Shown: piece by piece, positions 1-45,880 of the stretch
Position numbering within the stretch: position 1 is the stretch's first letter
How the letters are laid out: each line of letters begins with the position of its first letter
IMG/VR virus record: IMGVR_UViG_2870484749_000003
Span: 1-45,880 of that record
Length of the DNA stretch: 45,880 nucleotides
DNA from: a virus
Lineage: Duplodnaviria > Heunggongvirae > Uroviricota > Caudoviricetes
Strand: one strand, 5' to 3'
Position numbers and translations under genes: made by a program
Notes under the pieces: generated by a model
The model's database searches: none
What the model saw: only the letters and a program-made list of their open reading frames with translations
Told to the model about the DNA's origin: nothing

Positions 1-708
1 ATGTGGGTCAATAAGTATATTGACGATTGCACTGATGAGGATTTAAACGATCGTGACTTTATTGCATCAGTTGTTGACCGGGCTATTTTTCATTTCGCGA
101 TTAATAGTATATGTAATCCTGGGGATAATAAAGATGCAATGCCCATTGAACAATGTACTTTTGATGTAGAAACTAAGAATGACCTTCCCTCCACGGTTCA
201 GCTATTTTATGAGGAATCTAAGGATAATGAACCTTTAGCGAATATACATTTTCAAGCAATAGGTTCTGGTTTTTTAACGTTTGTTAATGCCTGCCAGGAA
301 CATGATGACAACAGCTTAAAATTATTTGCTTCGCTGTTAATTTCACTTTCATATTCTAGTGCCTACGCAGATTTATCAGAAACAGTGTATATTAATGAAA
401 ATAATGAGAGCTACCTGAAAGCTCAGTTTGAAAAATTATCTCAACGTGATATGAAGAAGTACCTGGGAGAGATGAAGCGTCTGGCTGATGGGGGAGAAAT
501 GAATTTTGATGGCTATCTGGATAAGATGTCACATCTGGTGAATGAAGGAACGCTCGATCCTGATATTTTAAGCAAAATGCGAGATGCTGCACCACAATTA
601 ATTAGCTTCGCGAAGTCGTTTGACCCAACCTCAAAGGAAGAGATTAAAATACTTACAGACACTTCTAAATTAATTTATGATTTGTTCGGGGTTAAATCGG
701 AGAAATAA
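1..708 (+). CDS. hypothetical protein in host flank upstream of dusA (235 aa); position and length are consistent with E. coli yjbM but sequence identity not verified
   Basis: Complete ORF starting at window position 1, AT-rich, lies outside the prophage left junction; no recognisable motif. Confidence 0.5.
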   Translation: MWVNKYIDDCTDEDLNDRDFIASVVDRAIFHFAINSICNPGDNKDAMPIEQCTFDVETKNDLPSTVQLFYEESKDNEPLANIHFQAIGSGFLTFVNACQEHDDNSLKLFASLLISLSYSSAYADLSETVYINENNESYLKAQFEKLSQRDMKKYLGEMKRLADGGEMNFDGYLDKMSHLVNEGTLDPDILSKMRDAAPQLISFAKSFDPTSKEEIKILTDTSKLIYDLFGVKSEK

Positions 709-1066
709 TATGTGAAGTTCTTCGATAGTATGGAAGGCATTATATAAAAGGACCCAATATTTATTGGGTTCTTTTTTCTCTATCAATGCTATTAGCAGGG
801 AGATATATCACCAGAGTTTAATGTGTGATTTTTTATTTATCGTCGAACCTGGATTGTTTATCATTGGCCTTAACAAAGTTAACGGCTAATAAGATTATTT
901 CCATCACTTCGTGAGAGCTTCATGCCTTGAGAGGATCTCAATTTTCTTTTGCAATGAGACAGGCGCTTCCTGTTGTTATGGTATAGTACCCCGCTATTGA
1001 GCCTCCTGAATAGTGATGCTGAATAACATAACCCCATGATATATCGATAAAATAATCTCTACATTT

Positions 1067-1174
1067 GAAAATGCACGGTAATTCTGAAATGCAAAAAATC
1101 AACCAAACCAGCGCAATGCCTGAAAAAACTGACGTTCACTGGAGTGGTCGGTTTAGCGTTGCACCAATGCTCGA
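1067..1174. other. attL: native dusA 5' region, imperfectly homologous (~80% by eye) to attR at 44464-44570
   Basis: aaaatgcacggtaattctgaaatgcaaaaaatcaacc...atgctcga aligns with aaaatgcacgataatcatgaaacacaaaaaattaatc...atgctcga at the start of the intact dusA; similarity ends at atgctcga in both copies. Confidence 0.75.
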
Positions 1175-1193
1175 TAGGATGTACCGTTGTTGA
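1071..1193 (+). pseudogene. displaced native dusA 5' fragment (35 dusA-like codons, then 5 codons of prophage-end sequence and a stop)
   Basis: Translates MHGNSEMQKINQTSAMPEKTDVHWSGRFSVAPMLD then RMYRC*, paralleling the N-terminus of the intact DusA at 44467 ([38 protein letters not shown]...). Confidence 0.7.
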
Positions 1194-1318
1194 AAAACAA
1201 GTAGTTATACACTCTGTGGGAGCCTATTGGGAACCCGGCGTTTTCATTTCAAGGTGTAATCCATACGCGGCTTAAGAATGAGATATAATGCGACTTTTAG
1301 TGTTCCGCTTGAGAGGCC

Positions 1319-1855
1319 ATGATGCTTACCCTGGACGAGATAGGTCAATCAGTACGTAACAATATCCAGTTGATTATTGATCATGTCGGCTTACCTCTTG
1401 CTGTTGGTCCGCTCAGTGATGATGATTACAAGATTCTGTGTGGTGGCTATGGTGAGCTTGAATGGGACTATGCGTTAAGTACCTATGGCAACTCCAGAGA
1501 AAAGTATGAGTTCTGCATAAAACTTGTTCAGCAAGGTCGGGTTCAGGGAATACCATCAGGAGCAGCAATTTGTGTTTATGGGGTTGAAGAAAACATCTTT
1601 CGTATCCATATGATCGAAAGGTTTTCTAGAGAAGATGAATCTCACCCATTGAAAGGGCGCATGGTTTTACTCACTCTTATGAGTGCTTTTATATTTTGTA
1701 AAGCTGTTGAATGTAAAGTTGTCCACATTGTAGAGCCAGTACCAGAACTGGTGCAGTATTACGAGTCTTTTGGTTTCCGCATGGAACAGTGCGGTTATGT
1801 GATGTCGGCAGTCATTGATGAGCTGCAGGATATCTTTCTTAAATTTGCTCAGTAG
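1319..1855 (+). CDS. hypothetical cargo protein, possibly GNAT-fold acetyltransferase-like
   Basis: 178 aa ORF with RBS gagagg before ATG; C-terminal YYESFGF resembles GNAT motif B; first gene inside attL, opposite orientation to the early-left operon. Confidence 0.5.
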   Translation: MMLTLDEIGQSVRNNIQLIIDHVGLPLAVGPLSDDDYKILCGGYGELEWDYALSTYGNSREKYEFCIKLVQQGRVQGIPSGAAICVYGVEENIFRIHMIERFSREDESHPLKGRMVLLTLMSAFIFCKAVECKVVHIVEPVPELVQYYESFGFRMEQCGYVMSAVIDELQDIFLKFAQ

Positions 1856-2051
1856 GTATAGACGAGAAGGGTCTACAAATTGTAGGATACCCGTCCAGAT
1901 TACCTTAAAGGTACATCTATGGCAGTCGTTTTGTGCTTAAACTACTAAGAAACGATGTCACCAATCGACATGATCGATTGGCATAAGTTAGCGAAACAAG
2001 CTAGCTTTAAAGAAAGGGTTAGAGACGCCTTTACTGTCTCGGGAGTTTTCT

Positions 2052-2225
2052 ATGAAAGATCAAAAAGCAACCAAGCCACAGGTTAAGTTCGACACAATGA
2101 AAGCATTCGCAGGTATGGGTGCTGCTGTTGAAGTTCTGATGAAGGCTGCTCCTAATGCGTTCACTCACGCTACTGTCTCTGGTAAAGAGCAGCAGGGTAA
2201 GCTTCGTCGTCGCAAAGCAGCATGA
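2052..2225 (+). CDS. small hypothetical protein (57 aa)
   Basis: ATG preceded by gggag RBS at 2041-2045 and followed by an intrinsic terminator; below the 60 aa cutoff of the ORF track. Confidence 0.4.
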   Translation: MKDQKATKPQVKFDTMKAFAGMGAAVEVLMKAAPNAFTHATVSGKEQQGKLRRRKAA

Positions 2226-2244
2226 TCATAGCTGGTGCTTTTTG

Positions 2245-2273
2245 AAAACCCGCCTTCAGGCGGGTTTTTTCTT
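2245..2273 (+). terminator. rho-independent terminator
   Basis: cccgcc-ttca-ggcggg hairpin followed by a T-run (tttttt ctt). Confidence 0.6.
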
Positions 2274-2554
2274 TAGTGATGTTCTTTGTCCTTCTGTTTG
2301 ACTGTTCTGACCTGTTCCCACTCGATACGTCCTTCTTCTCGCCTTTTGTCTATGTATTCCGCAAGATCCTGAATATTGATGCAACGTTTTGCTTTTTGTG
2401 ATGTGCCGATGCGATATGTTGGAACGGGCAACTTACAAGCGTTTGCTTTTGCTTCTGCCGTGGCTGGACTCATACCAAAGTACTTTTGGCTAACTGCTGA
2501 GAGTTCAATGTTTGGGGTATTGAATTCAGCCATCAGTAAAAACAAGGTGTTCAT
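2273..2554 (-). CDS. PrtN-family (pyocin activator-like) DNA-binding protein; start chosen at the MNTLFLLMAEF methionine
   Basis: MNTLFLLMAEFNTPNIELSAVSQKYFGMSPATAEAKANACKLPVPTYRIG matches the PrtN-like family by recollection; GGAG RBS upstream of the internal ATG. Confidence 0.65.
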   Translation of the reverse strand: MNTLFLLMAEFNTPNIELSAVSQKYFGMSPATAEAKANACKLPVPTYRIGTSQKAKRCINIQDLAEYIDKRREEGRIEWEQVRTVKQKDKEHH

Positions 2555-2590
2555 AATTTTCTCCATCAAAACCGGCTGCACCCGGGAAAA

Positions 2591-3163
2591 TTATAATTCT
2601 GTGCTGGTGGCAGGAATTAATTTCTGCCAGATAGCGGAAACATATTTTGCCTGATGACGGGCATCGGCCAGGGCGTTGTGCCGTTCGCCATCGAAAGGCA
2701 TGTCCATTTTGGGGTCGAATCCGATGGAACGCCCAAGCGTAACGATCGTGCGTACATCGTGGTCATTCCAGTATGCCCACGGGCAGATTTGTCCTGCTCG
2801 CTCATAAGCTCCACGTAAAATTACGTTGTCGAAGGTGGCCCCGTTACCCCAGACTTTTAAATATTTTGTATTGTCTGCATGCTGATTAATGAAATGGCTC
2901 AGTTCAGAGAGTGCATCGCTGATCGACAAAGTATCATCAATACAGATTGCAGCTCGTGCTTCAGGGCTTTGTTTCAACCACCACAGGATGGTATCGCCGT
3001 CAGGTGTAGCTCCTTGCCCCATAGCACTTTCCAGGCTAACAACCGTATAGAATTCTTGTCCGATGTCTCCGGTTTCTGGAGTGAAGAACACCGCGCCAAT
3101 GGAAACGATCGGTGCATCCTTATTTTTCCCCATCGTCTCAAGGTCGATCATTAAGTTGTTCAT
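2591..3163 (-). CDS. DnaQ-like 3'-5' exonuclease
   Basis: Starts MNNLMIDLETMG (Asp/Glu exonuclease motif I); start ATG overlaps the upstream stop (TAATG). Confidence 0.7.
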   Translation of the reverse strand: MNNLMIDLETMGKNKDAPIVSIGAVFFTPETGDIGQEFYTVVSLESAMGQGATPDGDTILWWLKQSPEARAAICIDDTLSISDALSELSHFINQHADNTKYLKVWGNGATFDNVILRGAYERAGQICPWAYWNDHDVRTIVTLGRSIGFDPKMDMPFDGERHNALADARHQAKYVSAIWQKLIPATSTEL

Positions 3164-3957
3164 TACTTCACCTCCTGCGGCGGTTCTGGTAGCGGCATCC
3201 AATTGATTACATCGCATTCAGGGATGCTGATATCATCACCAAGCCACCCTTGACCTTCAGACCAGCATTGCACGTAATACCCGTATTCTGTGTTCACTAC
3301 GCACCACTGCGCGTCGTTCGGCATTCGCTCACTACAGCTTATCCAACCATCCGGAGTTACCGGAGAGTTGCGCATTGCGACCTTTAATGCCTCATAGAAG
3401 CAACCTTTCAGATTGTTGAACTGACGCCCATTAAGAGGACCGTGTTCAGTAAGCATGTTGCGTAATTTCCATGCCGCGTCGTTTACTTCGTTGGATGACA
3501 GGGGAGGCAACTTGTAAGTTTGGCTTACAGGTTCGGCACCATGAAGCATGGCGCCGCTCCGCTCTATGCCATCCAGCGCGATTCGCAGTGCCTGAATTGT
3601 GGTAGAGCTATCGTTTGGGGCTATTCCATATCGCTCGAATACAGCTAAATGGTTGCGCATAATCTCAGGCGTAAGCTCTTTGTAAGCATAAGCAAGAGGC
3701 TCTGATGCATTATCCGGCACAACCGACGCAGGCGCGGCAGCATAAACAGGAATAACGTCCGATTGATCTTTATTGCTTTCATCCGTCAAAGCCCAGAATA
3801 ATTTTCCGGCCGGATGTTTGAAAATATAAGCAACTGGCTCTGCTTCCAGTGATGCCAGTGCAATTCGTGCCAGTTCCATTTGTTCGCCACGGGTAAGCCC
3901 GTTTTCAAGCGGGGATTTAATGAACAATTCGATACGTTCTTTAGTGATAGTGCTCAT
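3163..3957 (-). CDS. phage protein with C-terminal DUF551-like domain
   Basis: C-terminal WCVVNTEYGYYVQCWSEGQGWLGDD...INWMPLPEPP is typical of DUF551 prophage proteins; start taken at MSTITKERIEL. Confidence 0.55.
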   Translation of the reverse strand: MSTITKERIELFIKSPLENGLTRGEQMELARIALASLEAEPVAYIFKHPAGKLFWALTDESNKDQSDVIPVYAAAPASVVPDNASEPLAYAYKELTPEIMRNHLAVFERYGIAPNDSSTTIQALRIALDGIERSGAMLHGAEPVSQTYKLPPLSSNEVNDAAWKLRNMLTEHGPLNGRQFNNLKGCFYEALKVAMRNSPVTPDGWISCSERMPNDAQWCVVNTEYGYYVQCWSEGQGWLGDDISIPECDVINWMPLPEPPQEVK

Positions 3958-3958
3958 A

Positions 3959-4645
3959 TCACTCTCCTTTGATGCGAATGCCAGCGGCGCGGGAATCATT
4001 CCATCGCTTTACTTCTTCACGAATTACGTCAATGCATTCTTTCGAATCCATTAGGTAATCTTCATCAAAAAGCCTTTCCTGTTCGTTTTCTATCGCAACA
4101 ATGATTGCTTCAACTAACTTTTGTGCCTGAGAACCACTTTCTAACTCTGCAATGCGCTTCTCTGCGGCTTCCAGCTTCTCGCGCATATCGTCAACGTACT
4201 CGACCAGAGATCCGCCAGCAGGAATTTCGCACTCCTCGACCAGTTGGAAGTAGATATCAGCTGCGGCCCGTGTGTTGCTATGCCTAGCGTCGCCCATCTC
4301 ACCTTCACGAAGAGCATCGCGTTCGGCGGTAAGATTGGCTATTTTGCTGTCTTTGCCTTCCAGCTCAACGCGCAGCTTCCCAACAGTAAGAGCAATATCC
4401 TCGTTCTCCTGGTCGCGGCTTTTGATGTATTGCTGGTTTCTTTCCCGTTCATCCAGAAGCGCCAGCACGGTTTCTGGTCCGGCCAGAAATTTGAAGGCGT
4501 TGAGCGCATCAATATCCACACCGTAATCTTTAAGTTCTTGTTCACTTAACAAATCATCATCAGCTGGCAACATTAACAGGCGTTCCATTGCTGGAATTGC
4601 ACGCTCTGCCTTTTCACGCAGTGCCTGATAGTTAATTTTGCTCAC
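3959..4645 (-). CDS. Ea22-like coiled-coil early protein
   Basis: Acidic, coiled-coil rich 228 aa protein in the early-left operon; family assignment from recollection only. Confidence 0.5.
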   Translation of the reverse strand: MSKINYQALREKAERAIPAMERLLMLPADDDLLSEQELKDYGVDIDALNAFKFLAGPETVLALLDERERNQQYIKSRDQENEDIALTVGKLRVELEGKDSKIANLTAERDALREGEMGDARHSNTRAAADIYFQLVEECEIPAGGSLVEYVDDMREKLEAAEKRIAELESGSQAQKLVEAIIVAIENEQERLFDEDYLMDSKECIDVIREEVKRWNDSRAAGIRIKGE

Positions 4646-5117
4646 TGGTCGCCTCCTTCATAAAAATAATCCAGTGGGTCTTGTCACCCTTTCCTGTTCG
4701 TTGACCGATAACAGGCTTTCTGTCGGTCAGTGCCAATATCTGGCGAACAGGTATTTGCGTTTCATTCCATTTAAAAATCAGAACGCCGTATGGACGCAAC
4801 ACACGAAAGGCTTCTTTAAATCCCTGCCGCAAATCATCACGCCAGGTATCTTTATTCAGCCGTCCATATTTCTTTCCCATCCAGGCGTTATCACCAACAC
4901 GCTCAAGATGCGGAGGGTCGAATACAACAACCGGAAACGATGCGTCTGCAAATGGTAATGCACGAAAATCTGCTATCAGGTCAGGGCTAATTATCAGCCG
5001 TCGCCCATCACACAATGTGTGCTCTTCCTTTCTGATATCGCCAAATATCGCCCGGTCGTCCTTCTTATCGAACCAGAACATGCGACTGCCACAGCACATG
5101 TCGAGGATTGACTGCAT
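4632..5117 (-). CDS. putative SAM-dependent methyltransferase (small, phage-type)
   Basis: DMCCGSRMF (motif I-like) and FDPPH (motif IV-like) in a 161 aa protein. Confidence 0.55.
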   Translation of the reverse strand: MQSILDMCCGSRMFWFDKKDDRAIFGDIRKEEHTLCDGRRLIISPDLIADFRALPFADASFPVVVFDPPHLERVGDNAWMGKKYGRLNKDTWRDDLRQGFKEAFRVLRPYGVLIFKWNETQIPVRQILALTDRKPVIGQRTGKGDKTHWIIFMKEATSEQN

Positions 5118-5123
5118 GTCCAG

Positions 5124-5603
5124 TCACTGGTTGCCTCCTTTGCGAAGCTCAGCGGCGAAGGCTACTGCGTGATCATGATGTTCAAGTGTGTATGCACACT
5201 CCGCAAACATCTCCACGCCCTGCGCCCGCACTTCCGCCAGGAAAGCGTCGGTAGCTGGCGTTTCGCTGTGGTGCAGGGCATCATTAATAATCATCGCAGC
5301 AACTCCGGCCTGCCCTGCATCCGTGACCGACACATGCTCAAGAGTTACAGCCATTGCATGTTTCAGCCCCGCATTCTCCGCCGCCAGCGCCGAAAACTTC
5401 TCGTGTGCCAACTTAACAGCCGCATCAGCCTGCTTAATTGACTCAATCGCTTTCTGTTGGTCTTCGGCCAGCGCCGCGCACTTGGCCTCAGCTTCAGCAA
5501 ATTTACGCACCAGGTACTCAGCGTTTGTTTCGTTCACTTTCAGATCTCGCGGTACACATTTTCCGCGAAGAAACCCTTCCATTTCGAAAACATTCATGCG
5601 CAT
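5124..5603 (-). CDS. hypothetical phage protein
   Basis: 159 aa ORF in operon context; no recognisable motif. Confidence 0.5.
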   Translation of the reverse strand: MRMNVFEMEGFLRGKCVPRDLKVNETNAEYLVRKFAEAEAKCAALAEDQQKAIESIKQADAAVKLAHEKFSALAAENAGLKHAMAVTLEHVSVTDAGQAGVAAMIINDALHHSETPATDAFLAEVRAQGVEMFAECAYTLEHHDHAVAFAAELRKGGNQ

Positions 5604-6130
5604 TTGCGTAACCCCGATAACTCGTTAAAACGTTCCATAAACATCCCGTAGGCATGGCCTGGTGACAGTGGAATAACTTTGAACATCTCTGTCGCCGGGA
5701 TACCTTCCAGTACAGGCCAGAAAGAACCATCATCAAGCCCGAGATCGCTGCGTTCGGTTGCCAGCATAATGAGATCGGCATATTTCACTGGCGTGCTCAT
5801 AACAGGAGGTAACCCGTATTTCTCACGGATTACGGCGTCTATTTTTTCTTCCATCCGTTTATAGTCAGGAAGAAGTCGTTTCAGTGGTGCGGGGATGTCC
5901 TGGCAATATGCTTCTGTTGCATCATGCATTAAAGCTTCAAAAGCAAATTCCTGTGGCACCAGCTGGCTGCAAAGCACCGCATGTTGGGCGACACTGTAGA
6001 AGTGTGAAAGATGTCCTGCAAAGCGACAGATATTTGAAAGGGAAATCGCGATATCGTTAATAACGATGTCGTCTTTATTTATCCTGTCATAATAAAAATG
6101 CTTCCCGGAAAAAGTTTTAATAAATGACAT
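5594..6130 (-). CDS. HD-domain phosphohydrolase (YfdR-like 5'-deoxynucleotidase family)
   Basis: HD-type motifs (VAQHAV, ALMHDATEAY); start taken at MSFIKTF with a GGAG RBS. Confidence 0.65.
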   Translation of the reverse strand: MSFIKTFSGKHFYYDRINKDDIVINDIAISLSNICRFAGHLSHFYSVAQHAVLCSQLVPQEFAFEALMHDATEAYCQDIPAPLKRLLPDYKRMEEKIDAVIREKYGLPPVMSTPVKYADLIMLATERSDLGLDDGSFWPVLEGIPATEMFKVIPLSPGHAYGMFMERFNELSGLRKCA

Positions 6131-6254
6131 TTTGTTCTCCACGTATATGCGCTGCACCGCGCTGAATTCGGGTAAAAGGAAGCCCTCACCGTCCGGCGAT
6201 TATTGAGTCAATTACATTTCCATAAATGCCCCCGTAGGGGCGGTTAGTTTCTCC

Positions 6255-6358
6255 ACAAAACAGAGAAGAACACCTGCGGTGGCAGCCGCCCGGATGGATT
6301 GGATTATGAGCCCGTCGTCCGGTGATGCCCTTCTCTGTTTTGTAAAAAGAGCGGTACC
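6255..6358 (-). promoter_or_regulatory. candidate nut/put-like RNA element: boxA-like CGCTCTTTTTACAA followed by a large hairpin closed by a perfect 14-bp inverted repeat
   Basis: On the minus strand, GCTCTTTTTACAA resembles boxA (GCTCTTTAACAA); arms acaaaacagagaag (6255-6268) and cttctctgttttgt (6330-6343) enclose 61 nt; lies in the ORF-free leader of the early-left operon. Confidence 0.3.
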
Positions 6359-6542
6359 AGCCGGAAGCAAGTGTACAAACTGGTACCGCCAAAGCAGTGG
6401 CTGTTGTGGTGACCGGTGCTGATCTCCGGCTTGCGGTTATTTCAGACTCTCACGGGCGTTTAATTGCCCCGCCGAACAGCTCTTTTCCGCAATAGCTGCA
6501 ATGTCTTTCGCGCATCAGCCTGCGCATTCACCACAACGCTGA

Positions 6543-6651
6543 GAGCATTGCCGGTGTCCGAATCGAACGGACCTTTTCCCTGCCCAACCCTCCCATCTGA
6601 ATGGGACTGTCTGGAATTGAACCAGCACTTATGCCTTGCTCGTCAATGCTC
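6543..6651 (-). ncRNA. candidate structured RNA (~109 nt) closed by an 8-bp stem, with three internal hairpins, two carrying tRNA T-loop-like sequences
   Basis: Closing stem gagcattg/caatgctc; minus-strand hairpins CUGG-UUCAAUU-CCAG, CCCAU-UCAG-AUGGG and GUCCG-UUCGAUU-CGGAC; no canonical cloverleaf could be drawn. Confidence 0.25.
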
Positions 6652-6891
6652 TCATCGTTGCGTCCTGGTCTCTTCCCAAGCGTCAAACCGAATCGCCACG
6701 CTGGTTAGGCGTCTTATCAGCATCCTCATTGACTTGCACATTCCGGCTACCTGGTTTGTTTGCCCGAGCAAGGAGTGGATTATCCCCTTTAACGTCCCCA
6801 GACCGCTAACGACGCATGTGCCATACGCCGTGTTACAACCAAATTTTGTTAGTACCTTGTTTGTTTGTCTGGAAAGAAAGATAAAATGAAG

Positions 6892-6930
6892 TTGCGCATT
6901 ATGCAAGTGTTTTTGTTGCGAGATATGCAA
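6892..6930. promoter_or_regulatory. candidate left operator sites
   Basis: TTGCGCATTATGCAA (6892-6906) and TTGCGAGATATGCAA (6916-6930) share the architecture of TTGCGCGTTAAGCAA at the cI/cro intergenic region. Confidence 0.45.
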
Positions 6931-6937
6931 TTTAAAG

Positions 6938-6966
6938 GGTAATGAAAAGCCACCTTTGGGTGGCTA
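6938..6966 (-). terminator. rho-independent terminator downstream of the cI-like gene
   Basis: agccacc-tttg-ggtggct hairpin followed on the minus strand by tttcatt. Confidence 0.55.
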
Positions 6967-6985
6967 ATTGATGAGGAGGTAAGGG

Positions 6986-7678
6986 TTAATTGTGTCGCTT
7001 AAGGGTTTGTGACTGGCTGATTAAGACCTTTCCAAAGACCATAAACCGGTGTTCATTTTCGCTGGTAATTCCCCATTCACGGTAAATCTGGTTATCAGAA
7101 ATCACCAGTAGTTTGTCAGGTATCATTTGCAGTCGTTTGACATAAATTTTATCATCAAAACCAAATACATAGATACCATCTCCATCAAACTGATTGATAC
7201 TGACATCAACGAAGATGAGATCTCCTGGCTCAATGGTTGGACACATACTGTCCCCACGAACGTTGATAACTTTAATGTGATTGGCTGGCCGTCCGCCAAA
7301 CATCGATACAGCATTATCAGTTCTGTATTCAATGGCATGAATCACATCAATGACATCACCGCCCTGGATAAGGCCATTTCCCGCACTGGCACTGACATCC
7401 AGCATTTCAATACGGAATACATCCTTCACCTGCGCAACATCCTCACTAATACTGTTTTTACATACAGTATTACTTTTGACGTCTGAGGTAAAGAGATCAG
7501 CAATATCAACACCTAAGCTCCTGGCAATATTACTCAGGGCTTGTTCAGTGAATTGTTTCTGCTTACCTGTTTCCAGGCGTGAGATATTCGCCGCATCCAC
7601 TCCTATTGCTTCAGCGAGATCGGCGATTTTCATGTTCTTCGCCTGGCGAAGTTGTCTGACTCGGTTTCCTATGTTCAT
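6986..7678 (-). CDS. CI-like prophage repressor (HTH plus S24 LexA-like autopeptidase domain)
   Basis: N-terminal HTH (IADLAEAIGVDAANISRLETG); C-terminal GDSM serine and KR lysine motifs; possible Ala-Gly cleavage site in SASAGNG; divergent from the cro-like gene. Confidence 0.9.
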   Translation of the reverse strand: MNIGNRVRQLRQAKNMKIADLAEAIGVDAANISRLETGKQKQFTEQALSNIARSLGVDIADLFTSDVKSNTVCKNSISEDVAQVKDVFRIEMLDVSASAGNGLIQGGDVIDVIHAIEYRTDNAVSMFGGRPANHIKVINVRGDSMCPTIEPGDLIFVDVSINQFDGDGIYVFGFDDKIYVKRLQMIPDKLLVISDNQIYREWGITSENEHRFMVFGKVLISQSQTLKRHN

Positions 7679-7698
7679 GCGTTTATTACATTTCTTTA

Positions 7699-7770
7699 TT
7701 GCGCGTTAAGCAAATCAACTTGCGCAAAATATTTGCGTGAAATAATATGCTTATCACGCAATATGTGGAG
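7699..7770. promoter_or_regulatory. candidate right operators and divergent promoters
   Basis: TTGCGCGTTAAGCAA (7699-7713), TTGCGCAAAATATTTGCGTGAA and TCACGCAATATG between the repressor and cro-like starts. Confidence 0.5.
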
Positions 7771-7775
7771 GTTAT

Positions 7776-8036
7776 ATGCAATCACCATTACGGAATGTGC
7801 GTAAGGCGCACGGATTTACTTTGCAGCATGTTGCTGCTGGCGTTCAGGTCAATCCAGCGACGCTGAGTCGTATTGAAAGACTGGAACAAATTCCATCTAT
7901 CGATCTTGCAGAACGTCTGGCCAATTTTTTTAAGGGTGAAATCAGCGAAATGCAGATTCTTTATCCGGCACGTTTTCAATCTAGCCAAAACCAGAATGGG
8001 TTTAAACCACAGGAACAGGAGGTAAGCCGTGGGTAA
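7776..8036 (+). CDS. Cro-like HTH (XRE family) regulator
   Basis: 86 aa, HTH FTLQHVAAGVQVNPATLSRIE, divergent from the repressor. Confidence 0.8.
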   Translation: MQSPLRNVRKAHGFTLQHVAAGVQVNPATLSRIERLEQIPSIDLAERLANFFKGEISEMQILYPARFQSSQNQNGFKPQEQEVSRG

Positions 8037-8586
8037 TCATCACTGGAAAGTGGAAAAACAGCCTGAGTGGTACGTGAAAGCTGTCAGAAAAACTATCGCG
8101 GCGTTGCCGGGGGGTTACGCTGAAGCTGCTGAGTGGCTGGATGTAACAGAGAACGCATTATTTAACCGCCTTCGTGCCGATGGCGATCAGATTTTCCCGC
8201 TGGGATGGGCAATGATTTTACAACGTGCTGGTGGCACTCACTTCATTGCCGACGCTGTGGCGCAGTCTGCAAATGGCGTCTTTGTGTCTCTTCCTGACGT
8301 CGAGGATGTGGACAATGCCGATATTAACCAGCGTTTACTGGAAGTCATTGAACAGATCGGCAGTTATTCAAAACAGATTCGTTCGGCAATCGAAGACGGT
8401 GTAGTGGAACCGCATGAGAAGACAGCAATTAACGACGAGCTGTACCTCTCAATTTCGAAGCTGCAGGAGCATGCAGCACTTGTCTACAAAATTTTTTGCG
8501 TTTCAGAAAGTAATGACGCCCGCGAGTGTGCAGCTCCGGGCGTCGTGGCGTCGATTGCTTCTGGTTGTGGAGAAACTAACGCATGA
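8029..8586 (+). CDS. hypothetical early-right protein (possibly a CII-like regulator)
   Basis: 185 aa ORF overlapping the cro-like stop; product assignment is a guess from position. Confidence 0.5.
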
Positions 8587-8921
8587 ACAGTTTAACAACA
8601 CACTACCGTCGCTCGCAACTGATTGCGCTTCCTGTACCGGGTGGAAAAGCGAAGGTGGAGTATTGCTATGCAGTAAATGTACCAGGTGACAGGGAAATTG
8701 TAACCCACAGCTTTGCTGAGTGGGCTGTGGGGGATTTCAACCGGCAGAAGGAGACAGTCCTTTGCGACAAGTTAACCGCTGGTTCAAAGATCACTACGGA
8801 GTGCCCGTCAGAGTCATTCGTTGGGAGCCGGAAACACAACGGGTTATCTACCTCCGTGAAGGCTATGAGCATGAGTGCTTCAGCCCGCTCGAACAGTTTC
8901 GTCGTAAATTCAGGGAAATAG
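8583..8921 (+). CDS. hypothetical protein; only the N-terminal half looks protein-like
   Basis: ATG overlaps the upstream stop (ATGA coupling); C-terminal half is low-complexity and overlaps the 8720 ORF in another frame. Confidence 0.35.
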
Positions 8922-8941
8922 AGGTCGGTCATGAGCACTAA
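8720..8941 (+). CDS. hypothetical protein, alternative frame; C-terminal region looks protein-like
   Basis: [45 protein letters not shown]; stop overlaps the start of the replication gene. Confidence 0.35.
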
Positions 8942-9872
8942 ATTAACCGGCTATGTATGGGATGGTTGCGCTGCGTCAGGCATGAAATTATCCAGCGTGG
9001 CAATTATGGCCCGCCTGGCTGATTTCAGTAATGACGAAGGTGTGTGCTGGCCATCAATTGAAACTATTGCCCGTCAGATTGGCGCGGGGATGAGTACCGT
9101 CAGAACGGCTATCGCACGGCTGGAAGCAGAAGGCTGGTTAACGCGTAAGGCGCGTCGCCAGGGTAACCGCAATGCGTCGAATGTTTATCAGCTTAACGTT
9201 GCGAAGCTTCAGGCAGCGGCATTTTCTCAACTGTCAGATTCTGACCCGTCAAAATCTGACGCATCAAAATCTGACACGTCAAAATTTGATGCGTCGAAAT
9301 CTGGCAAAAAAGCGGGTTTTCACCCGTCAGAATCTGGCGGGGATCCGTCAGTAAAATCAAAACATGATCCGTCAGATAAAAAACCTTCTCGTCCGGACGC
9401 TTCGCAACCGGACACGCAGACGGCTGAACAGGATTTTTTAACTCGCCATCCTGATGCGGTTGTATTCAGCCCTAAAAAGCGCCAGTGGGGAACGCAGGAT
9501 GATTTGACCTGCGCACAGTGGCTCTGGAAAAAAATCATTGCCCTGTACGAGCAGGCCGCCGAATGTGACGGCGAGGTGGTTCGTCCCAAAGAACCGAACT
9601 GGACAGCCTGGGCAAACGAAATTCGCCTGATGTGTGTGCAGGATGGTCGTACTCACAAACAAATCTGCGAGATGTACAGCCGCGTCAGCCGCGATCCGTT
9701 CTGGTGCCGTAACGTGCTCAGCCCGTCGAAGCTGCGGGAAAAATGGGATGAGCTTTCCCTGCGCTTATCGCCGTCCATCAGCACATACACAGAAAAACGC
9801 GAAGACCCGTATTTCAAATCCAGTTACGACAGCGTGGACTACAGCCAGATCCCGGCAGGATTCAGGGGGTGA
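8931..9872 (+). CDS. replication initiation protein (O-like, N-terminal winged HTH), with iterons inside the gene
   Basis: N-terminal wHTH (PSIETIARQIGAGMSTVRTAIARLEAEGWL); SKSDASKSDTSKFDASKSG peptide repeats correspond to DNA iterons, as with lambda ori inside O. Confidence 0.75.
   Translation: MSTKLTGYVWDGCAASGMKLSSVAIMARLADFSNDEGVCWPSIETIARQIGAGMSTVRTAIARLEAEGWLTRKARRQGNRNASNVYQLNVAKLQAAAFSQLSDSDPSKSDASKSDTSKFDASKSGKKAGFHPSESGGDPSVKSKHDPSDKKPSRPDASQPDTQTAEQDFLTRHPDAVVFSPKKRQWGTQDDLTCAQWLWKKIIALYEQAAECDGEVVRPKEPNWTAWANEIRLMCVQDGRTHKQICEMYSRVSRDPFWCRNVLSPSKLREKWDELSLRLSPSISTYTEKREDPYFKSSYDSVDYSQIPAGFRG
9231..9384. repeat. iteron array (putative replication origin)
   Basis: Five contiguous ~15-bp repeats of type nCGTCAAAATCTGAC (9231-9305), then degenerate copies CCGTCAGAATCTGGC, CCGTCAGTAAAATC and CCGTCAGATAAAAAAC. 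Confidence 0.65.
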
Positions 9873-9874
9873 GC

Positions 9875-10204
9875 ATGAGTCTTTTGAATGAAGTTCAGAA
9901 ATTCATTGAAGCCCATCCGGGCTGTACTTCCGGAGACATTGCGGATGCTTTTGCAGGTTACTCACGGCAGCGCGTTCTGCAGTCAGCAAGCAAGTTACGT
10001 CAGAGTGGGCGTGTGGCTCACCGTTGTGAAGGGGATACACGCAGACATTTCCCGCGCCTGACTGAGAGAGCGCAGGAGCCGGAACCACAACCAGTTCGTG
10101 AAACCAGACCTGTGCGCAATTTCTATGTCGGCACTAACGATTCCCGGGTGATTTTGTGCCTGACTCGCCAGGCGGAAAAACTGGTCAGGGAGATGGCGGC
10201 ATGA
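9875..10204 (+). CDS. hypothetical protein (possible winged-helix DNA-binding)
   Basis: ATG with GGGGG RBS; translationally coupled (ATGA) to the downstream gene. Confidence 0.5.
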   Translation: MSLLNEVQKFIEAHPGCTSGDIADAFAGYSRQRVLQSASKLRQSGRVAHRCEGDTRRHFPRLTERAQEPEPQPVRETRPVRNFYVGTNDSRVILCLTRQAEKLVREMAA

Positions 10205-10527
10205 CGACGTTAACTCAATGCCAGCAGCAGGTGCTGGATATGCTGATTTCTTACCAGAAAGAACGTGGCTTCCCGCCAACCAATCAGGAGGTGGCAACCA
10301 TGCTGGGATACCGTTCAGTGAATGCAGCGGTGGAGCATCTTCGCGCACTGGAGAAAAAAGGCGTCATCACGATAAAGCGTGGCGTGGCCCGGGGGATCAC
10401 GCTTCATACCGCAGTGAAGGACGACGACAGCGAAGCGGTCGGTATCATCCGCGCACTGCTTGCCGGTGAGGAGAACGCTAGGTTGCGTGCAGCCCACTGG
10501 TTACATGAGAGGGGCCTGAAAGTATGA
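10201..10527 (+). CDS. LexA N-terminal DNA-binding-domain-like protein lacking the S24 peptidase domain
   Basis: LTQCQQQVLDMLISYQKERGFPPTNQEVATMLGYRSVNAAVEHLRALEKKGVITIKRGVARGITL aligns with the LexA N-terminus ([65 protein letters not shown], from memory); only 108 aa. Confidence 0.7.
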   Translation: MTTLTQCQQQVLDMLISYQKERGFPPTNQEVATMLGYRSVNAAVEHLRALEKKGVITIKRGVARGITLHTAVKDDDSEAVGIIRALLAGEENARLRAAHWLHERGLKV

Positions 10528-10913
10528 AGTTGATCCTTCCTTTCCCGCCCAGTGTGAACACGTACTGGCGACACCCCAACAAAGGGGCATTTGCTGGTAA
10601 GAGCCTGATAAGCGAGGCGGGGCGAAAATTTCAGAGCGCGGCGTGCGCAGCAATAGTTGAGCAGTTACGTCGTCTGCCGAAACCAACGTCGGCACCTGCT
10701 TCAGTGGAGATCGTGTTGTTTCCTCCGGATAACCGGATCCGCGATCTGGACAACTATAACAAGGCTCTGTTTGACGCCCTGACCCACGCGGGTGTGTGGG
10801 AAGACGACAGACAGGTGAAAAGAATGCTGGTGGAGTGGGGACCGGTTATCCCGAAAGGGAAGGTCGAGATCACTATCAGTAAGTATGAGAAACCGGCGGG
10901 TGCAGCCGCCTGA
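10524..10913 (+). CDS. rusA: RusA Holliday-junction resolvase
   Basis: MKLILPFPPSVNTYWR...DLDNYNKALFDALTHAGVWEDDRQV, typical RusA; ATGA overlap with the upstream gene. Confidence 0.85.
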   Translation: MKLILPFPPSVNTYWRHPNKGAFAGKSLISEAGRKFQSAACAAIVEQLRRLPKPTSAPASVEIVLFPPDNRIRDLDNYNKALFDALTHAGVWEDDRQVKRMLVEWGPVIPKGKVEITISKYEKPAGAAA

Positions 10914-10932
10914 TTAAGAGGAGAAACGAAGT

Positions 10933-11742
10933 ATGAATAATCTGATGGTCATTGATGGTATTGAAGTTCATCGTGATGCTTATGGGCGTTACAGCCTGAA
11001 CGATCTGCATCGCGCAGCAGTAGCATCTGGTGCAAATGCCAGAACCAAGGAGCCAGGAAAGTTTCTTTCCAGCCAACAAACTGTTGAGCTTGTTCATGAA
11101 TTGACCAACACCCAGAATTTGGGTGTTGACCCGGTGAGTGTGATTCATGGGGGAAATGAACGGGGAACGTATGTCTGCAAGGAACTGGTGTATGCCTATG
11201 CAATGTGGATCAGCCCGTCATTCCATCTGAAGGTGATCCGTACTTTCGACATGGTAACCAGCGCACCGGAAAAATTATCCGGACAGGCTGCTGACAAGAT
11301 GCAGGCTGGTGTGATTCTGCTGGACTTTATGCGCCGGGAATTAAACCTGTCTAACTCTTCAGTGCTTGGTGCCTGTCAGAAACTCCAGGAGGCTGTTGGC
11401 TTACCGAATCTGGCACCGCGCTATGCCATTGATGCTCCTGCTGACGCGCCTGATGGCTCAAGCCGCCCCACGCTGTCGCTGAGTGCACTGCTGAAACAGT
11501 ATGGTATCCGCCTGACGGCTAATCAGGCATATCACCAGATGGCGAAGCTGGGGATCGTTGAACAACGCGAACGATACAGCCGTACCGCGATTAACAACAT
11601 CAAAAAATTCTGGTCGCTGACAGCGAAAGGCTGCATGTTCGGCAAGAACATCACCAGTCCCGCAAATCCGCGCGAGACGCAGCCGCATTTCTTCGAATCC
11701 CGATTCCCTGAGCTGTTAAAGCTGCTCGATACCGTTCATTGA
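10933..11742 (+). CDS. KilA-N domain protein / antirepressor-like
   Basis: N-terminal KilA-N-like region (MVIDGIEVHRDAYGRYSLNDLHRAA...GTYVCKELVYAYAMWISPSFHLKVI) and an Ant/KilAC-like C-terminal region. Confidence 0.7.
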   Translation: MNNLMVIDGIEVHRDAYGRYSLNDLHRAAVASGANARTKEPGKFLSSQQTVELVHELTNTQNLGVDPVSVIHGGNERGTYVCKELVYAYAMWISPSFHLKVIRTFDMVTSAPEKLSGQAADKMQAGVILLDFMRRELNLSNSSVLGACQKLQEAVGLPNLAPRYAIDAPADAPDGSSRPTLSLSALLKQYGIRLTANQAYHQMAKLGIVEQRERYSRTAINNIKKFWSLTAKGCMFGKNITSPANPRETQPHFFESRFPELLKLLDTVH

Positions 11743-11743
11743 G

Positions 11744-12739
11744 GTGACCGTGAGAGCACTACTGACCCCTGAAATTGCCCCGCGTATGGGGATCGTATTG
11801 TTCAGGCCCGGTTCAGAGCTGATGCCCCTGTTTATGCAGGGGCGTGTCCTGCTGGAGCCTGAGCCGGAGCATTATTCATCTTTCGCCAGTGGTGCCGTTC
11901 CCGCGGCGTCACAACCGCTGGCGGATGATCCTGCCGTTTGGGCCGTGTTCCGCAATGAGGCAGTGATCCGTCGTGCTGGTGGCGTGGAATGTCTTGAAAG
12001 CTGGTTACTTCGTGAAAAAGGCTGCCAGTGGCCTCATTCCGACTGGCACAGCGAGAACATGACCACAATGCGACACGCTCCGGGTGCAATCCGTCTGTGC
12101 TGGCACTGCGATAACCAGCTGCGCGATCAGTTCACGGAACGGCTGGAATCAATGGCAACGGATAACTGTGCCCGCTGGGTGTTGTCTGTTGTGCGTCGGG
12201 ATCTCGGTTTTGATGACAGTCACGTTGTGACAATGCCGGAACTGTGCTGGTGGCTGATTCGTAATGACCTGGCGGATGCCTTACCGGAAAGTGCAGCCCG
12301 TAAGGCACTGAGATTACCGAAGCCTGTTGTGCCGTCTGTCACCCGGGAAAGTGACCTTGTGCCTTCGGTTCCTGCTACCAGCATCATCCAGGATAAGGCG
12401 AAAAAGGTGCTGGCGCTGAAAGTGGATCCGGAGTCGCCGGAGTCTTTTATGTTACGCCCAAAACGTCGCCGCTGGGTTAATGAAAAGTACACGCGCTGGG
12501 TTAAGACACAGCCGTGTGCATGTTGTGGAAAGCCTGCTGATGATCCCCACCACCTGATAGGTCACGGTCAGGGTGGAATGGGTACAAAAGCGCATGACCT
12601 CTTTGTGTTGCCTTTGTGCAGAAAGCATCACGACGAGCTGCATGCAGATACCGTGGCATTTGAAGAGATGTATGGCTCCCAGCTGGAGCTGATATTTCGT
12701 TTTATCGATCGTGCGCTGGCAATTGGCGTGCTGGCCTGA
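11744..12739 (+). CDS. DUF968-family protein (YdfU-like) with C-terminal HNH-like Cys/His motif
   Basis: GTG start; C-terminal CACCGKPADDPHHLIGHGQGGMGTKAHDLFVLPLCRKHHDELH; lies immediately upstream of the Q-like gene. Confidence 0.6.
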   Translation: MTVRALLTPEIAPRMGIVLFRPGSELMPLFMQGRVLLEPEPEHYSSFASGAVPAASQPLADDPAVWAVFRNEAVIRRAGGVECLESWLLREKGCQWPHSDWHSENMTTMRHAPGAIRLCWHCDNQLRDQFTERLESMATDNCARWVLSVVRRDLGFDDSHVVTMPELCWWLIRNDLADALPESAARKALRLPKPVVPSVTRESDLVPSVPATSIIQDKAKKVLALKVDPESPESFMLRPKRRRWVNEKYTRWVKTQPCACCGKPADDPHHLIGHGQGGMGTKAHDLFVLPLCRKHHDELHADTVAFEEMYGSQLELIFRFIDRALAIGVLA

Positions 12740-12756
12740 TTTTGTGGAGAAAGTTG

Positions 12757-13110
12757 ATGCGTGATATGTATGAAGTTTTGGACCGCTGGGGGGCATGGGC
12801 TGCTGCAGAAAACAGTGGTGTGGACTGGCAACCGGTAGCTGCTGGCTTCAAGCGGCTTTTACCTCATGGCAGAAAGTCCCGGATTCAGTGCGATGATGAT
12901 GAGGGCATCATAATAGACGGTTGTGTCGCTAGGTTGCGTAAATACAAGCCGGCAGAGTATGAGCTGATAATTGCTCACTTTGTTGTTGGCATTTCGCTCC
13001 GTACAATTGCAAAGAAGCGGAAATGTTCAGACGGAACAGTTCGAAAAGATATGCAAACAGCTATGGGGTTTATTGATGGATGCTTGTCATTTTTTTATTT
13101 AATACAATGA
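12757..13110 (+). CDS. putative late antitermination protein Q (small QuuD-like family)
   Basis: 117 aa from the ATG with GGAGA RBS; HTH-like ELIIAHFVVGISLRTIAKKRKCSDGTVRKDM; position between nin-type genes and the late/lysis region. Confidence 0.5.
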   Translation: MRDMYEVLDRWGAWAAAENSGVDWQPVAAGFKRLLPHGRKSRIQCDDDEGIIIDGCVARLRKYKPAEYELIIAHFVVGISLRTIAKKRKCSDGTVRKDMQTAMGFIDGCLSFFYLIQ

Positions 13111-13189
13111 GTTAAGTGCTATGTAAAATCATTCTACTTTCCCAACTTTTATGTGTATATAATACCAGGGTAAAGTAACGGAGAATCTT

Positions 13190-14230
13190 GTGAACATTCA
13201 AGCAGTAGACATTTTTTGTGGCGCAGGGGGCTTAACTTTTGGGCTAAAAAAAGCCGGGATTGAAGTTTCTCATGGCATTGATATTGATGAGTCCTGCCGT
13301 TTCGCTATTGAGAGCAATAATCCCTTAACGAAGTTCATTAACCAGTCAGTTACTGAACTGCAATCCAGCGATGTGTCTGCTATGTTCAAGGAAGGAAATA
13401 TTAGATTACTTGCAGGCTGTGCCCCTTGCCAACCGTTTTCCAAGTATCGTAATCCAAATAGCAGAAAAGATGATACAAAGTGGCGTCTTTTATCTGAGTT
13501 TCAGAGGATTGTAAGTGATGTCATGCCAGAGCTTGTGACTATGGAAAATGTTCCTCAACTTAGAAATCATAAGGTTTTTGAAGAGTTTGTTAGTGTATTA
13601 AAGACTCTTGGGTATCATCTGTGGTACGACGTTGTAAAATGTTCCGAGTATGGCTTGCCTCAAAATAGACGTAGATTAATTCTAATTGGGTCCATATTGG
13701 GGCCAATCAGCCTTGATCAAAAAAAAGTAAGCCGTAAAGTTACAGTAAAGGATGCTATTGGTCAGTTGCCAAAAATAGGTGCAGGGGAGAAACTCGAAAG
13801 TGATCCATTGCATCGTTCGCCTAAATTAAGGGATATTAACCTTAAACGAATCTTGCACTCTTTACCAGGTGGTACGTGGGATGATTGGCCTGAAGAAATT
13901 AGAGCGGATTGCCATAAAAAGCATTCAGGTGCTACCTATAAAAGTGTTTATGGACGGATGGTTTGGGACGATACTAGTCCTACAATAACTACCCAATGTT
14001 ATGGATATGGTAATGGGCGATTCGGACATCCTGAGCAAAATAGAGCAATAACTTTGCGTGAAGCTGCTATTTTACAATCTTTTCCTATGGATTATAAATT
14101 TATTGGAAAAAATACGCCTTTTTCATTCCAAAAGTTAGGAACGATGATTGGTAATGCTGTTCCCCCTATAATTGGCCAAGTAATAGGGAGAACGTTTGTT
14201 AGGCATGTTGAGGGGATAAATATCCGTTAG
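13190..14230 (+). CDS. DNA (cytosine-5)-methyltransferase (Dcm-like)
   Basis: Canonical C5-MTase motifs: FCGAGG (I), GCAPCQPFS (IV, catalytic PC), ENV (VI), QNRRR (VIII), GNAVPP (X); GTG start with GGAG RBS; AT-rich by eye. Confidence 0.9.
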   Translation: MNIQAVDIFCGAGGLTFGLKKAGIEVSHGIDIDESCRFAIESNNPLTKFINQSVTELQSSDVSAMFKEGNIRLLAGCAPCQPFSKYRNPNSRKDDTKWRLLSEFQRIVSDVMPELVTMENVPQLRNHKVFEEFVSVLKTLGYHLWYDVVKCSEYGLPQNRRRLILIGSILGPISLDQKKVSRKVTVKDAIGQLPKIGAGEKLESDPLHRSPKLRDINLKRILHSLPGGTWDDWPEEIRADCHKKHSGATYKSVYGRMVWDDTSPTITTQCYGYGNGRFGHPEQNRAITLREAAILQSFPMDYKFIGKNTPFSFQKLGTMIGNAVPPIIGQVIGRTFVRHVEGINIR

Positions 14231-14888
14231 AGATAATATAATCTTCAGTTGAGTTTATTAATAAACGAAGATATAGATCAACTCTCTCTGCTCTAGACTT
14301 AACTTCTTCTAAGGGGTCAATTTGCCCCTTTTTAGAGAAGCTAGTACTTCCATGCGCGAGTTCGTTTCTGATATCCTTAAGCAAGTCTAAGTCAATACCA
14401 TTTCTACATTCAGGTGAGTTTGCGATAGTTATTCCGTAAGCCTGCGTTATTTTGTGTAATACAGGCTTGCAAACATTACCATTGAATTCTTTACGAATAT
14501 TCAATGAGGCTGAAATTATTCTTTTGGAAATGTCAGTGCCTATCTTTTTATAAAGGGATTGCCCTGTTTCATTATCTGAAACAATTCTATGTAATATATT
14601 TACTTGAAGCTTCTCCCTGAGTGATGCGTAATTCACCTCATTATCTTGTAAATGATCATAAATTGACTCGATGCAACCTCTGGCAGTATTTTCAACTTGA
14701 TTATATAGCATCATATGAACGGATGATTTTAAAATATTTACCCTTAGGATATTAGATTCTATTTCATCTTGATGCGCTTGCGGATCTAACTGCTGAGTAT
14801 GAATCTCTATAGATGATGCAAGAGAAAGCAGTTCCATAATGTCTCTTGCTCTTTCTTCATATTCATCTCGTAAATCAATTAGACTCAT
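14199..14888 (-). CDS. HEPN-like nuclease (resembles MAE_28990/MAE_18760 family)
   Basis: C-terminal Rx4H HEPN motif in DIRNELAHG; start 2 nt after the DUF262 stop; 3' end overlaps the convergent C5-MTase by 32 bp; AT-rich. Confidence 0.75.
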   Translation of the reverse strand: MSLIDLRDEYEERARDIMELLSLASSIEIHTQQLDPQAHQDEIESNILRVNILKSSVHMMLYNQVENTARGCIESIYDHLQDNEVNYASLREKLQVNILHRIVSDNETGQSLYKKIGTDISKRIISASLNIRKEFNGNVCKPVLHKITQAYGITIANSPECRNGIDLDLLKDIRNELAHGSTSFSKKGQIDPLEEVKSRAERVDLYLRLLINSTEDYIISNGYLSPQHA

Positions 14889-14890
14889 TT

Positions 14891-16051
14891 TTAAATCCCT
14901 AACAACTTATTTTTAACGTAAAAGATTCTGTTTTTTAGCTGGCTGGTATTGTTTGCACTATCAGCAGTAACAAGTGTTTCAAATTCCTCTTCAAATAGCC
15001 ATTCACCTACAGGTACGGCTGGACTCTGGAGTTGTGGGTTAGTTTTTAATGCAAGTGCAGTTCCCACGGCAATGGCTTCGTATCTGGCTCGTGGGGTGGT
15101 TTTACTTGTTGCGGTCTTTTTAAAGCCAATAGGGAAATGGGTAGCAACAAAAGCAAGCATCATTTCAAAATCATGTTTAAAATTATCAACATCTTGTTGA
15201 GTAGTCACAGCTGCTGCTTGTTCATTTAAATAATTATCAATAAAGGGACGGACAAATCCCTTATAGTTTTCTAAATCATTTAAATATGCAAAAAATCTCA
15301 AAACTAACTCACGATGATCGCCATTCGACCGTTTCCGGTCTGATAATGGAGCTAGTTGGGAAAAAAGTGAGTTTGTTGAGCATGGGGTCACAACATCTTT
15401 ATAGAACATTGAGGTAGCAGCATCTGAGCCATGCCTCACTTCCATCGCTTCTAATCTTTTAACACCTGAGTTGATCCTTTCAAATAAATCTCTTCTATGT
15501 TGTTCCTCAACATCACCTTTCAACTCAATAAATCTTAGTGAAGCTCTTAAAAATCTTCTTTGGCGGCTAGCTAAAAGATCTGAAAATTTGAAACCTTCTA
15601 AACTTTTAAGCTCTTTCAAATCCTTTAACTCAAATTGATCGTTCCAAAAATAATAAATAGAGCGTATCCGTTGTGAACCATCAATGATTTCTACCCTACC
15701 ATCTAATTCAGGGTCTTCATTAAATACATCAGCAATGTAAAGGTAAGGTATTGGAAAGTCTAATAGAATACTTTCTATAAAGCGAGAGGCTGTTTTTGTA
15801 TCCCACTTGTAATCACGTTGATAATCTGGAATAAAAAGCTCGTTTTTGTCATTTTCAATATTATCACCATACTTTTGAATAATGACTTCAACGGTCCACT
15901 CACGTACATTGTATCCAATGTTTCTCTGAGCGAGTCTGATTTCATTGTCAGCGGAAGCGGTTAAAGCTGCAATTTCAGCCTTTTTTCTGTTCTTAGCGTG
16001 TTCATCTTGTATCTGAGCAAGCTCTTCTTTGAGTTCTTTGAGTGTAGTCAT
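14891..16051 (-). CDS. DUF262 (ParB/Srx-like) domain protein
   Basis: IPDYQRDYKW and IDGSQR (DGQQR-type) DUF262 signatures; AAGGAA RBS; no recognisable DUF1524/HNH C-terminal domain; AT-rich. Confidence 0.8.
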   Translation of the reverse strand: MTTLKELKEELAQIQDEHAKNRKKAEIAALTASADNEIRLAQRNIGYNVREWTVEVIIQKYGDNIENDKNELFIPDYQRDYKWDTKTASRFIESILLDFPIPYLYIADVFNEDPELDGRVEIIDGSQRIRSIYYFWNDQFELKDLKELKSLEGFKFSDLLASRQRRFLRASLRFIELKGDVEEQHRRDLFERINSGVKRLEAMEVRHGSDAATSMFYKDVVTPCSTNSLFSQLAPLSDRKRSNGDHRELVLRFFAYLNDLENYKGFVRPFIDNYLNEQAAAVTTQQDVDNFKHDFEMMLAFVATHFPIGFKKTATSKTTPRARYEAIAVGTALALKTNPQLQSPAVPVGEWLFEEEFETLVTADSANNTSQLKNRIFYVKNKLLGI

Positions 16052-16067
16052 GTTTTCGTTCCTTTAA

Positions 16068-16096
16068 TTGAAAGTTGATTGTAAGAAAACTATAAC
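16068..16096 (+). promoter_or_regulatory. candidate sigma70 promoter (TTGAAA-N17-TATAAC), possibly the late promoter feeding the terminator at 16152
   Basis: -35/-10 match by eye about 55 nt upstream of a strong terminator, resembling a pR'/tR' arrangement; speculative. Confidence 0.25.
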
Positions 16097-16151
16097 GCGT
16101 ACGCAAAAAGTATTGTATTGTGTTAAGAGTGGTTACTTCGCCACACAACTT

Positions 16152-16178
16152 AAACCCGCCGTCGAGCGGGTTTTTTTG
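16152..16178 (+). terminator. rho-independent terminator (candidate tR')
   Basis: cccgc-cgtcga-gcggg hairpin followed by ttttttt. Confidence 0.7.
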
Positions 16179-16299
16179 TACCTGTAAACCTGGTGCAGTA
16201 CGGTAAACACGCTGGTGGTCGTGAATACTGACTTTTTATCTTGCTGGCTTTTTAGACAAGAGTTATTGGTATGTCATGTTAACCAGAAGGAAAAAAGAC

Positions 16300-16494
16300 A
16301 TGCTAAAACAGCAAGATATGACAGAAACGGCGAAAGTTGTTTTTAATGAATTAAGCATCGAACCGGCAACAGTCGGGGAGATTGCACAAAACACATATCT
16401 TTCACGCGAACGCTGTCAGTTAATACTGACCCAGTTGGTTATGGCGGGGCTGGCAGATTACCAGTTCGGCTGTTACAGACGCCTTCAGCAATGA
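16300..16494 (+). CDS. small HTH-like protein (64 aa) upstream of the N6-methyltransferase
   Basis: AGGA RBS; helix-turn-helix-like VGEIAQNTYLSRERCQLILTQL. Confidence 0.45.
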   Translation: MLKQQDMTETAKVVFNELSIEPATVGEIAQNTYLSRERCQLILTQLVMAGLADYQFGCYRRLQQ

Positions 16495-16643
16495 AGGACT
16501 TTTAATTTGTGAAAATGGGCGGCTGGTGGGTGTTGGTAGCACCTGCCAGCCATTCGCTCATGCTTACTGGTCACAAGCGAACCACGGCCCACTGCTTTAG
16601 CGCAAAAGCAGAGTGAGCCTACCAGAGTTACGCTTACTGATCC

Positions 16644-17696
16644 ATGAAAAATACTGTAAAAATAAACAGTGTTGATTTAATCAACGCTGATTGCCTGCAT
16701 TTTATTCAGTCCCTGCCTGATGATTCCATTGACCTGATTGTTACCGATCCGCCTTACTTCAAGGTGAAACCCAACGGTTGGGACAATCAGTGGAAAGGGG
16801 ACGAAGATTACCTTAAGTGGCTGGACCACTGTCTGGCCCAGTTCTGGCGGGTGTTGAAACCTGCCGGAAGCCTTTACCTGTTCTGTGGGCATCGCCTGGC
16901 ATCTGATATTGAGATCATGATGCGTGAACGTTTCAACGTGCTTAACCATATCATCTGGGCGAAGCCGTCCGGACGTTGGAATGGGTGTAATAAAGAAAGT
17001 CTGCGCGCATATTTTCCTGCCACAGAGCGCGTTCTGTTTGCTGAACATTACCAGGGGCCATATCGCGGCAAAAGTGACGGCTATGCGGCAAAAGAAAGGG
17101 AACTCAAACAGCACATAATGGCACCGCTGATATCGTATTTCAGGGATGCTCGTGCCGAACTGGGTATAACGGCAAAACAAATTGCCGAAGCCACAGGTAA
17201 GAAAAATATGGTTTCCCACTGGTTTGGTGCCAGTCAGTGGCAGTTGCCGAATGAGGCTGACTATCGGAAGTTACAGGCACTGTTTTCCCGTATAGCGGCA
17301 GAGAAGTTTCAGGAACAACAACTGGAACAACCACACCACCAGCTGGTGGCATCTTATGATTCACTGAATCGCAAATATTCTGAATTGCTGGATGAGTTTA
17401 AATCTCTCCGGCGCTATTTCTCCGTATCAGTCTCCGTGCCTTATACCGATGTCTGGATGCATAAACCCGTTCAGTTCTACCCGGGTAAACATCCGTGTGA
17501 GAAACCGGCGGATATGCTCAGGCAAATAATCAATGCCAGTAGTCGACCTGGTGATCTGGTTGCTGATTTTTTTATGGGATCCGGTTCCACAATAAAAGCA
17601 GCAATGGCGCTGGGGCGTCGGGCCTTAGGTGTTGAGCTTGAGTCAGAGCGGTTTAACCAGACAGTGAAAGAGATAAACGAGCTGGTGGGGAAATAA
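16644..17696 (+). CDS. DNA N6-adenine (or N4-cytosine) methyltransferase, beta-class
   Basis: DPPY catalytic motif near the N-terminus and FxGSGST SAM-binding motif near the C-terminus. Confidence 0.85.
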
Positions 17697-17702
17697 TCTG
17701 GT

Positions 17703-17728
17703 GGCCACGTCAGGTGGCCTTTTTATTT
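17703..17728 (+). terminator. rho-independent terminator before the lysis genes
   Basis: ggccac-gtcag-gtggcc hairpin then tttttattt. Confidence 0.55.
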
Positions 17729-17763
17729 CCATTACACAGCACCCGCATCTGCGAGGTGGGGTT

Positions 17764-17979
17764 ATGAAATCCATGGATAAGTTAACAACGGGTGTCGCCT
17801 ATGGCACCTCAGCAGGTAGTGCCGGGTACTGGTTTTTACAGTTGCTCGATAAAGTCACGCCCTCACAGTGGGCGGCAATAGGTGTGCTGGGTAGTCTGGT
17901 ATTTGGCCTGCTGACGTACCTGACAAACCTTTATTTCAAGATTAAAGAAGATAAGCGCAAGGCTGCGAGAGGTGAATAA
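17764..17979 (+). CDS. holin, phage-21 S21-like pinholin with dual-start motif
   Basis: [71 protein letters not shown] closely resembles S21 as recalled; Met1/Met4 dual start. Confidence 0.85.
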
Positions 17980-18476
17980 TGCCTCCATCATTACGAAAAG
18001 CAGTTGCTGCTGCTATTGGTGGCGGAGCAATTGCTATAGCATCAGTGTTAATCACTGGCCCAAGTGGTGACGATGGCCTGGAAGGTGTCAGCTACATACC
18101 ATACAAAGATATCGTTGGCGTATGGACTGTATGTCACGGACACACCGGAAAAGACATCATGCTCGGTAAAACGTATACCGAAGCAGAATGCAAAGCCCTC
18201 CTGAATAAAGACCTTGCCACGGTCGCCAGACAAATTAACCCGTACATCAAAGTCGATATACCGGAAACAACGCGCGGCGCTCTTTACTCGTTCGTCTACA
18301 ACGTGGGTGCTGGCAATTTCAGAACATCGACGCTTCTTCGCAAAATAAACCAGGGCGATATCAAAGGCGCATGTGACCAGCTACGTCGCTGGACATACGC
18401 TGGCGGTAAGCAATGGAAAGGCCTGATGACTCGTCGTGAGATTGAGCGTGAAGTCTGTTTGTGGGGGCAACAATGA
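17979..18476 (+). CDS. SAR endolysin (R21-like lysozyme)
   Basis: N-terminal signal-anchor-release segment [20 protein letters not shown]; start overlaps the holin stop. Confidence 0.85.
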
Positions 18477-18940
18477 GCAGAGTAACCGCGATTATCTCCG
18501 CTCTGGTTATCTGCATCATCGTCTGCCTGTCGTGGGCGGTCAATCATTACCGTGATAACGCCATCGCCTACAAAGAACAGCGAGATAAAAAAGTCAGTGA
18601 GCTGAAGCAGGCGACCGCCACCATTACTGACATGCAGCAGCGCCAGCGTTCTGCTGATGCACTCGATGCTAAATACACGAAGGAGTTAGCTGATGCGAAA
18701 GCTGAAAATGATGCTCTTCGGCGCAAGCTTGATAATGGTGGTCGGGTGTTCGTCAAAGGAAAATGCCCTGTGCCATCCTCAGCCGAAACCTCCAGCGCCT
18801 CCGGCATGGGCAATGATGCCACCGTCGAACTCTCTCCAGTTGCTGGACGAAACGTTCTCGGTATCCGGGACGGAATCATCAGCGACCAAACAGCACTGAG
18901 AACGCTTCAGGAATACATCAGGACGCAATGCCTTCGATGA
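18473..18940 (+). CDS. Rz-like i-spanin
   Basis: N-terminal TMD then coiled coil; ATG overlaps the endolysin stop; contains an embedded +1 frame lipoprotein gene. Confidence 0.75.
18693..18899 (+). CDS. Rz1-like o-spanin lipoprotein embedded in the Rz gene
   Basis: Signal peptide with lipobox (LIMVVGC), proline-rich mature region, entirely within Rz in the +1 frame. Confidence 0.7.
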
Positions 18941-19569
18941 TAGCGATAATTTTACTTATCATCCTTCACATCTGGCTCTGTAGACAGGGTGGTGATCACT
19001 TCTGGAGTGAATCCAGATTAAACATCTCATTGCTGATGCTTGATATTGAGCATCTTGCGCGCGGTAAGGGGCTGCGTTGAGATAAGAGCCAGTCATTACA
19101 AATACCAGGATTTAGCCTCGTATTCGCGGGGCTTTTTATTGCCATTACAAAAGCCACTCCCTACAGAGTGGCTTTGATAATGGCTTATACCCTACACGGG
19201 ATAGCTTAACTGATATCCCTTTTAACGGATAAAGGTATTCAAGCCTGACACATCATGCGCTGTATCGTCGCCGTATTCCCGTATTAACAGAGACCGTAGC
19301 CCGACGGGGAACTCCTTCTGCGCGAGTGTGCGGGAATAATCAAAAACGATGCACACCGGGTTTTTACCGCGTTTATGGTTCGCGGGTTTGTCCCTCATGC
19401 TCGCCAGTCCTGTGCGGGGGTGGAAGAAACAGGACACTTACACAGATTCTTGTGGGCACGATGCTATGCCTTTCTGGATTATCCCGATGCCATTCATGCA
19501 AGGCGTTGTATCAGACGTTCGTCAGAGCTGTCAGGCTGACGGGTCCTCCCGGTGGGGTGGCCTGCCACG

Positions 19570-19581
19570 GGGCGGGAGCGT
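19570..19581. other. candidate cosN cohesive-end site
   Basis: GGGCGGGAGCGT followed by CGCGG resembles lambda cosN GGGCGGCGACCT CGCGG (from memory); lies ~185 bp upstream of the small terminase gene. Confidence 0.35.
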
Positions 19582-19755
19582 CGCGGAAAAAGGCTAGTTT
19601 TTGAAATTTCATTCGTCATCACCACCACTGTAATTGATTGATATTACAGTGATTTTATTTTTATGGTGTCGATTCTGATTGTTTTTTGTTCATCACTAAC
19701 ACCGTTTGCCTAAAGTTGTTCGCAAGATGCATGTTTAAAACATTCTGGAGCGGGT

Positions 19756-20250
19756 ATGGATCGAGAGTTAAAAAATCTGACGCTGAATATCAGTCAACTG
19801 GCGGCATTGTCAGGTGTACATCGCCAGACTGCTGCGGCAAGGCTGCAAAATCTACCCGTTGCAGGGGGGCATGAAAGCAACCTCAAGCTTTATCGGGTGG
19901 TTGATATTGTGTCGGCATTTCTGGCATTACCACCGCCGGTTGCAGAAGGCGAAATGGACGCGCATGAGCGCAAAGCCTGGTATCAGTCTGAACGTGAGCG
20001 TCTTAAGTTCGAACAGGAAACGGCACAACTCATTCCGGCCAGTGATGTCAGACGGGAGTTTGCCATCTGGGCAAAAGCGGTCGTGCAGGTGCTGGAGACA
20101 TTACCGGATATTCTTGAACGTGACTGCGGTCTGCAGCCTGCCGCTGTGAGCCGTGTTCAGTCCATTATTGATGATCTTCGCGATCAGATAGCCCTGCGGG
20201 TGACTGAAGCAGGTGCGGATGATGAGGAGGAATTACAGCAGGAGGAGTAA
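19756..20250 (+). CDS. terminase small subunit (Nu1-like)
   Basis: N-terminal HTH (LNISQLAALSGVHRQTAAARL), acidic C-terminus, stop overlaps the large terminase start. Confidence 0.7.
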   Translation: MDRELKNLTLNISQLAALSGVHRQTAAARLQNLPVAGGHESNLKLYRVVDIVSAFLALPPPVAEGEMDAHERKAWYQSERERLKFEQETAQLIPASDVRREFAIWAKAVVQVLETLPDILERDCGLQPAAVSRVQSIIDDLRDQIALRVTEAGADDEEELQQEE

Positions 20251-22352
20251 TGCTGAATCAGGAAACCGCAAAGGCAGCACGAACCGATTCAGGTTATATC
20301 CTTCGCGCACCGAGACGAATGCGGGTTGCTGATGCCGTTGCTCAGTATATGCGGGTGCCCATGGGGGCAGGGAACTCAGTCCCGTGGGATCCGCTGGTGG
20401 CACCGTATGTTATTGAGCCTATGAACTGCCTGGCCTCGCGTGAATACGACGCAGTGATATTTGTTGGCCCGGCACGAACCGGCAAGACTATCGGCCTGAT
20501 TGACGGCTGGGTGATTTACAACGTGATTTGCGATCCTGCTGATATGCTGATTATTCAGATGACGGAGGAAAAAGCCCGCGAACACTCCAAAAAACGACTC
20601 GCCAGAACGTTTCGCGTCAGCCCGGAAGTGGTCAGTCGCCTGAGTCCGAACAAAAATGACAACAACGTTTATGACAGAACATTCCTTGCTGGTAACTACC
20701 TGAAAATCGGCTGGCCGTCAGTCAATATCATGTCCTCATCAGATTATAAATGCGTCGCGCTGACGGATTATGATCGTTTTCCGGAAGATATTGATGGCGA
20801 GGGGGATGCTTTCTCTCTTGCCTCAAAACGTACCACAACATTTATGTCCAGTGGTATGACGCTGGTGGAGAGTTCCCCCGGCAGGGATGTGAAGGATGTG
20901 AAATGGCGACGGACTTCACCGCATGAGGCTCCACCAACCACGGGGATACTGTCGCTCTATAACCGTGGCGATCGCCGTCGCTGGTACTGGCCCTGTCCAC
21001 ACTGTGGTGAGTATTTTCAGCCCTGCGGCGATGTGGTTGCTGGTTTCCGTGATATTGCCGATCCCGTTCTGGCAAGTGAGGCGGCTTATATTCAGTGTCC
21101 TTCCTGTTCAGGACGGATTATGCCTGAACAAAAACGTGAGCTGAACGGACGTGGGGTCTGGTTGCGGGATGGTGAATCCATCAATGCGGATGGCAGTCGT
21201 TATGGTGATCCCCGACGCTCACGTATTGCGTCATTCTGGATGGAGGGGCCGGCAGCTGCTTACCAGACACTCTCGCAACTCGTTTACAAACTGCTTACTG
21301 CAGAACAGGAATACGAGACAACCGGAAGTGAAGAAACACTCAAGACGGTTATCAATACCGACTGGGGATTACCTTATCTTCCCCGCGCCAGCATGGAGCA
21401 ACGAAAAAGTGAACTGCTTGAGCAGCGGGCAGAGCCAGTTCCTTCCCGCAGTGTGCCGGATGGCGTTAATTTTCTTGTGGCGACAGTGGATGTGCAGGCG
21501 GGACGTCATCGCCGTTTTGTGGTTCAGGTAACGGGCTATGGCAGCCGTGGCGAACGCTGGATTATTGATCGTTACAACATCACGCAGTCATTGCGCGGTG
21601 ACTGCGACGGGGAGAGCCAGCGAATTGATCCGGCCAGCTACCCGGAAGACTGGGATGTCCTGCTGACGGATGTTTTTCATAAAAGCTGGCCGCTGGCCTC
21701 CGATCCTTCTCAACAAATGCGACTGATGGCAATGGCGGTGGACTCCGGCGGTGAAGACGGGGTCACTGATAATGCCTATAAATTCTGGCGTCGTTGCCGT
21801 CGTGATGGCCTTGGTAAACGTATTTACCTGTTTAAGGGTGACAGCATCCGGCGCGCAAAACTGATCAGCCGTACATTCCCTGATAACACCGGACGAACGG
21901 GCCGCCGGGCGCAGGCCGCAGGTGATGTGCCGCTCTGGCTTCTTCAGACGGATGCCCTGAAAGACCGGGTGAATAACGCGTTATGGCGTGACTCGCCAGG
22001 TCCCGGCTATGTGCATTTCCCTGACTGGCTGGGGAGCTGGTTTTACGACGAACTGACGTATGAAGAGCGGAGCAGTGACGGGAAATGGAGTAAGCCGGGT
22101 CGCGGTGCCAACGAAGCTTTTGACCTGATGGTGTATGCCGAGGCTCTGGTCATTCTGCATGGATACGAAAAGATCCGCTGGCCGGATGCACCGGAGTGGG
22201 CGAGCCGGGAAACCTGGCTGGAGTGTGTCCCGGACAGTACCGAACCGTCACCCTCACCGGAACCGGTATCCACGCCTGTTAAAAAACAAAAACGGAAGAA
22301 AACAGTAACTGACGATGTTAACCCCTGGCTGACTTCCGGAGGATGGTTATGA
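20250..22352 (+). CDS. terminase large subunit (GpA-like)
   Basis: 700 aa; Walker A-like GPARTGKT; size and position typical of gpA-family terminases. Confidence 0.9.
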   Translation: MLNQETAKAARTDSGYILRAPRRMRVADAVAQYMRVPMGAGNSVPWDPLVAPYVIEPMNCLASREYDAVIFVGPARTGKTIGLIDGWVIYNVICDPADMLIIQMTEEKAREHSKKRLARTFRVSPEVVSRLSPNKNDNNVYDRTFLAGNYLKIGWPSVNIMSSSDYKCVALTDYDRFPEDIDGEGDAFSLASKRTTTFMSSGMTLVESSPGRDVKDVKWRRTSPHEAPPTTGILSLYNRGDRRRWYWPCPHCGEYFQPCGDVVAGFRDIADPVLASEAAYIQCPSCSGRIMPEQKRELNGRGVWLRDGESINADGSRYGDPRRSRIASFWMEGPAAAYQTLSQLVYKLLTAEQEYETTGSEETLKTVINTDWGLPYLPRASMEQRKSELLEQRAEPVPSRSVPDGVNFLVATVDVQAGRHRRFVVQVTGYGSRGERWIIDRYNITQSLRGDCDGESQRIDPASYPEDWDVLLTDVFHKSWPLASDPSQQMRLMAMAVDSGGEDGVTDNAYKFWRRCRRDGLGKRIYLFKGDSIRRAKLISRTFPDNTGRTGRRAQAAGDVPLWLLQTDALKDRVNNALWRDSPGPGYVHFPDWLGSWFYDELTYEERSSDGKWSKPGRGANEAFDLMVYAEALVILHGYEKIRWPDAPEWASRETWLECVPDSTEPSPSPEPVSTPVKKQKRKKTVTDDVNPWLTSGGWL

Positions 22353-22561
22353 ACCAGAATGATATCGAAGCCATGATTCAGCGTTATACGGAAGCTGAAA
22401 TGGCGGTGCTGGACGGAAAATCCGTCACCTTTAATGGTCAGCAGATGACCATGGAAAACTTATCTGAGATCCGGCAGGGACGGCAGGAGTGGGAGCGCCG
22501 CCTTGCGGCTCTGATTACACGACGACGGGGGCATCCCGGGTACCGGCTGGCGAGGTTCTGA
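22343..22561 (+). CDS. head-tail joining protein (gpW-like)
   Basis: 72 aa between terminase and portal, stop overlapping the portal start. Confidence 0.6.
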   Translation: MVMNQNDIEAMIQRYTEAEMAVLDGKSVTFNGQQMTMENLSEIRQGRQEWERRLAALITRRRGHPGYRLARF

Positions 22562-24069
22562 TGGCAATTCTTGATGATGTGATTGGCGTTTTTTCACCAG
22601 GATGGAAAGCGGCAAGGCTGCGTTCCCGGGCGGTGATCCAGGCTTATGAGGCCGTAAAAACGACGCGGACACACAAAGCCCGGCGGGAAAACCGAACTGC
22701 CGACCAGTTAAGCCAGTACGGGGCCGTGTCGTTACGTGAGCAGGCCCGTTACCTTGATAACAACCACGATCTGGTCATTGGTGTATTTGACAAGCTGGAA
22801 GAACGGGTGGTGGGGAAAAACGGGATTATTGTCGAGCCACATCCGGTATTACGCAATGGGGCCATTGCCCGTGATCTGGCTGCGGAGATTCGCACCCGAT
22901 GGAGTGAATGGTCTGTCAGCCCGGAAGTCACCGGGCAGTTTACCCGTCCGATGCTGGAACGTCTGATGCTGCGTACCTGGCTGCGCGATGGTGAGGTGTT
23001 TGCCCAGATGGTTTCCGGGCGCATAAACAGCCTGACGCCTTCTGCCGGTGTTCATTTCTGGCTGGAGGCGCTCGAGCCGGACTTTATTCCCATGACCAGT
23101 GATGAGAGCAACAGGCTGAATCAGGGCGTGTTTGTTGATGACTGGGGGCGTCCCGAAAAATATCTGGTGTATAAAAGCCGTCCCGTATCCGGACGGCAGA
23201 TGGAAACCAAAGAAGTGGATGCAGAGCGAATGCTGCATCTTAAATTTGTTCGCCGTCTGCACCAGATGCGCGGGACGTCTTTATTGTCCGGTGTGCTGAT
23301 CCGCCTCAGTGCTCTGAAAGAGTATGAAGATTCTGAGCTGACTGCAGCAAGGATCGCCGCTGCTCTGGGGATGTACATCCGGAAAGGCGACGGGCAGAGC
23401 TATGAAGCGGATGGTAATGGCAGCAAGGATAAGGAACGCGAGCTTACCATTCAGCCAGGCATTATTTACGATGATCTGAAACCCGGCGAAGAAATCGGAA
23501 TGGTGAAGTCGGATCGCCCCAATCCTAACCTTGAAACTTTTCGTAATGGTCAGTTGCGTGCCGTGGCGGCGGGCAGTCGTCTGAGTTTTTCCAGTACAGC
23601 GCGCAACTATAACGGCACTTACAGCGCCCAGCGTCAGGAGCTGGTTGAATCCACTGATGGCTACCTGATCCTGCAGGACTGGTTTATTGGTGCCGTCACC
23701 CGTCCGATGTATCGTGCCTGGCTGAAACAGGCTGTGGCATCCGGTGTTATCAGGCTACCCCGCGATCTTGACCGTTCTTCACTGTATACCGCGGTGTATT
23801 CCGGACCGGTGATGCCGTGGATTGACCCTGTTAAGGAGGCTGAGGCCTGGAAAATCCAGATTCGTGGTGGAGCGGCGACAGAATCAGACTGGGTACGTGC
23901 TGGTGGTCGTAATCCGGATGATGTCAAACGTCGGCGCAAGGCCGAAATTGATGAAAACCGCAAACTGGATCTGGTATTTGATACCGATCCGGCCAGTGAT
24001 AAAGGAGGCAGCAGTGCCGCAACGAAACGACAGGAGCCGCAGCACACCGACGACCAGTCCGAAGAATAA
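22561..24069 (+). CDS. portal protein (lambda gpB family)
   Basis: About 500 aa after the W-like gene; start taken at the ATG overlapping the W stop. Confidence 0.85.
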   Translation: MAILDDVIGVFSPGWKAARLRSRAVIQAYEAVKTTRTHKARRENRTADQLSQYGAVSLREQARYLDNNHDLVIGVFDKLEERVVGKNGIIVEPHPVLRNGAIARDLAAEIRTRWSEWSVSPEVTGQFTRPMLERLMLRTWLRDGEVFAQMVSGRINSLTPSAGVHFWLEALEPDFIPMTSDESNRLNQGVFVDDWGRPEKYLVYKSRPVSGRQMETKEVDAERMLHLKFVRRLHQMRGTSLLSGVLIRLSALKEYEDSELTAARIAAALGMYIRKGDGQSYEADGNGSKDKERELTIQPGIIYDDLKPGEEIGMVKSDRPNPNLETFRNGQLRAVAAGSRLSFSSTARNYNGTYSAQRQELVESTDGYLILQDWFIGAVTRPMYRAWLKQAVASGVIRLPRDLDRSSLYTAVYSGPVMPWIDPVKEAEAWKIQIRGGAATESDWVRAGGRNPDDVKRRRKAEIDENRKLDLVFDTDPASDKGGSSAATKRQEPQHTDDQSEE

Positions 24070-24082
24070 TTCCTGGTTCAGG

Positions 24083-26041
24083 ATGCAGGCTGGTCACCAG
24101 AGTGACGCGGATATTTATATTTATGACGAGATTGGTTTCTGGGGTGTTACAGCGAAGCAGTTTATCAGTGATCTGAATGCACTGGGCGATATCACCCACA
24201 TTAATCTCCATATTAATTCACCGGGTGGCGATGTCTTTGAAGGCATCGCCATTTTTAATGCGCTGAAAACACATGGTGCGTCCATTACCGTTTATGTCGA
24301 CGGTGTGGCGGCGTCAATGGCGTCGGTCATTGCGATGGTGGGAAACCCGGTCATTATGCCGGAAAACACCTTCATGATGATTCATAAACCATTTGGCTTT
24401 ACGGGCGGTGATGCGGAGGACATGCGCACCTATGCCGACCTGCTCGATAAAGTTGAGGCGGTTCTGTTACCCGCTTATGCACAGAAAACCGGGAAAACCA
24501 CCGATGAAATTGCTGCCATGCTGGCGGATGAGACCTGGATGTCCGGTGCCGAATGTCTGGCACATGGATTTGCTGATCAGGTAACGCCAGCCGTTAAGGC
24601 AATGGCATGTATTCAGTCAAAACGTACAGAGGAATTTAAAAAGATGCCGGAATCCATTCGAAACATGATTACTCCGCCACGCAACAGTGCTCCACGCGTA
24701 CAGGATGATGAACCTGCAGCCTCCCGGACGCCAGTGCAGGCAGCAGCACCCGTGGTGGATGAAAACAGTATCCGTGCGCAGGTACTGGCAGAGCAAAAAG
24801 CGCGTGTAAACGGTATTAATGATCTGTTTGCCATGTTTGGCGGGCGTTATCAGACGCTGCAGGCCCAGTGTCTTGCCGATCCTGAATGTTCGCTGGAGCA
24901 GGCCCGCGAAAAGTTGTTGAACGAGATGGGGCGCGAGTCCACGCCATCCAATAAAAATACCCCGGCTCATATTTATGCCGGTAACGGTAATTTTGTGGGG
25001 GACGGGATCCGCCAGGCGCTGATGGCGCGTGCCGGATTTGAAAAAACCGAACGTGATAATGTCTACAACGGGATGACCCTGCGTGAATATGCCCGTATGT
25101 CACTGACTGAACGGGGTATTGGGGTTTCCGGTTATAACCCGATGCAGATGGTCGGTGCGGCGTTCACACACAGTACGTCTGACTTCGGTAATATTCTGCT
25201 GGATGTTGCGAACAAAGCCATTCTGCAGGGCTGGGAAGATGCCCCTGAAACCTATGAACAGTGGACGCGGAAAGGTCAGTTGTCTGATTTTAAAATTGCC
25301 CATCGTGTGGGTATGGGGGGCTTCAGTGCTCTGCGTCAGGTGCGTGAAGGGGCGGAATATAAATACGTCACCACCGGAGATAAACAGGCCACTATTGCAC
25401 TGGCGACCTATGGCGAGCTGTTCAGTATCACCCGTCAGGCCATTATCAATGATGATCTGAATATGCTGACCGATGTCCCGATGAAGCTGGGCCGTGCGGC
25501 GAAATCCACTATTGCCGATCTGGTTTATGCCATTCTGACGTCTAACCCGAAAATCTCCACAGATAATGTAAGTCTGTTCGATAAAGCGAAACATGCAAAC
25601 GTACTGGAGAGCGCTGCAATGGACGTGGCATCGCTGGATAAAGCCCGCCAGTTGATGCGCGTTCAGAAAGAGGGGGAGCGTCATCTGAATATTCGTCCTG
25701 CGTTCGTACTGGTACCGACGGCGATGGAGTCTGTTGCTAACCAGGTCATTCGCTCCTCAAGTGTCAAGGGGGCTGACATTAACGCCGGTATTATTAACCC
25801 GGTGAAAGATTTTGCGACCGTTATTGCAGAGCCTCGTCTTGATGATAACAGCCAGACCACCTTCTACCTGGCTGCGTCAAAAGGCTCCGATACGATTGAA
25901 GTGGCTTATCTCAACGGTGTGGATACGCCATATATTGATCAGATGGAGGGCTTCAGTGTGGATGGCGTGACAACGAAAGTGCGTATTGACGCCGGTGTCG
26001 CGCCAGTTGATCACCGCGGTCTGGTGAAATGTACGGCGTAA
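24083..26041 (+). CDS. head maturation protease (ClpP/S49-like) fused to an HK97-fold major capsid protein
   Basis: N-terminal ClpP-like region (INSPGGDVFEGIAIFNALKTH...VDGVAASMASVIAM) and C-terminal capsid-like region in one uninterrupted ORF; start taken at MQAGHQ just after the portal stop. Confidence 0.75.
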   Translation: MQAGHQSDADIYIYDEIGFWGVTAKQFISDLNALGDITHINLHINSPGGDVFEGIAIFNALKTHGASITVYVDGVAASMASVIAMVGNPVIMPENTFMMIHKPFGFTGGDAEDMRTYADLLDKVEAVLLPAYAQKTGKTTDEIAAMLADETWMSGAECLAHGFADQVTPAVKAMACIQSKRTEEFKKMPESIRNMITPPRNSAPRVQDDEPAASRTPVQAAAPVVDENSIRAQVLAEQKARVNGINDLFAMFGGRYQTLQAQCLADPECSLEQAREKLLNEMGRESTPSNKNTPAHIYAGNGNFVGDGIRQALMARAGFEKTERDNVYNGMTLREYARMSLTERGIGVSGYNPMQMVGAAFTHSTSDFGNILLDVANKAILQGWEDAPETYEQWTRKGQLSDFKIAHRVGMGGFSALRQVREGAEYKYVTTGDKQATIALATYGELFSITRQAIINDDLNMLTDVPMKLGRAAKSTIADLVYAILTSNPKISTDNVSLFDKAKHANVLESAAMDVASLDKARQLMRVQKEGERHLNIRPAFVLVPTAMESVANQVIRSSSVKGADINAGIINPVKDFATVIAEPRLDDNSQTTFYLAASKGSDTIEVAYLNGVDTPYIDQMEGFSVDGVTTKVRIDAGVAPVDHRGLVKCTA

Positions 26042-26065
26042 ACGTCGCAGACAACAACTCTGATG

Positions 26066-26085
26066 GCCCGTAAGGGCTTTTTTTG
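26066..26085 (+). terminator. weak rho-independent terminator after the capsid gene
   Basis: gccc-gtaa-gggc hairpin followed by ttttttt. Confidence 0.45.
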
Positions 26086-26127
26086 TACCTGAAATCAGCC
26101 CCTGAACGGGGCTGTGCGGAGACAGTT

Positions 26128-26451
26128 ATGGCAAAGAATTTTGTAGAAGAAGGAAAAACGGTGGCGATTGTTGCCAGTGCAGCCATCAGCAGCGGAGATC
26201 TGGTGCAGGTGGGTGATGTTTTTGCGGTGGCGCTGACCGATATTCCACAGGGTGAAACAGGCGACGGCATGACCGAAGGTGTGTTTATGCTGCCTAAGCT
26301 GAAAACGGATGACATGAAAACGGGTAAGAAGGTTTATCTGAAGTCCGGAAAAGTTCAGCTGACTAACAGCGGCTCTGATCCGCTGGTCGGGGTTGTCTGG
26401 GCAGATGCCGGAACCAGTGCAGAAGAAGTGCCGGTAAAACTCAATGTCTGA
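26128..26451 (+). CDS. head-associated protein (DUF2190-like, putative decoration/stabilisation protein)
   Basis: 107 aa from MAKNFVEEGKT with GGAG RBS; position after the capsid gene. Confidence 0.5.
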   Translation: MAKNFVEEGKTVAIVASAAISSGDLVQVGDVFAVALTDIPQGETGDGMTEGVFMLPKLKTDDMKTGKKVYLKSGKVQLTNSGSDPLVGVVWADAGTSAEEVPVKLNV

Positions 26452-26719
26452 TCCCTTTTCCCGGCTGGCAGCGCGTATGGATGCGATCACGGTCAGAAAG
26501 ATGGGAAAGACAGCCTCGATTAATGATGCCGATATGACTGTGATCCCGGGAGAAACACTGGCAGAGCTGAATGCTCTGTCCGGACCTGCGGTCTCTCTGG
26601 TGGTGTTTTCTTCGGGATACCGCCCACGGCGCGGGGATCGCGTTGTTTATGACGGACAACAATGGACGGTCACACGGCATGAACGTTTTAACGGTAAGCC
26701 AATGATCTTTATTGAGTAA
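26444..26719 (+). CDS. head-tail connector protein (FII-like)
   Basis: 91 aa, positioned between head and tail genes. Confidence 0.5.
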   Translation: MSDPFSRLAARMDAITVRKMGKTASINDADMTVIPGETLAELNALSGPAVSLVVFSSGYRPRRGDRVVYDGQQWTVTRHERFNGKPMIFIE

Positions 26720-26730
26720 AGAGGTGTGGG

Positions 26731-27309
26731 ATGAAGGGGCTTGAGAATGCCATCCGTAATCTGAACAGCCTTGATACCCGTATGGTGCCACAGGCCAGCG
26801 CATGGGCGATAAACCGTGTGGCACAGAAAGCGGTCTCGGTCGCCACCCGGCAGGTTGCCGGGAATACCGTTGCGGGAGATAACCAGGTGAAAGGGATCCC
26901 CCTGAAACTGGTACGTCAGCGTGTCCGGGTGTTTAAAGCCAGTCCGTCAGGAAAAATGACGGCCAGGATCCGCGTTAACCGGGGCAATCTGCCCGCTATT
27001 AAGCTGGGGACAGCCCGGGTCAGACTGGCCCGGCGTGGTGGAAAACTGCAGTACCGTGGCAGTGTGCTGAAGGTGGGTAAATATCTTTTCCGGGATGCGT
27101 TTATTCAGCAACTGGCGAATGGTCGCTGGCATGTGATGCGGCGTATTGATGGCAAAAATCGTTACCCCATTGATGTGGTGAAAATCCCGCTGTCCGGACC
27201 GCTGACACAGGCATTTGAAGATGCCCGCGACCGCATCATTGCTGCGGAAATGCCGAAACAGCTGGGGTATGCACTGAAACAACAACTGAGGTTATGGCTG
27301 ACCCGATGA
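26731..27309 (+). CDS. Z: tail completion protein Z-like
   Basis: 192 aa immediately upstream of the U gene, same size and position as lambda Z. Confidence 0.65.
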   Translation: MKGLENAIRNLNSLDTRMVPQASAWAINRVAQKAVSVATRQVAGNTVAGDNQVKGIPLKLVRQRVRVFKASPSGKMTARIRVNRGNLPAIKLGTARVRLARRGGKLQYRGSVLKVGKYLFRDAFIQQLANGRWHVMRRIDGKNRYPIDVVKIPLSGPLTQAFEDARDRIIAAEMPKQLGYALKQQLRLWLTR

Positions 27310-27707
27310 ACCGACATACACAAATCCGCCAGGCCGTACTGGCACGCCTTCGGGAACAGTGTGGAGACAGCGCCACGTTTTTTGACGGGCTTCCGGCATT
27401 TATTGATGCGCAGGAACTGCCTGCCGTGGCGGTGTGGCTGAGTGATGCTCAGTACACCGGAAAAATGACGGATGAAGATGACTGGCAGGCTGTTCTGCAT
27501 ATTGCTGTCTTCATCCGGGCACAGGCACCGGATTCAGAGCTGGATATGTGGATGGAGAGCACCATTTTCCCGGCTCTGAATGATATACCGGCACTTTCCG
27601 GACTCATCGACACCCTGATCCCTCTCGGTTTTAACTATCAACGTGATAATGAGATGGCCACCTGGGCGATGGCGGAAATCACGTACCAGATCACGTACAC
27701 GAATTAA
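27306..27707 (+). CDS. U: tail terminator protein U
   Basis: ATG overlaps the Z stop; TFFDGLPAFIDAQELPAVAVWLSDAQYTG resembles lambda U. Confidence 0.8.
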   Translation: MNRHTQIRQAVLARLREQCGDSATFFDGLPAFIDAQELPAVAVWLSDAQYTGKMTDEDDWQAVLHIAVFIRAQAPDSELDMWMESTIFPALNDIPALSGLIDTLIPLGFNYQRDNEMATWAMAEITYQITYTN

Positions 27708-27718
27708 AGGAGGTGGCA

Positions 27719-28462
27719 ATGACCACACCAAATCCACTGGCAAAAACGAAAGGTGCGGGAACGACGTTCTGGATGTACACCGGCAAGGGCGATGCGTTTG
27801 CGAACCCTTTATCGGACACTGACTGGCTGCGTCTTGCGATGGTGAAGGATCTGCAGCCTGGCGAAATGACCGCTGATGCAGAAGATGACACTTATCTCGA
27901 TGATGAAGATGCAGACTGGAAAACGACAACCCAGGGGCAGAAATCCGTCGGTGATACTTCGGCGACGCTGGCCTGGCGTCCGGGTGACAGCGGGCAGAAA
28001 AAACTGGTTCAGTTGTTCGACTCCGGTGAAGTCTGCGCGTTTCGTATCAAATATCCCAACGGTACTGTTGATGTTTTCCGTGGCTGGCTGAGTTCACTGG
28101 GTAAAACCATTGCCTCAAAAGACGTGATGACCCGCACAGTGAAAATCAGCGGTGTGGGGCGTCCGTATCTGGCAGAAGAAGGCACTGAAACCGTGGGCGT
28201 TACCGGGCTGACGGTGGCACCGGCATCTGCCAGTGTAAAAGTGGGAGCAACCACCACGCTGACCTTTACAGTAAAACCTGACGGAGCCAGTGACAAAGCG
28301 ATCAGTGTGCATTCGACAGATCCACAGACTGCCACGGTGACCCTGAACGGGCTTGTGGCCACGGTGAAAGGCGTGAAGCAGGGCAGTGTCAGCATTGTGG
28401 GCATGACTTCTGACGGCGATTTTGTGGCAGTGACTACGGTGGCTGTCAGCGCCGCAGGTTAA
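27719..28462 (+). CDS. V: major tail protein V (with C-terminal Big_2-like domain)
   Basis: KGAGTTFWMY...ANPLSD...DDEDADW...FRGWLSSLGK closely matches lambda V as recalled; GGAGG RBS. Confidence 0.9.
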   Translation: MTTPNPLAKTKGAGTTFWMYTGKGDAFANPLSDTDWLRLAMVKDLQPGEMTADAEDDTYLDDEDADWKTTTQGQKSVGDTSATLAWRPGDSGQKKLVQLFDSGEVCAFRIKYPNGTVDVFRGWLSSLGKTIASKDVMTRTVKISGVGRPYLAEEGTETVGVTGLTVAPASASVKVGATTTLTFTVKPDGASDKAISVHSTDPQTATVTLNGLVATVKGVKQGSVSIVGMTSDGDFVAVTTVAVSAAG

Positions 28463-28482
28463 CAGGACGATACTCATCATTT

Positions 28483-28507
28483 GCCCCGGTTATCCGGGGC
28501 TTTTTTG
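28483..28507 (+). terminator. rho-independent terminator after V
   Basis: gccccgg-ttat-ccggggc hairpin followed by tttttt. Confidence 0.65.
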
Positions 28508-28519
28508 CAGGTGGAGAAC

Positions 28520-28909
28520 ATGATGTTTCTGAAACAGGGCACGTTTAATTATGAAAAGCAGTCCGTGGTGCTCAGTGAGCTGTCCGGGCTGCAGAGAATT
28601 GAATATCTGGCGTTTGTTCAGCAGCGAACGGCAAAGTTTGATGCCGAAGAGGGAGAACTGCCGGAGGCTGAACGACAGATTGCTTTTCTGCGGATGGGGA
28701 TGGATATCAATGCCTGGCTGGTTTCCCGCTCACTGTGGAATGCGGATCAGTCTAAGGATGTAGAGACGCTTTGCGCATCCGTTATTACAACATGGTCGTA
28801 TGATGCCCTGGGGGCGGGGGCGGAGATGGTTCTGTCGCTGAGCGGTATGGGGACCATTGATAATGCCGGGGATGATGAGCATGAGGCGCTGACGCCGGAA
28901 AAGTCCTGA
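28520..28909 (+). CDS. G: tail assembly chaperone G
   Basis: Starts MMFLKQGTFNYE with GGAG RBS, after the V terminator. Confidence 0.8.
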   Translation: MMFLKQGTFNYEKQSVVLSELSGLQRIEYLAFVQQRTAKFDAEEGELPEAERQIAFLRMGMDINAWLVSRSLWNADQSKDVETLCASVITTWSYDALGAGAEMVLSLSGMGTIDNAGDDEHEALTPEKS

Positions 28910-29247
28910 CGCGGGAAATGCAGTTTGTCATGCGGCTTGCCCGGGAGTTCCGGCGGGCAGACTGGCGGCGGATGCTGTCGGAAATGTCGGCCACTGAGCT
29001 TGGTGAGTGGGGCGATTATTTCCGGATGCAGAGCTTCAGTGATGTGTGGATGGATGCGCAGTTTGCCTCGCTGAAGGCATTGATCGTGAGAATGGTGTCC
29101 GGCAGTAGTGATGCTGCGGTGGCTGATTTCAGCCTTTTACCGGAAGAGAACGGGATACCGGAGCGAACGGACGAAGAACTGATGCATCTTGGGGAAGGTA
29201 TTTCCGGAGGTGTGCGTTATGGACCAGATAGCCAACCTGGTCATTGA
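28897..29247 (+). CDS. T: T portion of the G-T tail assembly chaperone, reached by -1 programmed frameshift
   Basis: The -1 frame is open from 28885 and the G stop is at 28907-28909, so the shift must occur in 28885-28906; the only slippery-like run is GGAAAAG at 28897-28903. Confidence 0.6.
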   Translation, partial: GKVLTREMQFVMRLAREFRRADWRRMLSEMSATELGEWGDYFRMQSFSDVWMDAQFASLKALIVRMVSGSSDAAVADFSLLPEENGIPERTDEELMHLGEGISGGVRYGPDSQPGH

Positions 29248-32200
29248 TTTGGGGATTGATGCGGCAGAGTTTAAAAATGAAATCCCCCGTATCAAAAACC
29301 TTCTGAATGGTGCAGCCAGCGATGCAGAACGGTCTTCTGCCCGTATGCAGCGTTTTATGGAGCGTCAGACTCAGGCCGCCCGGCAGACAACGCAGGCGGC
29401 TTCTTCGGCTGCAACAGCCGCATCCGTCCATGCGCAGACGGTGGAGAAGAACGCACAGGCTCATGAACGCATGGCCCGCGAGGTGGAGAAAACCCGCCAG
29501 CGCATGGAGGCACTGAGCCAGAAAATGCGTGAGGAACAGGCGCAGGCCATGGCTCTGGCGGAGGCTCAGGATAAAGCGGCTGCTGCGTTTTATCGTCAGA
29601 TTGACAGTGTGAAACAGGCCAGTGCGGGGCTGCAGGAATTACAGCGTATTCAGCAGCAGGTCCGACAGGCCAGAAACAGTGGCGGGATTGGTCAGCAGGA
29701 TTATCTGGCGCTGATTTCTGAGGTTACGGCGAAAACCCGTGTTCTTACACAGGCTGAGGAAGAGGCTACCCGACAGAAAGTGGCGTTTATCCGTCAGCTT
29801 AAAGAGCAGGCAACCCGCCAGAATCTTTCATCTTCTGAGTTGCTTCGTGCCAGGGCAGCCCAGCTGGGGGTAAGCAGTGCTGCAGAAGTGTATATCCGCA
29901 AAATGGAGCAGGCAGGAAAAGCCACGCATTCGCTGGGTCTGAAAAGTGCAGCAGCCCGCCAGGAGATAGGCGTTCTGATAGGTGAACTGGCCCGTGGCAA
30001 TTTAGGAGCGCTGAGGGGAACCGGGATAACGCTGGCTAACCGTGCCGGATGGATAGACACACTGATGTCACCGAAAGGCATGATGCTGGGCGGGGTTATT
30101 GGCGGTATTGCCGCGGCCGTCTATGGTCTGGGTAAAGCCTGGTATGACGGTCAGAAGGAGGGGGAAGAATTTAACCGCCAGCTGTCACTGACGGGGCATT
30201 ATGCCGGAGTCACTGCCGGGCAGCTGTGGACGCTCAGTCGTGCTATTTCCGGAAATGGTATCACGCAACATGCTGCAGCCGGTGCGCTGGCTCAGGTGGT
30301 GGGGAGTGGTGCATTTCGTGGAAACGATATCGGTATGGTGGCGAGAGCTGCCGCACAGATGGAGCGATCGGTTGGCCAGTCGGTCAGCGATACCATAAAT
30401 CAGTTTAAGCGGCTGAAGGATGATCCTGTAAATGCCGCGAAGGCTCTGGACAATGAGCTGCATTTTCTTACTGCCACTCAGCTTGAGCAGATACGCGTCC
30501 TTGGGGATCAGGGGCGGTCCAGTGATGCGGCACGGATAGCCATGTCTGCACTGGCAGAGGAAACCGGTCGGCGTACTGCGGATATTGATAATAACCTCAA
30601 TGCGCTGGGCAGTACGCTGAAGTATCTGTCTGATTTATGGAGTCGTTTCTGGGATGCGGCCATGAATATTGGTCGTGAAGACTCGCTGGATGAACAGATT
30701 GCCGCTTTACAGGAGAAAGTGTCGCGGGCGAAAAGACTCCCCTGGACGGCATCATCTTCTCAGGTTGAATACGATCAGCAGCGTCTTAACGATCTTCAGG
30801 AGAAAAAACGCCAGAAGGATTTGCAGGATGCAAAAGAGCAGGCAGAGCGGAATTATCAGGAGCAACAGAAACGCCGTAATGCTGAAAATGCTGCACTGAA
30901 CCGGATGAATGAAACGGAAGCAGCACGACATCAGCGTGAAATTGCGCGTATTAATGCCATGCAGTACGCCGATCAGGCTGTCAGGGATGCGGCGATACAA
31001 CGTGAAAATGAACGTTACGAGAAAGCCCTGGCATCCGGTAAGAAAAAAACACGCGAAACCCGTAATGATGAGGCCACCCGGTTATTGCTGCAGTACAGTC
31101 AGCAACAGGCACAGGTGGAAGGACAGATTGCTGCTGCCAGACAGTCAGCAGGCATTGCCACGGAAAGGATGACAGAAGCGCATAAACAGCTTCTGGCTCT
31201 GCAGCAGCGCATCAGCGACCTGGACGGGAAAAAACTGACGGCAGATGAAAAGAGTGTGCTGGCCCGTAAAGATGAACTGATTCAGGCACTGACGCTGCTG
31301 GATGTAAAACAGCAGGAGCTTCAGAAACAGACGGCACTCAACGAGCTGAAGAAAAAAACAATTCAGCTGACCAGTCAACTGGCTGAAGAAGAGCGCGCTC
31401 AGCGTCAGCAACATGACCTGGATATCGCCACGGTGGGTATGGGTGATCAGCAGCGGCAGCGATATCAGGTACAACTGAGTCTTCGCCAGAAATACCAGCA
31501 ACAGCTGGAGCAGTTGAGGCGGGATAGTGAGCAGAAAGGGACATATAACACGGATGACTACAGAAAGGCCGAGCAGGCGCTGACGGAGAGCCTGAACCGA
31601 CAACTGAATGAGAATCGCCGTTACTGGCAACAGCTTGAAGTTGTGCAGGGTGACTGGAAAAACGGAGTCCTGCGTGCACTCCAGAATGTCACTGAGAATG
31701 CGGATAACACAGCCGGGACAGTGGAACAGTTGTTCACGTCTGCGTTCAGTAGCATGAGTGACTGGCTGGCGACATTCTGTACTACAGGCAAACTCAATTT
31801 CAAATCCTTCACCTCTTCTGTGCTGTCAGATATGTCCAGAATCATGGCTCAGATAGCTTTAATGAAAGCGGTAAAAGGCATTGCTTCCGCGCTGCCTTTT
31901 GATTTTGTAGCCAATGCTGATGGCGGTGTTTATCAGTCGGCTGATTTGAGTCGCTACAGTGGCACGGTGGTTAACCGTCCGACGTTTTTTGCTTTTGCAA
32001 AAGGCGCGGGTGTGATGGGGGAAGCGGGACCTGAAGCCATTCTGCCACTGCGTCGTGATGCTGACGGTAAGCTGGGGGTTGTGGCGGATATTGGTGGTTC
32101 AGGTATGGCGATGTTTGCCCCGCAGTACAACATAGAGATCAATAACGATGGCACGAACGGGCAGATAGGTCCGGCTGCTCTGAAGGTGGTTTATGACCTC

Positions 32201-32275
32201 GGGAAAAAAGCAGCAGCGGACTTTATGCAACAGCAGGCCCGTGATGGTGGTCGGTTAAGTGGAGCATATCGGTAA
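29219..32275 (+). CDS. H: tail tape measure protein H
   Basis: About 1020 aa, coiled-coil rich, between G-T and M. Confidence 0.9.
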   Translation: MDQIANLVIDLGIDAAEFKNEIPRIKNLLNGAASDAERSSARMQRFMERQTQAARQTTQAASSAATAASVHAQTVEKNAQAHERMAREVEKTRQRMEALSQKMREEQAQAMALAEAQDKAAAAFYRQIDSVKQASAGLQELQRIQQQVRQARNSGGIGQQDYLALISEVTAKTRVLTQAEEEATRQKVAFIRQLKEQATRQNLSSSELLRARAAQLGVSSAAEVYIRKMEQAGKATHSLGLKSAAARQEIGVLIGELARGNLGALRGTGITLANRAGWIDTLMSPKGMMLGGVIGGIAAAVYGLGKAWYDGQKEGEEFNRQLSLTGHYAGVTAGQLWTLSRAISGNGITQHAAAGALAQVVGSGAFRGNDIGMVARAAAQMERSVGQSVSDTINQFKRLKDDPVNAAKALDNELHFLTATQLEQIRVLGDQGRSSDAARIAMSALAEETGRRTADIDNNLNALGSTLKYLSDLWSRFWDAAMNIGREDSLDEQIAALQEKVSRAKRLPWTASSSQVEYDQQRLNDLQEKKRQKDLQDAKEQAERNYQEQQKRRNAENAALNRMNETEAARHQREIARINAMQYADQAVRDAAIQRENERYEKALASGKKKTRETRNDEATRLLLQYSQQQAQVEGQIAAARQSAGIATERMTEAHKQLLALQQRISDLDGKKLTADEKSVLARKDELIQALTLLDVKQQELQKQTALNELKKKTIQLTSQLAEEERAQRQQHDLDIATVGMGDQQRQRYQVQLSLRQKYQQQLEQLRRDSEQKGTYNTDDYRKAEQALTESLNRQLNENRRYWQQLEVVQGDWKNGVLRALQNVTENADNTAGTVEQLFTSAFSSMSDWLATFCTTGKLNFKSFTSSVLSDMSRIMAQIALMKAVKGIASALPFDFVANADGGVYQSADLSRYSGTVVNRPTFFAFAKGAGVMGEAGPEAILPLRRDADGKLGVVADIGGSGMAMFAPQYNIEINNDGTNGQIGPAALKVVYDLGKKAAADFMQQQARDGGRLSGAYR

Positions 32276-32604
32276 TGGAGACGTTTCACTGGAAAGTGCG
32301 CCCGGATATGAATGTGGTATCAGAGCCGAAAGTGGTGACAGTGAAGCTGGGCGATGGTTATGAACAGCGTCGTGCGGCGGGACTGAATAACCAGTTGTCG
32401 ACTTACAGCGTGACGATACGTGTTCGTAAATGTGAACACCCATCTTTAAAAGCCTTTCTGGAACGGCACGGTGGCGTCCGCGCATTTCAGTGGACGCCAC
32501 CTTATGACTGGAAGCCGATCAGGGTGGTTTGTCGTAAATGGTCGGCAAGCGTGGGGGCGCTGTGGGTAACCATAACGGCAGATTTTGAACAGGTCGTGGC
32601 ATAG
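32275..32604 (+). CDS. M: minor tail protein M
   Basis: ATG overlaps the H stop; 109 aa. Confidence 0.9.
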   Translation: METFHWKVRPDMNVVSEPKVVTVKLGDGYEQRRAAGLNNQLSTYSVTIRVRKCEHPSLKAFLERHGGVRAFQWTPPYDWKPIRVVCRKWSASVGALWVTITADFEQVVA

Positions 32605-32613
32605 GAGGCTCTG

Positions 32614-33312
32614 ATGCAGGATATTCCACAGGAAACACATCATGAGACGACACGCCTCACTCAGTCAGCCCAGGTGGTGCTCTGGGAAATCGATCTGACA
32701 GTGGTCGGTGGAGAACGTTATTTTTTCTGTAATGAGCAGAACGAAAAAGGTGAGCCGGTCACCTGGCAGGGGCGACAGTATCAGGCGTATCCCATTCAGG
32801 GGACGGGATTTGAACTGAACGGCAAGGGCAGTGCTGCCCGTCCGACACTGACGGTTTCTAACCTGCACGGCATGGTCACCGGGATGGCGGAAGACCTGCA
32901 GAGTCTGGTCGGAGGAACGGTGGTCCGGCGTAAGGTTTACGCCCGCTTTCTGGATGCGGTGAACTTCGTCAACGGAAACAGCGAAGCCGATCCGGAGCAG
33001 GAGGTGATCAGCCGCTGGCGCATCGAGCAGTGCAGCGAACTGAGCGCGGTGAGTGCCTCTTTTGTACTGTCCACGCCGACGGAAACGGACGGTGCCGTTT
33101 TTCCGGGACGTATCATGCTGGCCAACACCTGCACCTGGACCTATCGCGGTGATGAGTGCGGTTATCACGGTCCGGCGGTCGCGGATGAATATGATCAGCC
33201 GACGTCCGATATCACGAAGGATAAATGCAGCAAATGCCTGAGTGGCTGTAAGTTTCGCAATAATGTCGGCAACTTTGGCAGCTTCCTTTCCATTAACAAA
33301 CTTTCGCAGTAA
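32614..33312 (+). CDS. L: minor tail protein L
   Basis: 232 aa with C-terminal cysteine cluster, lambda L-like. Confidence 0.9.
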   Translation: MQDIPQETHHETTRLTQSAQVVLWEIDLTVVGGERYFFCNEQNEKGEPVTWQGRQYQAYPIQGTGFELNGKGSAARPTLTVSNLHGMVTGMAEDLQSLVGGTVVRRKVYARFLDAVNFVNGNSEADPEQEVISRWRIEQCSELSAVSASFVLSTPTETDGAVFPGRIMLANTCTWTYRGDECGYHGPAVADEYDQPTSDITKDKCSKCLSGCKFRNNVGNFGSFLSINKLSQ

Positions 33313-33317
33313 ATCCC

Positions 33318-34061
33318 ATGACACAGACAGAATCAGCGATTCTGGCGCACGCCCGGCGATGTGCGCCAGCGGAGTCGTGCGGCTTCGTGGTGAGAACGCC
33401 GGAGGGGGAAAGATATTTTCCCTGCGTGAATATCTCCGGTGAGCCGGAGGATTATTTCCGGATGGCTCCGGAGGACTGGCTGCAGACAGAAATGCAGGGT
33501 GAGATTGTGGCGCTGGTCCACAGCCACCCCGGTGGTCTGCCCTGGCTGAGTGAGGCCGACCGGCGGCTGCAGGTGCAGAGTGATTTGCCGTGGTGGCTGG
33601 TTTGCCGGGGGGCGATTCACAAGTTCCGCTGTGTGCCACATCTTTCCGGGCGGCGCTTTGAGCACGGGGTGACGGACTGTTACACGCTGTTCCGGGATGC
33701 TTACCATCTGGCGGGGATTGAGATGCCGGATTTTCATCGCGAGGATGACTGGTGGCGTAACGGTCAGAATCTCTATCTGGATAATCTGGAGGCCACAGGG
33801 CTGTATCAGGTGCCGTTGTCAGCGGCGCAGCCGGGCGATGTGCTGCTGTGCTGTTTTGGTTCATCGGTGCCGAATCATGCCGCCATTTACTGTGGTGACA
33901 GCGAGCTGCTGCACCATATTCCTGAACAACTGAGCAAACGAGAGAGGTACACCGACAAATGGCAGCGACGCACACACTCCCTCTGGCGTCACCGGGCATG
34001 GCACGCATCTGCCTTTACGGGGATTTACAACGATTTGGCCGCCGCATCGACCTTCGAGTGA
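33318..34061 (+). CDS. K: tail assembly protein K (NlpC/P60 and JAB-like domains)
   Basis: Closely matches lambda K as recalled (MTQTESAILAHARRCAPAESCGFVV...). Confidence 0.9.
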   Translation: MTQTESAILAHARRCAPAESCGFVVRTPEGERYFPCVNISGEPEDYFRMAPEDWLQTEMQGEIVALVHSHPGGLPWLSEADRRLQVQSDLPWWLVCRGAIHKFRCVPHLSGRRFEHGVTDCYTLFRDAYHLAGIEMPDFHREDDWWRNGQNLYLDNLEATGLYQVPLSAAQPGDVLLCCFGSSVPNHAAIYCGDSELLHHIPEQLSKRERYTDKWQRRTHSLWRHRAWHASAFTGIYNDLAAASTFE

Positions 34062-34606
34062 AAACGGGGTCCGAAGCCATCCGGGCGCTGGCCATGCAGA
34101 ACCCGGCGTTTCGTCAGAAACTGAGTGACGGCTGGTACCAGGTACGCATTGCCGGGCGTGATGCAGGTGAAACCGAATTGTCTGCCCGTCTTAATGAGCC
34201 GCTGGCAAATGGTGCCGTGATCCACATCGTGCCGCGTCTGGCGGGAGCTAAAAGTGGAGGTGTGTTTCAGGTGGTGCTGGGGGCGGCGCTGATTGCGGTG
34301 GCATGGTGGAACCCTGTGGGCTGGCTGGGTGCCGCGGCTGTATCGGGCATGTATGCGGCAGGGGCCAGTATGATCCTGGGCGGAGTGGCGCAGATGCTGG
34401 CACCGAAAGCCAGGACGCCCACGGCAGCAAGTACAGATAACGGCAAACAGAACACCTATTTCTCCTCACTGGATAACATGGTTGCCCAGGGCAATGTTCT
34501 GCCGGTTCTGTACGGTGAAATGCGCGTGGGGTCTCGCGTGGTTTCTCAGGAGATCAGCACGGCAGACGAAGGGGACGGTGGTCAGGTTGTGGTGATTGGT
34601 CGCTGA
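33959..34606 (+). CDS. I: tail assembly protein I
   Basis: MAATHTLPLASPGMARICLYGDLQRFGRRIDLRVKTG... matches lambda I as recalled; overlaps the K 3' end. Confidence 0.9.
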   Translation: MAATHTLPLASPGMARICLYGDLQRFGRRIDLRVKTGSEAIRALAMQNPAFRQKLSDGWYQVRIAGRDAGETELSARLNEPLANGAVIHIVPRLAGAKSGGVFQVVLGAALIAVAWWNPVGWLGAAAVSGMYAAGASMILGGVAQMLAPKARTPTAASTDNGKQNTYFSSLDNMVAQGNVLPVLYGEMRVGSRVVSQEISTADEGDGGQVVVIGR

Positions 34607-34666
34607 TGCAAAATGTTTTATGTGAAACCGCCTGCGGGCGGTTTTGTCATTTATGGAGCGTGAGGA

Positions 34667-37600
34667 ATGGGTAAAGGCAGCAGTAAGGGGCATACCCCGC
34701 GCGAAGCGAAGGACAACCTGAAGTCCACGCAGCTGCTGAGTGTGATCGATGCCATCAGCGAAGGGCCGGTTGAAGGTCCGGTGGATGGATTAAAAAGCGT
34801 GCTGCTGAACAGTACGCCGGTGCTGGACAGTGATGGGAATACCAACATCGCCGGTGTCACGGTGGTGTTCCGGGCCGGTGAGCAGGAGCAGACTCCGCCG
34901 GAGGGATTTGAATCCTCCGGCTCCGAGACGGTGTTGGGTACGGAAGTGAAATACGACACGCCGATCACCCGGACCATCACGTCGGCAAACATTGACCGTC
35001 TGCGTTTTACTTTCGGCGTGCAGGCACTGGTGGAAACCACCTCAAAGGGGGACAGGAATCCATCGGAAGTCCGCCTGCTGGTTCAGATACAACGTAACGG
35101 TGGCTGGGTGACGGAAAAAGACATCACCATTAAGGGTAAAACCACTTCACAGTATCTGGCCTCGGTGGTGGTGGATAACCTGCCGCCGCGCCCGTTTAAT
35201 ATCCGGATGCGCAGGATGACGCCGGACAGCACCACAGACCAGCTGCAGAACAAAACGCTCTGGTCGTCATACACCGAAATTATCGATGTGAAACAGTGCT
35301 ACCCGAACACGGCACTGGTCGGCGTGCAGGTGGACTCGGAGCAGTTCGGCAGCCAGCAGGTGAGCCGTAATTATCATCTGCGCGGGCGTATTCTGCAGGT
35401 GCCGTCGAATTATAACCCGCAGACGCGGCAATACAGCGGTATCTGGGACGGAACGTTTAAACCGGCATACAGCAACAACCCGGCCTGGTGTCTGTGGGAT
35501 ATGCTGACCCATCCGCGCTACGGCATGGGGAAACGTCTTGGTGCGGTGGATGTGGATAAATGGGCGCTGTATCTTATCGGCCAGTACTGCGACCAGTCAG
35601 TGCCGGACGGCTTTGGCGGCACGGAGCCGCGCATCACCTGTAATGCCTGGCTGACCACACAGCGTAAGGCGTGGGATGTGCTCAGCGATTTCTGCTCGGC
35701 GATGCGCTGTATGCCGGTATGGAACGGGCAGACGCTGACGTTCGTGCAGGACCGACCGTCGGATAAGGTGTGGACCTATAACCGCAGTAATGTGGTGATG
35801 CCGGATGATGGCGCGCCGTTCCGCTACAGTTTCAGCGCCCTGAAAGACCGCCATAATGCCGTTGAGGTGAACTGGATTGACCCGGATAACGGCTGGGAGA
35901 CGGCGACAGAGCTTGTGGAGGACACGCAGGCCATTCTCCGTTACGGTCGTAACGTCACGAAGATGGATGCCTTTGGCTGTACCAGCCGGGGGCAGGCACA
36001 CCGCGCCGGGCTGTGGCTGATTAAAACGGAGCTGCTGGAGACGCAGACCGTGGACTTCAGCGTGGGTGCCGAAGGGCTTCGCCATGTACCGGGCGATGTC
36101 ATTGAAATCTGCGATGATGACTATGCCGGTATCAGCACCGGCGGGCGCGTGCTGGCGGTGAACAGCCAGACCCGGACGCTGACGCTCGACCGTGAAATCA
36201 CGCTGCCATCTTCCGGTACCACGCTGATAAGCCTGGTTGACGGGCAGGGGAGTCCGGTCAGCGTGGAGGTCCAGTCCGTCACCGACGGCGTGAAGGTGAA
36301 AGTGAGCCGTGTTCCTGACGGCGTTGCCGGATACAGCGTATGGGGGCTGAAGCTGCCGACGCTGCGCCAGCGCCTGTTCCGCTGCGTGAGTATCCGTGAG
36401 AACGATGACGGCACGTATGCCATCACCGCCGTGCAGCATGTACCGGAAAAAGAGGCCATCGTGGATAACGGGGCGCACTTTGACGGCGACCAGAGCGGCA
36501 CGGTGAATGGTGTCACGCCGCCAGCGGTGCAGCACCTGACTGCCGAAGTCACCGCAGACAGCGGGGAATATCAGGTGCTGGCGCGCTGGGACACGCCGAA
36601 GGTGGTGAAGGGGGTGAGCTTCCTGCTCCGTCTGACCGTAACAGCGGACGACGGCAGTGAGCGGCTGGTCAGCACGGCCCGGACGACGGAAACCACATAC
36701 CGCTTCAGGCAACTGGCGCTGGGGAACTACAGGCTGACAGTCCGGGCGGTAAATGCGTGGGGGCAGCAGGGCGATCCGGCGTCGGTATCGTTCCGGATTG
36801 CCGCACCGGCAGCACCGTCGAGGATTGAGCTGACGCCGGGCTATTTTCAGATAACCGCCACGCCGCATCTTGCCGTTTATGACCCGACGGTACAGTTTGA
36901 GTTCTGGTTCTCGGAAAAACGGATTGCGGATATCAGGCAGGTTGAAACCAGCGCGCGTTATCTTGGTACGGCACTGTACTGGATAGCCGCCAGTATCAAT
37001 ATCAAACCGGGCCATGATTATTATTTTTACGTTCGCAGTGTGAACACCGTTGGCAAATCGGCATTCGTGGAGGCTGTCGGTCAGCCGAGTGATGATGCAT
37101 CAGGCTATCTGGATTTTTTCAAAGGCGAGATAGGGAAAACCCATCTGGCTCAGGAGCTGTGGACGCAGATTGATAACGGTCAGCTTGCGCCTGACCTGAC
37201 TGAAATCAGGACGTCCATAACGGATGTCAGCAATGAAATAACACAGACCGTCAATAAGAAACTGGAAGACCAGAGTGCGGCAATCCAGCAGATACAGAAG
37301 GTTCAGGTTGATACAAATAATAACCTGAACAGCATGTGGGCAGTGAAGCTGCAGCAGATGCAGGACGGACGCCTTTATATTGCGGGTATCGGTGCCGGTA
37401 TTGAGAACACCCCTGACGGCATGCAGAGTCAGGTGCTGCTGGCAGCAGACAGGATTGCGATGATTAATCCTGCGAATGGCAACACAAAGCCGATGTTTGT
37501 TGGTCAGGGCGATCAGATATTCATGAATGAAGTGTTCCTGAAACGCCTGACGGCCCCCACCATTACCAGCGGTGGCAGTCCTCCGGTATTTTCCCTGACA

Positions 37601-38164
37601 TCAGACGGAAAGCTGACCGCTAAAAATGCGGATATCAGTGGTAGTGTGAATGCGAACTCAGGAACGCTCAACAATGTCACGATTAACCAGAACTGTACGA
37701 TTAAGGGCATGCTGGAGGCGACCCAGGTCAGAGGGGATTTCGTTAAAGCTGTATCAAAAGCCTTCCCGAAAAAAGTCGGTACGTGGGGTAACACGGAAAC
37801 ACCAAACGGTACGGTTACAGTCACCATCAGCGATGATCATAACTTTGACCGCCAGATTATTATTCCGCCCATTATCTTTAACGGAATAGCGTATAGCGAT
37901 CCGGGAAGTGGTAATAACCCGGGAGGTACAAGATACACGGGTTATGGTTTTGAAGTTCGCAAAAACGGCGTATTAATCGCATCCAGAGAAACTAAAGGGG
38001 CCATTCCCGGTAGTTACAGTGCGGTTATTGATATGCCGAGTGGCAGGGGAAGCGTCACTCTGGAGTTTAAGATTTTCCAGAAAGGCAATCAGGGGGCAGG
38101 CAATATCACCGACTGTACGGTGATTGTGACCAAAAAGGCTGCTTCCGGCATCAGTATTCGTTGA
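34667..38164 (+). CDS. J: host specificity / central tail fibre protein J
   Basis: 1165 aa; [34 protein letters not shown]... matches lambda J as recalled. Confidence 0.95.
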
Positions 38165-38185
38165 AATTGTTATAACCCCAATAAA

Positions 38186-38212
38186 GGGCGTCAGGAATGA
38201 CGCCTTTTTTAT
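38186..38212 (+). terminator. rho-independent terminator after J
   Basis: ggcgtca-ggaa-tgacgcc hairpin then tttttta. Confidence 0.65.
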
Positions 38213-38234
38213 TGCAGAAAAGCGAGAGGTAATT

Positions 38235-38834
38235 ATGCGTAAAGTTTGTGCAGCCATTTTGTCCGCAGCCATCTGTCTGGTCGTATCCGGTGCGCCTTCA
38301 TGGGCGTCTGAACATCAGTCCACGCTGAGCGCGGGGTATCTTCATGCCTCGACGAACGTTCCCGGCAGCGATGATCTTAACGGGATTAACGTGAAATACC
38401 GCTATGAGTTTACGGACACGCTGGGGATGGTGACGTCATTCAGCTATGCAGAAGACAAGAATCGCCAGCTGACTCATTACAGCGATACCCGCTGGCATGA
38501 AGATTCCGTGCGTAATCGCTGGTTCAGCGTGATGGCGGGGCCGTCTGTGCGCGTGAATGAATGGTTCAGCGCGTATGCGATGGCGGGTGTGGCTTACAGC
38601 CGTGTTTCGACTTTCTCCGGGGATTATCTCCGCGTAACTGACAACAAGGGGAAAACGCACGAAGTGCTGACCGGAAGTGATGACGGTCGCCGCAGCAACA
38701 CGTCTCTGGCGTGGGGGGCTGGCGTGCAGTTTAACCCGACCGAATCCGTGGCCATTGATATTGCTTATGAAGGCTCCGGCAGTGGTGACTGGCGCACTGA
38801 CGGTTTCATCATGGGTGTCGGTTATAAGTTCTGA
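38235..38834 (+). CDS. lom: Lom-like outer membrane beta-barrel protein (Ail/Lom family)
   Basis: Signal peptide, alternating beta-strand pattern, C-terminal aromatic residue (GVGYKF); position after J as in lambda. Confidence 0.85.
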   Translation: MRKVCAAILSAAICLVVSGAPSWASEHQSTLSAGYLHASTNVPGSDDLNGINVKYRYEFTDTLGMVTSFSYAEDKNRQLTHYSDTRWHEDSVRNRWFSVMAGPSVRVNEWFSAYAMAGVAYSRVSTFSGDYLRVTDNKGKTHEVLTGSDDGRRSNTSLAWGAGVQFNPTESVAIDIAYEGSGSGDWRTDGFIMGVGYKF

Positions 38835-38860
38835 TTAGCCAGGTAACACAGTGTTATGAC

Positions 38861-38888
38861 AGCCCGCCGGTTCAGGCGGGCTTTTTTG
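38861..38888 (+). terminator. rho-independent terminator after lom
   Basis: gcccgcc-ggttcag-ggcgggc hairpin then tttttt. Confidence 0.7.
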
Positions 38889-38892
38889 TGGG

Positions 38893-41800
38893 GTGAATAT
38901 GGCAGTAAAGATTTCAGGTGTACTGAAAGACGGTGCAGGTAAACCGGTACAGAACTGCACAATCCAGCTGAAAGCAAAACGTAACAGCACCACGGTGGTG
39001 GTGAACACGGTGGCCTCAGAAAATCCGGATGAAGCCGGGCGTTACAGCATGGACGTTGAGTACGGTCAGTACAGCGTTATTCTGTTGGTGGAAGGATTCC
39101 CGCCGTCACATGCCGGGACCATCACCGTGTATGAAGATTCCCGACCCGGTACGCTGAATGATTTTCTCGGTGCCATGACGGAGGATGATGCCCGTCCGGA
39201 GGCACTGCGCCGCTTTGAACTGATGGTGGAAGAGGTGGCGCGTAACGCGTCCGCAGTGGCGCAGAACACAGCAGCCGCGAAGAAGTCAGCCAGCGATGCC
39301 GGCACATCAGCCCGTGAGGCGGCAACCCGTGCGACTGATGCTGCAGGCTCAGCACGTGCAGCCAGCACGTCAGCCGGACAGGCCGCGTCGTCGGCTCAGT
39401 CAGCGTCTTCCAGCGCAGGAACGGCATCAACAAAGGCCACTGAAGCATTAAAAAGTGCTGCCGCCGCAGAGTCTTCAAAAAGCGCGGCAGCCACCAGTGC
39501 CGGTGCGGCGAAAACGTCAGAAACGAATGCCGCAGCGTCACAAAAATCTGCGGCCACATCTGCATCCACCGCGACCACGAAAGCGTCAGAAGCTGCCACC
39601 TCAGCCCGGGATGCGTCGGCTTCAAAAGTGGCGGCAAAATCATCAGAAACGAGCGCAGCCTCGAGCGCCGGCAGTGCAGCTTCCTCGGCAACGGCGGCAG
39701 GAAATTCCGCGAAGGCCGCAAAAACGTCTGAGACGAATGCGGATAACAGCGCACAGGCGGCAGCAGACTCACAAACTGCATCGGCAAACTCCGCGACAGC
39801 AGCCAAAAAATCAGAAACCAACGCGAAAAATAGTGAGGCAGCAGCAAAGGTCAGCGAAACCAACGCTAAAGCGTCAGAGAACAAGGCGAAAGAATATCTC
39901 GACAAGGTCGGGGGACTCGTCAGCCCGATGACGCAATACGATTGGCCCGTTGTTACTGGTAATGAGTCTTTTTACATCAAGATCGCGAAACTTTCCGATC
40001 CCGGAAGCAACAATTGCCATGTAACGCTAATGGTTACTAACGGCGGTAACTACGGCTCCCCTTACGGAAACATTGACTTTATCGAGATCTCGGCGCGCGG
40101 TCTGCCTTCTTCGCTTACTGCGGATAATGTTTCTCGTCATCTGAGTATACGCCGCTTAGGGTCAACCGGGCTGACCGATAACAACCAGATGCGTTACGGC
40201 CTGGTTAAAGGTGACGGCTTTATTGAGGTTTGGGCCTTCCAGCGTGCATTTATCAACGGCGCAAAGGTTGCGGTACTGGCGCAGACGGCACGCACGGAAT
40301 TATACATTCCAGACGGATTTGTTAAGCAAACCGCCGCGCCTTCTGGATATGTTGAAAGCCCCGTTGTAAGGATTTACGACCAGTTAAACAAGCCGACTAA
40401 AGCAGATTTGGGTCTTTCTAATGCTATGCTTACAGGCGCTTTCGGTCTTGGCGGTAGCGGGATATCAACAACCGGCAAGATGAGCGATGTAGAGATCTTA
40501 AAAGCTCTGCGTGACAAAGGTGGTCATTTCTGGCGCGGTGATAAGCCGACCGGAAGTACGGCGACCATTTATAGCCACGGTTCTGGTATATTCTCGCGGT
40601 GCGGCGATACGTGGTCGGCGATCAATATCGACTACGGAACAGGTAAAGTCAAGGTTTACGCTGGTAACGATGGTGGACTTAATAATGGTAATTTTTCCGT
40701 CAATGAGCTATACGGAACCAAAAATAAGCCGTCGAAATCGGACGTTGGACTTGGCAACGTAACGAACGATGCGCAGGTGAAAAAATCCGGCGATAATATG
40801 TCTGGAGACCTGGCGATCATTAAAGGAACACCGTCACTCTTCCTGCGGTCAAAAAGTGGAACCGCCCATGTATGGTTCCAAAATGAGGATCAGTCGGAAC
40901 GCGGCGTTATTTGGGCGCCTACAAATACTGATACGCTTGGCGAAGTTCACATCAGGGCTAAAAACGCAAAAGGCGAATCAAGGGGTGATTTTATTGTTCG
41001 TCACGACGGGAGGGTAGAATCCCGTGATCTAAAAGTAACGTACAAAATCAGCGCAGCCACCGCAGAATTTGCAAACACATCAACTAACCCGCTTGATAAC
41101 ACTTTAAAAATTAGCGGTCCACAGCATACGCCGTTACTTTTAACGCGTTCTGGTTCTTCTGAAAATGTGTCCATTGGGTTTAAGTTAGACAACATGAACC
41201 CAAAGTATCTTGGAATTGATACTAATGGGGATCTGGCTTTTGGTGAGAGTCCTGATCAGAAACAAAACAGCAAATTGATCACGCAAGCGAAACTCGACAA
41301 GGGATTAACGATTGGTGGTCAACTGGCTTTCAAAGGTACGACAGCGTTTTCAGCCGCTGCTACGTTCAGTGCCGGGATAGCAGGAGCCATCGATCCGGAA
41401 GACATTGGCGGCCAGACGGTTGATCTTAACAACCTGACCATCATCTCAGATGTCGGGGCAATTAAATATTATTATTGTCCAACCATTGGAGGTGGTGCAA
41501 ATATCACCAACAAGCCTGACGGCGTAAACGGTAACTTTTTGCTCCGTGTAGAGTCGACTCGCAAAGTTTCTGCTTCGGATTATGCGAACATGCAAACGCT
41601 GATCAGCAACGACACAAAACGTATATACGTTCGCTTTGTTGTTGGTGGAAGCTGGGCAGCGTGGAGTCAGGTTGTTGTTTCCGGATGGAATCAGGATGTA
41701 ACCGTCAGGTCGTTAACCTCGACGACTCCATCAAAATTAGGTGGCGGGCGGATTGATGTGCTTGGAAGTACGTCAGATTATGGCAGCATGAATTGTACCG

Positions 41801-42672
41801 TTCGTGGTGTTGATAGCACTGGAACCAATTCGGCGTGGTCGGTAGGCACATCAGAAAGCACAGGCAAAAAGTTGTTCCTGAAAAACCACAGAAGCAGCGC
41901 TCAAGTGCTGTTAAATGGCGATGATGGAGCGGTTCAACTACTAAGTGGCACTGTTAACGGTGCTACAGCGCAGGCGCTAACCATCAACAAAGATGAGGTT
42001 AACTCAACTGCCGATTTAGTAATTAGAAAACAAACAGGGACTGGCAATCGTTTTGCTTTACTTAATTCAGGTAATTCAGAACTGCCAGTTAGCATCGCGG
42101 TCTGGGGGTCAAGTGATCGACAAAACGTTTTTGAGGTTGCAACGTCTGCTGCGTATCTGTTTTATGCGCAAAGAACACCAGCAGGCCAGTTGTTTGATGT
42201 AAATGGCGCTATTAATTGCACAACGCTGAATCAGTCATCAGACCGCGACCTTAAAGACGATATTCGCGTTATCAGCGACGCGACGAAAGCAATCCGCAAA
42301 ATGAACGGTTACACCTACACGCTCAGGGAAAACGGGATGCCTTATGCTGGCGTTATTGCACAGGAAGTAATGGAGGCGATACCAGAAGCTGTGGGATCGT
42401 TTACTCATTATGGTGAAGAGTTGCAAGGTCCGACCGTTGACGGCAACGCGCTACGCGAAGAAACGCGCTATCTTAATGTTGACTACGCCGCCGTGACGGG
42501 TTTACTTGTTCAGGTCGCCCGTGAAACAGATGATCGCGTTACCTCGCTGGAAGAGGAAAACACAACGCTACGTGAAAATCTGGCAACAGCAGACACCCGG
42601 ATCAGCACTCTGGAAAATCAGGTAAGCGAACTGGTTGCACTTGTCCGGCAGTTAACAGGAAGCGAACATTGA
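38893..42672 (+). CDS. stf: side tail fibre: lambda Stf-like N-terminus, Ala/Ser-rich repeats, divergent distal region, C-terminal S74-type intramolecular chaperone domain
   Basis: N-terminus MAVKISGVLKDGAGKPVQNCTIQLKAKRNSTTVVVNT matches lambda Stf as recalled; C-terminus DLKDDIRVISDATKAIRKMNGYTYTL plus coiled coil is typical of the autoproteolytic chaperone domain. Confidence 0.85.
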   Translation: MNMAVKISGVLKDGAGKPVQNCTIQLKAKRNSTTVVVNTVASENPDEAGRYSMDVEYGQYSVILLVEGFPPSHAGTITVYEDSRPGTLNDFLGAMTEDDARPEALRRFELMVEEVARNASAVAQNTAAAKKSASDAGTSAREAATRATDAAGSARAASTSAGQAASSAQSASSSAGTASTKATEALKSAAAAESSKSAAATSAGAAKTSETNAAASQKSAATSASTATTKASEAATSARDASASKVAAKSSETSAASSAGSAASSATAAGNSAKAAKTSETNADNSAQAAADSQTASANSATAAKKSETNAKNSEAAAKVSETNAKASENKAKEYLDKVGGLVSPMTQYDWPVVTGNESFYIKIAKLSDPGSNNCHVTLMVTNGGNYGSPYGNIDFIEISARGLPSSLTADNVSRHLSIRRLGSTGLTDNNQMRYGLVKGDGFIEVWAFQRAFINGAKVAVLAQTARTELYIPDGFVKQTAAPSGYVESPVVRIYDQLNKPTKADLGLSNAMLTGAFGLGGSGISTTGKMSDVEILKALRDKGGHFWRGDKPTGSTATIYSHGSGIFSRCGDTWSAINIDYGTGKVKVYAGNDGGLNNGNFSVNELYGTKNKPSKSDVGLGNVTNDAQVKKSGDNMSGDLAIIKGTPSLFLRSKSGTAHVWFQNEDQSERGVIWAPTNTDTLGEVHIRAKNAKGESRGDFIVRHDGRVESRDLKVTYKISAATAEFANTSTNPLDNTLKISGPQHTPLLLTRSGSSENVSIGFKLDNMNPKYLGIDTNGDLAFGESPDQKQNSKLITQAKLDKGLTIGGQLAFKGTTAFSAAATFSAGIAGAIDPEDIGGQTVDLNNLTIISDVGAIKYYYCPTIGGGANITNKPDGVNGNFLLRVESTRKVSASDYANMQTLISNDTKRIYVRFVVGGSWAAWSQVVVSGWNQDVTVRSLTSTTPSKLGGGRIDVLGSTSDYGSMNCTVRGVDSTGTNSAWSVGTSESTGKKLFLKNHRSSAQVLLNGDDGAVQLLSGTVNGATAQALTINKDEVNSTADLVIRKQTGTGNRFALLNSGNSELPVSIAVWGSSDRQNVFEVATSAAYLFYAQRTPAGQLFDVNGAINCTTLNQSSDRDLKDDIRVISDATKAIRKMNGYTYTLRENGMPYAGVIAQEVMEAIPEAVGSFTHYGEELQGPTVDGNALREETRYLNVDYAAVTGLLVQVARETDDRVTSLEEENTTLRENLATADTRISTLENQVSELVALVRQLTGSEH
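39230..39900 (+). repeat. degenerate tandem repeats encoding the Ala/Ser/Thr-rich tail-fibre segment
   Basis: Recurrent aaaacgtc(a/t)ga(a/g)acgaatgc units and SETNA/AKTSETNA peptide repeats; generates long spurious antisense ORFs. Confidence 0.6.
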
Positions 42673-42855
42673 TATCCTTCAAGCTCTGAAGGAGGCTGTT
42701 CCCGGTACGTTCAGACTGTTGTTGAGCTGGAGATCGCAACGGAGGAAGAGACATCGTTACTGGCGGCATGGAAAAAGTATCGGGTGTTGCTGAACCGTGT
42801 TGATACATCAACTGCACCTGATATTGAGTGGCCGGAAGAACCAGACACAATGTAA
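42673..42855 (+). pseudogene. 3' remnant of a tail fibre assembly (tfa) gene, no start codon, in frame directly after the stf stop
   Basis: Encodes ...[44 protein letters not shown], the conserved Tfa C-terminal motif; no ATG/GTG start after the stf stop. Confidence 0.6.
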
Positions 42856-42902
42856 GCGAAAAAGAAAAACCGCAGACACGACGTATGCAGGACGTGCTGC
42901 GG
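42856..42902 (-). terminator. rho-independent terminator downstream of the DinI-like gene
   Basis: Imperfect hairpin ccgcagacacgacg...cgtgctgcgg followed on the minus strand by tttttctttttc. Confidence 0.5.
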
Positions 42903-42970
42903 TTGGCTGGTGAACTTTCGATAGTGCGAGTATTGAATGATTTCCAGCCGTTACCGATTTTACGTGTTTA

Positions 42971-43219
42971 TTAGTGAACAAACCACTCGTCAGCAGACTC
43001 CCAGGTATCTTTCAGAGTCTCCTGAACAAATGTTTTTGCAGAATCTTTATCTGCGGTGCGTGTAACAGAAAGGCCATCGTTGCTGGTGGCTTTTACGATC
43101 ACCTCTACATCGTCATAACGTTTACTGATGCGTCGGGTTAATTCTTCCTTTAACGCATCCACAGCACCGGTTGGCATTTTAGTCATTTTCTCTTTGGCTA
43201 TGCAGATTTCAATACGCAT
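42971..43219 (-). CDS. DinI-family protein
   Basis: [37 protein letters not shown]...[17 protein letters not shown] resembles DinI (81 aa) as recalled; two SOS boxes upstream. Confidence 0.8.
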
Positions 43220-43232
43220 AAAAGTCCCTCTA

Positions 43233-43280
43233 TACTGTGTTTGTATACAGTGTTATTTTTAACTGTATGGATAAACAGTA
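43233..43280. promoter_or_regulatory. two tandem LexA (SOS) boxes in the promoter region of the DinI-like gene
   Basis: tACTGTgtttgtatACAGtg (43233-43252) and aACTGTatggataaACAGta (43261-43280) both fit CTGT-N8-ACAG. Confidence 0.65.
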
Positions 43281-44378
43281 TCAAGGGGTCTTATTTCTGC
43301 TCCTTTGGAGCTCTTCAAAACGATTATGTAAAGATTTCGGATACAGTTCGGTATATACCTGCCATAGCACGTTTAATGAACGATGCCCTGTAACCTGGGC
43401 TACTTCCTCAATACTAAAACCAGCCTCAAATAAGCGACTTGCCCCTTCTCTACGCAAATCATGGTATCGCAGATCCTTAATACCTAATTTGCTTCTTACC
43501 CTCTGAAATCCCGCAGTAACAGAAGTGCTGTTATATGGAAAAATGAATTCCGATTTTTTGGGCTGTCGTTGGACGATATCCCAGGCTTCCCCAAGCAAGG
43601 CTACTTTCATGTGGTTGCCTTCCTTTTTGCGTGGATCTTTCCTGTCTCTTACGAGTATAGATTTTTGTTCCTGGTCGAGATCTTCCCATCGTAACCTGCA
43701 TACTTCTCCGATTCGCATACAGGACCACACAGAAAATTTGAGGATATCAACGAACGGAATTTTTGAGCATTTATGAGTAGATCGTTGTTGAAGGCCTTCA
43801 ATGAGCATGTCCAGTTCATCAGATGCTGGTCTACGATTACGACGGTTTGATTTACCAATCAAACCAAGTTTAAGTAGATATGGACGAGCACTTTTCGCCG
43901 GGTTTGATGTGTAATTAATTCCGTATACAGGTTTGGCCGCATCCAGAACACTGCCAAGATAACTAACATCGTGGCTGACTGTTGCTGGACCTGCGCCAGC
44001 GTTGTTTCTTAGCCTGCAATGTTCAATTACGTCATTTTCTGTCAGTTCAGATAGTTTGATCGCGGAGATGTCACTATCCATAAGCAGTTCCAGCACATAT
44101 CTTTTAGTACGGCCTGCTTTACCTCCGGCATTTGGGTCATTTAAATATTTGTGTAGTAAGTCACGGACTGTAAGTCCGTCAACTGCATTTGATGATGGAA
44201 TGCCATATAGATCTAATTCCATCACTTTCTGTGTGCCCCATGTTTTGGCATGAGCATGTTTAGGGAATGTTTTGCTTTCCCTGTAAGTGATAACACCTTT
44301 TTCTTTGATAATCACATTACAGCGATAGCGTGGTGTGCCATCGGATTTTAGTCGTTTCTCTATGTTATAGTACGCCAT
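43281..44378 (-). CDS. int: tyrosine site-specific integrase (dusA-associated type)
   Basis: 365 aa with C-terminal R...HxLR...Y catalytic pattern (RYHDLRREGASRL...HRSLNVLWQVY); adjacent to and divergent from dusA. Confidence 0.9.
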   Translation of the reverse strand: MAYYNIEKRLKSDGTPRYRCNVIIKEKGVITYRESKTFPKHAHAKTWGTQKVMELDLYGIPSSNAVDGLTVRDLLHKYLNDPNAGGKAGRTKRYVLELLMDSDISAIKLSELTENDVIEHCRLRNNAGAGPATVSHDVSYLGSVLDAAKPVYGINYTSNPAKSARPYLLKLGLIGKSNRRNRRPASDELDMLIEGLQQRSTHKCSKIPFVDILKFSVWSCMRIGEVCRLRWEDLDQEQKSILVRDRKDPRKKEGNHMKVALLGEAWDIVQRQPKKSEFIFPYNSTSVTAGFQRVRSKLGIKDLRYHDLRREGASRLFEAGFSIEEVAQVTGHRSLNVLWQVYTELYPKSLHNRFEELQRSRNKTP

Positions 44379-44463
44379 TACACGACCTCGTTATTTCGGG
44401 TTCCCATAAAACGTGGGAACCTGTGCGGGAACCTAATGCGAGAAAAATAGCCTGAAATGTTCA

Positions 44464-44570
44464 AAAATGCACGATAATCATGAAACACAAAAAATTAATC
44501 AAACCAGCGTGATGCCTGAAAAAACTGGTGTTTACTGGAATTCTCGGTTTAGCATTGCTCCTATGCTCGA
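44464..44570. other. attR: prophage-supplied replacement 5' end of dusA, homologous to attL
   Basis: See attL; similarity to 1067-1174 ends at atgctcga (44563-44570). Confidence 0.75.
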
Positions 44571-45504
44571 CTGGACGGACAGACATTGCCGCTATTTCTT
44601 GCGTCTGCTTTCCCGCAATACGTTGCTGTATACCGAAATGGTGACCACAGGGGCGATTATTCACGGTAAAGGTGATTATCTGGCGTACAGTGAAGAAGAA
44701 CATCCGGTAGCGTTGCAACTGGGCGGTAGCGATCCGGCGGCGCTGGCGCAGTGTGCAAAGCTGGCAGAAGCGCGCGGATATGATGAGATCAACCTGAATG
44801 TCGGCTGCCCGTCTGACCGGGTGCAGAACGGCATGTTTGGTGCGTGTCTGATGGGTAATGCGCAGCTGGTTGCCGACTGCGTGAAAGCGATGCGCGATGT
44901 GGTGTCGATTCCGGTGACGGTGAAAACGCGTATTGGCATCGACGACCAGGACAGCTATGAATTTCTCTGCGATTTCATCAATACCGTTTCCGGCAAAGGC
45001 GAGTGTGAGATGTTCATCATCCACGCACGTAAAGCCTGGCTTTCGGGGTTAAGCCCGAAAGAAAACCGTGAAATCCCGCCGCTCGATTATCCGCGTGTGT
45101 ATCAACTGAAGCGTGACTTTCCGCATCTGACAATGTCGATTAACGGTGGTATCAAGTCGCTGGAAGAGGCCAAAGCACACCTGCAACATATGGATGGCGT
45201 GATGGTCGGGCGCGAGGCGTATCAGAATCCGGGTATTCTGGCGGCGGTAGACCGGGAGATCTTTGGTTCCTCGGATACCGATGCCGATCCGGTGGCGGTA
45301 GTGCGCGCCATGTATCCGTACATTGAGCGTGAACTCAGCCAGGGGACGTATCTCGGCCATATTACCCGGCATATGTTGGGCTTGTTCCAGGGTATTCCTG
45401 GCGCGCGGCAGTGGCGGCGTTATTTAAGTGAAAATGCCCATAAAGCGGGTGCAGACATTAATGTGCTGGAACACGCGCTCAAACTGGTGGCGGATAAGCG
45501 TTAA
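44467..45504 (+). CDS. dusA: tRNA-dihydrouridine synthase A with prophage-derived N-terminal codons
   Basis: 345 aa Dus-family TIM-barrel protein ([15 protein letters not shown], catalytic Cys region [11 protein letters not shown]); followed by pspG as in E. coli. Confidence 0.95.
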
Positions 45505-45585
45505 CTTTTCACCAAAAAGTAGTCAAATTCACCACGCCCTGCGCACCGTCGCGGGGCGTTTTGCTGTTAAATCAATAGATTATTT

Positions 45586-45602
45586 TTGGCATGATTCTTG
45601 TA
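45586..45602 (+). promoter_or_regulatory. candidate sigma54 (-24/-12) promoter of pspG
   Basis: TGGCATgattcTTGTA approximates TGGCAC-N5-TTGCA, about 35 nt upstream of the pspG ATG. Confidence 0.4.
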
Positions 45603-45637
45603 ATGCCAGCAAGAGATTTCATATTTGGGAGAGCATC

Positions 45638-45880
45638 ATGCTGGAACTACTTTTTGTGATTGGCTTTTTTGTCATGCTGATGGTCACCGGCGTTTCGTTG
45701 CTGGGCATTATCGCCGCGCTGGTTGTGGCGACGGCCATTATGTTCCTCGGCGGTATGCTGGCATTGATGATTAAGTTGCTGCCGTGGTTACTACTGGCGA
45801 TTGCGGTGGTGTGGGTTATTAAGGCGATTAAAGCACCAAAAGTGCCGAAATATCAGCGTTATGACCGCTGGCGTTACTAA
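45638..45880 (+). CDS. pspG: phage shock protein G
   Basis: 80 aa hydrophobic protein MLELLFVIGFFVMLMVTGVSLLGIIAALVV... ending ...KYQRYDRWRY at the window end; the 150 aa track ORF is an upstream over-extension. Confidence 0.85.
   Translation: MLELLFVIGFFVMLMVTGVSLLGIIAALVVATAIMFLGGMLALMIKLLPWLLLAIAVVWVIKAIKAPKVPKYQRYDRWRY

Follow-up and report, generated by a model that had tools for sequence, protein, structure and literature searches.

The window analysed here (the whole 45,880-nt stretch of DNA) contains the 5′ end of dusA twice, which raises the question of which copy belongs to the host chromosome, which was brought in, and by what kind of recombination. A sequence-only reading had proposed that a prophage was integrated into dusA with replacement of the 5′ end of the gene, and had suggested aligning the two copies with one another and the left one with an uninterrupted dusA. 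The first of these alignments was ungapped, with 89 of 108 bases identical between 1067–1174 and 44463–44570 (register 1071 to 44467; 86 of 104 over the coding part), and with 21% and 31% identity in the 100-bp neighbours on the two sides. It corresponds to the sole direct repeat of at least 30 nt in the whole window (1068–1184 versus 44464–44580, 81%, spacing 43,396), and under a binomial model about 5e-24 matches of this kind would be expected by chance in the whole window. At the left junction, the open reading frame translates as MHGNSEMQKINQTSAMPEKTDVHWSGRFSVAPMLD followed by RMYRC and a stop, i.e., 35 dusA codons and 5 foreign codons, in agreement with the earlier description of a native dusA start and 35 codons that run into the prophage end and stop; phage DNA begins at the third base of codon 35, the change being synonymous. 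The right-hand dusA (345 codons) scored 581 bits against TIGR00742, far above the curated DusA cut-offs. The left end of the window consists of the 3′ part of the DUF2713 gene, which lies upstream of dusA in K-12-type E. coli, and the right end of dusA and the start of pspG. All features are compiled in Table 1; the coordinates of the sequence-only reading proved accurate to within 1–4 bases.

Table 1. Position, strand and supporting evidence of the features of the dusA-integrated prophage in the window
Feature	Position	Strand	Evidence
attL copy of the imperfect repeat (native dusA 5′ end; 3-nt leader and 34 2/3 codons)	1068–1174	+	82% identity to 44464–44570
Displaced dusA′ remnant ORF	1071–1193	+	Translation; PGAP pseudogene call in relatives
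Core ATGCTCGA at attL	1167–1174		Only block identical in attL, attR, attB and attP; mismatches at 1166 and 1175
Prophage, mEp460-like mosaic lambdoid, 43,396 bp, 50.6% G+C	1175–44570		Collinear with mEp460, circularly permuted
P′ arm: TAGGA (1175–1179) and two phased putative arm-type sites GTGGGAGCCTATTGGGAACCC (1216–1236)	1175–1236	+	Conserved among phages
orf178, cargo gene, phrog_4350, co-oriented with the displaced native dusA promoter	1319–1855	+	Identical in mEp460
orf57, small cargo gene, phrog_2741	2052–2225	+	Upstream of hairpin 2244–2269
PrtN-family gene, RdfN-type excisionase, probable recombination directionality factor	2273–2581	-	PF11112 E=4e-23; phrog_1300 excisionase
C-5 cytosine DNA methylase	13190–14230	+	Cargo cluster
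MAE_28990-type HEPN protein	14199–14888	-	Cargo cluster
GmrSD_N/DUF262 protein	14891–16051	-	Cargo cluster
dusA-associated tyrosine integrase, 365 aa, divergent from dusA, 88-bp gap	43281–44378	-	PF00589 E=1e-20
P-arm putative arm-type sites: inverted CGGGTTCCCA (44397–44406); two direct with 12-bp phasing, GTGGGAACCTGTGCGGGAACC (44413–44433)	44397–44433		Repeat analysis
Phage-supplied dusA 5′ segment (ΦdusA′), attR copy; start codon and first 35 codons	44464–44570	+	Contiguous with int and P′ arm in mEp460, SKA5
Intact chimeric dusA, 35 phage-derived and 310 native codons	44467–45504	+	Above TIGR00742 and NF008774 cut-offs; native from 44571
Core ATGCTCGA at attR	44563–44570		Same identity block

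The genome comparison set consisted of 5426 complete E. coli genomes. Compared as suggested with the uninterrupted dusA of other E. coli, i.e., with empty-site genomes, the left flank (window 700–1174) matched at 100% identity, and the match ended exactly at 1174. A reconstructed attB (700–1174 joined to 44571–45000) was present at 100% over all 905 nt, uninterrupted, in many complete genomes, and was covered to at least 80% in 3613 of the 5426. At the right junction, K-12-type genomes aligned only from 44464 onwards, at about 96%, the mismatches clustering within the first 107 nt. Because the empty-site genomes match the left flank up to 1174 and attB is 100% identical, the left copy is, judged from these alignments, the 5′ end of dusA that belongs to the host, whose sequence continues from 44571. 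From the window alone both copies are symmetric, and the assignment might as well be reversed, with the right-hand dusA wholly native and the left 105 bp a dusA-like piece borne by the prophage; but the empty sites are 100% identical to the left copy followed by 44571 onward and show 18 differences from the right copy, and the right-hand copy lies next to int in the free phage mEp460, so that the reversed assignment is already refuted and retains practically no weight. The int–dusA junction itself was present in 741 of the 5426 genomes (~14%), and in the near-identical lysogens strain 219 and STEC1575, PGAP already labels the 105-nt dusA fragment a pseudogene (tRNA-dihydrouridine synthase, incomplete).

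The counterpart of the empty site was found in free phages. A reconstructed attP (44200–44570 joined to 1175–1600) was contiguous in mEp460 (98.2% over 797 nt), and the same attP was also present in SKA5, Lys8385Vzw, and Φ1720a-02. With the prophage halves searched separately, window position 44570 corresponded to mEp460 position 24592 and window position 1175 to 24593; on the evidence of these matches, the prophage is a circular permutation of an mEp460-like genome, opened between 24592 and 24593. The contiguous attP of the free phages therefore identifies the right-hand dusA 5′ copy as phage DNA, which bears out the proposal that the right dusA begins with a divergent, phage-supplied segment of ~105 bp; mEp460 carries attP contiguously, and the host match resumes at 44571. 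With attB found in empty-site genomes and attP in mEp460, the proposed integration into dusA with 5′-end replacement stands, and we consider it nearly certain that an mEp460-like lambdoid phage integrated site-specifically in dusA and supplied the replacement 5′ end.

Two observations concern the phage-borne sequence around the core in other records. The ΦdusA′ segment (44464–44570) has about nine differences from the mEp460 copy (locus L002, 2770–2860), and at several of these the base in mEp460 is that of native E. coli dusA; occasional gene conversion involving the phage and host copies could account for this patchwork. In the circular record of Lys8385Vzw (MT225100.1; locus L093, ~1860–1880) the 8-bp core occurs twice in tandem, ATGCTCGAATGCTCGA, which most likely came about when a prophage was circularised from two ends both bearing the core, and is then an artefact and not biology.

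The position of the exchange was read from the four att sites, i.e., attB = CCA-ATGCTCGA-CTGG, attP = CCT-ATGCTCGA-TAGG, attL = CCA-ATGCTCGA-TAGG, and attR = CCT-ATGCTCGA-CTGG. This pattern confines the exchange to 1167–1174 and 44563–44570; the crossover had been placed in the 3′ part of the shared segment, near ATGCTCGA, and the flanking mismatches both confirm that placement and narrow it to these eight positions. The 8-bp core contains the published 7-base core of Φ1720a-02, and the surrounding attP sequence, TCCTA-TGCTCGA-TAGGA, forms a perfect 5-bp inverted repeat flanking 7 bp. Tyrosine-recombinase cores are typically built in this way, as an inverted repeat around a short spacer. Because the 5-bp pair TCCTA/TAGGA fits this anatomy, we infer the 7-bp TGCTCGA as the most likely overlap, with the cleavage positions presumably lying within ATGCTCGA.

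The requirement for the core was examined in an E. coli lineage without the DUF2713 gene, in which the empty site (SCU-101) has quite different sequence upstream of dusA and a core variant, ATGCTTGA. In the lysogen GPEC1356, which belongs to this lineage and whose integrase has the same protein accession as that of strain 219, the junctions lie at the identical core position, and dusA gains the 345-codon phage-type start. As the junction falls at the core despite the dissimilar 5′ end, targeting requires the core region only and not the 105-bp similarity. Two candidate readings were discarded in this comparison. Matches to the right junction that begin at 44554 (e.g., in SCU-101) had been taken for another dusA-targeting element; they are really empty sites of the lineage without DUF2713, with its shorter dusA. 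The T/C difference at core position 6 was tried as a guide to the cleavage sites and rejected, as GPEC1356 carries the host-type T in both attL and attR; this fits either a base within the overlap (heteroduplex repair) or a phage already carrying T.

These data also bear on whether an integrase was involved at all, since an identity of 82% over ~105 bp superficially resembles the outcome of a homology-driven event, and the repeat might then have arisen by homologous (RecA-type) recombination or segmental duplication. In E. coli, the minimal efficient processing segment of RecA is ~23–27 bp. The longest perfect run between both dusA 5′ copies is 16 bp, i.e., below that segment, and the same 8-bp core junction is used in the lineage with little 5′ similarity and in Citrobacter rodentium. 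Every junction examined lies at the core, with none elsewhere in the 105-bp segment, and attP formation by an Int identical at 364 of 365 residues is Int-dependent (PMC6328086). An origin by homologous recombination or duplication is thus highly improbable, and site-specific integration is retained. Because 16 bp is shorter than the RecA segment, the same lack of long matches should guard against loss of the prophage by homologous recombination of one repeat with the other.

The integrase residues R222, H306, R309, H332, and Y342 were invariant in comparison with five homologues and were aligned with the XerA catalytic region. The protein was identical at 364 of 365 residues to Int of the Stx2d phage Φ1720a-02, and its identity was 98.6% to mEp460 Int, 36% to that of BcepIL02, and 35% to that of Pseudomonas phage H66, over at least 93% of the length. 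The integrases of mEp460, BcepIL02 (a Burkholderia phage), and H66 are named as dusA-associated integrases (DAI) in the family-founding paper (Farrugia et al. 2015, PMC4482086). The near-identity to the Int of Φ1720a-02, for which dusA integration is proven, together with the 98.6% identity to mEp460 Int, upholds the earlier attribution of the junction to a dusA-specific integrase. As for integrases that target tRNA or tmRNA genes, no tRNA or tmRNA genes and no Rfam families were found in the whole window. In a homologue scan with one genome per species, 80 related loci were obtained, of which 74 had enough upstream sequence; dusA was divergent and 21–213 bp from the int start in 64 of these 74 informative loci across Proteobacteria, which reproduces the published 83% (PMC4482086).

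PrtN homologues occur in 64% of dusA islands (PMC4482086) and are typical rather than strictly defining, and RdfN is the essential excision factor of the dusA-specific element IMEVchUSA3 (Durand et al. 2021, PMC8409611). Judged from its family assignment, the PrtN-family gene of the prophage probably corresponds to RdfN. The core region GTTGCACCAATGCTCGACTGGAC covers the dusA codons V-A-P-M-L-D-W-T, the same position as attL and attR of A. baumannii, and 16 of its 23 bases match by eye the A. baumannii att sequences (supplement of PMC4482086). The locus thus has the features of a DAI element, namely RHRH plus Tyr, family homology, divergent int and dusA, 5′-end replacement, att repeats over the β1 codons, and a PrtN/RdfN gene.

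The following course of events is proposed. A temperate mEp460-like phage would have recombined into codons 33–35 of E. coli dusA, the integrase (43281–44378) acting on attP and the chromosomal attB inside the 8-bp ATGCTCGA. With the diverged dusA start of ~105 bp carried in attP just upstream of the core, insertion would rebuild a full-length dusA at the int-proximal junction, with the phage's start, 35 codons, and upstream region, and would leave the native promoter and first 35 codons stranded 43.4 kb away, to be stopped after five phage codons. Excision would need Int and the PrtN/RdfN-type factor (2273–2581) and would restore wild-type dusA and the phage attP, with predicted junctions ...GCTCCTATGCTCGATAGGATG... 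and ...GCACCAATGCTCGACTGGACG...; both predicted products (attP and attB) exist in public sequences.

Because int and rdfN are intact and the phage gene set is apparently complete, the prophage is assumed to be still competent for excision. A correctly integrated prophage may also decay and become immobile, and the early and tail-fibre regions, which are mosaic relative to related prophages, as well as the extra cargo at 13190–16051, would be compatible with such a state. Against this, int is full length with all catalytic residues, rdfN is intact, the att arms including their repeats are identical to those of viable phages, the repressor, Q, lysis, terminase, portal, capsid, and tail genes are present as long ORFs, and most of the length is collinear with the viable mEp460, which makes loss of excision rather unlikely and favours a prophage that can still be excised. 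The prophage genes comprise rdfN, exonuclease, CI-like repressor, Q, lysis, terminase, portal, capsid, tail, J, Lom, tail fibre, DinI, and int; collinearity with a viable phage, permutation at attP, and this full lambdoid gene set mark a lambdoid temperate phage.

The cargo cluster (13190–16051) lies just downstream of the antiterminator gene Q (12742–13110), at the position of stx in Stx phages, and has the look of a defence or moron module. Strain 219 has an otherwise similar prophage that lacks it. A DinI-like gene (PF06183, 42971–43219) was found between the tail-fibre genes and int, and is conserved in mEp460, SKA5, Lys8385Vzw, and strain 219.

The closest free phage is mEp460 (JQ182728 / NC_019716), which has the same orf178, orf57, and PrtN-family genes; as a mosaic, it differs in that its alignment covers only 46% of the prophage's left half, and 13190–16051 is extra cargo here. 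The best-studied counterpart is Φ1720a-02 (Φstx2dact, KF030445.1), which integrates 100 bp into C. rodentium dusA with an in-frame ΦdusA′ (Balasubramanian et al. 2019, PMC6328086), has a 7-base core common to attL, attR, attP, and attB (PMC6328086), and yields an attP that was detected by deep sequencing but was not detectable in a Δint mutant (PMC6328086). It shares with the prophage the P arm, ΦdusA′ segment, core, and P′ arm, whereas it carries stx2d and other early and late modules, and aligns to only ~41% of the left half of the prophage at 91% identity. The native dusA 5′ end of its host C. rodentium resembles ΦdusA′ far less, and the int-proximal site, called attL in that paper, is attR in our naming (PMC6328086).

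The DAI elements D1279779_RGP05 of A. baumannii and Prophage 03 of P. protegens Pf-5 likewise have a divergent int, a replacement 5′ end and a displaced native end (PMC4482086), and DAI elements share the semi-conserved att repeats of ~21 bp over the β1 codons (A-P-M-L/M-D-W) and the PrtN homologue seen here (PMC4482086); their excision restores wild-type dusA (PMC4482086). DAI islands are reported with att sites of 26–28 bp, whereas here the 5′ segment is unusually host-like, with 82% identity over ~105 bp, and the distant members BcepIL02 and H66 have integrases only ~35% identical to the one described here. IMEVchUSA3 (SGI1-like, Vibrio cholerae) also inserts at the dusA 5′ end, E. coli K-12 included (PMC8409611), and has a PrtN-like RdfN across attP from int; in contrast to the prophage, it is a mobilisable island under the control of IncC-plasmid AcaCD, with an unrelated rdfN promoter and an only distantly related integrase. 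A parallel drawn by Durand et al. (PMC8409611) is the SXT ICE in the 5′ end of prfC, which differs in integrase family, target gene, and element type.

Beyond the core, the attP arms contain phased repeats, with one inverted and two direct copies by the int start and two direct copies ~43 bp past the core. The P′ arm is kept up to ~1236 in mEp460, SKA5, Lys8385Vzw, Φ1720a-02, STEC1575, and GPEC1356, and divergence sets in beyond the last repeat. The same layout of five repeats with another motif, TGGGGTGCTG, was found in Yersinia phage YeP3 (locus L007, 1244–1266 and 1441–1491), whose Int is 69% identical, and the P-arm arrangement also recurs in Mixta and Morganella loci. The motif varies by lineage, with TGGGAACC in E. 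coli phages, TGGGGTGCTG in YeP3 and a Mixta locus, and GGGGTGC in Morganella. GGGAACC was not over-represented in the whole window (5 copies versus 5.45 expected), with 4 of the 5 copies clustered in the attP arms, and it is considered meaningful only because of this clustering and the layout conserved in YeP3. Exact 8-mers at 10–13-bp spacing within 120 nt upstream of int occurred in 27% of the 64 dusA-adjacent loci versus 0.7% of control windows, a contrast that is indicative only, as the control windows were mostly coding sequence. The layout and its exchange of motifs between lineages suggest that the attP repeats may be arm-type binding sites of Int or RdfN that co-evolve with the protein. 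If true, Rci-like dusA integrases would be heterobivalent like lambda Int. Durand et al. 2021 (PMC8409611) do not use the term "arm-type".

The content of the slot between attL and rdfN varies: orf178 and orf57 occupy it in the window and in mEp460, and Panacea-domain modules do so in STEC1575 and GPEC1356. In every case this cargo has the same orientation as the stranded native promoter of dusA. Between that promoter and the cargo slot no terminator-like site was found, nor any before 2244; a strong hairpin resembling an intrinsic terminator follows orf57 at 2244–2269. A promoter swap could result, by which the host dusA promoter and leader come to lie upstream of the cargo and the cargo is expressed specifically in the lysogen. 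Since orf178 has its own upstream TATAAT (perfect, 1284–1289), its transcription need not depend on read-through from the host promoter, possible as this is. A search for canonical sigma-70 promoters upstream of the rebuilt dusA yielded none, and a relaxed scan gave weak candidates only. Taken jointly, co-evolving arm-type sites in attP plus a promoter swap with lysogen-specific cargo expression are a reading that we hold to be evenly poised between right and wrong.

Among sequenced phages, orf178 and orf57 were found only in mEp460-type phages and one 42%-identical relative. For orf178, no match was obtained in Pfam, NCBIfam, or PADLOC, and its single-sequence AlphaFold model (pLDDT 51) was too poor for a fold search; a GNAT-like appearance noted by eye is unsupported. 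In other dusA lysogens (L004, 3271–4259; L005, 2782–3826; corresponding to window ~1300–2250), the slot holds a Panacea-domain protein together with a hypothetical protein, which are possibly a toxin–antitoxin pair.

For the host, lysogeny alters the N-terminus of DusA. The phage and native dusA 5′ ends differ at 18 of 104 coding positions, by 5 synonymous and 9 non-synonymous codon differences, with 9 of 35 residues changed. The curated DusA profile begins only at residue 27, and the strand RFS[VI]APMLD is retained in the phage copy, in agreement with the argument of Farrugia et al. 2015 (PMC4482086) that the replacement 5′ end restores the first β strand of the TIM barrel. Lineages without DUF2713 are converted by lysogeny to a 345-codon dusA. 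In SCU-101 (locus L003, 2456–3451), dusA lies directly downstream of zur, and the native protein has 331 aa, its start corresponding to M16 of the K-12-type protein; this suggests that the annotated start of the 345-aa K-12-type dusA may lie upstream of the real start.

Integration into dusA with 5′ replacement is already known, with the family, including E. coli prophages and mEp460, described in 2015 and experiments reported in 2019 and 2021; the phased-repeat layout and the promoter swap are minor additions to that literature (PMC4482086, PMC6328086, PMC8409611). The dusA finding advances no open question here and matters mainly for annotation. A 105-nt "dusA pseudogene" (1071–1175) together with an altered DusA N-terminus marks an occupied att site and not gene decay. 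As ~14% of complete E. coli genomes carry this int–dusA junction and Stx-converting phages use the same site, this signature is useful for giving exact prophage boundaries, here 1175–44570.

Follow-up and report, generated by a model that had tools for sequence, protein, structure and literature searches.

A mobile two-gene moron at the attL end of a mEp460-like prophage pairs a protein of predicted GNAT fold with a 57-aa partner

Two plus-strand genes, A and B, at the attL end of a mEp460-like lambdoid prophage integrated in dusA form a real and uncharacterised two-gene moron, as read from comparison of its copies, with putative expression in the lysogen. In the window (the whole 45,880-nt stretch of DNA that was analysed), this moron occupies 1284–2269 as one mobile accessory cassette of ~1 kb, made up of a -10-type box, gene A, a structured spacer carrying a second box, gene B, and a terminator. 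Comparative analysis shows that A and B stay together from phage to phage and genus to genus, and that the cassette moves among temperate phages of enterobacteria independently of phage modules. As for its function, the two most plausibly work as a toxin/antidote-like or an enzyme/regulator pair; we put at roughly one in three the chance of a toxin/antidote-like module, acting in exclusion or addiction. The features on which the argument rests are these:

1065–1193, plus strand: 5' fragment of host dusA at attL (dusA'); its translation matches the DusA N-terminus, and RefSeq gives a partial tRNA-dihydrouridine synthase
1284–1289, plus strand: TATAAT -10-like box upstream of A (gaTATAATg), as literal sequence, with no convincing -35
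1322–1855, plus strand: gene A, ORF for a 177-aa protein of divergent, predicted GNAT fold; mEp460 gp23; phrog_4350
1856–2051, plus strand: A-B spacer, 196 nt, cassette-specific, unusually structured, without a conserved ORF
1859–1888, plus strand: candidate internal promoter for B, TAGACG, 18 nt, TAGGAT (TAGGAT at 1883–1888)
1901–2040, plus strand: spacer hairpins/palindromes, from single-sequence folding, H1 (1901–1913), H2 (~1921–1959), H3 (1961–1981), H4 (1985–2007) and H5 (2022–2040)
2052–2225, plus strand: gene B, ORF for a 57-aa basic small protein; mEp460 gp24; phrog_2741, E 8e-36
2244–2269, plus strand: intrinsic terminator of the cassette, 11-bp stem with 6 GC pairs and a T-run
2273–2581, minus strand: PrtN-family excisionase (xis); PF11112, E 4e-23; phrog_1300 excisionase
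2591–3217, minus strand: Rv2179c-like 3'-5' exonuclease (exo), the neighbour beyond xis

The setting of the cassette is well defined on both sides. The dusA' ORF runs into the prophage and stops at 1193, and alignment with the mEp460 attP, in which host-like sequence gives way to phage-identical sequence, places the attL crossover at ~1150–1175, within the 5' end of dusA; a restored dusA at 44467–45504 provides second support for the prophage boundary. No terminator was predicted between dusA' and gene A in a terminator scan. On the other side, xis is the end of the early-left operon and bounds the cargo slot, so that A and B are convergent with xis and exo. A sequence-only reading of this DNA had already put two plus-strand ORFs here, inside the prophage and opposite in orientation to the early-left operon, and all of this holds, apart from the start of A, which it had set at 1319. 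The host element resembles the dusA-targeting integrase elements described previously (PMC4482086) in that the prophage sits in the 5' end of dusA, with a replacement 5' end at attR beside int and a dusA' stub at attL. This likeness concerns the host element only, and the A-B cassette is independent of dusA because it is also carried by phages integrated elsewhere. In addition, a dusA prophage in Shewanella, SP1, enhances D-amino-acid use (PMC10845958); the paper on it does not mention an acetyltransferase, and no link to the cassette was established. The sole published transcript that we found for an mEp460-type prophage is sRNA-17, a 193-nt sRNA reported in such prophages (PMC7719688), which maps to 6345–6537, outside the cassette. 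We considered whether the 196-nt spacer between A and B could be this sRNA and rejected the idea, as its primers and Northern probe lie at 6351–6380 and 6427–6466, 4 kb away.

The same slot carries other cargo in related phages. In sister dusA phages, A is replaced by PanAT, a Panacea-domain antitoxin with its toxin (PMC8832971), and gene B and the terminator then follow. In ETEC H10407, a CoiA-like nuclease is also found in the attL-xis slot, beside a Panacea-domain antitoxin and a putative toxin. Because the PanAT pair, and in H10407 CoiA as well, are found there, the attL-xis slot appears to collect cargo of the toxin-antitoxin or defence type. However, PanAT is unrelated to A in sequence; the slot exchanges toxin-antitoxin-type cargo, and A-B is not thereby a PanAT.

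A and B occur together in at least 13 independent contexts. They lie in the attL-xis slot in E. coli and Salmonella, in the interval between Q and holin in Franconibacter, Serratia, Edwardsiella, Enterobacter and phage Eeyore, at the prophage edge in Pseudescherichia, inside a myovirus tail module in Photorhabdus, and after a tail fibre gene in L113. B follows A even where identity is low (Shewanella 36%, Eeyore 42%, L113 32%), and in L113 the two genes are 1 nt apart, a spacing that implies translational coupling. Among loci with readable downstream sequence, none had A without B, and 20 of 80 IMG/VR loci had B without A. Similarly, among 5426 complete E. coli genomes, A is present in 357 and B in 561, with carriers that include O157:H7, O111 and ETEC strains; the pair is widespread also in Salmonella and Enterobacter prophages. 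An A that is never alone and a B that often is would be expected if A needs B and not the reverse.

Morons were reportedly defined by Hendrix and colleagues, with lambda bor and lom, and stx downstream of Q, as examples. Like lambdoid morons, A-B is an insert that is complete in itself, promoter-like box and intrinsic terminator included, and it is present, absent or replaced at one point in similar phages, in classical positions such as the Q-lysis interval and the prophage end; its position is not bound to a module. It differs from them in that one and the same unit occurs at several positions, in prophages of both siphovirus and myovirus type. Given that the pair and its terminator are found at differing phage positions, and that PanAT takes the place of A in the sister slot, the earlier view of these genes as cargo rather than core phage functions is borne out; its picture of two cargo genes needs amending, in that they are not independent but a single co-inherited pair. 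With regard to expression, late lytic expression is as possible as expression in the lysogen, because many relatives carry the cassette behind Q, as part of the late operon.

The signals at the two ends of the cassette differ in how firmly they can be read. A -10 element had been proposed near 1283, and a literal TATAAT is indeed present and conserved in position; no -35 is recognisable beside it, and it was not called by a consensus promoter scan of 700–2700, which returned 3 promoter-like sites against 4.4 expected by chance. Taken alone the box is thus no better than chance, and its support comes from comparison across copies: a TAYAAT-type box stands ~30–37 nt upstream of A in copies from Salmonella, Pseudescherichia, Escherichia sp. 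and Franconibacter, in differing phage contexts, and the Enterobacter copy has TAAACT at this position and the distant L113 copy TATATAAT. Gene B probably has a promoter-like box of its own in the spacer. Here 10 aligned copies all read TA(G/C)GAT, with TGATAGGAT in Serratia, TGCTACGAT in Edwardsiella and TGGTAGAAT in Shewanella; the candidate agrees with the consensus at 8 of 12 positions, under the scan threshold, and has no good -35. The terminator that the sequence-only reading had assigned to the cassette is firmly in place. Homologous terminators stand behind B in Franconibacter, Pseudescherichia, Enterobacter, Serratia and L113, conserved though with differing loops, and an A-run on the 5' side makes the one in the window partly bidirectional, so that it also faces xis.

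The A-B distance is 160–200 nt in Enterobacteriaceae, and the spacer folds better than expected, with a minimum free energy of -58.6 against -44.0 +/- 3.95 for shuffles (z -3.7); of 10 Enterobacteriaceae copies, 9 have a z between -2.3 and -5.5. The spacers of Edwardsiella, Shewanella and P. vulneris lack this excess of structure, that of Photorhabdus is short, and L113 has none. Blocks of the spacer are highly conserved in the aligned copies, and H5 adjoins the Shine-Dalgarno sequence of B (GGGAG, 2041–2045). RNAalifold recovered H1, H3 and H4, with a covariation term of 0.06 and two-sided changes in 3 of 28 pairs; in Enterobacter and Franconibacter the H2 and H4 hairpins are kept with a different sequence. 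The hairpins are thus conserved mainly as sequence, which makes a claim of conserved RNA structure weak. A search of the region against Rfam at E<=1 gave sub-threshold matches only, all on the terminator hairpin, and ARAGORN found no tRNA in the spacer. The spacer is present in 357 E. coli genomes, exactly as many as A, and was rejected as a dispersed repeat or MITE, as it occurs only with A and in one place in each of these genomes. A 43-aa ORF at 1955–2086 was likewise rejected as a gene, since its frame and length are not conserved and it overlaps B out of frame. Its equivalent is stopped early in Pseudescherichia and is in frame with B in Salmonella, which explains the 79–89-aa "long B" calls.

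The start of gene A is most likely 1322, the second ATG, rather than 1319, because the RefSeq/GenBank gene is 534 nt, the homologues all start with ML(T/S)L, and the spacing from the AGAGG Shine-Dalgarno sequence fits 1322 alone. Its dN/dS of ~0.04 indicates strong purifying selection. It belongs to phrog_4350 (E 2e-103), a family annotated as of unknown function, and accession-based and keyword literature searches on the A and B proteins returned nothing relevant. Sequence profiles do not recognise it as a GNAT: no Pfam, NCBIfam or PADLOC model matched at E<=1, and the Pfam GNAT models, applied to 55 diverse members of the A family, gave one match only (Acetyltransf_1, E 0.0058). A PDB profile search with the broad A family ranked nourseothricin acetyltransferase (E 0.069) and AAC(6') (E 0.14) best, both non-significant; with a close-family profile the same search returned designed HIV gp41 constructs over 40 residues, which were discarded as spurious.

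Rather, the assignment comes from structure prediction, and here a GNAT fold is supported. The AlphaFold (AF2) model of A (pLDDT 81.3, pTM 0.81) has the predicted topology beta1-alpha1-alpha2-beta2-4-alpha3-beta5-alpha4-beta6, and Foldseek finds 251 PDB matches for it at E<=1e-3, the best 50 of which are all GNATs with probability 1.00 and TM 0.45–0.64. In BFVD it has 45 matches at E<=1e-3, mostly annotated as GNAT; phage GNATs without an assigned role are common. AtaT, KacT and TacT3, which are toxins, stand high in the list of PDB matches (ranks 4, 7, 9, 17 and 22), and their scores are not separated from those of RimI, SpeG and GCN5, with TM 0.5–0.64 throughout. The motif that had suggested a GNAT in the first place, YYESFGF, corresponds to residues 146–152 and contains a motif B of the form Y-x-x-x-G-F (Y147-E-S-F-G151-F152); in an hhalign alignment residues 141–156 of A pair with 109–125 of RimI, Y147 standing opposite Y115. 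Y147 is conserved in at least 90% of the 55 diverse members, and a beta4 glutamate is conserved in the family.

As such, A shares with the GNAT superfamily (RimI, MJ1062 = 3eo4, SpeG) its topology and its motif-B tyrosine, yet departs from it in several ways. The motif A sequence Q/R-x-x-G-x-G/A, between beta4 and alpha3, is absent, and its place is taken by S-H-P-L-K-G-R (107–113), a loop of HPLxGR type that is longer than the canonical one (13 residues with a single glycine, pLDDT ~63) and in which HPL.G does not vary among close relatives and forms the consensus across the wide family. A also has an extra N-terminal helix (4–22) and a C-terminal helix that replaces beta7. With the acetyl-CoA loop non-canonical, the catalytic competence of A is not assured, and because sequence profiles miss A as well, "acetyltransferase" should be read as a fold-level statement only. 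The original GNAT call therefore stands as to fold and to the motif-B tyrosine and falls short as to family membership and cofactor loop.

Gene B is a genuine, strongly codon-optimised coding gene. Its homologues form 48 clusters at 68–98% identity with dN/dS of 0.09–0.33, and in its own frame it has a codon adaptation index of 0.56, above that of every other ORF of the window (mean 0.27); the two other frames give 0.17 and 0.21. Synonymous divergence is far lower in B than in A, which frame-specific codon optimisation by itself explains. Searches gave no Pfam match for B, no DNA-binding domain is detectable in it, and PADLOC-DB 2.0 defence models matched neither A nor B at E<=1. The AF2 model of B has a pLDDT of 62, too poor for a fold search, with helices confined to residues 15–40 and the remainder mostly disordered; a PDB profile search gave DARPin noise only. 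The C-terminus is a conserved basic ...RKAA, and every homologue ends in AA, IA or VA preceded by basic residues. We considered B as a ribbon-helix-helix (RHH) repressor acting on the spacer palindromes; this is unlikely, as the helix lengths misfit and no RHH model matches. Behind PanAT, without A, B is intact at 95–98% identity, which may mean that it has a role independent of A.

Given these observations, we hypothesize that A would be an acyl-CoA-dependent N-acyltransferase acting on a macromolecular target, like the tRNA-acetylating GNAT toxins, and that B would be its cognate partner, binding A and keeping it in check. B would be made in excess, through its own promoter and optimal codons, and would probably be short-lived, being disordered and ending in a tail that resembles what we take to be the recognition classes of ClpX. 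Were synthesis of B then to drop, for example because a superinfecting phage shuts off the host or because the element is lost, A would turn active and stop the cell from growing, and this arrest would benefit the prophage as exclusion or addiction. In the lysogen, transcription could come from the cassette's own boxes and additionally from read-through of the host dusA promoter across dusA'.

The points that we count for a toxin/antidote are the coupling of A and B, its asymmetry, the matches of A to toxin GNATs, the codon adaptation and disorder of B, the slot of toxin-antitoxin type, and the box and over-structured leader before B. The pair resembles the type II GNAT systems (AtaRT, TacAT, KacAT, ItaRT) in being a mobile two-gene module with a GNAT-fold protein of ~175 aa, whose toxins are among the best structural matches of A, in having a small and partly disordered partner, and in its asymmetric occurrence, the partner alone being possible and the GNAT not. 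Known GNAT toxins have an upstream, overlapping antitoxin of the RHH/DUF1778 type. No such ORF was found before A, where attL and dusA' lie; B is instead downstream, is not RHH/DUF1778, and in Enterobacteriaceae is set apart by the structured spacer with its own promoter-like box. This arrangement and the want of a detectable DNA-binding domain in B count against a toxin/antidote, as do the intact B behind PanAT, the lack of toxin specificity in Foldseek and the HPLxGR loop. To our knowledge, antitoxins do not typically show so high a codon adaptation, which also counts against B as an antidote, and against a role in the lysogen only, the late-operon position in most relatives fits lytic growth as well. 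In its full form, as a previously undescribed GNAT toxin/antidote (abortive-infection/addiction) module with an odd cofactor loop, a downstream, non-RHH, protease-labile 57-aa antidote and, in Enterobacteriaceae, its own promoter and ~160-nt structured leader, the proposal is doubtful, if worth serious consideration.

Other readings share much of this evidence. A might instead acetylate a specific host or phage target for the benefit of the phage (a defence protein, a virion or translation component, or a target in lysogen conversion), with B as substrate, adaptor or specificity subunit, much as the GNAT anti-CRISPR AcrVA5 inactivates a host defence protein. We regard this as possible and lean against it. 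The GNAT fold with its conserved motif-B tyrosine, the frequency of phage GNATs of unknown role and the persistence of B without A all suit it, and the most frequent position of the cassette, immediately behind Q and in the same orientation as the late genes, predicts strong lytic expression, to which a B optimised as an abundant effector or substrate would be fitted. However, the B homologues have no lysine or other acceptor residue common to them all, no similarity to known anti-defence proteins was found, the copies in the attL slot are not in the late operon and point away from it, and the asymmetry, with A never alone, is not predicted. Very unlikely, in our estimation, is that A detoxifies a small molecule (an antibiotic, a microcin or another amine toxin) by N-acetylation while B is an unrelated protein sharing the transcription unit. 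At ~180 aa, A has the usual size for such enzymes, its fold matches include polyamine acetyltransferases of the SpeG type, and its best PDB profile matches are to nourseothricin acetyltransferase and AAC(6'), but those E-values are not significant, no resistance model in NCBIfam, AMR families included, matches A, and its acetyl-CoA loop is non-canonical; strict co-inheritance with B down to 32% identity, together with the translational coupling in L113, speaks for a connection in function between the two.

The non-canonical loop, with HPLxGR in place of Q/RxxGxG/A and lower model confidence over its 13 residues between beta4 and alpha3, and the single Pfam GNAT match among 55 members would be accommodated if A were a catalytically inactive GNAT scaffold that acts by binding, for which the regulator PanZ/PanM is the comparison case, and if A-B were a regulatory complex acting on host or phage gene expression. 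Conservation of the motif-B tyrosine and beta4 glutamate argues otherwise, and the invariant HPL.G, at a dN/dS of ~0.04, suggests that a ligand-binding site has been kept; we consider this distinctly unlikely. The important product of 1856–2269 could also be RNA, the structured spacer possibly with the B mRNA, the coding of B being secondary, and this would suit a spacer that folds far better than shuffles, its highly conserved blocks and the unusually low synonymous divergence of B. Against it stand the protein-level purifying selection and frame-specific codons of B, the loss or shortening of the spacer in L113 and Photorhabdus, the lack of over-structure in Edwardsiella, Shewanella and P. 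vulneris, and the scarcity of compensatory changes and of any Rfam match, which together make it highly improbable.

Although common, both proteins are annotated merely as hypothetical, and no curated family covers them. Their recognition as one mobile, co-inherited unit turns them into a concrete and cheaply testable hypothesis. If A is merely an accessory acetyltransferase, A-B is one more ordinary moron. If, on the other hand, the pair is a toxin/antidote or exclusion module, it would represent a new partner type for GNAT toxins, and would help to explain the cargo that lambdoid phages carry in their attL-xis and Q-lysis slots.

Megablast matches the DNA from 1150 to 2300 to phage mEp460 at 99.2% identity and to many E. 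coli chromosomes at 100%; in these chromosomes RefSeq gives the order tRNA-dihydrouridine synthase (partial), hypothetical, hypothetical, pyocin activator PrtN family protein. Alignment to the mEp460 attP region places the switch from host-type dusA to phage-identical sequence at about 1150–1175. Given this and the positions of the integrase and restored dusA, genes A and B lie at the attL end of a mEp460-like lambdoid prophage. Elements with dusA-specific integrases have been described as laid out in this way, with the integrase and a dusA whose 5′ end comes from the phage at the far end (PMC4482086). Both genes also lie between attP/int and xis in the mEp460 genome.

Features of the window around genes A and B
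1–708, ORF for a DUF2713 protein (yjbM-like), E. coli chromosomal start of the window
1065–1193, ORF of the dusA′ stub, DusA N-terminus, then broken off
1322–1855, plus strand, gene A (177 aa)
1859–1888, promoter-like box in the A–B spacer, TAGACG-18-TAGGAT
2052–2225, plus strand, gene B (57 aa)
43281–44378, minus strand, integrase, opposite window end from A and B
44467–45504, complete dusA with phage-supplied 5′ end, opposite window end from A and B

The sequence-only reading had proposed two plus-strand genes with their own terminator, oriented against the early-left genes, and this holds: an ORF scan recovers both, the minus-strand neighbours encode a PrtN-family excisionase and an Rv2179c-like exonuclease, and a terminator with an 11-bp stem plus T-run lies at 2244–2269. 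An ORF does open at the proposed A start, 1319, but 1322 is likelier (534 nt annotated; all homologues begin ML(T/S)L). Elsewhere in the prophage, a DinI-like gene (42971–43219, minus strand) adjoins int, has the second-highest codon adaptation index (CAI) in the window (0.43) and, as with B, lies at one end of the prophage, apart from the main operons. In addition, sRNA-17, an ArcA-modulated sRNA of E. coli K1 RS218 (PMC7719688), maps to 6345–6537 (plus strand) within the early-left part of such prophages, with exact matches at 6351–6380 and 6427–6466; it may overlap an ORF, since that study dropped "hypothetical protein" genes before delimiting intergenic regions (PMC7719688).

Gene A belongs to phrog_4350 (function unknown); nothing in Pfam, NCBIfam or PADLOC matches it, even with a cut-off of E ≤ 1. 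Close homologues (58–100% identity) are restricted to Enterobacterales, a profile run exhaustively against 1.8 billion representatives gave just 80 clusters, and dN/dS of about 0.04 indicates strong purifying selection. The AlphaFold model, built from 27 homologues (pLDDT 81, pTM 0.81), shows the GNAT topology, with a helix added at the N-terminus and another helix at the C-terminus. Foldseek matched it to 251 PDB chains at E ≤ 1e-3, the best 50 of which are GNAT acetyltransferases, including MJ1062, AtaT, GCN5, NatD, SpeG, KacT, RimI and TacT3, at TM-scores of only 0.45–0.64 and identities of 8–16%; a viral structure library again returned GNATs. Motif B is the sole part alignable to GNATs at sequence level, residues 141–156 falling on RimI 109–125 with Y147 opposite the RimI motif-B tyrosine (hhalign). 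The earlier GNAT assignment thus stands at the level of fold, but no Pfam or NCBIfam model detects A and the acetyl-CoA loop is non-canonical: Q/RxxGxG/A is absent, and the family carries an invariant HPLxGR within a longer loop in its place. Only 1 of 55 diverse family members touches a Pfam GNAT model (E 0.0058), and some UniRef entries already label homologues "N-acetyltransferase". A is thus a GNAT at fold level and an outlier family, one that should not simply be assumed to bind the cofactor. A short direct repeat inside A, TGTAAAGCTGT / TGTAAAGTTGT with 15-nt spacing at 1697–1722, is probably chance.

B belongs to phrog_2741 (unknown) and otherwise matches no family in Pfam, NCBIfam or PADLOC. 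B is genuinely coding: dN/dS is 0.09–0.33 against nine other copies and codon adaptation is frame-specific (CAI 0.56 in frame vs 0.17 and 0.21 in the other frames, using Sharp-Li E. coli weights). No other ORF of 50 aa or more in the 45.9-kb window has so high a CAI, and ORFs of at least 120 aa have a mean of 0.27 (sd 0.06, maximum 0.37); five other Enterobacteriaceae copies of B reach 0.52–0.60, while A is ordinary at 0.25–0.29. Because of this adaptation, synonymous divergence is several-fold lower in B than in A. Homologues are 56–58 aa long and 68–98% identical. The AlphaFold model is poor (pLDDT 62), with a helical stretch at residues 15–40 alone and basic disordered tails on either side; an FDT motif precedes the helix in nearly all homologues (YEV in Shewanella), and all end in basic residues followed by AA, IA or VA. 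C-terminal ClpX recognition classes include the ssrA-like AA and the MuA-like RRKKAI, which we take the end of B (...RRRKAA) to resemble, as a lead only. Escherichia phage Eeyore (PP925821.1) has a clear 53-aa homologue at 3295–3456 of its locus (MEMKKERLFDT...RRRVREAA), unannotated in GenBank; that record instead fills the interval from the A homologue to the methyltransferase with several short ORFs read in different frames. N-terminally extended B proteins (79–89 aa; clusters P0050, P0057, P0062), called in some genomes from an ATG within the second or third spacer hairpin, look like a gene-calling artefact: the extension (1955–2086 in the window) shares the frame of B in Salmonella but not here, and a stop cuts it short in Pseudescherichia.

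The −10 box proposed for A exists as a literal TATAAT at 1284–1289, but it lacks a −35 and went unreported by a consensus scan, whose promoter-like hits in this region were outnumbered by those in shuffled sequence; by itself it is not evidence of a promoter. Copies in differing surroundings, among them those beside a host gene or Q, keep a TAYAAT box about 30–37 nt 5′ of the A start codon, and this similar distance supports a putative cassette-borne promoter, weak or factor-dependent. Since no terminator is predicted from the dusA′ stub to A, read-through from the host dusA promoter is also possible in this lysogen. The A–B spacer varies in length: aligned Enterobacteriaceae copies have 156–199 nt, those of Edwardsiella and Serratia 177–183 nt, Shewanella 163 nt, Eeyore 248 nt and Photorhabdus 93 nt, while L113, a metagenomic prophage rich in AT, has a spacer of 1 nt. 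Near its 5′ end TA(G/C)GAT is invariant, and Serratia, Edwardsiella and Shewanella have the extended −10 form TGnTAGGAT or TGnTAGAAT. Five hairpins are predicted 3′ of the TAGGAT box, the last abutting the B Shine-Dalgarno; they may work as RNA structures or as palindromes in the DNA. The window spacer folds at −58.6 kcal/mol vs −44.0 ± 3.95 for shuffles (z −3.7), and z is −2.3 to −5.5 in 9 of 10 Enterobacteriaceae copies; those of Edwardsiella, Shewanella, Photorhabdus and P. vulneris do not show such excess folding. An E. coli genome census ruled out a dispersed repeat.

At every A locus with readable downstream sequence, B follows 3′ on the same strand, in several unrelated phage positions, in line with the earlier proposal of moron cargo.

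Contexts of the A–B unit
E. coli, Salmonella: slot between attL and xis
Franconibacter, Serratia, Edwardsiella, Enterobacter, phage Eeyore: between antiterminator Q (or DUF968) and lysis genes
Pseudescherichia: prophage edge, next to a cI-like repressor
Photorhabdus: within a myovirus tail and baseplate module
L113: after a tail fibre gene

Linkage is kept at 42% (Eeyore, B unannotated), 36% (Shewanella) and 32% identity (L113, where the ORFs lie 1 nt apart, followed by the same kind of terminator). We firmly conclude that A–B is a mobile two-gene moron that pairs a divergent protein of GNAT fold with a small partner predicted to be highly expressed. Copies between Q and holin in Franconibacter and Enterobacter carry a 63-aa ORF 3′ of B (L003 7252–7443, L028 4301–4492) with no Pfam or PADLOC match, which may be a third cassette gene missing from the window.

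B also occurs without A. A Panacea-domain protein and a 139-aa ORF, a PanAT-type toxin–antitoxin (TA) pair (PMC8832971), precede B and its terminator in phages Lys8385Vzw and SKA5, in ETEC H10407 and in 20 of 80 IMG/VR loci. In sister dusA phages this cargo occupies the same attL–xis slot (L007 2486–3474, L008 2483–3471 and L112 1983–4357). The Panacea-domain antitoxin matches PF13274 (E 2e-19), and the 139-aa ORF is the putative toxin. B directly follows this PanT-like ORF and precedes an additional CoiA-like protein in H10407 and xis in the other two phages; the A-side vs Panacea-side junction lies 13 nt 5′ of the B start codon. Of 5426 complete E. coli genomes, 357 carry A, 357 carry the spacer and 561 carry B. 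Because A is followed by B at every readable locus and B also follows the Panacea pair, A appears to depend on B and B does not depend on A; the attL–xis slot is a cargo hotspot swapping TA-like cargo.

The mechanism we prefer, at a probability of roughly 0.35, is a toxin/antidote-like arrangement, in which B would be the partner of A, made for high synthesis and possibly fast turnover. It is suggested by strict and asymmetric co-inheritance, implied translational coupling in the most distant copy (L113), the apparent fitness of B for such synthesis and turnover, the separate promoter-like box of B, as toxin-first TA operons have, the resemblance of the predicted A structure to tRNA-acetylating GNAT toxins, and the TA pair otherwise carried in the slot. 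Against it count that B is encoded downstream and is another type of protein from the RHH/DUF1778 antitoxin of GNAT TA systems, that B persists without A, that the A cofactor loop is atypical and that the late operon houses many of the copies.

In the main rival, to which we give a lower probability, A would acetylate some target in host or phage, and B would be its substrate or adaptor. It is less likely that A detoxifies a small molecule. A broad A profile against PDB sequences has GNATs as its best matches, all non-significant (nourseothricin acetyltransferase E 0.069, AAC(6′) E 0.14). Less likely, too, are A as a non-catalytic scaffold and a function centred on RNA. RNAalifold recovers three spacer hairpins with almost no compensatory change, and the spacer has no Rfam or tRNA match and no conserved ORF.

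Neither gene is in a curated family, and the literature searched gave no study of either. As a variant on known kinds (GNAT enzyme, phage moron, possibly TA), the element would be no surprise to phage biologists. Pathogenic E. coli and Salmonella often carry it, and the coupling of A and B, the unusually strong codon optimisation seen in B and the structure of the spacer make for a well-defined, inexpensive experiment.

Follow-up and report, generated by a model that had tools for sequence, protein, structure and literature searches.

What is encoded in the long interval that separates the early-left operators of this phage from its first early-left gene? In the window, by which we mean the whole 45,880-nucleotide stretch analysed here, the region between the repressor gene (6986–7678, minus strand) and the ATG of an HD-domain gene (6130, minus strand) had, from the candidate left operators to that ATG, been characterized in a preliminary description as ORF-free, highly structured and transcribed leftward, and our analysis agrees: only short or implausible ORFs are present, and the stretch is non-coding and rich in RNA structure. 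None of its ORFs matched Pfam, and the sole one touching a PHROG, a 141-aa ORF on the plus strand with one full-length homologue to compare, fell in a family without assigned function. The 154 distinct copies of the conserved core of its most conserved RNA element (module A, below) keep no reading frame open in more than 46% of cases, and their lengths (144–176 nt) differ by numbers that are not multiples of three. Thus, no conserved protein-coding gene emerged from the ORF list, Pfam, PHROGs or frame conservation. The reported lack of an N-like gene likewise holds for the seven early-left ORFs, none of which was assigned to N by PHROGs; their families are phosphatase, methyltransferase, exonuclease, excisionase or unknown. 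With a probability of roughly 0.7, we interpret the ORF-free stretch as an array of structured non-coding RNAs in the early leader, closed by a terminator that attenuates the operon, and not as a nut site operating without N.

The array lies on the minus strand, downstream of the likely PL promoter (6906–6878), which consists of a −35 hexamer TTGCAT (6906–6901), a 17-nt spacer and a −10 hexamer TATCTT (6883–6878); transcription would be expected to start near 6870. The hexamers are weak and stay below the 9/12 threshold of our consensus scan, so this promoter is proposed from its position and from the operators. Candidate operators of the form TTGCG..N..GCAA (6892–6930) overlap it and resemble those found between the repressor and cro genes. 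The consensus scan also detected a terminator hairpin 3′ of the repressor gene (6965–6948, minus strand), upstream of OL/PL and on the strand of the array. At the other end, the first early-left gene (5594–6130, minus strand) encodes an HD-domain deoxyribonucleoside 5′-monophosphate phosphatase of the YfdR-like type (phrog_318, E = 3.5e-108); its product also has a Pfam YfdR-like match, under the curated cut-off, and the yfdR qPCR primers of PMC7719688 map to this gene.

Module A (6835–6661, minus strand), delimited with covariance model R1 and alignments A1–A3, is a conserved structured RNA that spans about 175 nt and folds into four helices plus a pseudoknot; its first helix begins some 40 nt downstream of the probable PL start. 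R1 recognizes it with 138.5 bits (E = 1e-39) as a single copy in the window. The proposed helices are paired in 97% of alignment cells, compared with at most 45% in slid controls, and 13 pairs show changes on both sides. Helix P1 (6830–6826/6814–6810) carries an invariant loop, UAUGGCACAUG, on a stem whose sequence varies across the family (CGGCA/UGCCG, CGCUG/CAGCG). Helix P2 (6801–6798/6754–6751) closes a variable hairpin domain, and the invariant segment GUAGCCGGAAUGUGCAAG occupies 6750–6733. Helix P4 (6712–6709/6701–6698), the pseudoknot of 6706–6703 with 6689–6686 (AACC:GGUU) and helix P5 (6680–6676/6668–6664), with its loop GAAGAGA, complete the minus-strand fold. Loops and junctions are near-invariant across the family. 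The complementary strings GCACAU:AUGUGC are invariant on both sides, even where the search pattern leaves them free, so they yield no covariation signal; CCUUG:CAAG is a further candidate, for a tertiary pairing. A long-range pairing of AGCGG with GUAGCC put forward by RNAalifold was rejected, as the variants GUAACC, ACAACC and AUCACC are uncompensated. The preliminary description had overlooked both this element and the tRNA-like modules that accompany it. Among the checks suggested with that description, folding and covariation analysis returned stable folds and covarying pairs, and Rfam gave no match: Rfam 15 had none at the gathering threshold over the whole window, and an E-value scan of 5900–7100 produced only chance-level noise.

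Module B (6657–6535, minus strand) is closed by a helix of CAACGAUGAGAGCAUUG (6657–6641) with CAAUGCUCUCAGCGUUG (6551–6535), which encloses three hairpins (ΔG −47.9, z −3.4). Two of them present canonical T-loop sequences, CUGG-UUCAAUU-CCAG (6625–6611) and GUCCG-UUCGAUU-CGGAC (6572–6556). Since ARAGORN detected no tRNA genes in the whole window, these T-arm-like strings are not intact tRNAs. The corresponding helix of phage EPP-1, GAGAGUACUG/CAGUGCUCUC, contains one compensatory and one wobble change, and in TL-2011b and SPC32N the helix directly abuts a tRNA-Arg gene.

Module C (6538–6345, minus strand) is the published sRNA-17, a RACE-mapped 193-nt RNA of Escherichia coli K1 RS218 (Front Microbiol 2020, PMC7719688), which agrees with the regulatory sRNA locus that had been offered as one option for this region. 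We placed sRNA-17 on the window via its primers: no mismatch occurs in the full-length, RACE or Northern oligonucleotides, which fix the strand and both ends, giving a span of 194 nt versus the 193 nt reported. In RS218 as in the window, sRNA-17 lies in the leader of an mEp460-like prophage and precedes a yfdR-like gene. Its fold is cloverleaf-like, with an acceptor-like stem of 8–9 bp whose base coincides with the 5′ end of the RNA, a D-like hairpin (GCGCA/UGCGC), a variable central arm and a T-like hairpin (GCCGG/CCGGU). The D-like stem keeps 5/5 pairs in each of 9 sequence variants; the length of the central part ranges from 34 to 104 nt. Module C departs from a tRNA in its 9-nt T-like loop and oversized central arm; it was not called by ARAGORN and had no match to the Rfam tRNA model even at E up to 10.

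The 3′ RACE end of sRNA-17, at 6345 (determined in RS218, identical over every primer), falls inside the U-tract of an intrinsic terminator (6389–6344, minus strand) made of GCGGUACCAG (6389–6380), a 19-nt loop, CUGGUACCGC (6360–6351) and UCUUUUU (6350–6344). The stem is G+C-rich and 10–13 bp long (ΔG −21.2, z −4.3), and the terminator was missed by the consensus scan because the loop limit of that scan is 8 nt. Among relatives, 84 of 203 loci have the motif CGCYCUUUUUACA at a distance of 300–600 nt past module A. sRNA-17, published as a virulence-linked sRNA, appears to form the 3′ module of a phage leader array, shaped like a tRNA and bounded by a terminator. According to PMC7719688, it is expressed, ArcA-controlled and trans-acting, its deletion has phenotypes, and it has its own promoter, which corresponds to the DNA of modules A and B. 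As that ‘promoter’ is a structured RNA, the deletion and complementation phenotypes of the paper need a different interpretation. The paper makes no mention of a tRNA-like shape, a terminator, a variable central insert or a structured RNA in its promoter fragment.

Past the terminator lies module D, a long hairpin (6343–6255, minus strand) of about 21 stem pairs (ΔG −45.3 kcal/mol, z −6.4), as stable as which none of 200 shuffled sequences folded. The perfect 14-bp inverted repeat reported earlier (6255–6268/6330–6343) is located exactly there, and the interior of the hairpin contains a tRNA anticodon-arm-like sequence, GGGCUCAUAAUCC, and a GCGG/CCGC hairpin. In the F1055 and EPP-1 homologues, the stem is kept through compensatory G–C to A–U changes, and the hairpin sits just before a different first gene, rdgC. 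The N leader of phage lambda contains an RNase III hairpin, and by analogy a hairpin of 21 bp may be long enough to be cut by this enzyme here.

In the leader array that we propose, transcription would start at PL near 6870, possibly supplemented by read-through from the co-directional repressor transcript, and would produce module A (6835–6661), the T-loop module (6657–6535) and the tRNA-shaped RNA (6538–6345) in that order. Many transcripts would end at the intrinsic terminator (6389–6344). If the RNA is cut where the acceptor-like stem begins, perhaps by RNase P or RNase E at 6538, this would free the 193-nt sRNA-17 together with a 5′ RNA of about 330 nt carrying module A. Only read-through polymerases would reach the long hairpin (6343–6255) and the HD-domain, methyltransferase, exonuclease and excisionase genes, so that the terminator would act as an attenuator of the operon. 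Direct support for the array comes from the non-coding status of the region, its RNA structures and terminator, the sRNA ends published for a near-identical prophage and the wide distribution of module A. The self-contained cassette of epsilon15-like phages and the P1 ban leader, both described below, also speak for it, as does a same-strand tRNA adjoining module A in 44 loci. On the other side, the sRNA-17 data come from RS218 and not from this genome, PMC7719688 reads the 5′ end of the RNA as a promoter-driven start, the PL hexamers are weak and our terminator survey is lenient.

Module A was detected in 1374 of 5426 complete E. coli genomes (about a quarter), Shiga-toxin phages included, and in more than 200 viral contigs in all, with at least 120 in each of two scans. 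Species-representative genomes gave 24 matches, nearly all in Enterobacteriaceae or close relatives. Among the matches listed for E. coli genomes, none carried an annotation of the element. In 97 of 174 loci, the 250 nt upstream of module A contain a sigma-70-like promoter on its own strand, compared with 17 on the opposite strand. Terminator-like sites come after module A, no further than 1 kb away, in 152 of 186 loci, and most of them lie at +300 to +500, in a survey lenient enough that 113 of the 186 also score on the opposite strand.

Our leading guess for module A is a role in transcription read-through. It may act in cis as a processive antitermination or anti-Rho RNA, like the put sites of HK022 or the boxB–boxA leader of rrn operons, a possibility that we hold only tentatively and that is compatible with the leader array. 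Such an element would let polymerase cross, without N, the untranslated leader of about 750 nt and the 6345 terminator, and the RNA-based or host-factor-dependent antitermination envisaged in the preliminary description, not supported for the boxA-like string and hairpin to which it was attached, could then still apply to a different element, at 6835–6661. Module A recurs downstream of repressor-controlled early promoters, and in about half of its loci no other conserved element is made from such a promoter before it; these phages encode no N-like protein, and terminators lie between it and the co-oriented genes in lambdoid and epsilon15-like settings. Its near-invariant loops and junctions are what would be expected of an RNA that binds a conserved host machine. 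In eight loci, a boxA or near-boxA preceded by a short hairpin lies about 25 nt past the last helix (none on the opposite strand), with the exact consensus GCUCUUUAACAA (UGCUCUUUAACAA) in five of them, and at least one of these boxA-bearing relatives lacks an N-like gene. One carrier of module A is mEp460, whose name is that of the mEp collection, a set of phages isolated for their Nus dependence (PMC11893012). Several observations weigh against a cis role, however. sRNA-17 accumulates with its 3′ end at the terminator, which implies that termination is efficient there, at least in lysogens; the window has one copy of module A and none for the rightward operon; and the copy in phage P1 lies 2.3 kb from the promoter.

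The comparison with known antitermination RNAs is similarly divided. Like module A, the put sites of HK022 and HK639 belong to phages without N and come soon after an early promoter under repressor control, with terminators further down and often a tRNA-like gene directly after them; they share with module A a G+C-rich first stem and a loop ending in CAUG, and the CGGCG/CGUCG stem of the window is identical to put stem I. Unlike the roughly 175-nt module A, put is only about 70 nt long and has two stems; read-through at put depends on the beta-prime zinc-binding domain of RNA polymerase. Module A lacks its 5′ GUCG/CGAC duplex, its stem II (GGCGGG...CGGCAAU) and its AAACCAUGCGUCGG block, and is present in only one copy per genome, whereas put occurs as putL and putR. 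Homology to put, raised by the sequence ACGGCG...CAUGCGUCGNNAGCG shared with HK022 putL, was rejected at the family level. Put model R2, trained on 14 putL sequences, scores HK022 putL at 95.6 bits and also recognizes putR, which was outside its training set (30.7 bits, E = 1.6e-6), but, with filters off and E up to 10, finds nothing at 6661–6835, in phage P1 or in TL-2011b; reciprocally, R1 has no match in HK022 or HK639. The put blocks GUCGAACGGCGCGAC..AAACCAUGCGUCGG and stem II are invariant in the put alignment and not in module A, which in the window shares only CGGCG...CAUGCGUCG with put, and the likeness of helix P1 to put stem I fades at the family level because the P1 sequence varies. 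With rrn leaders, the eight boxA loci share the order of short hairpin and boxA, and both give long transcripts without translation in which tRNAs are found; in the window, no consensus boxA occurs and no boxC is recognized, and a Nus link of module A would be by analogy.

Taken further, module A might belong to a novel class of elements that work as nascent RNA and reprogram the polymerase transcribing them, either unaided or, in some phages, together with NusB/E on the boxA that follows; it would then be the missing means of early antitermination, or of countering Rho, in the many N-less temperate Enterobacteriaceae phages; we regard this stronger proposal as rather doubtful. If true, it would be a second solution beside HK022 put, structurally unrelated to it, and used in SfV/mEp460-like lambdoids, phage P1 and epsilon15-like phages. 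In E. coli, Shigella, Salmonella and Klebsiella, many temperate phages have no N gene and must still transcribe long untranslated leaders and terminators to express their excision and recombination genes. A strongly conserved, covarying RNA at the start of the operon and outside Rfam offers a concrete object for tests of antitermination, processing and roles in trans.

It is also conceivable, though again somewhat doubtful, that module A is a trans-acting stable RNA, for instance one that sequesters a host protein or RNA, and has no effect on its own polymerase. Cleavage at the 5′ end of a tRNA or tRNA-like module would set it free from the array. Epsilon15-like phages carry it in a self-contained cassette (sigma-70 promoter, module A, closing helix, tRNA-Arg and terminator), in which the closing helix ends exactly at the 5′ end of the tRNA, the position cut by RNase P. 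The neighbouring module in the window, sRNA-17, is a documented stable RNA, and the genes downstream of module A are unrelated from one context to another. Comparable small stable RNAs arise from the untranslated leaders of repressor-controlled operons, namely C4 of P1/P7, CI of P4, DicF of the dicB operon and the dicF-like region of the P1 ban operon, and the processing of C4 and CI depends on RNase P. In phage P1, module A lies upstream of ban within a leader of just this kind, that of the C1-repressed ban operon, which is long and rich in non-coding sequence. In contrast to these RNAs, with which it has no sequence or Rfam match, module A has no identified antisense target: the best complement of its invariant segments in the window is a chance-level 10-mer inside cro. 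Furthermore, no RNA species spanning module A has been reported, and several loci have a gene or a boxA immediately after it, without a processing site.

That the region is a decayed tRNA island, functionless and kept by linkage only, is quite improbable. The T-arm-like and anticodon-arm-like fragments and the tRNA-shaped module, in a region where no tRNA is called, would fit such an origin, as would the homologous pieces that flank intact tRNAs in phage P1, SPN1S/SPC32N, TL-2011b and Klebsiella phage GZ7. However, about 160 of 208 loci have module A without a tRNA nearby, its four helices and pseudoknot are maintained by compensatory changes and its loops are near-invariant across phages that share little else, and sRNA-17 is expressed and has reported deletion phenotypes.

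The string GCTCTTTTTACAA (6352–6340, minus strand), previously described as boxA-like and followed by a hairpin, is present, but it consists of terminator stem bases and the U-tract and is best read as the tail of a terminator, not as part of a nut-like site. We consider it very unlikely that GCUCUUUUUACAA (6352–6340) is a working boxA that recruits NusB/NusE, with the hairpin as boxB, for N-free antitermination. The boxA consensus used here is a single-stranded (C/U)GCUCUUUA, and lambda boxA is CGCUCUUA; CGCUCUUU, at 6353–6346, fits the boxA core as well as the lambda sequence does, a hairpin comes at once after it, and exact or near-consensus boxA copies are present in the leaders of related phages. 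Yet its CGC is paired in the −21 kcal/mol terminator hairpin, and the RNA 3′ ends lie inside the U-run. The U at its fourth position is C in 49 of 84 relatives, and the resulting CGCCC is off the boxA consensus and would lengthen the terminator stem. In place of a boxB, with its 5-bp stem and purine-rich pentaloop, a branched 89-nt hairpin of about 21 bp follows, and no N-like protein is present to bind the pair. The likeness to lambda nutL and the N leader is one of layout, a promoter-proximal RNA signal, then a large hairpin and the first gene, with a CGCUCUU-type string before a hairpin; the window differs in having neither the N protein nor a boxB-type pentaloop hairpin.

Finally, the idea that the region encodes a small protein after all, either the 25-aa MRRLMRERHCSYCGKELFGGAIKRP (about 6527–6450, minus strand), whose arginine-rich start recalls N-type RNA-binding motifs, or one of the listed ORFs, is hardly credible: the 25-aa sequence is not conserved (its ATG is lost in locus L017, it diverges after six residues in EPP-1 and it has replacement changes in locus L026) and falls within the conserved D-like hairpin of sRNA-17, the larger ORFs have no Pfam matches, and no frame is kept across module A. 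Between the long hairpin and the HD-domain gene, we also detected a small G+C hairpin, GCCCC-UACG-GGGGC (6241–6228, minus strand; ΔG −12, z −2.8), with a weak U-rich tail, the plus-strand mirror of which was listed as terminator-like by the consensus scan.

The window prophage is lambdoid, of the SfV/mEp460/cdtI/Stx2a_1447 type. It encodes a CI-like repressor that combines an HTH and an S24 peptidase domain (6986–7678, minus strand), a Cro-like protein (7776–8036, plus) and a CII-like protein (8029–8586, plus). A terminator hairpin (6965–6948), in the same orientation as the leader array, closes the repressor gene, and operator-like repeats at 6892–6930 are similar to the ones located between repressor and cro. 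On the minus strand, the early-left operon codes for a YfdR-like HD phosphatase (5594–6130), a DNA methyltransferase, an exonuclease, an excisionase and uncharacterised proteins; in agreement with the preliminary description, none of them is N-like. In the related phage cdtI (L003), isrK and C4 antisense RNA (Rfam matches above threshold) are located at 5553–5741, upstream of the antirepressor gene; neither is present in the window.

The leader region is non-coding. The stretch 6131–6885, previously described as ORF-free, contains no gene: the ORFs listed there gave no Pfam match. The largest ORF opposes early transcription, and its sole PHROG contact is a function-less family. Related phages are mosaic within these ORFs, and only 4 of 102 phage records reach 80% coverage of it. 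In the best-conserved 150–175 nt, each frame is open in at most 46% of 154 distinct copies, and copies of this conserved core vary in length by non-multiples of three.

The leader instead carries four structured and conserved RNA modules, A to D, on the minus strand. By BLAST, parts of this leader recur in unrelated phages, often adjoining tRNA genes: between trnI and ban in P1, immediately 5′ of tRNA-Arg(UCU) in the epsilon15-like TL-2011b and SPN1S/SPC32N, and immediately 3′ of tRNA-Arg in Klebsiella phage GZ7. The main element is module A (6835–6661), for which a five-sequence alignment contained compensatory changes and an invariant CCAGGUAGCCGGAAUGUGCAAG, and pattern scans of viral contigs returned at least 120 loci in each of two scans. 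The preliminary description had proposed comparing related prophages for covariation, and covariation was found in this upstream module, which, in a 43-sequence alignment, folds into four helices and a pseudoknot joining the P4 loop CACC to a downstream GGUG (AACC with GGUU in the window). In this alignment, 97.0% of cells are paired, compared with 28–45% when partners are slid by 1–3 columns, and both sides have changed at 13 pairs (95 cells); none of 500 shuffles reached the covariation score. The loop UAUGGCACAUG and the junction CCGGAAUGUGCAAG are near-invariant, also in loci found by a different anchor. The covariance model scores 138.5 bits on the window and detects no second copy there. 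Ten nucleotides of the invariant junction (CGGAAUGUGC) also occur in the cro mRNA, at the beginning of cro (7791–7800, plus), with about one match expected by chance in the window.

Among 5426 complete E. coli genomes, 1374 carry module A, and the matches listed are all unannotated; over 6655–6840, the window shows 100% identity with E. coli AR_0014. Species-representative genomes gave 24 matches, nearly all in Enterobacteriaceae or close relatives. It appears to be the new element here: an Rfam scan returned no match, it lacks annotation in any record examined, and we found no publication describing it in an incomplete literature search, so that an earlier description is possible.

Approximately 97 of 208 module A loci lie downstream of a CI-like repressor, as in the window, approximately 65 are epsilon15-like, between portal and terminase genes, and a further group is P1-like. 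In P1, module A is located in the C1-repressed ban operon, 3′ of a dicF-like region and three tRNAs. In TL-2011b, it belongs to a complete unit consisting of a TTGACA-type promoter, a leader, module A and a closing helix abutting the 5′ end of tRNA-Arg, and then a hairpin ending CCGCCCUUUUUACA, a second hairpin, a strong terminator and a small co-oriented gene. At 97 of 174 loci, a sigma-70-like promoter was detected no more than 250 nt upstream of module A on its own strand (17 on the other strand), with a median distance of 54 nt from the -10 hexamer to module A. At eight loci, a short hairpin and a boxA or near-boxA follow about 25 nt past the last helix, with exact GCUCUUUAACAA in five; the opposite strand has none. 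No N-like gene was found in one boxA-bearing phage (L090).

Another conserved hairpin domain (AAGCGCACU ... AGUGCGCUUCCAGGUGUGA), absent from the window, precedes module A in many non-lambdoid contexts (phage loci L133, L138, L027 and L149) and lies downstream of it in L015, L043 and L078. Upstream of module A or B in L034, L090 and L011, a conserved palindrome, CTTGGTTGTGTGAGAACTCCAAGAATACCAC, adjoins a divergent small zinc-ribbon-like ORF (MDEVKFSCPECSS...) and may represent operator and promoter sequences belonging to another immunity type.

Module B (6657–6535) is a 15-bp interrupted helix around three hairpins, two of which have textbook T-loops (6611–6625, UUCAAUU; 6556–6572, UUCGAUU), about 40 nt apart within one closing helix. 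In EPP-1, this helix differs by one compensatory and one wobble change. Paired T-loops grip the tRNA elbow in the T-box and RNase P. Module C (6538–6345) has a cloverleaf-like fold, with an 8–9 bp acceptor-like stem and D- and T-like hairpins flanking an oversized central arm. Since the D-like stem is fully paired through nine different sequences (36 variants) while the central part varies in length (34 to 104 nt), we consider module C a conserved tRNA-like frame with a variable insert; its slot is that of tRNA-Arg in epsilon15-like phages. In one relative (L017, minus), module C includes a long variable arm and a regular anticodon-type arm whose loop, CUUUUAA, has UUU as its anticodon; ARAGORN calls no tRNA there. 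Two copies of the conserved module C start (GCAAUGCUCUCAGCGUUGUGGUGAAUGCGCAGGCUGAUGCGC) are present in P1 (AF234172, L223; 2973–3542) and in record L006 (295–335 and 550–583). In P1, plp and upl are ORFs on the strand opposite these two copies, directly after tRNA-Asn and tRNA-Thr, and both may be false calls within a non-coding RNA array.

Module C equals sRNA-17, a 193 nt RNA from an mEp460-like prophage of E. coli K1 RS218, mapped in 2020 by 5′ and 3′ RACE and Northern blot (PMC7719688). Its full-length, RACE and Northern oligonucleotide sequences match the window with no mismatches, placing the RNA at 6538 to 6345 (minus). The 5′ end is the base of the acceptor-like stem, and the 3′ end lies within UCUUUUU, after the hairpin GCGGUACCAG / CUGGUACCGC (dG -21.2, z -4.3). 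The boxA-like string noted earlier is present in the sequence, but given this 3′ end in the U-tract, it is the tail of an in vivo terminator and unlikely to be a working boxA; RNA ends there in a near-identical prophage. In line with this reading, the motif CGCYCUUUUUACA occurs at +300 to +600 after module A in 84 of 203 loci, and its fourth base is C in 49 of these 84, departing from the boxA consensus; such a C could pair with the opposite G. Both sRNA-17 and the terminator are already known or ordinary. The 'promoter fragment' of PMC7719688 maps to modules A and B, and the qRT-PCR primers listed there span 6844 to 6392, which would imply co-transcription of the modules, provided that the primer table is correct. 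In the same study, a deletion equal to 6395–6512 increased the levels of yfdR and yfdP, which lie immediately downstream; as this could be read-through from the inserted cassette, the result is not decisive.

The 14-bp inverted repeat of the preliminary description is real and lies within module D, an 89-nt hairpin (6343–6255, minus; about 21 pairs, dG -45.3, z -6.4). In F1055, G-C to A-U compensation keeps the stem, and the EPP-1 counterpart has 22 pairs; in both, the hairpin immediately precedes a different first gene, rdgC. The lambda N leader is processed by RNase III at a hairpin, and this analogy suggests that the enzyme would cut the two-turn perfect stem, parting the RNA array from the mRNA. 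The hairpin interior contains GGGCUCAUAAUCC (6277–6289, minus), which is shaped like a tRNA-Met/Ile2 anticodon arm with the 7-nt loop CUCAUAA; the same place in F1055 (L010, about 2375–2390) reads GGGCUCAUUACCC.

Transcripts would start near 6870, at the likely early-left promoter PL, and in lysogens might also enter by read-through of the terminator of the co-oriented repressor gene. Many would end at 6345, and a cut at 6538 would free sRNA-17 and a 5′ RNA with module A. A scan of the minus strand returned no promoter-like site between 6345 and 6130. The early-left genes would be fed by read-through past 6345, and thus the terminator would be an attenuator. Our leading conjecture, with a probability of roughly 0.3, is that module A affects elongation or termination in cis, as its position, the absence of an N gene, the terminators downstream, the boxA copies adjoining it in relatives and the isolation of the mEp collection as Nus-dependent phages (PMC11893012) would favour. 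That module A is a trans-acting stable RNA is a slightly less probable alternative.

HK022 putL is strikingly like the first stem and 3′ flank of module A in the window (ACGGCG...CAUGCGUCGUUAGCG). At the family level, the likeness is down to a G+C-rich 5-bp stem and CAUG: the first-stem sequence varies in the module A family, and AGCG of HK022 put sits in a variable put stem. The put covariance model, which recovers putR, a sequence absent from its training set, found no match in module A of the window, P1 or TL-2011b, nor did the module A model in HK022 or HK639. We therefore rejected module A as a put family member; it may still work in a put-like way. In HK639, an annotated putL-like RNA is followed by a tRNA-like gene. 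Put RNAs (HK639, L132, 33694–33763, minus; viral records L322–L326 and others) often have a short tRNA-like gene 15–400 nt downstream, identified by ARAGORN as tRNA-Ile GAU, which mirrors the tRNA adjacency of module A. In the viral contig L318, put stem I (GUCGAACGGCGCGAC..AAACCAUGCGUCGG) is followed by a consensus boxA (CCGCUCUUUAACAAUCUGG) in place of stem II, an arrangement that looks like a hybrid of two antitermination signals.

Follow-up and report, generated by a model that had tools for sequence, protein, structure and literature searches.

We found, in the early-left leader of a lambdoid prophage, a 131-nt element on the minus strand that comparative analysis shows to be a conserved, strand-specific RNA structure with the shape of a tRNA. 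The window, by which we mean the whole stretch of 45,880 nucleotides that was analysed, is a lambdoid prophage of E. coli. About 85 distinct homologues of the element share one common fold and, judging from their comparison, they constitute a real, well-supported and apparently undescribed family of structured RNAs, whose kind we give as tRNA-like or phage-leader RNA. Searching the literature, by topic as well as by sequence string, returned no description of it, and the site is without annotation in all 78 of the E. coli genomes that carry it in RefSeq. Several phage records place hypothetical ORFs over the element, and recognizing it prevents such mis-annotation as spurious ORFs.

Fold of the element and its comparative support

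An earlier note, made from the letters alone, had described a 109-nt piece in which an 8-bp stem (plus strand gagcattg, 6543-6550, and caatgctc, 6644-6651) encloses three hairpins. Every string that it quoted is in place, and the three hairpins are indeed found on the minus strand (Table 1). That the element is structured is borne out by covariation, while the proposed bounds proved too narrow, the closing stem extending to about 21 bp (CGCAACGAUGAGAGCAUUG.CG / CG.CAAUGCUCUCAGCGUUGUG) and the true unit being the longer one given in Table 1. When folded against shuffles, this unit has a z-score of -4.5, with none of 200 shuffled sequences as stable, and the 109-nt piece alone has z-scores of -2.4 on the minus strand and -2.0 on the plus strand.

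Table 1. Positions in the window of the element, its parts and the features of the surrounding leader and immunity region
Feature	Positions	Strand	Description
Whole element (A)	6532..6662	-	131-nt four-way-junction RNA; from homologue alignment and covariance model
P1, 5' strand	6641..6662	-	CGCAAC-GAUGAGAGCAUUG, then A, then CG
J1/2	6628..6640	-	near-invariant single strand AGCAAGGCAUAAG within ACGAGCAAGGCAUAA; 13 nt
P2	6609..6627	-	first T-arm-like hairpin, CUGG-UUCAAUU-CCAG at 6625-6611; loop UUCAAUU 6621-6615, invariant G-C closing pair
P3	6591..6606	-	variable hairpin UCCCAU-UCAG-AUGGGA (CCCAU-UCAG-AUGGG at 6605-6592), directly adjacent to P2
J3/4	6573..6590	-	purine-rich single strand, about 17 nt; invariant UGGGCA and GAAAAGG
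P4	6556..6572	-	second T-arm, GUCCG-UUCGAUU-CGGAC at 6572-6556; 2 nt from P1 3' strand, as in tRNA
P1, 3' strand	6532..6553	-	CG, G, CAAUGCUCUCAGCGUUGUG
Small purine-loop hairpin	6664..6680	-	CUUGG-GAAGAGA-CCAGG, just 5' of P1
Putative OL operators and pL	6878..6930	-	read from sequence
OL operator-like palindromes	6930-6916; 6906-6892	-	TTGCATATCTCGCAA; TTGCATAATGCGCAA
pL (putative promoter)	6906-6901; 6883-6878	-	-35 TTGCAT; -10 TATCTT; start near 6871
Terminator-like hairpin	6344..6390	-	GGCGGUACCAG...CUGGUACCGC then UCUUUUU; -21 kcal/mol, z -4.3
H2	6255..6343	-	second long leader hairpin; 23-bp stem closing two small hairpins; -46 kcal/mol, z -7.2
cI-like repressor	6986-7678	-	
cro	7776-8036		
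CII/CP76-family gene	8029-8586		
O-like gene	8931-9872		

The topology is that of a cloverleaf, with a closing stem and three arms, of which P2 and P3 abut and P4 lies 2 nt from P1. By position, P1 corresponds to the acceptor stem, P2 to the D-arm, P3 to the anticodon arm, J3/4 to the variable loop and P4 to the T-arm itself. Both P2 and P4 retain the complete T-arm consensus in every homologue, namely the G53-C61 closing pair followed by U54, U55, C56, R57 and A58, and hardly any change is seen in the two purine-rich strands that join the helices (ACGAGCAAGGCAUAA and UGGGCAGGGAAAAGG), a pattern that holds from Yersinia to E. coli. The conserved T-arms and junction strands suit a defined tertiary fold that would contact a conserved host component. 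The tRNA-like reading offered in the earlier note is strengthened by the twofold T-arm consensus, by this topology and by the abutment of tRNA or tRNA-like genes in some phages. Its remark that no canonical cloverleaf forms also stands: the RNA lacks a D-arm, has neither an acceptor stem of 7 bp ending in a free CCA nor an anticodon loop of 7 nt, and is called by neither ARAGORN nor the Rfam tRNA model.

Homologues were collected by two independent pattern scans of IMG/VR, one fixing the 5' half of the element and the other its 3' half, which yielded at least 119 loci each; in the matches listed, the half left unconstrained by each pattern was still conserved, and J1/2 is conserved even among homologues fetched by a pattern that left it free. 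We tested the P1-P2-P3-P4 structure on 38 non-redundant homologues (alignment A4), in which paired cells make up 89% and 22 of the 40 pairs are changed on both sides, with none of 500 shuffles equalling any of the pairing measures. Sliding the 3' partners by 1-3 columns, as a control, lowered the pairing to 36-52%, and RNAalifold independently gave the same helices. The 21 pairs of P1 are 96% paired across cells, with eight changed on both sides (e.g., GAUGAG/CUCUUC, AGGUAAG/CUUACC and GCGAAG/CUUCGC); in P2, four of six pairs are so changed and the loop reads UUCRAYY in all sequences; P3 varies in length and sequence with full compensation (six of eight pairs changed on both sides); and P4 is paired in 98.9% of cells, with four of its five pairs changed on both sides. 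The hairpins are thus kept in homologues with compensatory changes. In alignments with phages SPN9TCW, 118970_sal3 and phiNP, the homology is bounded by the longer stem and the middle hairpin covaries. Single-sequence folding mispairs P2, for which covariation backs the T-arm hairpin form. A tertiary candidate from mutual information (C31-G82 to U31-A82) is restricted to one clade and hence unusable.

The G-U pairs outnumber A-C mismatches by 76:23, a covariance model derived from the homologues reaches 145 bits on the minus strand versus 30 on the plus strand (with a single copy in the window), and element lengths range over 127-137 nt, with differences not divisible by three. Together these indicate an RNA that is made from the minus strand and is non-coding. 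A protein-coding reading of the overlapping ORFs (e.g., 6464-6889 on the plus strand of the window, and those in mEp460 and sal3) is excluded by the same spread of lengths and by the compensatory substitutions.

Searches for known RNA classes, which the earlier note had suggested, gave no assignment. ARAGORN called no genes at default or -ps settings and, at 80% thresholds, returned an abnormal "tRNA-???" at 6541-6630 of the minus strand with a 2-nt anticodon, so that no credible tRNA gene emerged at any setting, relaxed ones included. Against Rfam 15, the whole window had no match at gathering scores, and 6150-7000 gave only noise at E<=10, the tRNA model having no match at that threshold. 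BLAST of the region against the window recovered only the self-complementarity of P1. The tmRNA identity was rejected: ARAGORN found none, Rfam gave only a 9.9-bit fragment on one T-arm of a homologue, and the 80%-threshold calls were spurious and permuted. A hammerhead ribozyme (CUGACGAG...GAAA) was likewise rejected, as its core pairs fail in alignment A4; (C/U)UGACGAG and GAAA are present, yet position 3 is U in most members, two hairpins and long strands stand where stem II should be, there is no U16.1-H17 after P4, and the Rfam hammerhead models have no match at E<=10. Two strings, GAGCAAGGC and GGGCAGGG, are common to the RNase P RNA of E. coli and the two junction strands; about 1% of shuffles show as much, and we take this as an unexplained coincidence.

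The earlier note had also entertained two kinds of remnant, a tRNA gene in decay or what is left of an integration site that targeted a tRNA. The two T-arm-like sequences and the 80%-threshold ARAGORN call are what would be expected of such a remnant, but we regard it as very improbable. All four helices show compensatory changes and the unpaired strands are strongly conserved, which speaks for strong purifying selection across Enterobacterales. The homologues carry independent substitutions and are not recent copies; no call is made at normal thresholds, and neither the tRNA nor the tmRNA model of Rfam has a match at E<=10. The element also lies inside the immunity region, in the early-left leader, well removed from the prophage's att ends, with its position in the leader and its orientation relative to transcription fixed whatever the immunity type.

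Distribution, leader setting and the optional core

The element is present in 15 records of cultured phages (12 different phages, with the hosts E. coli, Salmonella, Edwardsiella, Klebsiella and Citrobacter), in three plasmid records and in species-representative genomes of 13 species, all of them Enterobacterales, with genera including Yersinia, Erwinia, Brenneria, Buttiauxella, Rouxiella, Ewingella, Izhakiella, Edwardsiella, Citrobacter and Symbiopectobacterium. Its core occurs in 78 of 5,426 complete E. coli genomes, at one copy each, and 241 million metagenome records contributed 56 loci, 52 of them clear matches and 50 full-length. In the collections searched, the family is, by sequence comparison, tight and confined to phages and prophages of this one bacterial order.

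The family is at home in the early-left (pL) leader of lambdoid prophages that lack N, those of the ST64B / phiNP / SfV / mEp460 type, and is encoded there on the transcribed strand. At about 120 loci a repressor gene of the cI type precedes the element on its strand, and the element is carried by at least two immunity types and a few other upstream arrangements. The same-strand early-left genes downstream are yfdP-like, DUF2303, HD-domain YfdR or RdgC; a common protein partner was rejected, as these downstream genes differ between contexts. The exception is provided by the eps15-like Uetakevirus phages (SPN1S, SPN9TCW and relatives), in which the element is part of a cassette between the terminase and portal genes on the opposite strand, with a downstream protein that has no Pfam match and is SPFH-like by eye. 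About 180 nt of lambdoid-type leader came along in this cassette, which is thus not an independent test of autonomy.

In the window, the prophage adjoins a dusA fragment, and an 851-bp query covering 6150-7000 is 100% identical to strain AR_0014. The annotation of the prophage has a Q antiterminator and lacks N, and the related Stx2a_1447 phage likewise has Q annotated and N not annotated. The putative operators and pL are placed on the minus strand, 3' of the cI terminator, in a region that is kept in mEp460 and SfII. The leader from pL runs for about 740 nt with no credible ORF, ends at the HD-domain gene yfdR and is, along its entire length, a series of strong structures, the element beginning about 210 nt past pL. 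At the site of the small purine-loop hairpin, some hairpin is found in most contexts with a variable loop sequence, and a second copy of 6680-6664 was sought across the window and not found. Its interpretation as a nut site was rejected, given that it has no partner in the pR operon, that the loop is not conserved and that N is not annotated. The terminator-like hairpin is kept, with covariation, 3' of the element in L051 (one of the homologous loci) and SPN9TCW. H2 ends just before GGAGAAAC, ahead of the ribosome-binding region of the first gene; it has widespread homologues, and the base CAAC...GUUGUG is common to H2 and P1. Upstream of the element, the 330 nt fall into more than 70 unalignable classes among the contexts, so that a larger conserved RNA including the 5' leader was rejected and the 131-nt unit is the conserved part.

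The element also keeps company with tRNA and tRNA-like genes. Among 96 distinct contexts scanned for T-arm hairpins, 18 have extra T-arms within 250 nt on the strand of the element, and the rest of the 3 kb scanned holds none on that strand and one on the other. The eps15-like phages have a real tRNA-Arg(UCU) whose first 3 nt are the last 3 nt of P1. In L051, the element is followed by a 124-nt tRNA-like RNA (45.9 bits with the Rfam tRNA model, a tetraloop at the position of the anticodon loop and a 56-nt insertion), then by tRNA-Arg(UCU) and the terminator-like hairpin, and a third T-arm-bearing module is found 3' of the element at other loci. The order of element, optional tRNAs, terminator-like hairpin and ORFs recurs in L051 and SPN9TCW.

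Phages mEp460 and cdtI have flanks near-identical to those of the window, including the downstream terminator-like hairpin, and display on the base of P1 a plain apex of 40 nt versus the 97-nt core of the window. Further apices on P1-like stems are found in SfII and several metagenomic leaders, and the P1 base ACAAC...GUUGUG, in many cases with GUGAAUGCG after it, persists in mEp460/cdtI, SfII and the loci L200, L218 and L172. Part of the 851 bp from the end of cI to the first early-left gene is matched in 2,943 E. coli genomes, the core being present in the 78 noted above. As mEp460, cdtI and others carry different apices, we consider the core an optional accessory module and the long stem a common feature of these leaders, of which the double T-arm element is the most conserved non-coding feature. 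Being natural core-less alleles in a near-identical leader, mEp460 and cdtI make the function of the core directly testable.

A discrete unit that is present or absent and is bounded by an inverted repeat of 17-21 bp could also be a MITE, whose terminal repeats would form P1. We hold this to be extremely improbable: there is exactly one copy in each of the 78 E. coli genomes, the type of locus and the orientation are constant, the excess of G-U pairs over A-C mismatches marks selection on one strand at the RNA level, and the supposed repeat stays in place when the interior is swapped.

Candidate functions of the leader RNA

The best reading of these data, though a tentative one, is that the element specifies a stable tRNA-mimic RNA that is processed out of the early leader. 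We prefer it because it would explain the optional presence of the core, the neighborhood of tRNA genes, the full T-arm consensus and the portability of the unit, which the Uetakevirus terminase-portal cassette also carries. Under the proposed mechanism, the RNA would be made from pL upon loss of the repressor or upon infection. The two T-loops would then dock on the G-rich junction strands, much as the T-loop of tRNA docks on the GG of the D-loop, to give a compact, nuclease-resistant, tRNA-like body. Host enzymes would excise the RNA, with RNase III cutting the P1 duplex and RNase P taking part at loci with an adjoining tRNA. The 21 pairs of P1, with one mismatch or bulge, lie within the RNase III criterion of about 20 bp or more of near-continuous duplex, and we infer cleavage of P1 by this enzyme from stem length only. 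The released RNA would act in trans by mimicry, engaging a host factor that recognizes T-arms or tRNA elbows, possibly as a decoy, a competitor or a recruiter. Since P1 offers no free 3' CCA, many tRNA-binding enzymes would be unable to use the element. If this trans-acting mimic is real, it would represent a new kind of phage RNA, deployed in the first minutes of infection against either the tRNA machinery of the host or defenses that act on tRNA.

The constant position in a 5' leader upstream of protein genes suits a cis-acting role equally well. One such role, which we consider rather unlikely, is that of a processive antiterminator or anti-Rho element analogous to HK022 put, whereby the nascent RNA would bind RNA polymerase, carry it past the terminator-like hairpins and replace N. 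The placement is apt, in that the element lies a short distance past pL and ahead of both a terminator-like hairpin and the long untranslated leader, in phages in which N is not annotated. The arrangement of element, tRNAs, terminator-like hairpin and ORFs is repeated in two loci, and the highly conserved unpaired strands would fit a conserved surface of the polymerase. A 2025 study of the LLS/ST64B/phiNP group, in which an N homologue is absent, speculated on a put-like RNA mechanism with the RNA itself not identified (PMC12315714). Against this reading, the HK022 put region resembles the element neither in sequence nor by the covariance model, and the architecture differs. It is also present as a single copy per phage with none in the pR operon, yet the early-right operon of the window shows no clear terminator; no put-like second copy turned up in the window or in HK022, whether by BLAST at a word size of 7 nt or with the covariance model. 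Moreover, mEp460 and cdtI, which are without the core, keep an identical terminator-like hairpin downstream, only 26 of 68 contexts have a detectable terminator-like hairpin within 450 nt, none was found in sal3, where the next ORF is 180 nt away, and the adjacency to tRNA genes is left unexplained. The stakes extend beyond this prophage, as the N-less group is large, comprising lambdoid prophages of E. coli, Salmonella, Shigella, Citrobacter and relatives, and for the way in which its early-left operon is run, specialists have so far offered a put-like RNA as a guess (PMC12315714). We also estimate it as unlikely that the element represents a novel class of antiterminators made of RNA alone, or some other device that works directly on the expression machinery of the host (e.g., by binding tRNA elbows or RNase P through its two T-loops), from which N-less lambdoid phages would obtain their early-left expression and which would be structurally unrelated to HK022 put.

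A second cis-acting role would be that of a processing or stability determinant only, with P1, in common with the other long hairpins of the leader, serving as an RNase III site or as a structural block to Rho and RNase E, and the core as one of several interchangeable, very stable caps that would have no trans function of their own. The retention of the P1 base under quite different apices is what such a determinant predicts, as are the related base and 23-bp stem of H2 just before the ribosome-binding site of the first gene and the chain of strong structures throughout the leader. This would account for P1 but not for the conserved core, for a cap needs neither two full T-arm loops nor about 30 near-invariant unpaired nucleotides across one order, and a location beside tRNA genes would be unexpected for a mere cap. 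On balance, we judge this role improbable as the whole explanation.

Comparison with known leader and tRNA-like RNAs

The closest functional precedent for a cis-acting role is HK022 putL/putR, which, like the element, is a cis-encoded structured RNA just 3' of an early promoter in an N-less lambdoid phage with terminators downstream. The put RNA is about 70 nt long, with two stem-loops, and occurs in two copies at pL and pR (PMC9378689). The element, by contrast, is a single-copy, 131-nt four-way junction with T-arms, and close relatives are without it; within the HK022 immunity region, we found neither a match to the covariance model nor a P1-like hairpin.

The lambda N-leader RNase III hairpin is a long imperfect duplex in the pL leader before the first early-left gene. 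It differs from the element in having no tRNA-like apex, and cleavage of the latter by RNase III is predicted from stem length only. The CI RNA of P4 and the C4 RNA of P1/P7 are tRNA-like immunity RNAs that are cut from phage leaders by RNase P and act as antisense RNAs on flanking targets. They share with the element the form of a small structured RNA in the leader of the operon that it precedes, with tRNA-like features that suggest maturation by tRNA enzymes. The element differs in having no complementary targets in the 300 nt upstream or 700 nt downstream, where the complementarity of the conserved strands is not above that of shuffled controls, and no Rfam C4 match, and a C4-like or P4 CI-like antisense identity was rejected on these grounds. 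Phage T4 produces the stable "species 1 and 2" RNAs (rnaC and rnaD), which are encoded in its tRNA cluster and probably co-processed with the tRNAs. We liken them to the element by description, those of T4 belonging to the tRNA cluster of a virulent phage and the element to an immunity-proximal leader of temperate phages.

A canonical tRNA has in common with the element the four-way junction, a T-arm that adjoins the closing stem at its 3' strand, the T-loop consensus and, at the genomic level, clustering with tRNA genes. The element departs from it in its closing stem of 21 bp with no free 3' end, in a tetraloop instead of an anticodon loop, in a second T-arm-like hairpin that takes the place of the D-arm and in junction strands of 13 and 17 nt. 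The YrlA or bacterial Y RNA-like tRNA mimics, reportedly described by Chen et al. in 2014 and Wang et al. in 2018, offer a further parallel. RNAs of the YrlA type have a long closing stem and a tRNA-like module with a consensus T-arm, lack a free CCA end and occur in phages. To our knowledge, most E. coli hosts are without Rsr, and the Y-RNA-type families in Rfam have no match to the element even at E<=10. Both kinds of RNA feature the long closing stem, the T-arm module and no free CCA, while the element is set apart by its two T-arms and its dispensing with a D-arm.

tRNA-like and T-arm-bearing neighbors of the element

In several phage and prophage loci, the double T-arm RNA of the early-left leader (the element) is accompanied by tRNA-like genes, the 124-nt version of which abuts it directly. 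In these neighboring genes, the acceptor stem is 7 bp long and is accompanied by a D-arm, an "anticodon" stem and a T-arm, and their scores against the Rfam tRNA model are 40-46 bits; the "anticodon" stem is capped by a tetraloop and thus offers no anticodon. The 124-nt gene does not encode CCA and carries a 56-nt insertion in its variable region. Part of the insertion (GAGCA..AAGG.CAUAA) is similar to J1/2, one of the element's two near-invariant junction strands. Additionally, a third T-arm-bearing module (e.g., GCAAGCAUCAGGGGAUGGCCGGGUUCCCUACCCGGUUGCGGGUUCGACUCCCGCCGCCCUAC), which receives no call from ARAGORN or Rfam, lies 3' of the element in L172. It is likewise seen 3' of the element in L135, L136, L149 and L053.

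In eps15-like phages, the element and tRNA-Arg are followed by the SPN9TCW_003 ORF, which is preceded by two terminator-like hairpins and probably starts at an internal Met. Its product has no match in Pfam and resembles an SPFH/band-7-like protein anchored in the membrane.

The element's pair of invariant junction strands have GAGCAAGGC and GGGCAGGG in common with E. coli rnpB (L178 317-693), and as many k-mers shared with RNase P RNA are reached in ~1% of shuffles. A third shared run falls within a variable part of the element; hence, this likeness is probably a coincidence.

Features in the window and in other records
Feature	Record and positions	Strand	Remarks
tRNA-like gene, 124 nt	L051 6637-6760		abuts element
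Further tRNA-like genes	L126 7975-8099; L016 1800-1925
Further tRNA-like gene	L072 927-1054	minus
Third T-arm-bearing module	L172 ~3250-3335	minus	3' of element
SPN9TCW_003 ORF	L003 3331-3837		3' of element and tRNA-Arg
P1-like stems, unrelated apical domains	L218 7255-7355; L200 1517-1587; L172 3645-3726	element's strand
P1-like stem, unrelated apical domain	mEp460 (L002) 3303-3376
Long leader hairpin	window 6255-6343	minus	23-bp stem enclosing two small hairpins
Terminator-like hairpin	window 6344-6390	minus	GGCGGUACCAG(19-nt loop)CUGGUACCGC, then UCUUUUU
Runs shared with RNase P RNA	window 6632-6640 and 6578-6585		M1 positions 244-252 and 82-89
HEPN-like nuclease (MAE_28990/MAE_18760 family) and DUF262 protein	window ~14199-16051	minus	RefSeq annotation
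dusA fragment (tRNA-dihydrouridine synthase gene)	window ~1071-1175		left side of prophage
Operator-like palindromes	window 6878-6930 and 7679-7775		TTGCA(N6)GCAA

P1-like stems and leader hairpins

Stems resembling P1, the closing stem of the element (ACACAAC...AGAGCA / UGCUCU...GUUGUG, then GUGAAUGCG), also bear other apices and at times stand in tandem with the element within a single leader; the P1-like stem behaves like a reusable scaffold or recombination joint. The CAAC...GUUGUG base of P1 recurs in a very stable long leader hairpin (-46 kcal/mol, z -7.2), which is common across related leaders, is directly followed on its 3' side by GGAGAAAC, and resembles an ideal substrate for RNase III. 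The adjacent terminator-like hairpin, overlooked by a simple scanner because of its large loop, is retained with covariation in L051 and SPN9TCW.

Probable defense genes, possible integration site and immunity region of the prophage

The HEPN-like nuclease and DUF262 genes, situated between Q and the lysis genes and adjoining DNA methyltransferase genes in the RefSeq annotation, likely constitute a prophage-borne defense pair. The dusA fragment suggests that integration was directed by dusA; between this fragment and the early-left genes, the matching RefSeq region has no annotated integrase gene. Operator-like palindromes are present on the left side of cI, overlapping a plausible pL. Taken overall, the immunity region belongs to the SfII/mEp460 type.

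Follow-up and report, generated by a model that had tools for sequence, protein, structure and literature searches.

In phage lambda, the origin of replication (ori) lies inside the open reading frame (ORF) of the initiator O, between the parts encoding its DNA-binding and C-terminal domains, and consists of four tandem, dyad-symmetric iterons of 18-19 bp with an A+T-rich segment on their right. Within the rightward early operon the initiator gene follows cro and cII, its product combines a Phage_rep_O N-domain with a C-terminal tail ending ...DWIYGVDL, and the module includes a P gene. Phage P22 (gene 18/gene 12) has an annotated rep_origin inside initiator gene 18, which lies 5' of the gene for the phage's own DnaB-type helicase; the N-domain of gp18 is of the Phage_rep_O type, and the protein ends in neither a GFRG tail nor a lambda-O tail.

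A module without a loader gene is found in about a tenth of the lambdoid phages of enterobacteria, Stx-converting and Shigella serotype-converting ones among them (PMC12315714). These O-only modules contain one O-homolog gene and neither a helicase nor a loader gene. The replication of such phages (phage LLS; 34/314 lambdoid phages) was described as 'not yet understood' (Genome Res 2025, PMC12315714), and a similar loader-less example is the Stx phage type Eru6 (Stx2a_WGPS2, PMC8951638). Neither paper describes iterons or the tail of the initiator.

The E. coli protein DnaT is a restart factor believed to deliver DnaB-DnaC to the fork. In E. coli K-12 dnaT is directly followed by dnaC, and in the Rac prophage ydaU is followed by the DnaC-like ydaV. 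The literature of 2024-2026 states that the recruitment of DnaB/DnaC by DnaT is unknown and assigns no partner to the DnaT tail. Brezellec et al. (2017, PMC5509034) noted a 'DnaT C-terminal motif' (PDB 2ru8) in DopC, an O-like HTH_36 protein; a relationship of O-like proteins to DnaT has thus been noticed before, and the authors do not connect the tail with the type of loader.

The locus described here lies in a 45.9-kb stretch of DNA, called the window below and analysed over its full length, which is an SfIV/SfII-like lambdoid (pro)phage. As in lambda, a candidate origin is embedded in the initiator ORF, where it separates the part for the DNA-binding domain from that for the C-terminal domain; its tandem iterons are dyad-symmetric and have an A+T-rich segment on the right. 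The gene again belongs to the rightward early operon, in which it comes after cro-like and CII-like genes, and its product has a C-terminal domain homologous to that of lambda O. The locus differs in having six 15-bp iterons (five contiguous) and two half-sites, an HTH_36 N-domain, a tail ending ...IPAGFRG and no P gene. The position of the origin would also be that of P22, whereas the helicase, the Phage_rep_O N-domain and the end of gp18 set P22 apart. With the O-only modules the window has in common the single O-homolog gene without helicase or loader, and mEp460_4F5, which is named in PMC12315714, has the same C-domain and tail as the window initiator. The tail is likewise shared with DnaT, and phage dnaC genes follow tail-bearing initiators as dnaC follows dnaT; unlike DnaT, which is targeted by PriA/PriB, the window initiator has no DnaT N-domain and would be targeted by iterons. 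Rac YdaU-YdaV and the phage initiator-DnaC modules carry the same class of tail on many initiator bodies but, unlike the window, encode a DnaC homolog of their own 6 nt downstream, while DopC differs as the product of a domesticated chromosomal gene with a P-like partner (DopE) and no iterons (PMC5509034). As a whole, we consider probable the reading in which replication of this phage starts at an origin within the initiator gene, with the initiator's tail as the proposed means of recruiting the helicase.

The initiator gene and its neighborhood

The features of the locus, in window coordinates, are as follows.

6986-7678, minus strand: cI-like repressor gene
8931-9872, plus strand: replication initiator gene, 313-aa ORF (PHROG 391, 'replication initiation O-like', 2e-134)
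8931-9230, plus strand: N-terminal putative origin-binding domain, residues 1-100, HTH_36 winged helix (Pfam)
9231-9410, plus strand: region coding for the disordered linker, residues about 101-160 (from AF2 pLDDT and homologs), which hosts the candidate origin
9231-9245, 9246-9260, 9261-9275, 9276-9290 and 9291-9305, plus strand: five contiguous 15-bp iterons, consensus nCGTCAAAATCTGAC
9324-9338, plus strand: sixth iteron, cCGTCAGAATCTGGC, preceded by an 18-bp spacer (consensus scan)
9342-9351 and 9366-9375, plus strand: two half-copies, GATCCGTCAG, with one GATC each
9350-9390, no strand assigned: candidate DNA-unwinding element (68% A+T); no other 40-bp stretch of the gene is less stable
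9438-9764, plus strand: C-terminal domain (residues about 170-278), a homolog of the one in lambda O (blastp 5e-26)
9798-9869, plus strand: C-terminal tail, REDPYFKSSYDSVDYSQIPAGFRG, with the core IPAGFRG at 9849-9869, common to DnaT and many unrelated phage initiators

At the DNA level the initiator ORF is 98.8% identical to the gene for gp41 of Shigella phage SfIV, which carries the annotation 'primosomal protein' or 'replication protein'. The encoded protein consists, in this order, of a winged-helix N-domain, a disordered linker, a lambda-O-like C-terminal domain and a DnaT-like tail. The sequence-only reading of this DNA had called the initiator O-like, a description that holds for the C-terminal domain, which corresponds to residues about 175-270 of lambda O, but not for the N-terminus: the only Pfam match of the protein is HTH_36, and Phage_rep_O (PF04492), which scores 6e-36 with lambda O and 7e-38 with P22 gp18, was not matched. 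An AF2 model built from a 32-sequence alignment gives the winged-helix N-domain at residues 1-100, a pLDDT below 50 at residues 102-159 and a helical C-domain at residues about 160-280 with a pLDDT of 70-93; the length of the linker is hypervariable across homologs. No Pfam model covers the C-domain, and by sequence it has no relative of known structure; searches of solved structures with the whole protein and with the C-domain profile returned winged-helix (MarR-like) matches or nothing, and an NCBIfam search of the initiator gave no informative name. Searching for homologs with the C-terminal 143 aa gave mostly truncated fragments.

The gene lies 3' of the cI-like repressor, cro-like, CII-like and small DUF4222 genes, and is followed by PerC-like, LexA-DNA-binding-domain-like, RusA, KilA-N, DUF968/HNH and Q-like genes. 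The sequence-only reading had seen no DnaC- or P-like loader gene downstream and had left the recruitment of DnaB open, and both points agree with what we found and with the account of O-only phages in PMC12315714. Lambda P, DnaC, DnaB and DnaT queries against the six frames of the window (phmmer, E<=1) yielded only the match of the initiator ORF to lambda O, and Pfam and PHROG assigned no loader or helicase to the neighboring genes. Neither a P-family loader (PF06992) adjoining the initiator nor a DnaC-family AAA+ gene directly downstream of it is present in the window. A loader hidden in a conserved downstream gene was ruled out, as the next gene varies among relatives (PerC-like, an unnamed 162-aa ORF, LygF, methyltransferases, ParB-like, DUF1627) and is interrupted by IS629 in Stx2a_WGPS2. 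The upstream DUF4222 gene was rejected as a substitute for P, since it is present both with and without P.

Tail type and loader type

The last residues of the initiator (...SQIPAGFRG) match the end of E. coli DnaT (...SQIPPGFRG) at 8 of 9 positions. The end of the PhiR42_1 initiator, VNHISEPDTEIPPGFRG, matches that of DnaT, VNTVSEPDSQIPPGFRG, at 14 of 17, and Rac prophage YdaU ends in VNTVSLPDSAIPPGFRG (...PDSAIPPGFRG). The motif, [IVLT]-P-x-G-F-R-G, forms the extreme C-terminus and is preceded by an acidic or polar stretch; the C-terminus of the initiator had been named beforehand as the place in which to look for a contact with DnaB, and it is there that the DnaT-type tail was found. Aligned to DnaT with hhalign, the C-domain profile matched in the last 22 residues only, and the folded domains were not detectably related. 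Homology of the initiator to DnaT over the full length was ruled out, as blastp and hhalign align the tail only and there is no Pfam DnaT match; the Pfam DnaT domain ends at DnaT residue 153, and the ssDNA-binding three-helix domain of DnaT (PF17948) had no Pfam match in the initiator. By tblastn, some phage initiators match the window initiator in the last 33 residues only.

Viral contigs were scanned at the DNA level for I-P-x-G-F-R-G followed by a stop codon, TGA being the only stop included. In the loci retrieved this gave 195 matches, about 190 of which were the C-terminus of an initiator-like ORF of at least 200 aa. Counted as unique proteins, the set came to 100, among which about 11 N-types and 6 C-types were distinguished, the latter being lambda-O-like, SfV-like, Phg_2220_C, two unnamed types and one true DnaT domain (in the protein L146). 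Synonymous codons differ at every position of the tail motif, and among DnaT orthologs the conservation of the tail (0.88) equals that of the folded domain.

We compared the tails with the loader genes next to them in samples of viral contigs that are highly redundant and mostly Escherichia/Shigella prophages, and whose large counts cannot be read as independent events: a lambda-P or DnaB homolog was found near none of the 178 full-length tail-bearing genes (from -4 to +6 kb), a DnaC homolog (E about 1e-75) began 6 nt past the stop in 16 of them and was absent in the others, the gene upstream of phage dnaC ended ...EIPPGFRG at 76 of 78 loci, and the O protein ended ...DWIYGVDL at all 79 lambda-P loci. 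A single-protein E. coli DnaC query matched host-like dnaC only. The independent support comes from the mosaic spread of the tail over N- and C-types and from a prediction test that set eight against eight members of the initiator's own family, which share both the N-domain and the C-domain at 57-76% identity. A minority of this family is without the GFR tail; by alignment and tail census, three of these proteins end lambda-like (...DWIYGIE...) and others end ...W..PEGW..VL. In all eight of the homologs without the GFR tail that were examined, a Phage_lambda_P gene (PF06992) lies immediately downstream, whereas it is absent from that position in the eight tail-bearing members, namely four homologs, the window, SfIV, PhiR42_1 and mEp460_4F5 (8/8 versus 0/8, Fisher's exact P about 8e-5 by hand calculation, the lineages not being fully independent). 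In the sequences compared, the last ~15 residues of one homologous protein switch together with the loader.

A proposed recruitment of the host helicase

With no phage P, DnaC or DnaB at hand, the module must use the DnaB-DnaC complex of the host. In the mechanism that we propose, winged-helix dimers of the N-domain would bind the six dyad-symmetric iterons and the two half-sites, and the complex of initiator and iterons would destabilise the A+T-rich segment at 9350-9390, by analogy with lambda O at ori-lambda. The host DnaB-DnaC would then be used, the ...SQIPAGFRG tail docking DnaB6-DnaC6 at the opened origin in place of the lambda O tail and P. Docking by the tail is proposed because the tail is the sole element common to the phage initiators and DnaT, and the recruitment of DnaB-DnaC is the sole function of DnaT that is needed here. 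That the tail recruits DnaB-DnaC seems to us, from these comparisons, nearly as probable as its opposite. A shade more tentative is the wider reading in which [I/V]-P-x-G-F-R-G may be a portable DnaB-DnaC docking motif, serving DnaT at restart and mosaic enterobacterial phage initiators at origins, with either phage or host DnaC. No contact between DnaT and DnaC is documented in the literature searched, and the link between the tail and DnaC is a correlation.

The DnaT-type tail gives a concrete hypothesis for two open questions, the replication of O-only phages and the handover of DnaB-DnaC by DnaT. If true, a portable docking motif would explain how O-only lambdoid phages load the helicase and would identify the missing contact between DnaT and DnaB/DnaC in E. 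coli replication restart. It would also allow that dnaT-dnaC may descend from a phage initiator-dnaC module that lost the origin-binding domain; L146, which joins an initiator N-domain to a DnaT domain and the tail, would by its architecture be an intermediate form in that descent.

Recruitment of the helicase might dispense with the tail, and we regard this as unlikely though deserving of serious weight. Some plasmid Rep proteins bind DnaB or DnaB-DnaC directly, and the C-domain of the initiator could do the same; alternatively, replication could begin by a PriA-dependent R- or D-loop start or proceed by recombination-dependent growth, for which phages of this group have been studied (PMC12315714). 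The C-domain is conserved at 60-98% in P-containing and P-less modules alike, which indicates that it has a function beyond the binding of P. Against this, it is only the tail that switches with the presence or absence of P within one C-domain family (8 versus 8), the tail is kept on six unrelated types of C-domain, and nothing else is shared with DnaT.

A somewhat less probable alternative is that the tail docks another host factor (PriA, PriB, SSB, a chaperone or a protease), either feeding the restart primosome or controlling the stability of the initiator. DnaT does work with PriA and PriB, the lack of a documented contact with DnaC fits this reading, and the tail, an acidic stretch followed by I-P-x-G-F, loosely resembles the C-terminal tail of SSB. 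In the preprimosome structures of 2026, however, PriA contacts the folded C-domain of DnaT and PriB the linker, and the DnaT chains of the mature complex, as deposited, end at residue 154; in addition, phage dnaC is almost always preceded by a tail-bearing gene, across a 6-nt gap. The paper on these structures does not discuss the tail, and it favours the N-terminal domain of DnaT for the recruitment of DnaB/DnaC, which counts against docking of DnaB-DnaC by the tail.

The repeats as a DNA element

The sequence-only reading had placed at least five contiguous direct repeats of ~15 bp, with further degenerate copies, at 9231-9384 inside the coding sequence of the initiator. Tandem Repeats Finder and a consensus scan showed these coordinates to be accurate. 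The program reported the array at 9240-9303 (period 15, 4.3 copies, 81% matches; a period of 30 gives an 85% match) and no second array of similar score in the window. With up to three mismatches allowed, CGTCAAAATCTGAC occurs 19 times in the window, compared with 4.7 +/- 2.4 times in shuffled sequence (0/100 shuffles reach 19), and 11 of the 19 lie within 9232-9339, the plus-strand copies beginning at 9232, 9247, 9262, 9277, 9292 and 9325. Each iteron is dyad-symmetric (GTCA-N5-TGAC, equivalent at 15-bp spacing to TGAC-N2-GTCA), and five of the 21 window matches to the TGAC-NN-GTCA palindrome (TGACNNGTCA, at most one mismatch) fall within 133 bp, at 9242-9374. The repeats are in frame within the ORF at 8931-9872 and, as had also been claimed, give rise to a peptide repeat, SDSDPSKSDASKSDTSKFDASKSG (SKSDASKSD...).

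The candidate unwinding element at 9350-9390 immediately adjoins the array on its right side and holds the GATC-containing half-sites (GATC at 9342 and 9366). Its nearest-neighbour dG of -48.3 kcal/mol ranks at the 96.6th percentile within the window, and its A+T content (68%) is much less extreme than that of the flank in lambda. A search for DnaA boxes with at most one mismatch over 8500-10300 found none in or near the array, the sole one being at 8566, upstream of the initiator gene. These results bear on the idea that the iterons act mainly in control, as those of iteron plasmids do by autoregulation, titration or handcuffing, while opening and helicase loading take place at another site. 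Plasmid iterons act in initiation and control alike, and additional CCGTCAGA half-sites lie upstream of the array, at 8805, 9071 and 9097; but the gene's least stable segment abuts the array, the layout agrees with the annotated origins of lambda and P22, and neither a DnaA box near the array nor another array offers a second candidate origin, which leaves a role mainly in control improbable.

Four independent lines of sequence evidence indicate that the repeats behave as a DNA element, beyond their coding role. Among 18 diverged genes with the same N-domain, the mean third-codon-position identity is 0.79 over 9231-9410 and 0.52 in the folded N-domain, with maxima of 0.89 at 9231-9260 and 0.94 at 9321-9350, the bin of the sixth iteron and the highest of all. 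Such conservation of third positions in the linker is the opposite of what is expected for a disordered region and implies that selection acts on the DNA. Copy number points in the same direction: near-identical genes of 308, 313, 318 and 323 aa have 5, 6, 7 and 8 units, respectively, so the array changes by whole iterons. The related loci used for this count are 97-100% identical, which makes them informative on copy number and not on diversity. A Klebsiella homolog has more than 10 units.

We are confident, on the strength of these comparisons, that 9231-9390 serves as the replication origin in a lambdoid prophage of the SfIV/SfII type, located in the linker-coding part of the initiator gene. 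This reading rests on an array beyond chance, the conservation of synonymous sites, changes in copy number by whole units, co-variation with the N-type, the unstable right flank and a layout like those of lambda and P22; the lambda-like placement of ori inside the initiator gene, which had been suggested for this locus, thereby gains support from its position, dyads and A+T flank as well as from synonymous conservation, copy-number steps and N-type co-variation. It is very improbable that the repeats are a low-complexity coding repeat, generated by slippage and with no role in cis, and that the origin lies elsewhere, for although the region encodes a disordered, S/D/K/P-rich linker whose length varies freely among homologs, its synonymous sites are more conserved than those of the folded domain, its units are dyad-symmetric, no array of similar score occurs elsewhere in the window, and the repeat sequence switches with the N-domain across three unrelated types. 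The origin itself is an ordinary lambda-style arrangement, apparently not described before in the SfIV/SfII/SfV group; iterons are not mentioned in the SfIV genome paper, and the literature searched, the coverage of which was incomplete, held no report of these iterons or of the link between tail and loader.

The co-variation is with the N-domain and not with the C-domain, three N-types having three different repeats. N-type A, represented by the window, SfIV, Citrobacter phiNP and Klebsiella Kp4872-1, has the 15-bp TCTGACnCGTCAAAA repeat together with a C-domain that is either lambda-O-like or Phg_2220_C. N-type B (PhiR42_1, mEp460_4F5) combines a GGTCAAAATGACACGATGCCATCG repeat of 23-24 bp with the same C-domain as the window initiator, and in N-type C (SfV, Stx2a_WGPS2) the repeat is GGTAGTGCAGGAGATTCACCA, with a length of 21-24 bp. 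The 15-bp unit is thus found in phiNP despite the unrelated Phg_2220_C C-domain of its initiator.

The initiator tail and its relatives

The final 76 nt of the initiator gene (9797-9872) are 93-95% identical to sequences in SfV (orf39), Stx2a phages, mEp460 and cdtI, phages in which the body of the initiator is unrelated to the one here. Judged from these alignments, a mosaic recombination junction is located exactly at the initiator tail, 9797-9872. DnaT-type tails are also carried by other proteins. The viral contig IMGVR_UViG_2597490225_000006 (locus L146) encodes a 275-aa protein composed of an unrelated N-domain of about 180 aa, a DnaT domain and an IPPGFRG tail. Residues 185-250 of this protein are a true DnaT domain (PF17948, E 9e-18), and the protein as a whole resembles a phage-initiator version of DnaT. 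In the Rac prophage of E. coli K-12 (locus L369, 2620-4230), the DUF1376 protein YdaU has the C-terminus ...VNTVSLPDSAIPPGFRG and the DnaC-like gene ydaV begins 6 nt past ydaU, a layout identical to that of dnaT-dnaC. YdaU was functionally linked to DnaT, DnaA and DnaE in a 2009 proteomic atlas.

Periodicity of the iteron array

Within 9240-9303 a period of 30 fits the array better than a period of 15 (85-88% versus 81%), and the units alternate between CC/AC-GTCA and GC-ATCA. Given this alternation, sites 15 bp apart would face roughly opposite sides of the helix. Additional iteron-like half-sites lie upstream of the array, in the N-domain coding region of the initiator and in the preceding gene. 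They may serve as auxiliary binding sites, or the matches may be due to chance.

Iteron-like half-sites, CCGTCAGA...GGC (repeat families D8, D9)
8805
9071-9083
9097-9109

Neighboring genes and window edge

Genes flanking the initiator
8720-8941, small DUF4222 gene, directly upstream
9869-10204, PerC-like ORF, after the initiator

The DUF4222 gene recurs in most related modules, with or without a P gene (lambda-P helicase loader). The PerC-like ORF encodes 111 aa in the window, compared with 164 aa for SfIV gp42. It is unlikely that the PerC-like gene is essential for replication, because in Stx2a_WGPS2 the same gene is interrupted by IS629.

At the left edge of the window, a DUF2713 ORF (1-708, E 1.5e-167) may belong either to the host or to the end of the prophage. 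The search for tRNA genes in the 45,880-nt window found none.

Candidate defence genes

Three genes (13190-16051), with the Q-like antiterminator on one side and the late genes on the other, look like a defence 'moron' cassette.

13190-14230, +, C5 DNA methyltransferase
14199-14888, -, HEPN gene, convergent to the methyltransferase gene
14891-16051, -, GmrSD_N/DUF262 gene, also convergent to it

Follow-up and report, generated by a model that had tools for sequence, protein, structure and literature searches.

A three-gene prophage cassette of cytosine methylase, DUF262 and HEPN proteins: a methylase-bearing relative of PD-T4-2

The cassette and its three proteins

In the window, i.e. the whole stretch of 45,880 nucleotides analysed here, we found a 2.9 kb cassette that encodes a DNA cytosine methylase, a ParB-like DUF262 protein (predicted NTPase) and a HEPN protein (predicted RNase) and that is carried by a dusA-integrated lambdoid prophage of Escherichia coli (Table 1). 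The three open reading frames, the convergent overlap and the 2-nt coupling lie exactly where a preliminary description of this DNA had placed them. The stop codon of the DUF262 gene precedes the HEPN ATG by 2 nt, with an AGGGA Shine-Dalgarno sequence within the 3' end of the DUF262 gene, and homologous loci have convergent overlaps as well, of 4-38 bp.

Table 1. Features of the cassette and its borders (window positions)
Feature	Position	Strand	Details
C5-cytosine DNA methyltransferase	13190-14230	+	346 aa; RefSeq WP_001025377.1; catalytic Cys80 in GCAPCQPFS
MAE_28990-family HEPN protein, predicted RNase	14199-14888	-	229 aa; WP_001564336.1; Rx4H = R174...H179
DUF262 protein	14891-16051	-	386 aa; WP_001564338.1; no nuclease domain
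32-bp overlap of the convergent 3' ends of the methylase and HEPN genes	14199-14230	.	ORF coordinates and sequence
Tentative methylase promoter (-10 TATAAT, 13158-13163) and Shine-Dalgarno GGAG (13180-13183)	13158-13183	+	read by eye in the 79-nt Q-to-methylase spacer; not called by consensus scan
Tentative sigma-70 promoter of the DUF262-HEPN operon	16078-16106	-	TTGCGT-17 nt-TACAAT; 8/12 positions, under scan threshold; read from sequence
Terminator-like hairpin and T-run of the phage backbone	16152-16180	+	scan match

The block is visibly AT-rich, with a GC content of 0.35-0.39 over positions ~13000-16500 compared to 0.50-0.56 on either side. Its separate acquisition, proposed on this ground, is further supported by the occurrence of the cassette in a Tn7-like element, in plasmids, in a P2-like phage and in other prophages. 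The right-hand boundary lies at ~16086, from where on the sequence again resembles other lambdoid phages (phage matches start at query position 2987, i.e. window position 16086). Upstream lies the Q antiterminator gene (PF06530, 5.4e-46), while the downstream order is a terminator-like hairpin (16152-16173; phage Ayreon has an annotated terminator at the equivalent place), a 72-aa ORF, the second methylase of the prophage (N6/N4 class, 16644-17696) and then the holin, lysozyme and Rz genes. The cassette thus occupies the Q-to-lysis interval, as had been proposed for a moron slot, but does not directly abut the lysis genes, since hairpin, ORF and N6/N4 methylase intervene. The two promoters in Table 1 are tentative because they are manual readings that the consensus scan did not call; the scan itself returned 13 sites against 10.6 expected from shuffled sequence, which is no better than chance.

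The domain assignments and the operon structure described earlier were supported by Pfam and the ORF coordinates. The methylase matches Pfam DNA_methylase (PF00145, E=2.7e-54), the PADLOC model MTase_II (1.2e-88) and TIGR00675 dcm (1.8e-34). All canonical C5-methyltransferase motifs ascribed to it are present and conserved in homologues, with motifs I, IV, VI, VIII and X at least 90% conserved among 30 orthologues. It is the slowest-evolving and most conserved of the three cassette proteins; full-length identity to orthologues in other phyla amounts to 48-56% and takes in the variable stretch from motif VIII to motif IX. Its PDB sequence matches (DNMT1, M.HaeIII and 3g7u) are confined to the catalytic core and gave no lead to its target sequence.

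The DUF262 protein matches Pfam GmrSD_N/DUF262 (PF03235, E=5.8e-26). Its N-terminus is a ParB/Srx-fold NTPase domain with the motifs YQRDYKW, DGSQR and FERIN, followed in the two-domain AF2 model by an all-helical, ParBDB-like C-terminus. Neither Pfam (DUF1524) nor a structure comparison of the C-terminal half (nuclease fold) returned a match, in line with the proposal that the usual DUF1524/HNH partner domain is replaced here by a separate HEPN gene. The structural model matches BrxU and SspE, whereas PDB sequence searches with the DUF262 protein and with the HEPN protein found nothing. Among the 19 PADLOC matches of the complete list, the top one is NsnA (5.9e-45; residues 14-315 against profile positions 11-302 of 385); the REase_II model PDLC03418 matches the DUF262 core weakly, at 7e-4 here and down to 5e-16 in relatives.

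The HEPN protein matches Pfam HEPN_MAE_28990 (PF18737) at E=2.9e-17, with 64 bits against a cut-off of 26.8, and also HEPN_RiboL-PSP (1.4e-7). By its Rx4H motif, and solely by this motif, it is predicted to be an RNase. R174 and H179 are invariant in 16 close homologues and conserved in at least 90% of 39 distant ones; confidence in its structure model is modest (pLDDT 67.6). The sequence motifs picked out at the outset, IPDYQRDYKW, DGSQR and RNELAH, are likewise conserved in the homologues. A PADLOC check, recommended with the preliminary description, identified the DUF262 protein (as NsnA) and the methylase (as MTase_II) but yielded no complete PADLOC v2 system, and the HEPN protein matched none of its models.

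Relation to described systems

The pairing of DUF262 and HEPN had been taken as undescribed, which does not hold: a DUF262+HEPN pair is known as PD-T4-2 (PMC9519451, Table S1), a MAE_28990 HEPN-ParB-methylase operon is listed in PMC3710099, and RefSeq annotates and names all three cassette proteins. The cassette is a methylase-bearing relative of PD-T4-2, and its gene combination had already appeared in a computational study. Anantharaman et al. (2013, Biol Direct 8:15, Table 1; PMC3710099) reported operons of the MAE_28990 HEPN family with ParB and methylase genes and predicted a restriction-modification (R-M)-linked role for these HEPNs. The same HEPN/ParB/methylase trio is present here: the HEPN protein lies above the curated threshold of the family with a conserved Rx4-6H motif, a ParB-superfamily gene (DUF262) is located 2 nt upstream in the same operon and a DNA methylase gene is convergent and overlapping. 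The 2013 entry, in contrast, is a single line from a computational analysis that offers a general hypothesis along PrrC lines, without quantification, experiment or prophage carriage. Our literature search found no experimental study of a methylase+DUF262+HEPN system, and none is described among WonAB, GrwAB, HEC-05/06/08, the Menshen paper and an R-M review. What is added here to the 2013 note and to PD-T4-2 is a survey of lineages and a quantified linkage.

PD-T4-2 of E. coli ECOR65 is a two-gene DUF262+HEPN defence that protects against T4 both natively and when cloned (Vassallo 2022, PMC9519451; the first gene is listed as RCO39066.1 and the second as 'No ID'). Its native locus lies in QOYX01000002, at ~338-340 kb. 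It shares with the cassette an operon of DUF262 and a small HEPN protein, with both HEPNs in the Pfam RiboL-PSP/MAE_28990 clade, but its pair is smaller (1,540 bp compared to 1,853 bp) and lacks a methylase. The PD-T4-2_A model matches almost the whole of our DUF262 protein at E=4.6e-27 (profile positions 52-322 of 363), below the score of NsnA, and the same pattern was obtained for all relatives tested. PD-T4-2_B gave no match to the HEPN protein at E<=0.1, and among the relatives tested only a Collinsella one reaches E=0.0048. A tblastn search against phages and plasmids, which did find members of the present family, returned no PD-T4-2 orthologue, and the DUF262 homologue search gave close relatives only. 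Judged from PADLOC models and published HHpred tables rather than from direct protein comparison, the cassette appears to be a sister lineage to PD-T4-2 in a different family, outside strict PD-T4-2 membership.

Several other systems share single components. Menshen (NsnABC; Millman 2022; Li et al. 2025) has a first protein of the same ParB-DUF262 plus ParBDB architecture, but the NsnB ATPase and the NsnC inPIN-effector are absent here; the neighbours are HEPN and methylase only, without a match to NsnB or NsnC, and we rejected this assignment. GmrSD, BrxU and SspE have the ParB-fold DUF262 NTPase with the QRxxxW, DGxQR and FxxxN motifs in common with our protein, the DGxQR motif lying in its N-terminal DUF262 domain, and DUF262 acts as sensor/NTPase in the enzymes studied (PMC12065111, PMC10952713). 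Membership in this group was rejected as well: Pfam detects no DUF1524 His-Me nuclease, the all-helical C-terminal half has no nuclease-fold match and the effector is instead a separate, predicted HEPN RNase. With SspE the cassette also shares the tie to a DNA-modification module, yet the modification linked here is m5C and that of SspE is phosphorothioate. A classical type II R-M system does not fit either, as the active-looking methylase is linked to a partner without a known DNA endonuclease fold.

PD-lambda-5, a ParB/HEPN fusion with a methyltransferase that its authors termed a compacted RM+Abi (Vassallo 2022, PMC9519451), resembles the cassette as a compact prophage-borne set of ParB-like domain, HEPN and DNA methylase. 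It has, however, ParBc in place of DUF262, a fused DUF4145-type HEPN and a Dam-like N6A methylase, whereas in the cassette separate genes encode the ParB-like and HEPN proteins, next to a C5-class methylase; its models are absent from the PADLOC matches of the DUF262 protein, and membership was rejected. PrrC-EcoprrI similarly couples a HEPN RNase functionally to R-M, but with an ABC-ATPase N-domain, within a type Ic hsd operon and with unrelated component proteins.

Distribution and co-inheritance of the three genes

Is the trio inherited as a unit outside this prophage? The neighbourhood survey took in 39 lineages after dereplication, spread over at least 8 phyla and with 36 evaluable for methylase adjacency; the trio is kept together in hosts as distant as cyanobacteria and gut Actinobacteria. 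DUF262 and HEPN genes co-occur well beyond this prophage and are coupled in that order in every complete locus, mostly with a C5-methylase adjoining the pair (57 of 67 loci, corresponding to 32/36 evaluable lineages or 89%, in three gene orders). The trio is present on 50 of 51 viral contigs, and its contexts include Tn7-like cargo, three distinct prophage slots, the P2 hotspot and plasmids. Two Microcystis loci (L017 and L027) carry the same three-gene set, 107 of 5,426 complete E. coli genomes (~2%) carry the cassette and the class comprises ~1,300 HEPN clusters at 50% identity.

The proteins also diverge together, with r=0.94 for DUF262 and HEPN and a Mantel r=0.81-0.83 (p=0.0005) for methylase versus pair. 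What these loci show directly is the gene set with its domains, the intact catalytic motifs and a long-term co-inheritance as a unit. Because the DUF262-HEPN coupling is constant, an orthologous methylase is adjacent in 32/36 lineages and all components co-diverge, the cassette is best read as one three-gene system, and the functional tie of the methylase to the pair that had been suspected gains support; an orphan methylase, anti-restriction or otherwise, beside an Abi pair is disfavoured.

In ~11% of lineages the pair lacks an adjacent methylase. Such pairs are intact with all motifs kept (L014, L015/L031, L021, L065, L066 and E. coli pVE155); L014 represents a recent methylase loss relative to L009, and in phage P24B2 the methylase is split. 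The genomes with a methylase-less pair include Aphanizomenon FACHB-1287, Nostoc carneum NIES-2107, Trichodesmium MAG_R02 and Paenibacillus plantiphilus. Because these intact pairs exist, the pair would not be obligatorily lethal without a methylase in cis, unless a methylase in trans covers for it.

As the HEPN component matches no PADLOC v2 model, defence censuses likely overlook or mis-score the cassette (as NsnA only) in E. coli, Klebsiella, Enterobacter, Collinsella and cyanobacteria.

A proposed modification-linked model and its alternatives

We speculate, at about even odds (a probability near 0.5), that the trio is one modification-linked immunity, and probably also addiction, module that travels as cargo of mobile elements, in which the methylase marks, the DUF262 protein reads and the HEPN RNase acts as effector. 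The C5-methyltransferase would mark cell and prophage DNA with m5C at a fixed sequence. By analogy to GmrSD, BrxU and SspE, the DUF262 protein, with its ParB-like NTPase and ParBDB-type DNA-binding domains, may be an NTP-driven switch that reads this mark and governs, in place of a fused His-Me DNase, the HEPN RNase encoded in translational coupling with it. A wrong modification state would then lead to RNA cleavage by HEPN, translation arrest and an aborted infection; overall, the trio would resemble an R-M system in which an RNase serves as the restriction arm. As trigger we prefer unmethylated target sites on the DNA that invades, though this polarity of sensing is tentative, because intact pairs persist without the methylase. 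These pairs count against the preferred explanation, as does PD-T4-2, which works and is tolerated without a methylase.

More tentatively, the cassette could represent a widespread class in which the methylation state is read by a ParB-like DUF262 NTPase and passed to a HEPN RNase rather than to a DNase, with a recognition specificity that is apparently frozen across phyla, since methylase and separately encoded sensor would have to recognise the same site. If the trio works as one system, it would offer a clean and genetically tractable case of DNA epigenetic self/non-self discrimination coupled to an RNA-targeting effector. It would join R-M, DUF262 sensors (GmrSD/SspE/Menshen) and HEPN Abi toxins, which have so far been studied separately, and could account for what PD-T4-2-type pairs sense.

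The opposite polarity, which we regard as unlikely, would resemble Ssp: self m5C would activate or license the DUF262 NTPase, as phosphorothioate does for SspE, and loss of the methylase would silence the defence without killing. This would accommodate the methylase-less intact pairs in several independent lineages as well as the rank of the methylase as most conserved component, expected if it is required for function. SspE cleaves only once phosphorothioate has been recognised, and m5C DNA is a substrate of BrxU (PMC10952713, PMC13251355, PMC12707154). However, such a polarity leaves open how an RNase effector would distinguish infection from normal growth, and PD-T4-2 functions without a dedicated methylase.

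A two-layered arrangement as in PrrC seems less likely still. Following the model that Anantharaman et al. explicitly proposed for R-M-linked HEPN families (PMC3710099), methylase and DUF262 protein, the latter as DNase or nickase, would form a minimal R-M system that holds HEPN inactive until a phage anti-restriction factor disables it. Nucleases exist among ParB-fold proteins, and the weak REase_II match over the DUF262 region is in line with this; but DUF262 in GmrSD, BrxU and SspE is an NTPase/sensor and not a DNase, the C-terminal half has no nuclease fold, and that DUF262 and HEPN are tightly coupled in translation and diverge together points to a single complex.

We consider it improbable that the modules are independent and merely travel together, i.e. 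an orphan phage methylase that evades host restriction next to a PD-T4-2-like Abi pair. Orphan methylases are frequent in prophages, the N6/N4 methylase of this prophage among them, PD-T4-2 needs none and the pair does stand alone in some lineages; against this, adjacency holds in 89% of lineages, in three gene orders and also in chromosomal, transposon and plasmid contexts, with orthologous methylases that co-diverge with the pair. Least probable of all is a post-segregational killing module that stabilises its mobile element without a meaningful anti-phage role: the cassette is always on, or as, mobile cargo, R-M and toxin-antitoxin (TA) modules commonly act in this way and the gene order, with an antitoxin-like gene first and a HEPN toxin second, is reminiscent of TA loci, but PD-T4-2, its relative, is a genuine defence system and methylase-less intact pairs conflict with a strict addiction logic. 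Addiction and defence roles are not mutually exclusive.

Identity of the cassette

The cassette belongs to the MAE_28990 HEPN-ParB-methylase class, which was described computationally (Anantharaman 2013, PMC3710099), and is related as a methylase-bearing sister to the validated PD-T4-2 system. It is a well-defined, widespread and tractable module, yet not the undescribed system suspected in the preliminary description. ORF calls agreed exactly with the three reading frames proposed there, including coordinates, strands, 32-bp overlap and 2-nt spacing, and a Pfam profile search bore out their assignment as C5-methyltransferase, DUF262 and HEPN proteins (see table). The HEPN protein gave a second match to HEPN_RiboL-PSP (PF18735, 1.4e-7). 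Its gene starts 2 nt past the DUF262 gene at a junction (AGGGAtt-TAA-aa-ATG) that, judged from its sequence, is typical of translational coupling, and shares its final 32 bp with the convergent methylase gene.

Features of the cassette and its prophage surroundings
Feature	Position	Strand	Details
dusA fragment (RefSeq)	~1071-1175		opposite prophage end; beside DUF2713 pseudogene and zur
178-aa ORF	1319-1855		no Pfam match
KilA-N protein	10933-11742	+	
DUF968 protein	11744-12739	+	PF06147, 1.6e-80; C-terminal HNHc_6-like region, PF16784, 9.5e-6
Q antiterminator	12742-13110		PF06530; upstream of cassette
C5-cytosine methylase	13190-14230	+	346 aa; DNA_methylase PF00145, E=2.7e-54
HEPN protein	14199-14888	-	229 aa; HEPN_MAE_28990 PF18737, E=2.9e-17
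DUF262 protein	14891-16051	-	386 aa; GmrSD_N/DUF262 PF03235, E=5.8e-26
Terminator-like hairpin	16152-16173		downstream of cassette
72-aa ORF			between hairpin and N6/N4 methylase
Second DNA methylase	16644-17696	+	N6_N4_Mtase PF01555, E=2.2e-42; PADLOC MTase_II, 3.3e-152
Holin/lysozyme/Rz			downstream of N6/N4 methylase
Tyrosine integrase	43281-44378	-	abuts intact dusA
dusA, intact	44467-45504	+	

Motifs I (YQRDYKW), II (DGSQR) and III (FERIN) of the DUF262 protein are all present and conserved in homologues. Its C-terminal half is entirely helical in the predicted model, and neither Pfam nor structural comparison of the model found a nuclease-fold match or a DUF1524 domain there, which rules out a GmrSD identity. 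In the PADLOC search proposed earlier, the best match of this protein was NsnA of Menshen (5.9e-45), followed by PD-T4-2_A (4.6e-27), both near full length; the HEPN protein matched no PADLOC model, PD-T4-2_B included. Distant family members gave the same pattern. The modelled architecture is the one defined for NsnA (ParB-DUF262 + ParBDB). However, Menshen needs NsnB and NsnC, and the absence of both from the locus rules it out despite the best match, just as the HEPN result rules out a strict PD-T4-2 identity.

PD-T4-2 (Table S1 entry "DUF262, HEPN") was selected and validated from E. coli ECOR65; it guards K-12 from T4, its deletion sensitises ECOR65, and its B protein has HHpred matches to HEPN_RiboL-PSP and HEPN_MAE_28990 (Vassallo 2022, PMC9519451). 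The same study called PD-lambda-5, a ParB/HEPN fusion with a Dam-like methylase, a compacted prophage RM+Abi system (PMC9519451). The DUF262-HEPN pairing is thus neither undescribed nor unnamed, as had been thought: besides PD-T4-2 and the computational class, RefSeq names all three products ("DNA cytosine methyltransferase", "DUF262 domain-containing protein" and "MAE_28990/MAE_18760 family HEPN-like nuclease"). In the literature searched we found no characterisation of the three-gene system, MAE_28990 being mentioned in Anantharaman 2013 (PMC3710099) only, and the methylase-bearing form appears experimentally untouched.

Distribution and co-inheritance of the three genes

Of 5,426 complete E. 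coli genomes, 107 contain the 3.2-kb region at ~100% identity with a coverage of at least 80%. A DNA-level search did not find the cassette in the deposited phage genome collection. It is common on IMG/VR prophage contigs; of 51 loci there, 50 have all three genes and the other one ends at a contig edge. In PHROGs the two proteins of the pair fall into phrog_2598 and phrog_3846, families with no assigned function. When 1.84 billion representative proteins were searched with a HEPN profile, 1,282 clusters matched (E<=1e-3), and the 150 best matches listed are mainly stand-alone proteins of ~220-250 aa.

A pattern scan limited to one genome per species yielded 61 loci, which fall in Cyanobacteria (including Microcystis), Collinsella, Nonomuraea, Chloroflexi, Bacteroidota, Verrucomicrobia, Lactobacillus, Paenibacillus and several proteobacterial orders. 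The trio also lies between Q and lysis genes in a Yersinia mollaretii prophage, on a Klebsiella plasmid, and in Pseudoalteromonas sp. MMG024 (locus L001, 6662-16675) directly beside tnsE-tnsD/tniQ-tnsC-tnsB, apparently as Tn7-like transposon cargo. In Salmonella bongori prophages (L003-L005) it sits between HigBA and holin; the HigB/HTH (HigA-like) toxin-antitoxin pair lies ~0.9 kb from its methylase side, so that one prophage slot stacks two candidate defence/addiction modules. A Desulfobacterales MAG (L032) encodes a second, more divergent DUF262 protein (216-1355; E=5e-82 to the family HMM) ~2 kb upstream of its methylase-DUF262-HEPN trio.

Whether the methylase belongs to the system was the main question for the gene-neighbourhood survey suggested by the preliminary description. 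With loci annotated by iteratively built HMMs, DUF262 was directly upstream of HEPN in all complete loci. The C5-methylase was the immediate neighbour of the pair in 57 of 67 loci and present in 32 of 36 evaluable lineages (89%; dereplicated at 90% HEPN identity). Among the 30 lineages with three full-length proteins it was convergent in 20, co-directional downstream in six and co-directional upstream in four. The methylases are orthologous and the slowest-evolving component, with 48-56% full-length identity to the E. coli protein across phyla, compared with 35-45% for DUF262 and 20-33% for HEPN. Pairwise distances co-vary between methylase and DUF262 (r=0.81), methylase and HEPN (r=0.83) and DUF262 and HEPN (r=0.94; p=0.0005 each). 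From adjacency, orthology and co-varying distances in these sequences we conclude that the three genes form one co-inherited system. An orphan methylase hitchhiking independently of the pair is therefore unlikely; of the earlier interpretation, the tie between methylase and pair stands and the novelty does not.

Intact pairs with every motif but no adjacent methylase occur in Nostoc/Tolypothrix, Trichodesmium, a Thiotrichales MAG and Paenibacillus. On the E. coli IncFIA plasmid pVE155 (L070, 2828-5074), a 353-aa DUF262 and a 211-aa MAE_28990 HEPN protein lack the methylase, and an IS21-type transposase N-terminal fragment directly downstream may mark the site of its loss. The Aphanizomenon pair (L014) is >90% identical to that of Dolichospermum (L009), which has the methylase; in L014 none is found and glyS begins 189 bp past HEPN, which looks like a recent clean loss with the pair retained. 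The P2-like phage P24B2 (L069, 140-3041; Peduovirus) carries the locus in a defence hotspot beside replication gene A, with an intact pair and a methylase split into 136-aa and 234-aa ORFs by either a frameshift or a sequencing error. The reverse decay is seen in L061, where the methylase is retained, HEPN truncated and DUF262 gone.

Proposed mode of action

As the likeliest mechanism we propose that the methylase would write a fixed m5C mark for which the DUF262/ParBDB protein would be an NTP-driven DNA sensor, governing the coupled HEPN RNase and hence translation arrest and aborted infection: an R-M-type scheme whose effector would be an RNase. The motif VIII-IX region usually sets the specificity of C5-methylases. 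Here it is conserved across the family, along with every catalytic motif (>=90%), which suggests a single fixed target sequence. Such frozen specificity would be expected where one sequence has to be recognised both by the methylase and by a reader encoded in another gene, and we thus favour unmethylated foreign sites as the trigger.

Since intact methylase-less pairs occur, the pair without a cis methylase is not always lethal. Either a methylase in trans covers for it, or the mark serves activation instead of protection. We regard an Ssp-like polarity as less probable than the unmethylated-site trigger. A two-layer scheme resembling PrrC, whose action was proposed for R-M-linked HEPNs (Anantharaman 2013, PMC3710099), seems somewhat less probable still, and a pure addiction role unlikely.

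Setting in the prophage

The placement between Q and lysis genes and the AT-richness noted earlier both hold: GC is 0.35-0.39 at ~13.0-16.5 kb vs 0.50-0.56 on both flanks. Lambdoid phage similarity picks up again at ~16086, and phage Ayreon carries other small cargo from Q to the equivalent terminator, which places the cassette in a variable moron slot. The N6/N4 methylase between terminator and holin has the same position in Ayreon ('putative DNA methylase'); with a class I SAM-dependent methyltransferase that RefSeq annotates in the early region, the prophage has at least two DNA methylases. The element that hosts the cassette is a lambdoid prophage, and its integration site is dusA. At the left edge (1-2500) GC is again low (0.37-0.43); this stretch contains the 178-aa ORF and lies partly beyond the prophage in the DUF2713 pseudogene region.

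The methylase gene runs with Q and the late genes, and the pair is antisense with its own weak candidate promoter. We speculate that late transcription could boost the methylase and reduce pair expression in lytic growth. Directly upstream of Q, the DUF968 and KilA-N genes look like ordinary lambdoid nin-region genes.
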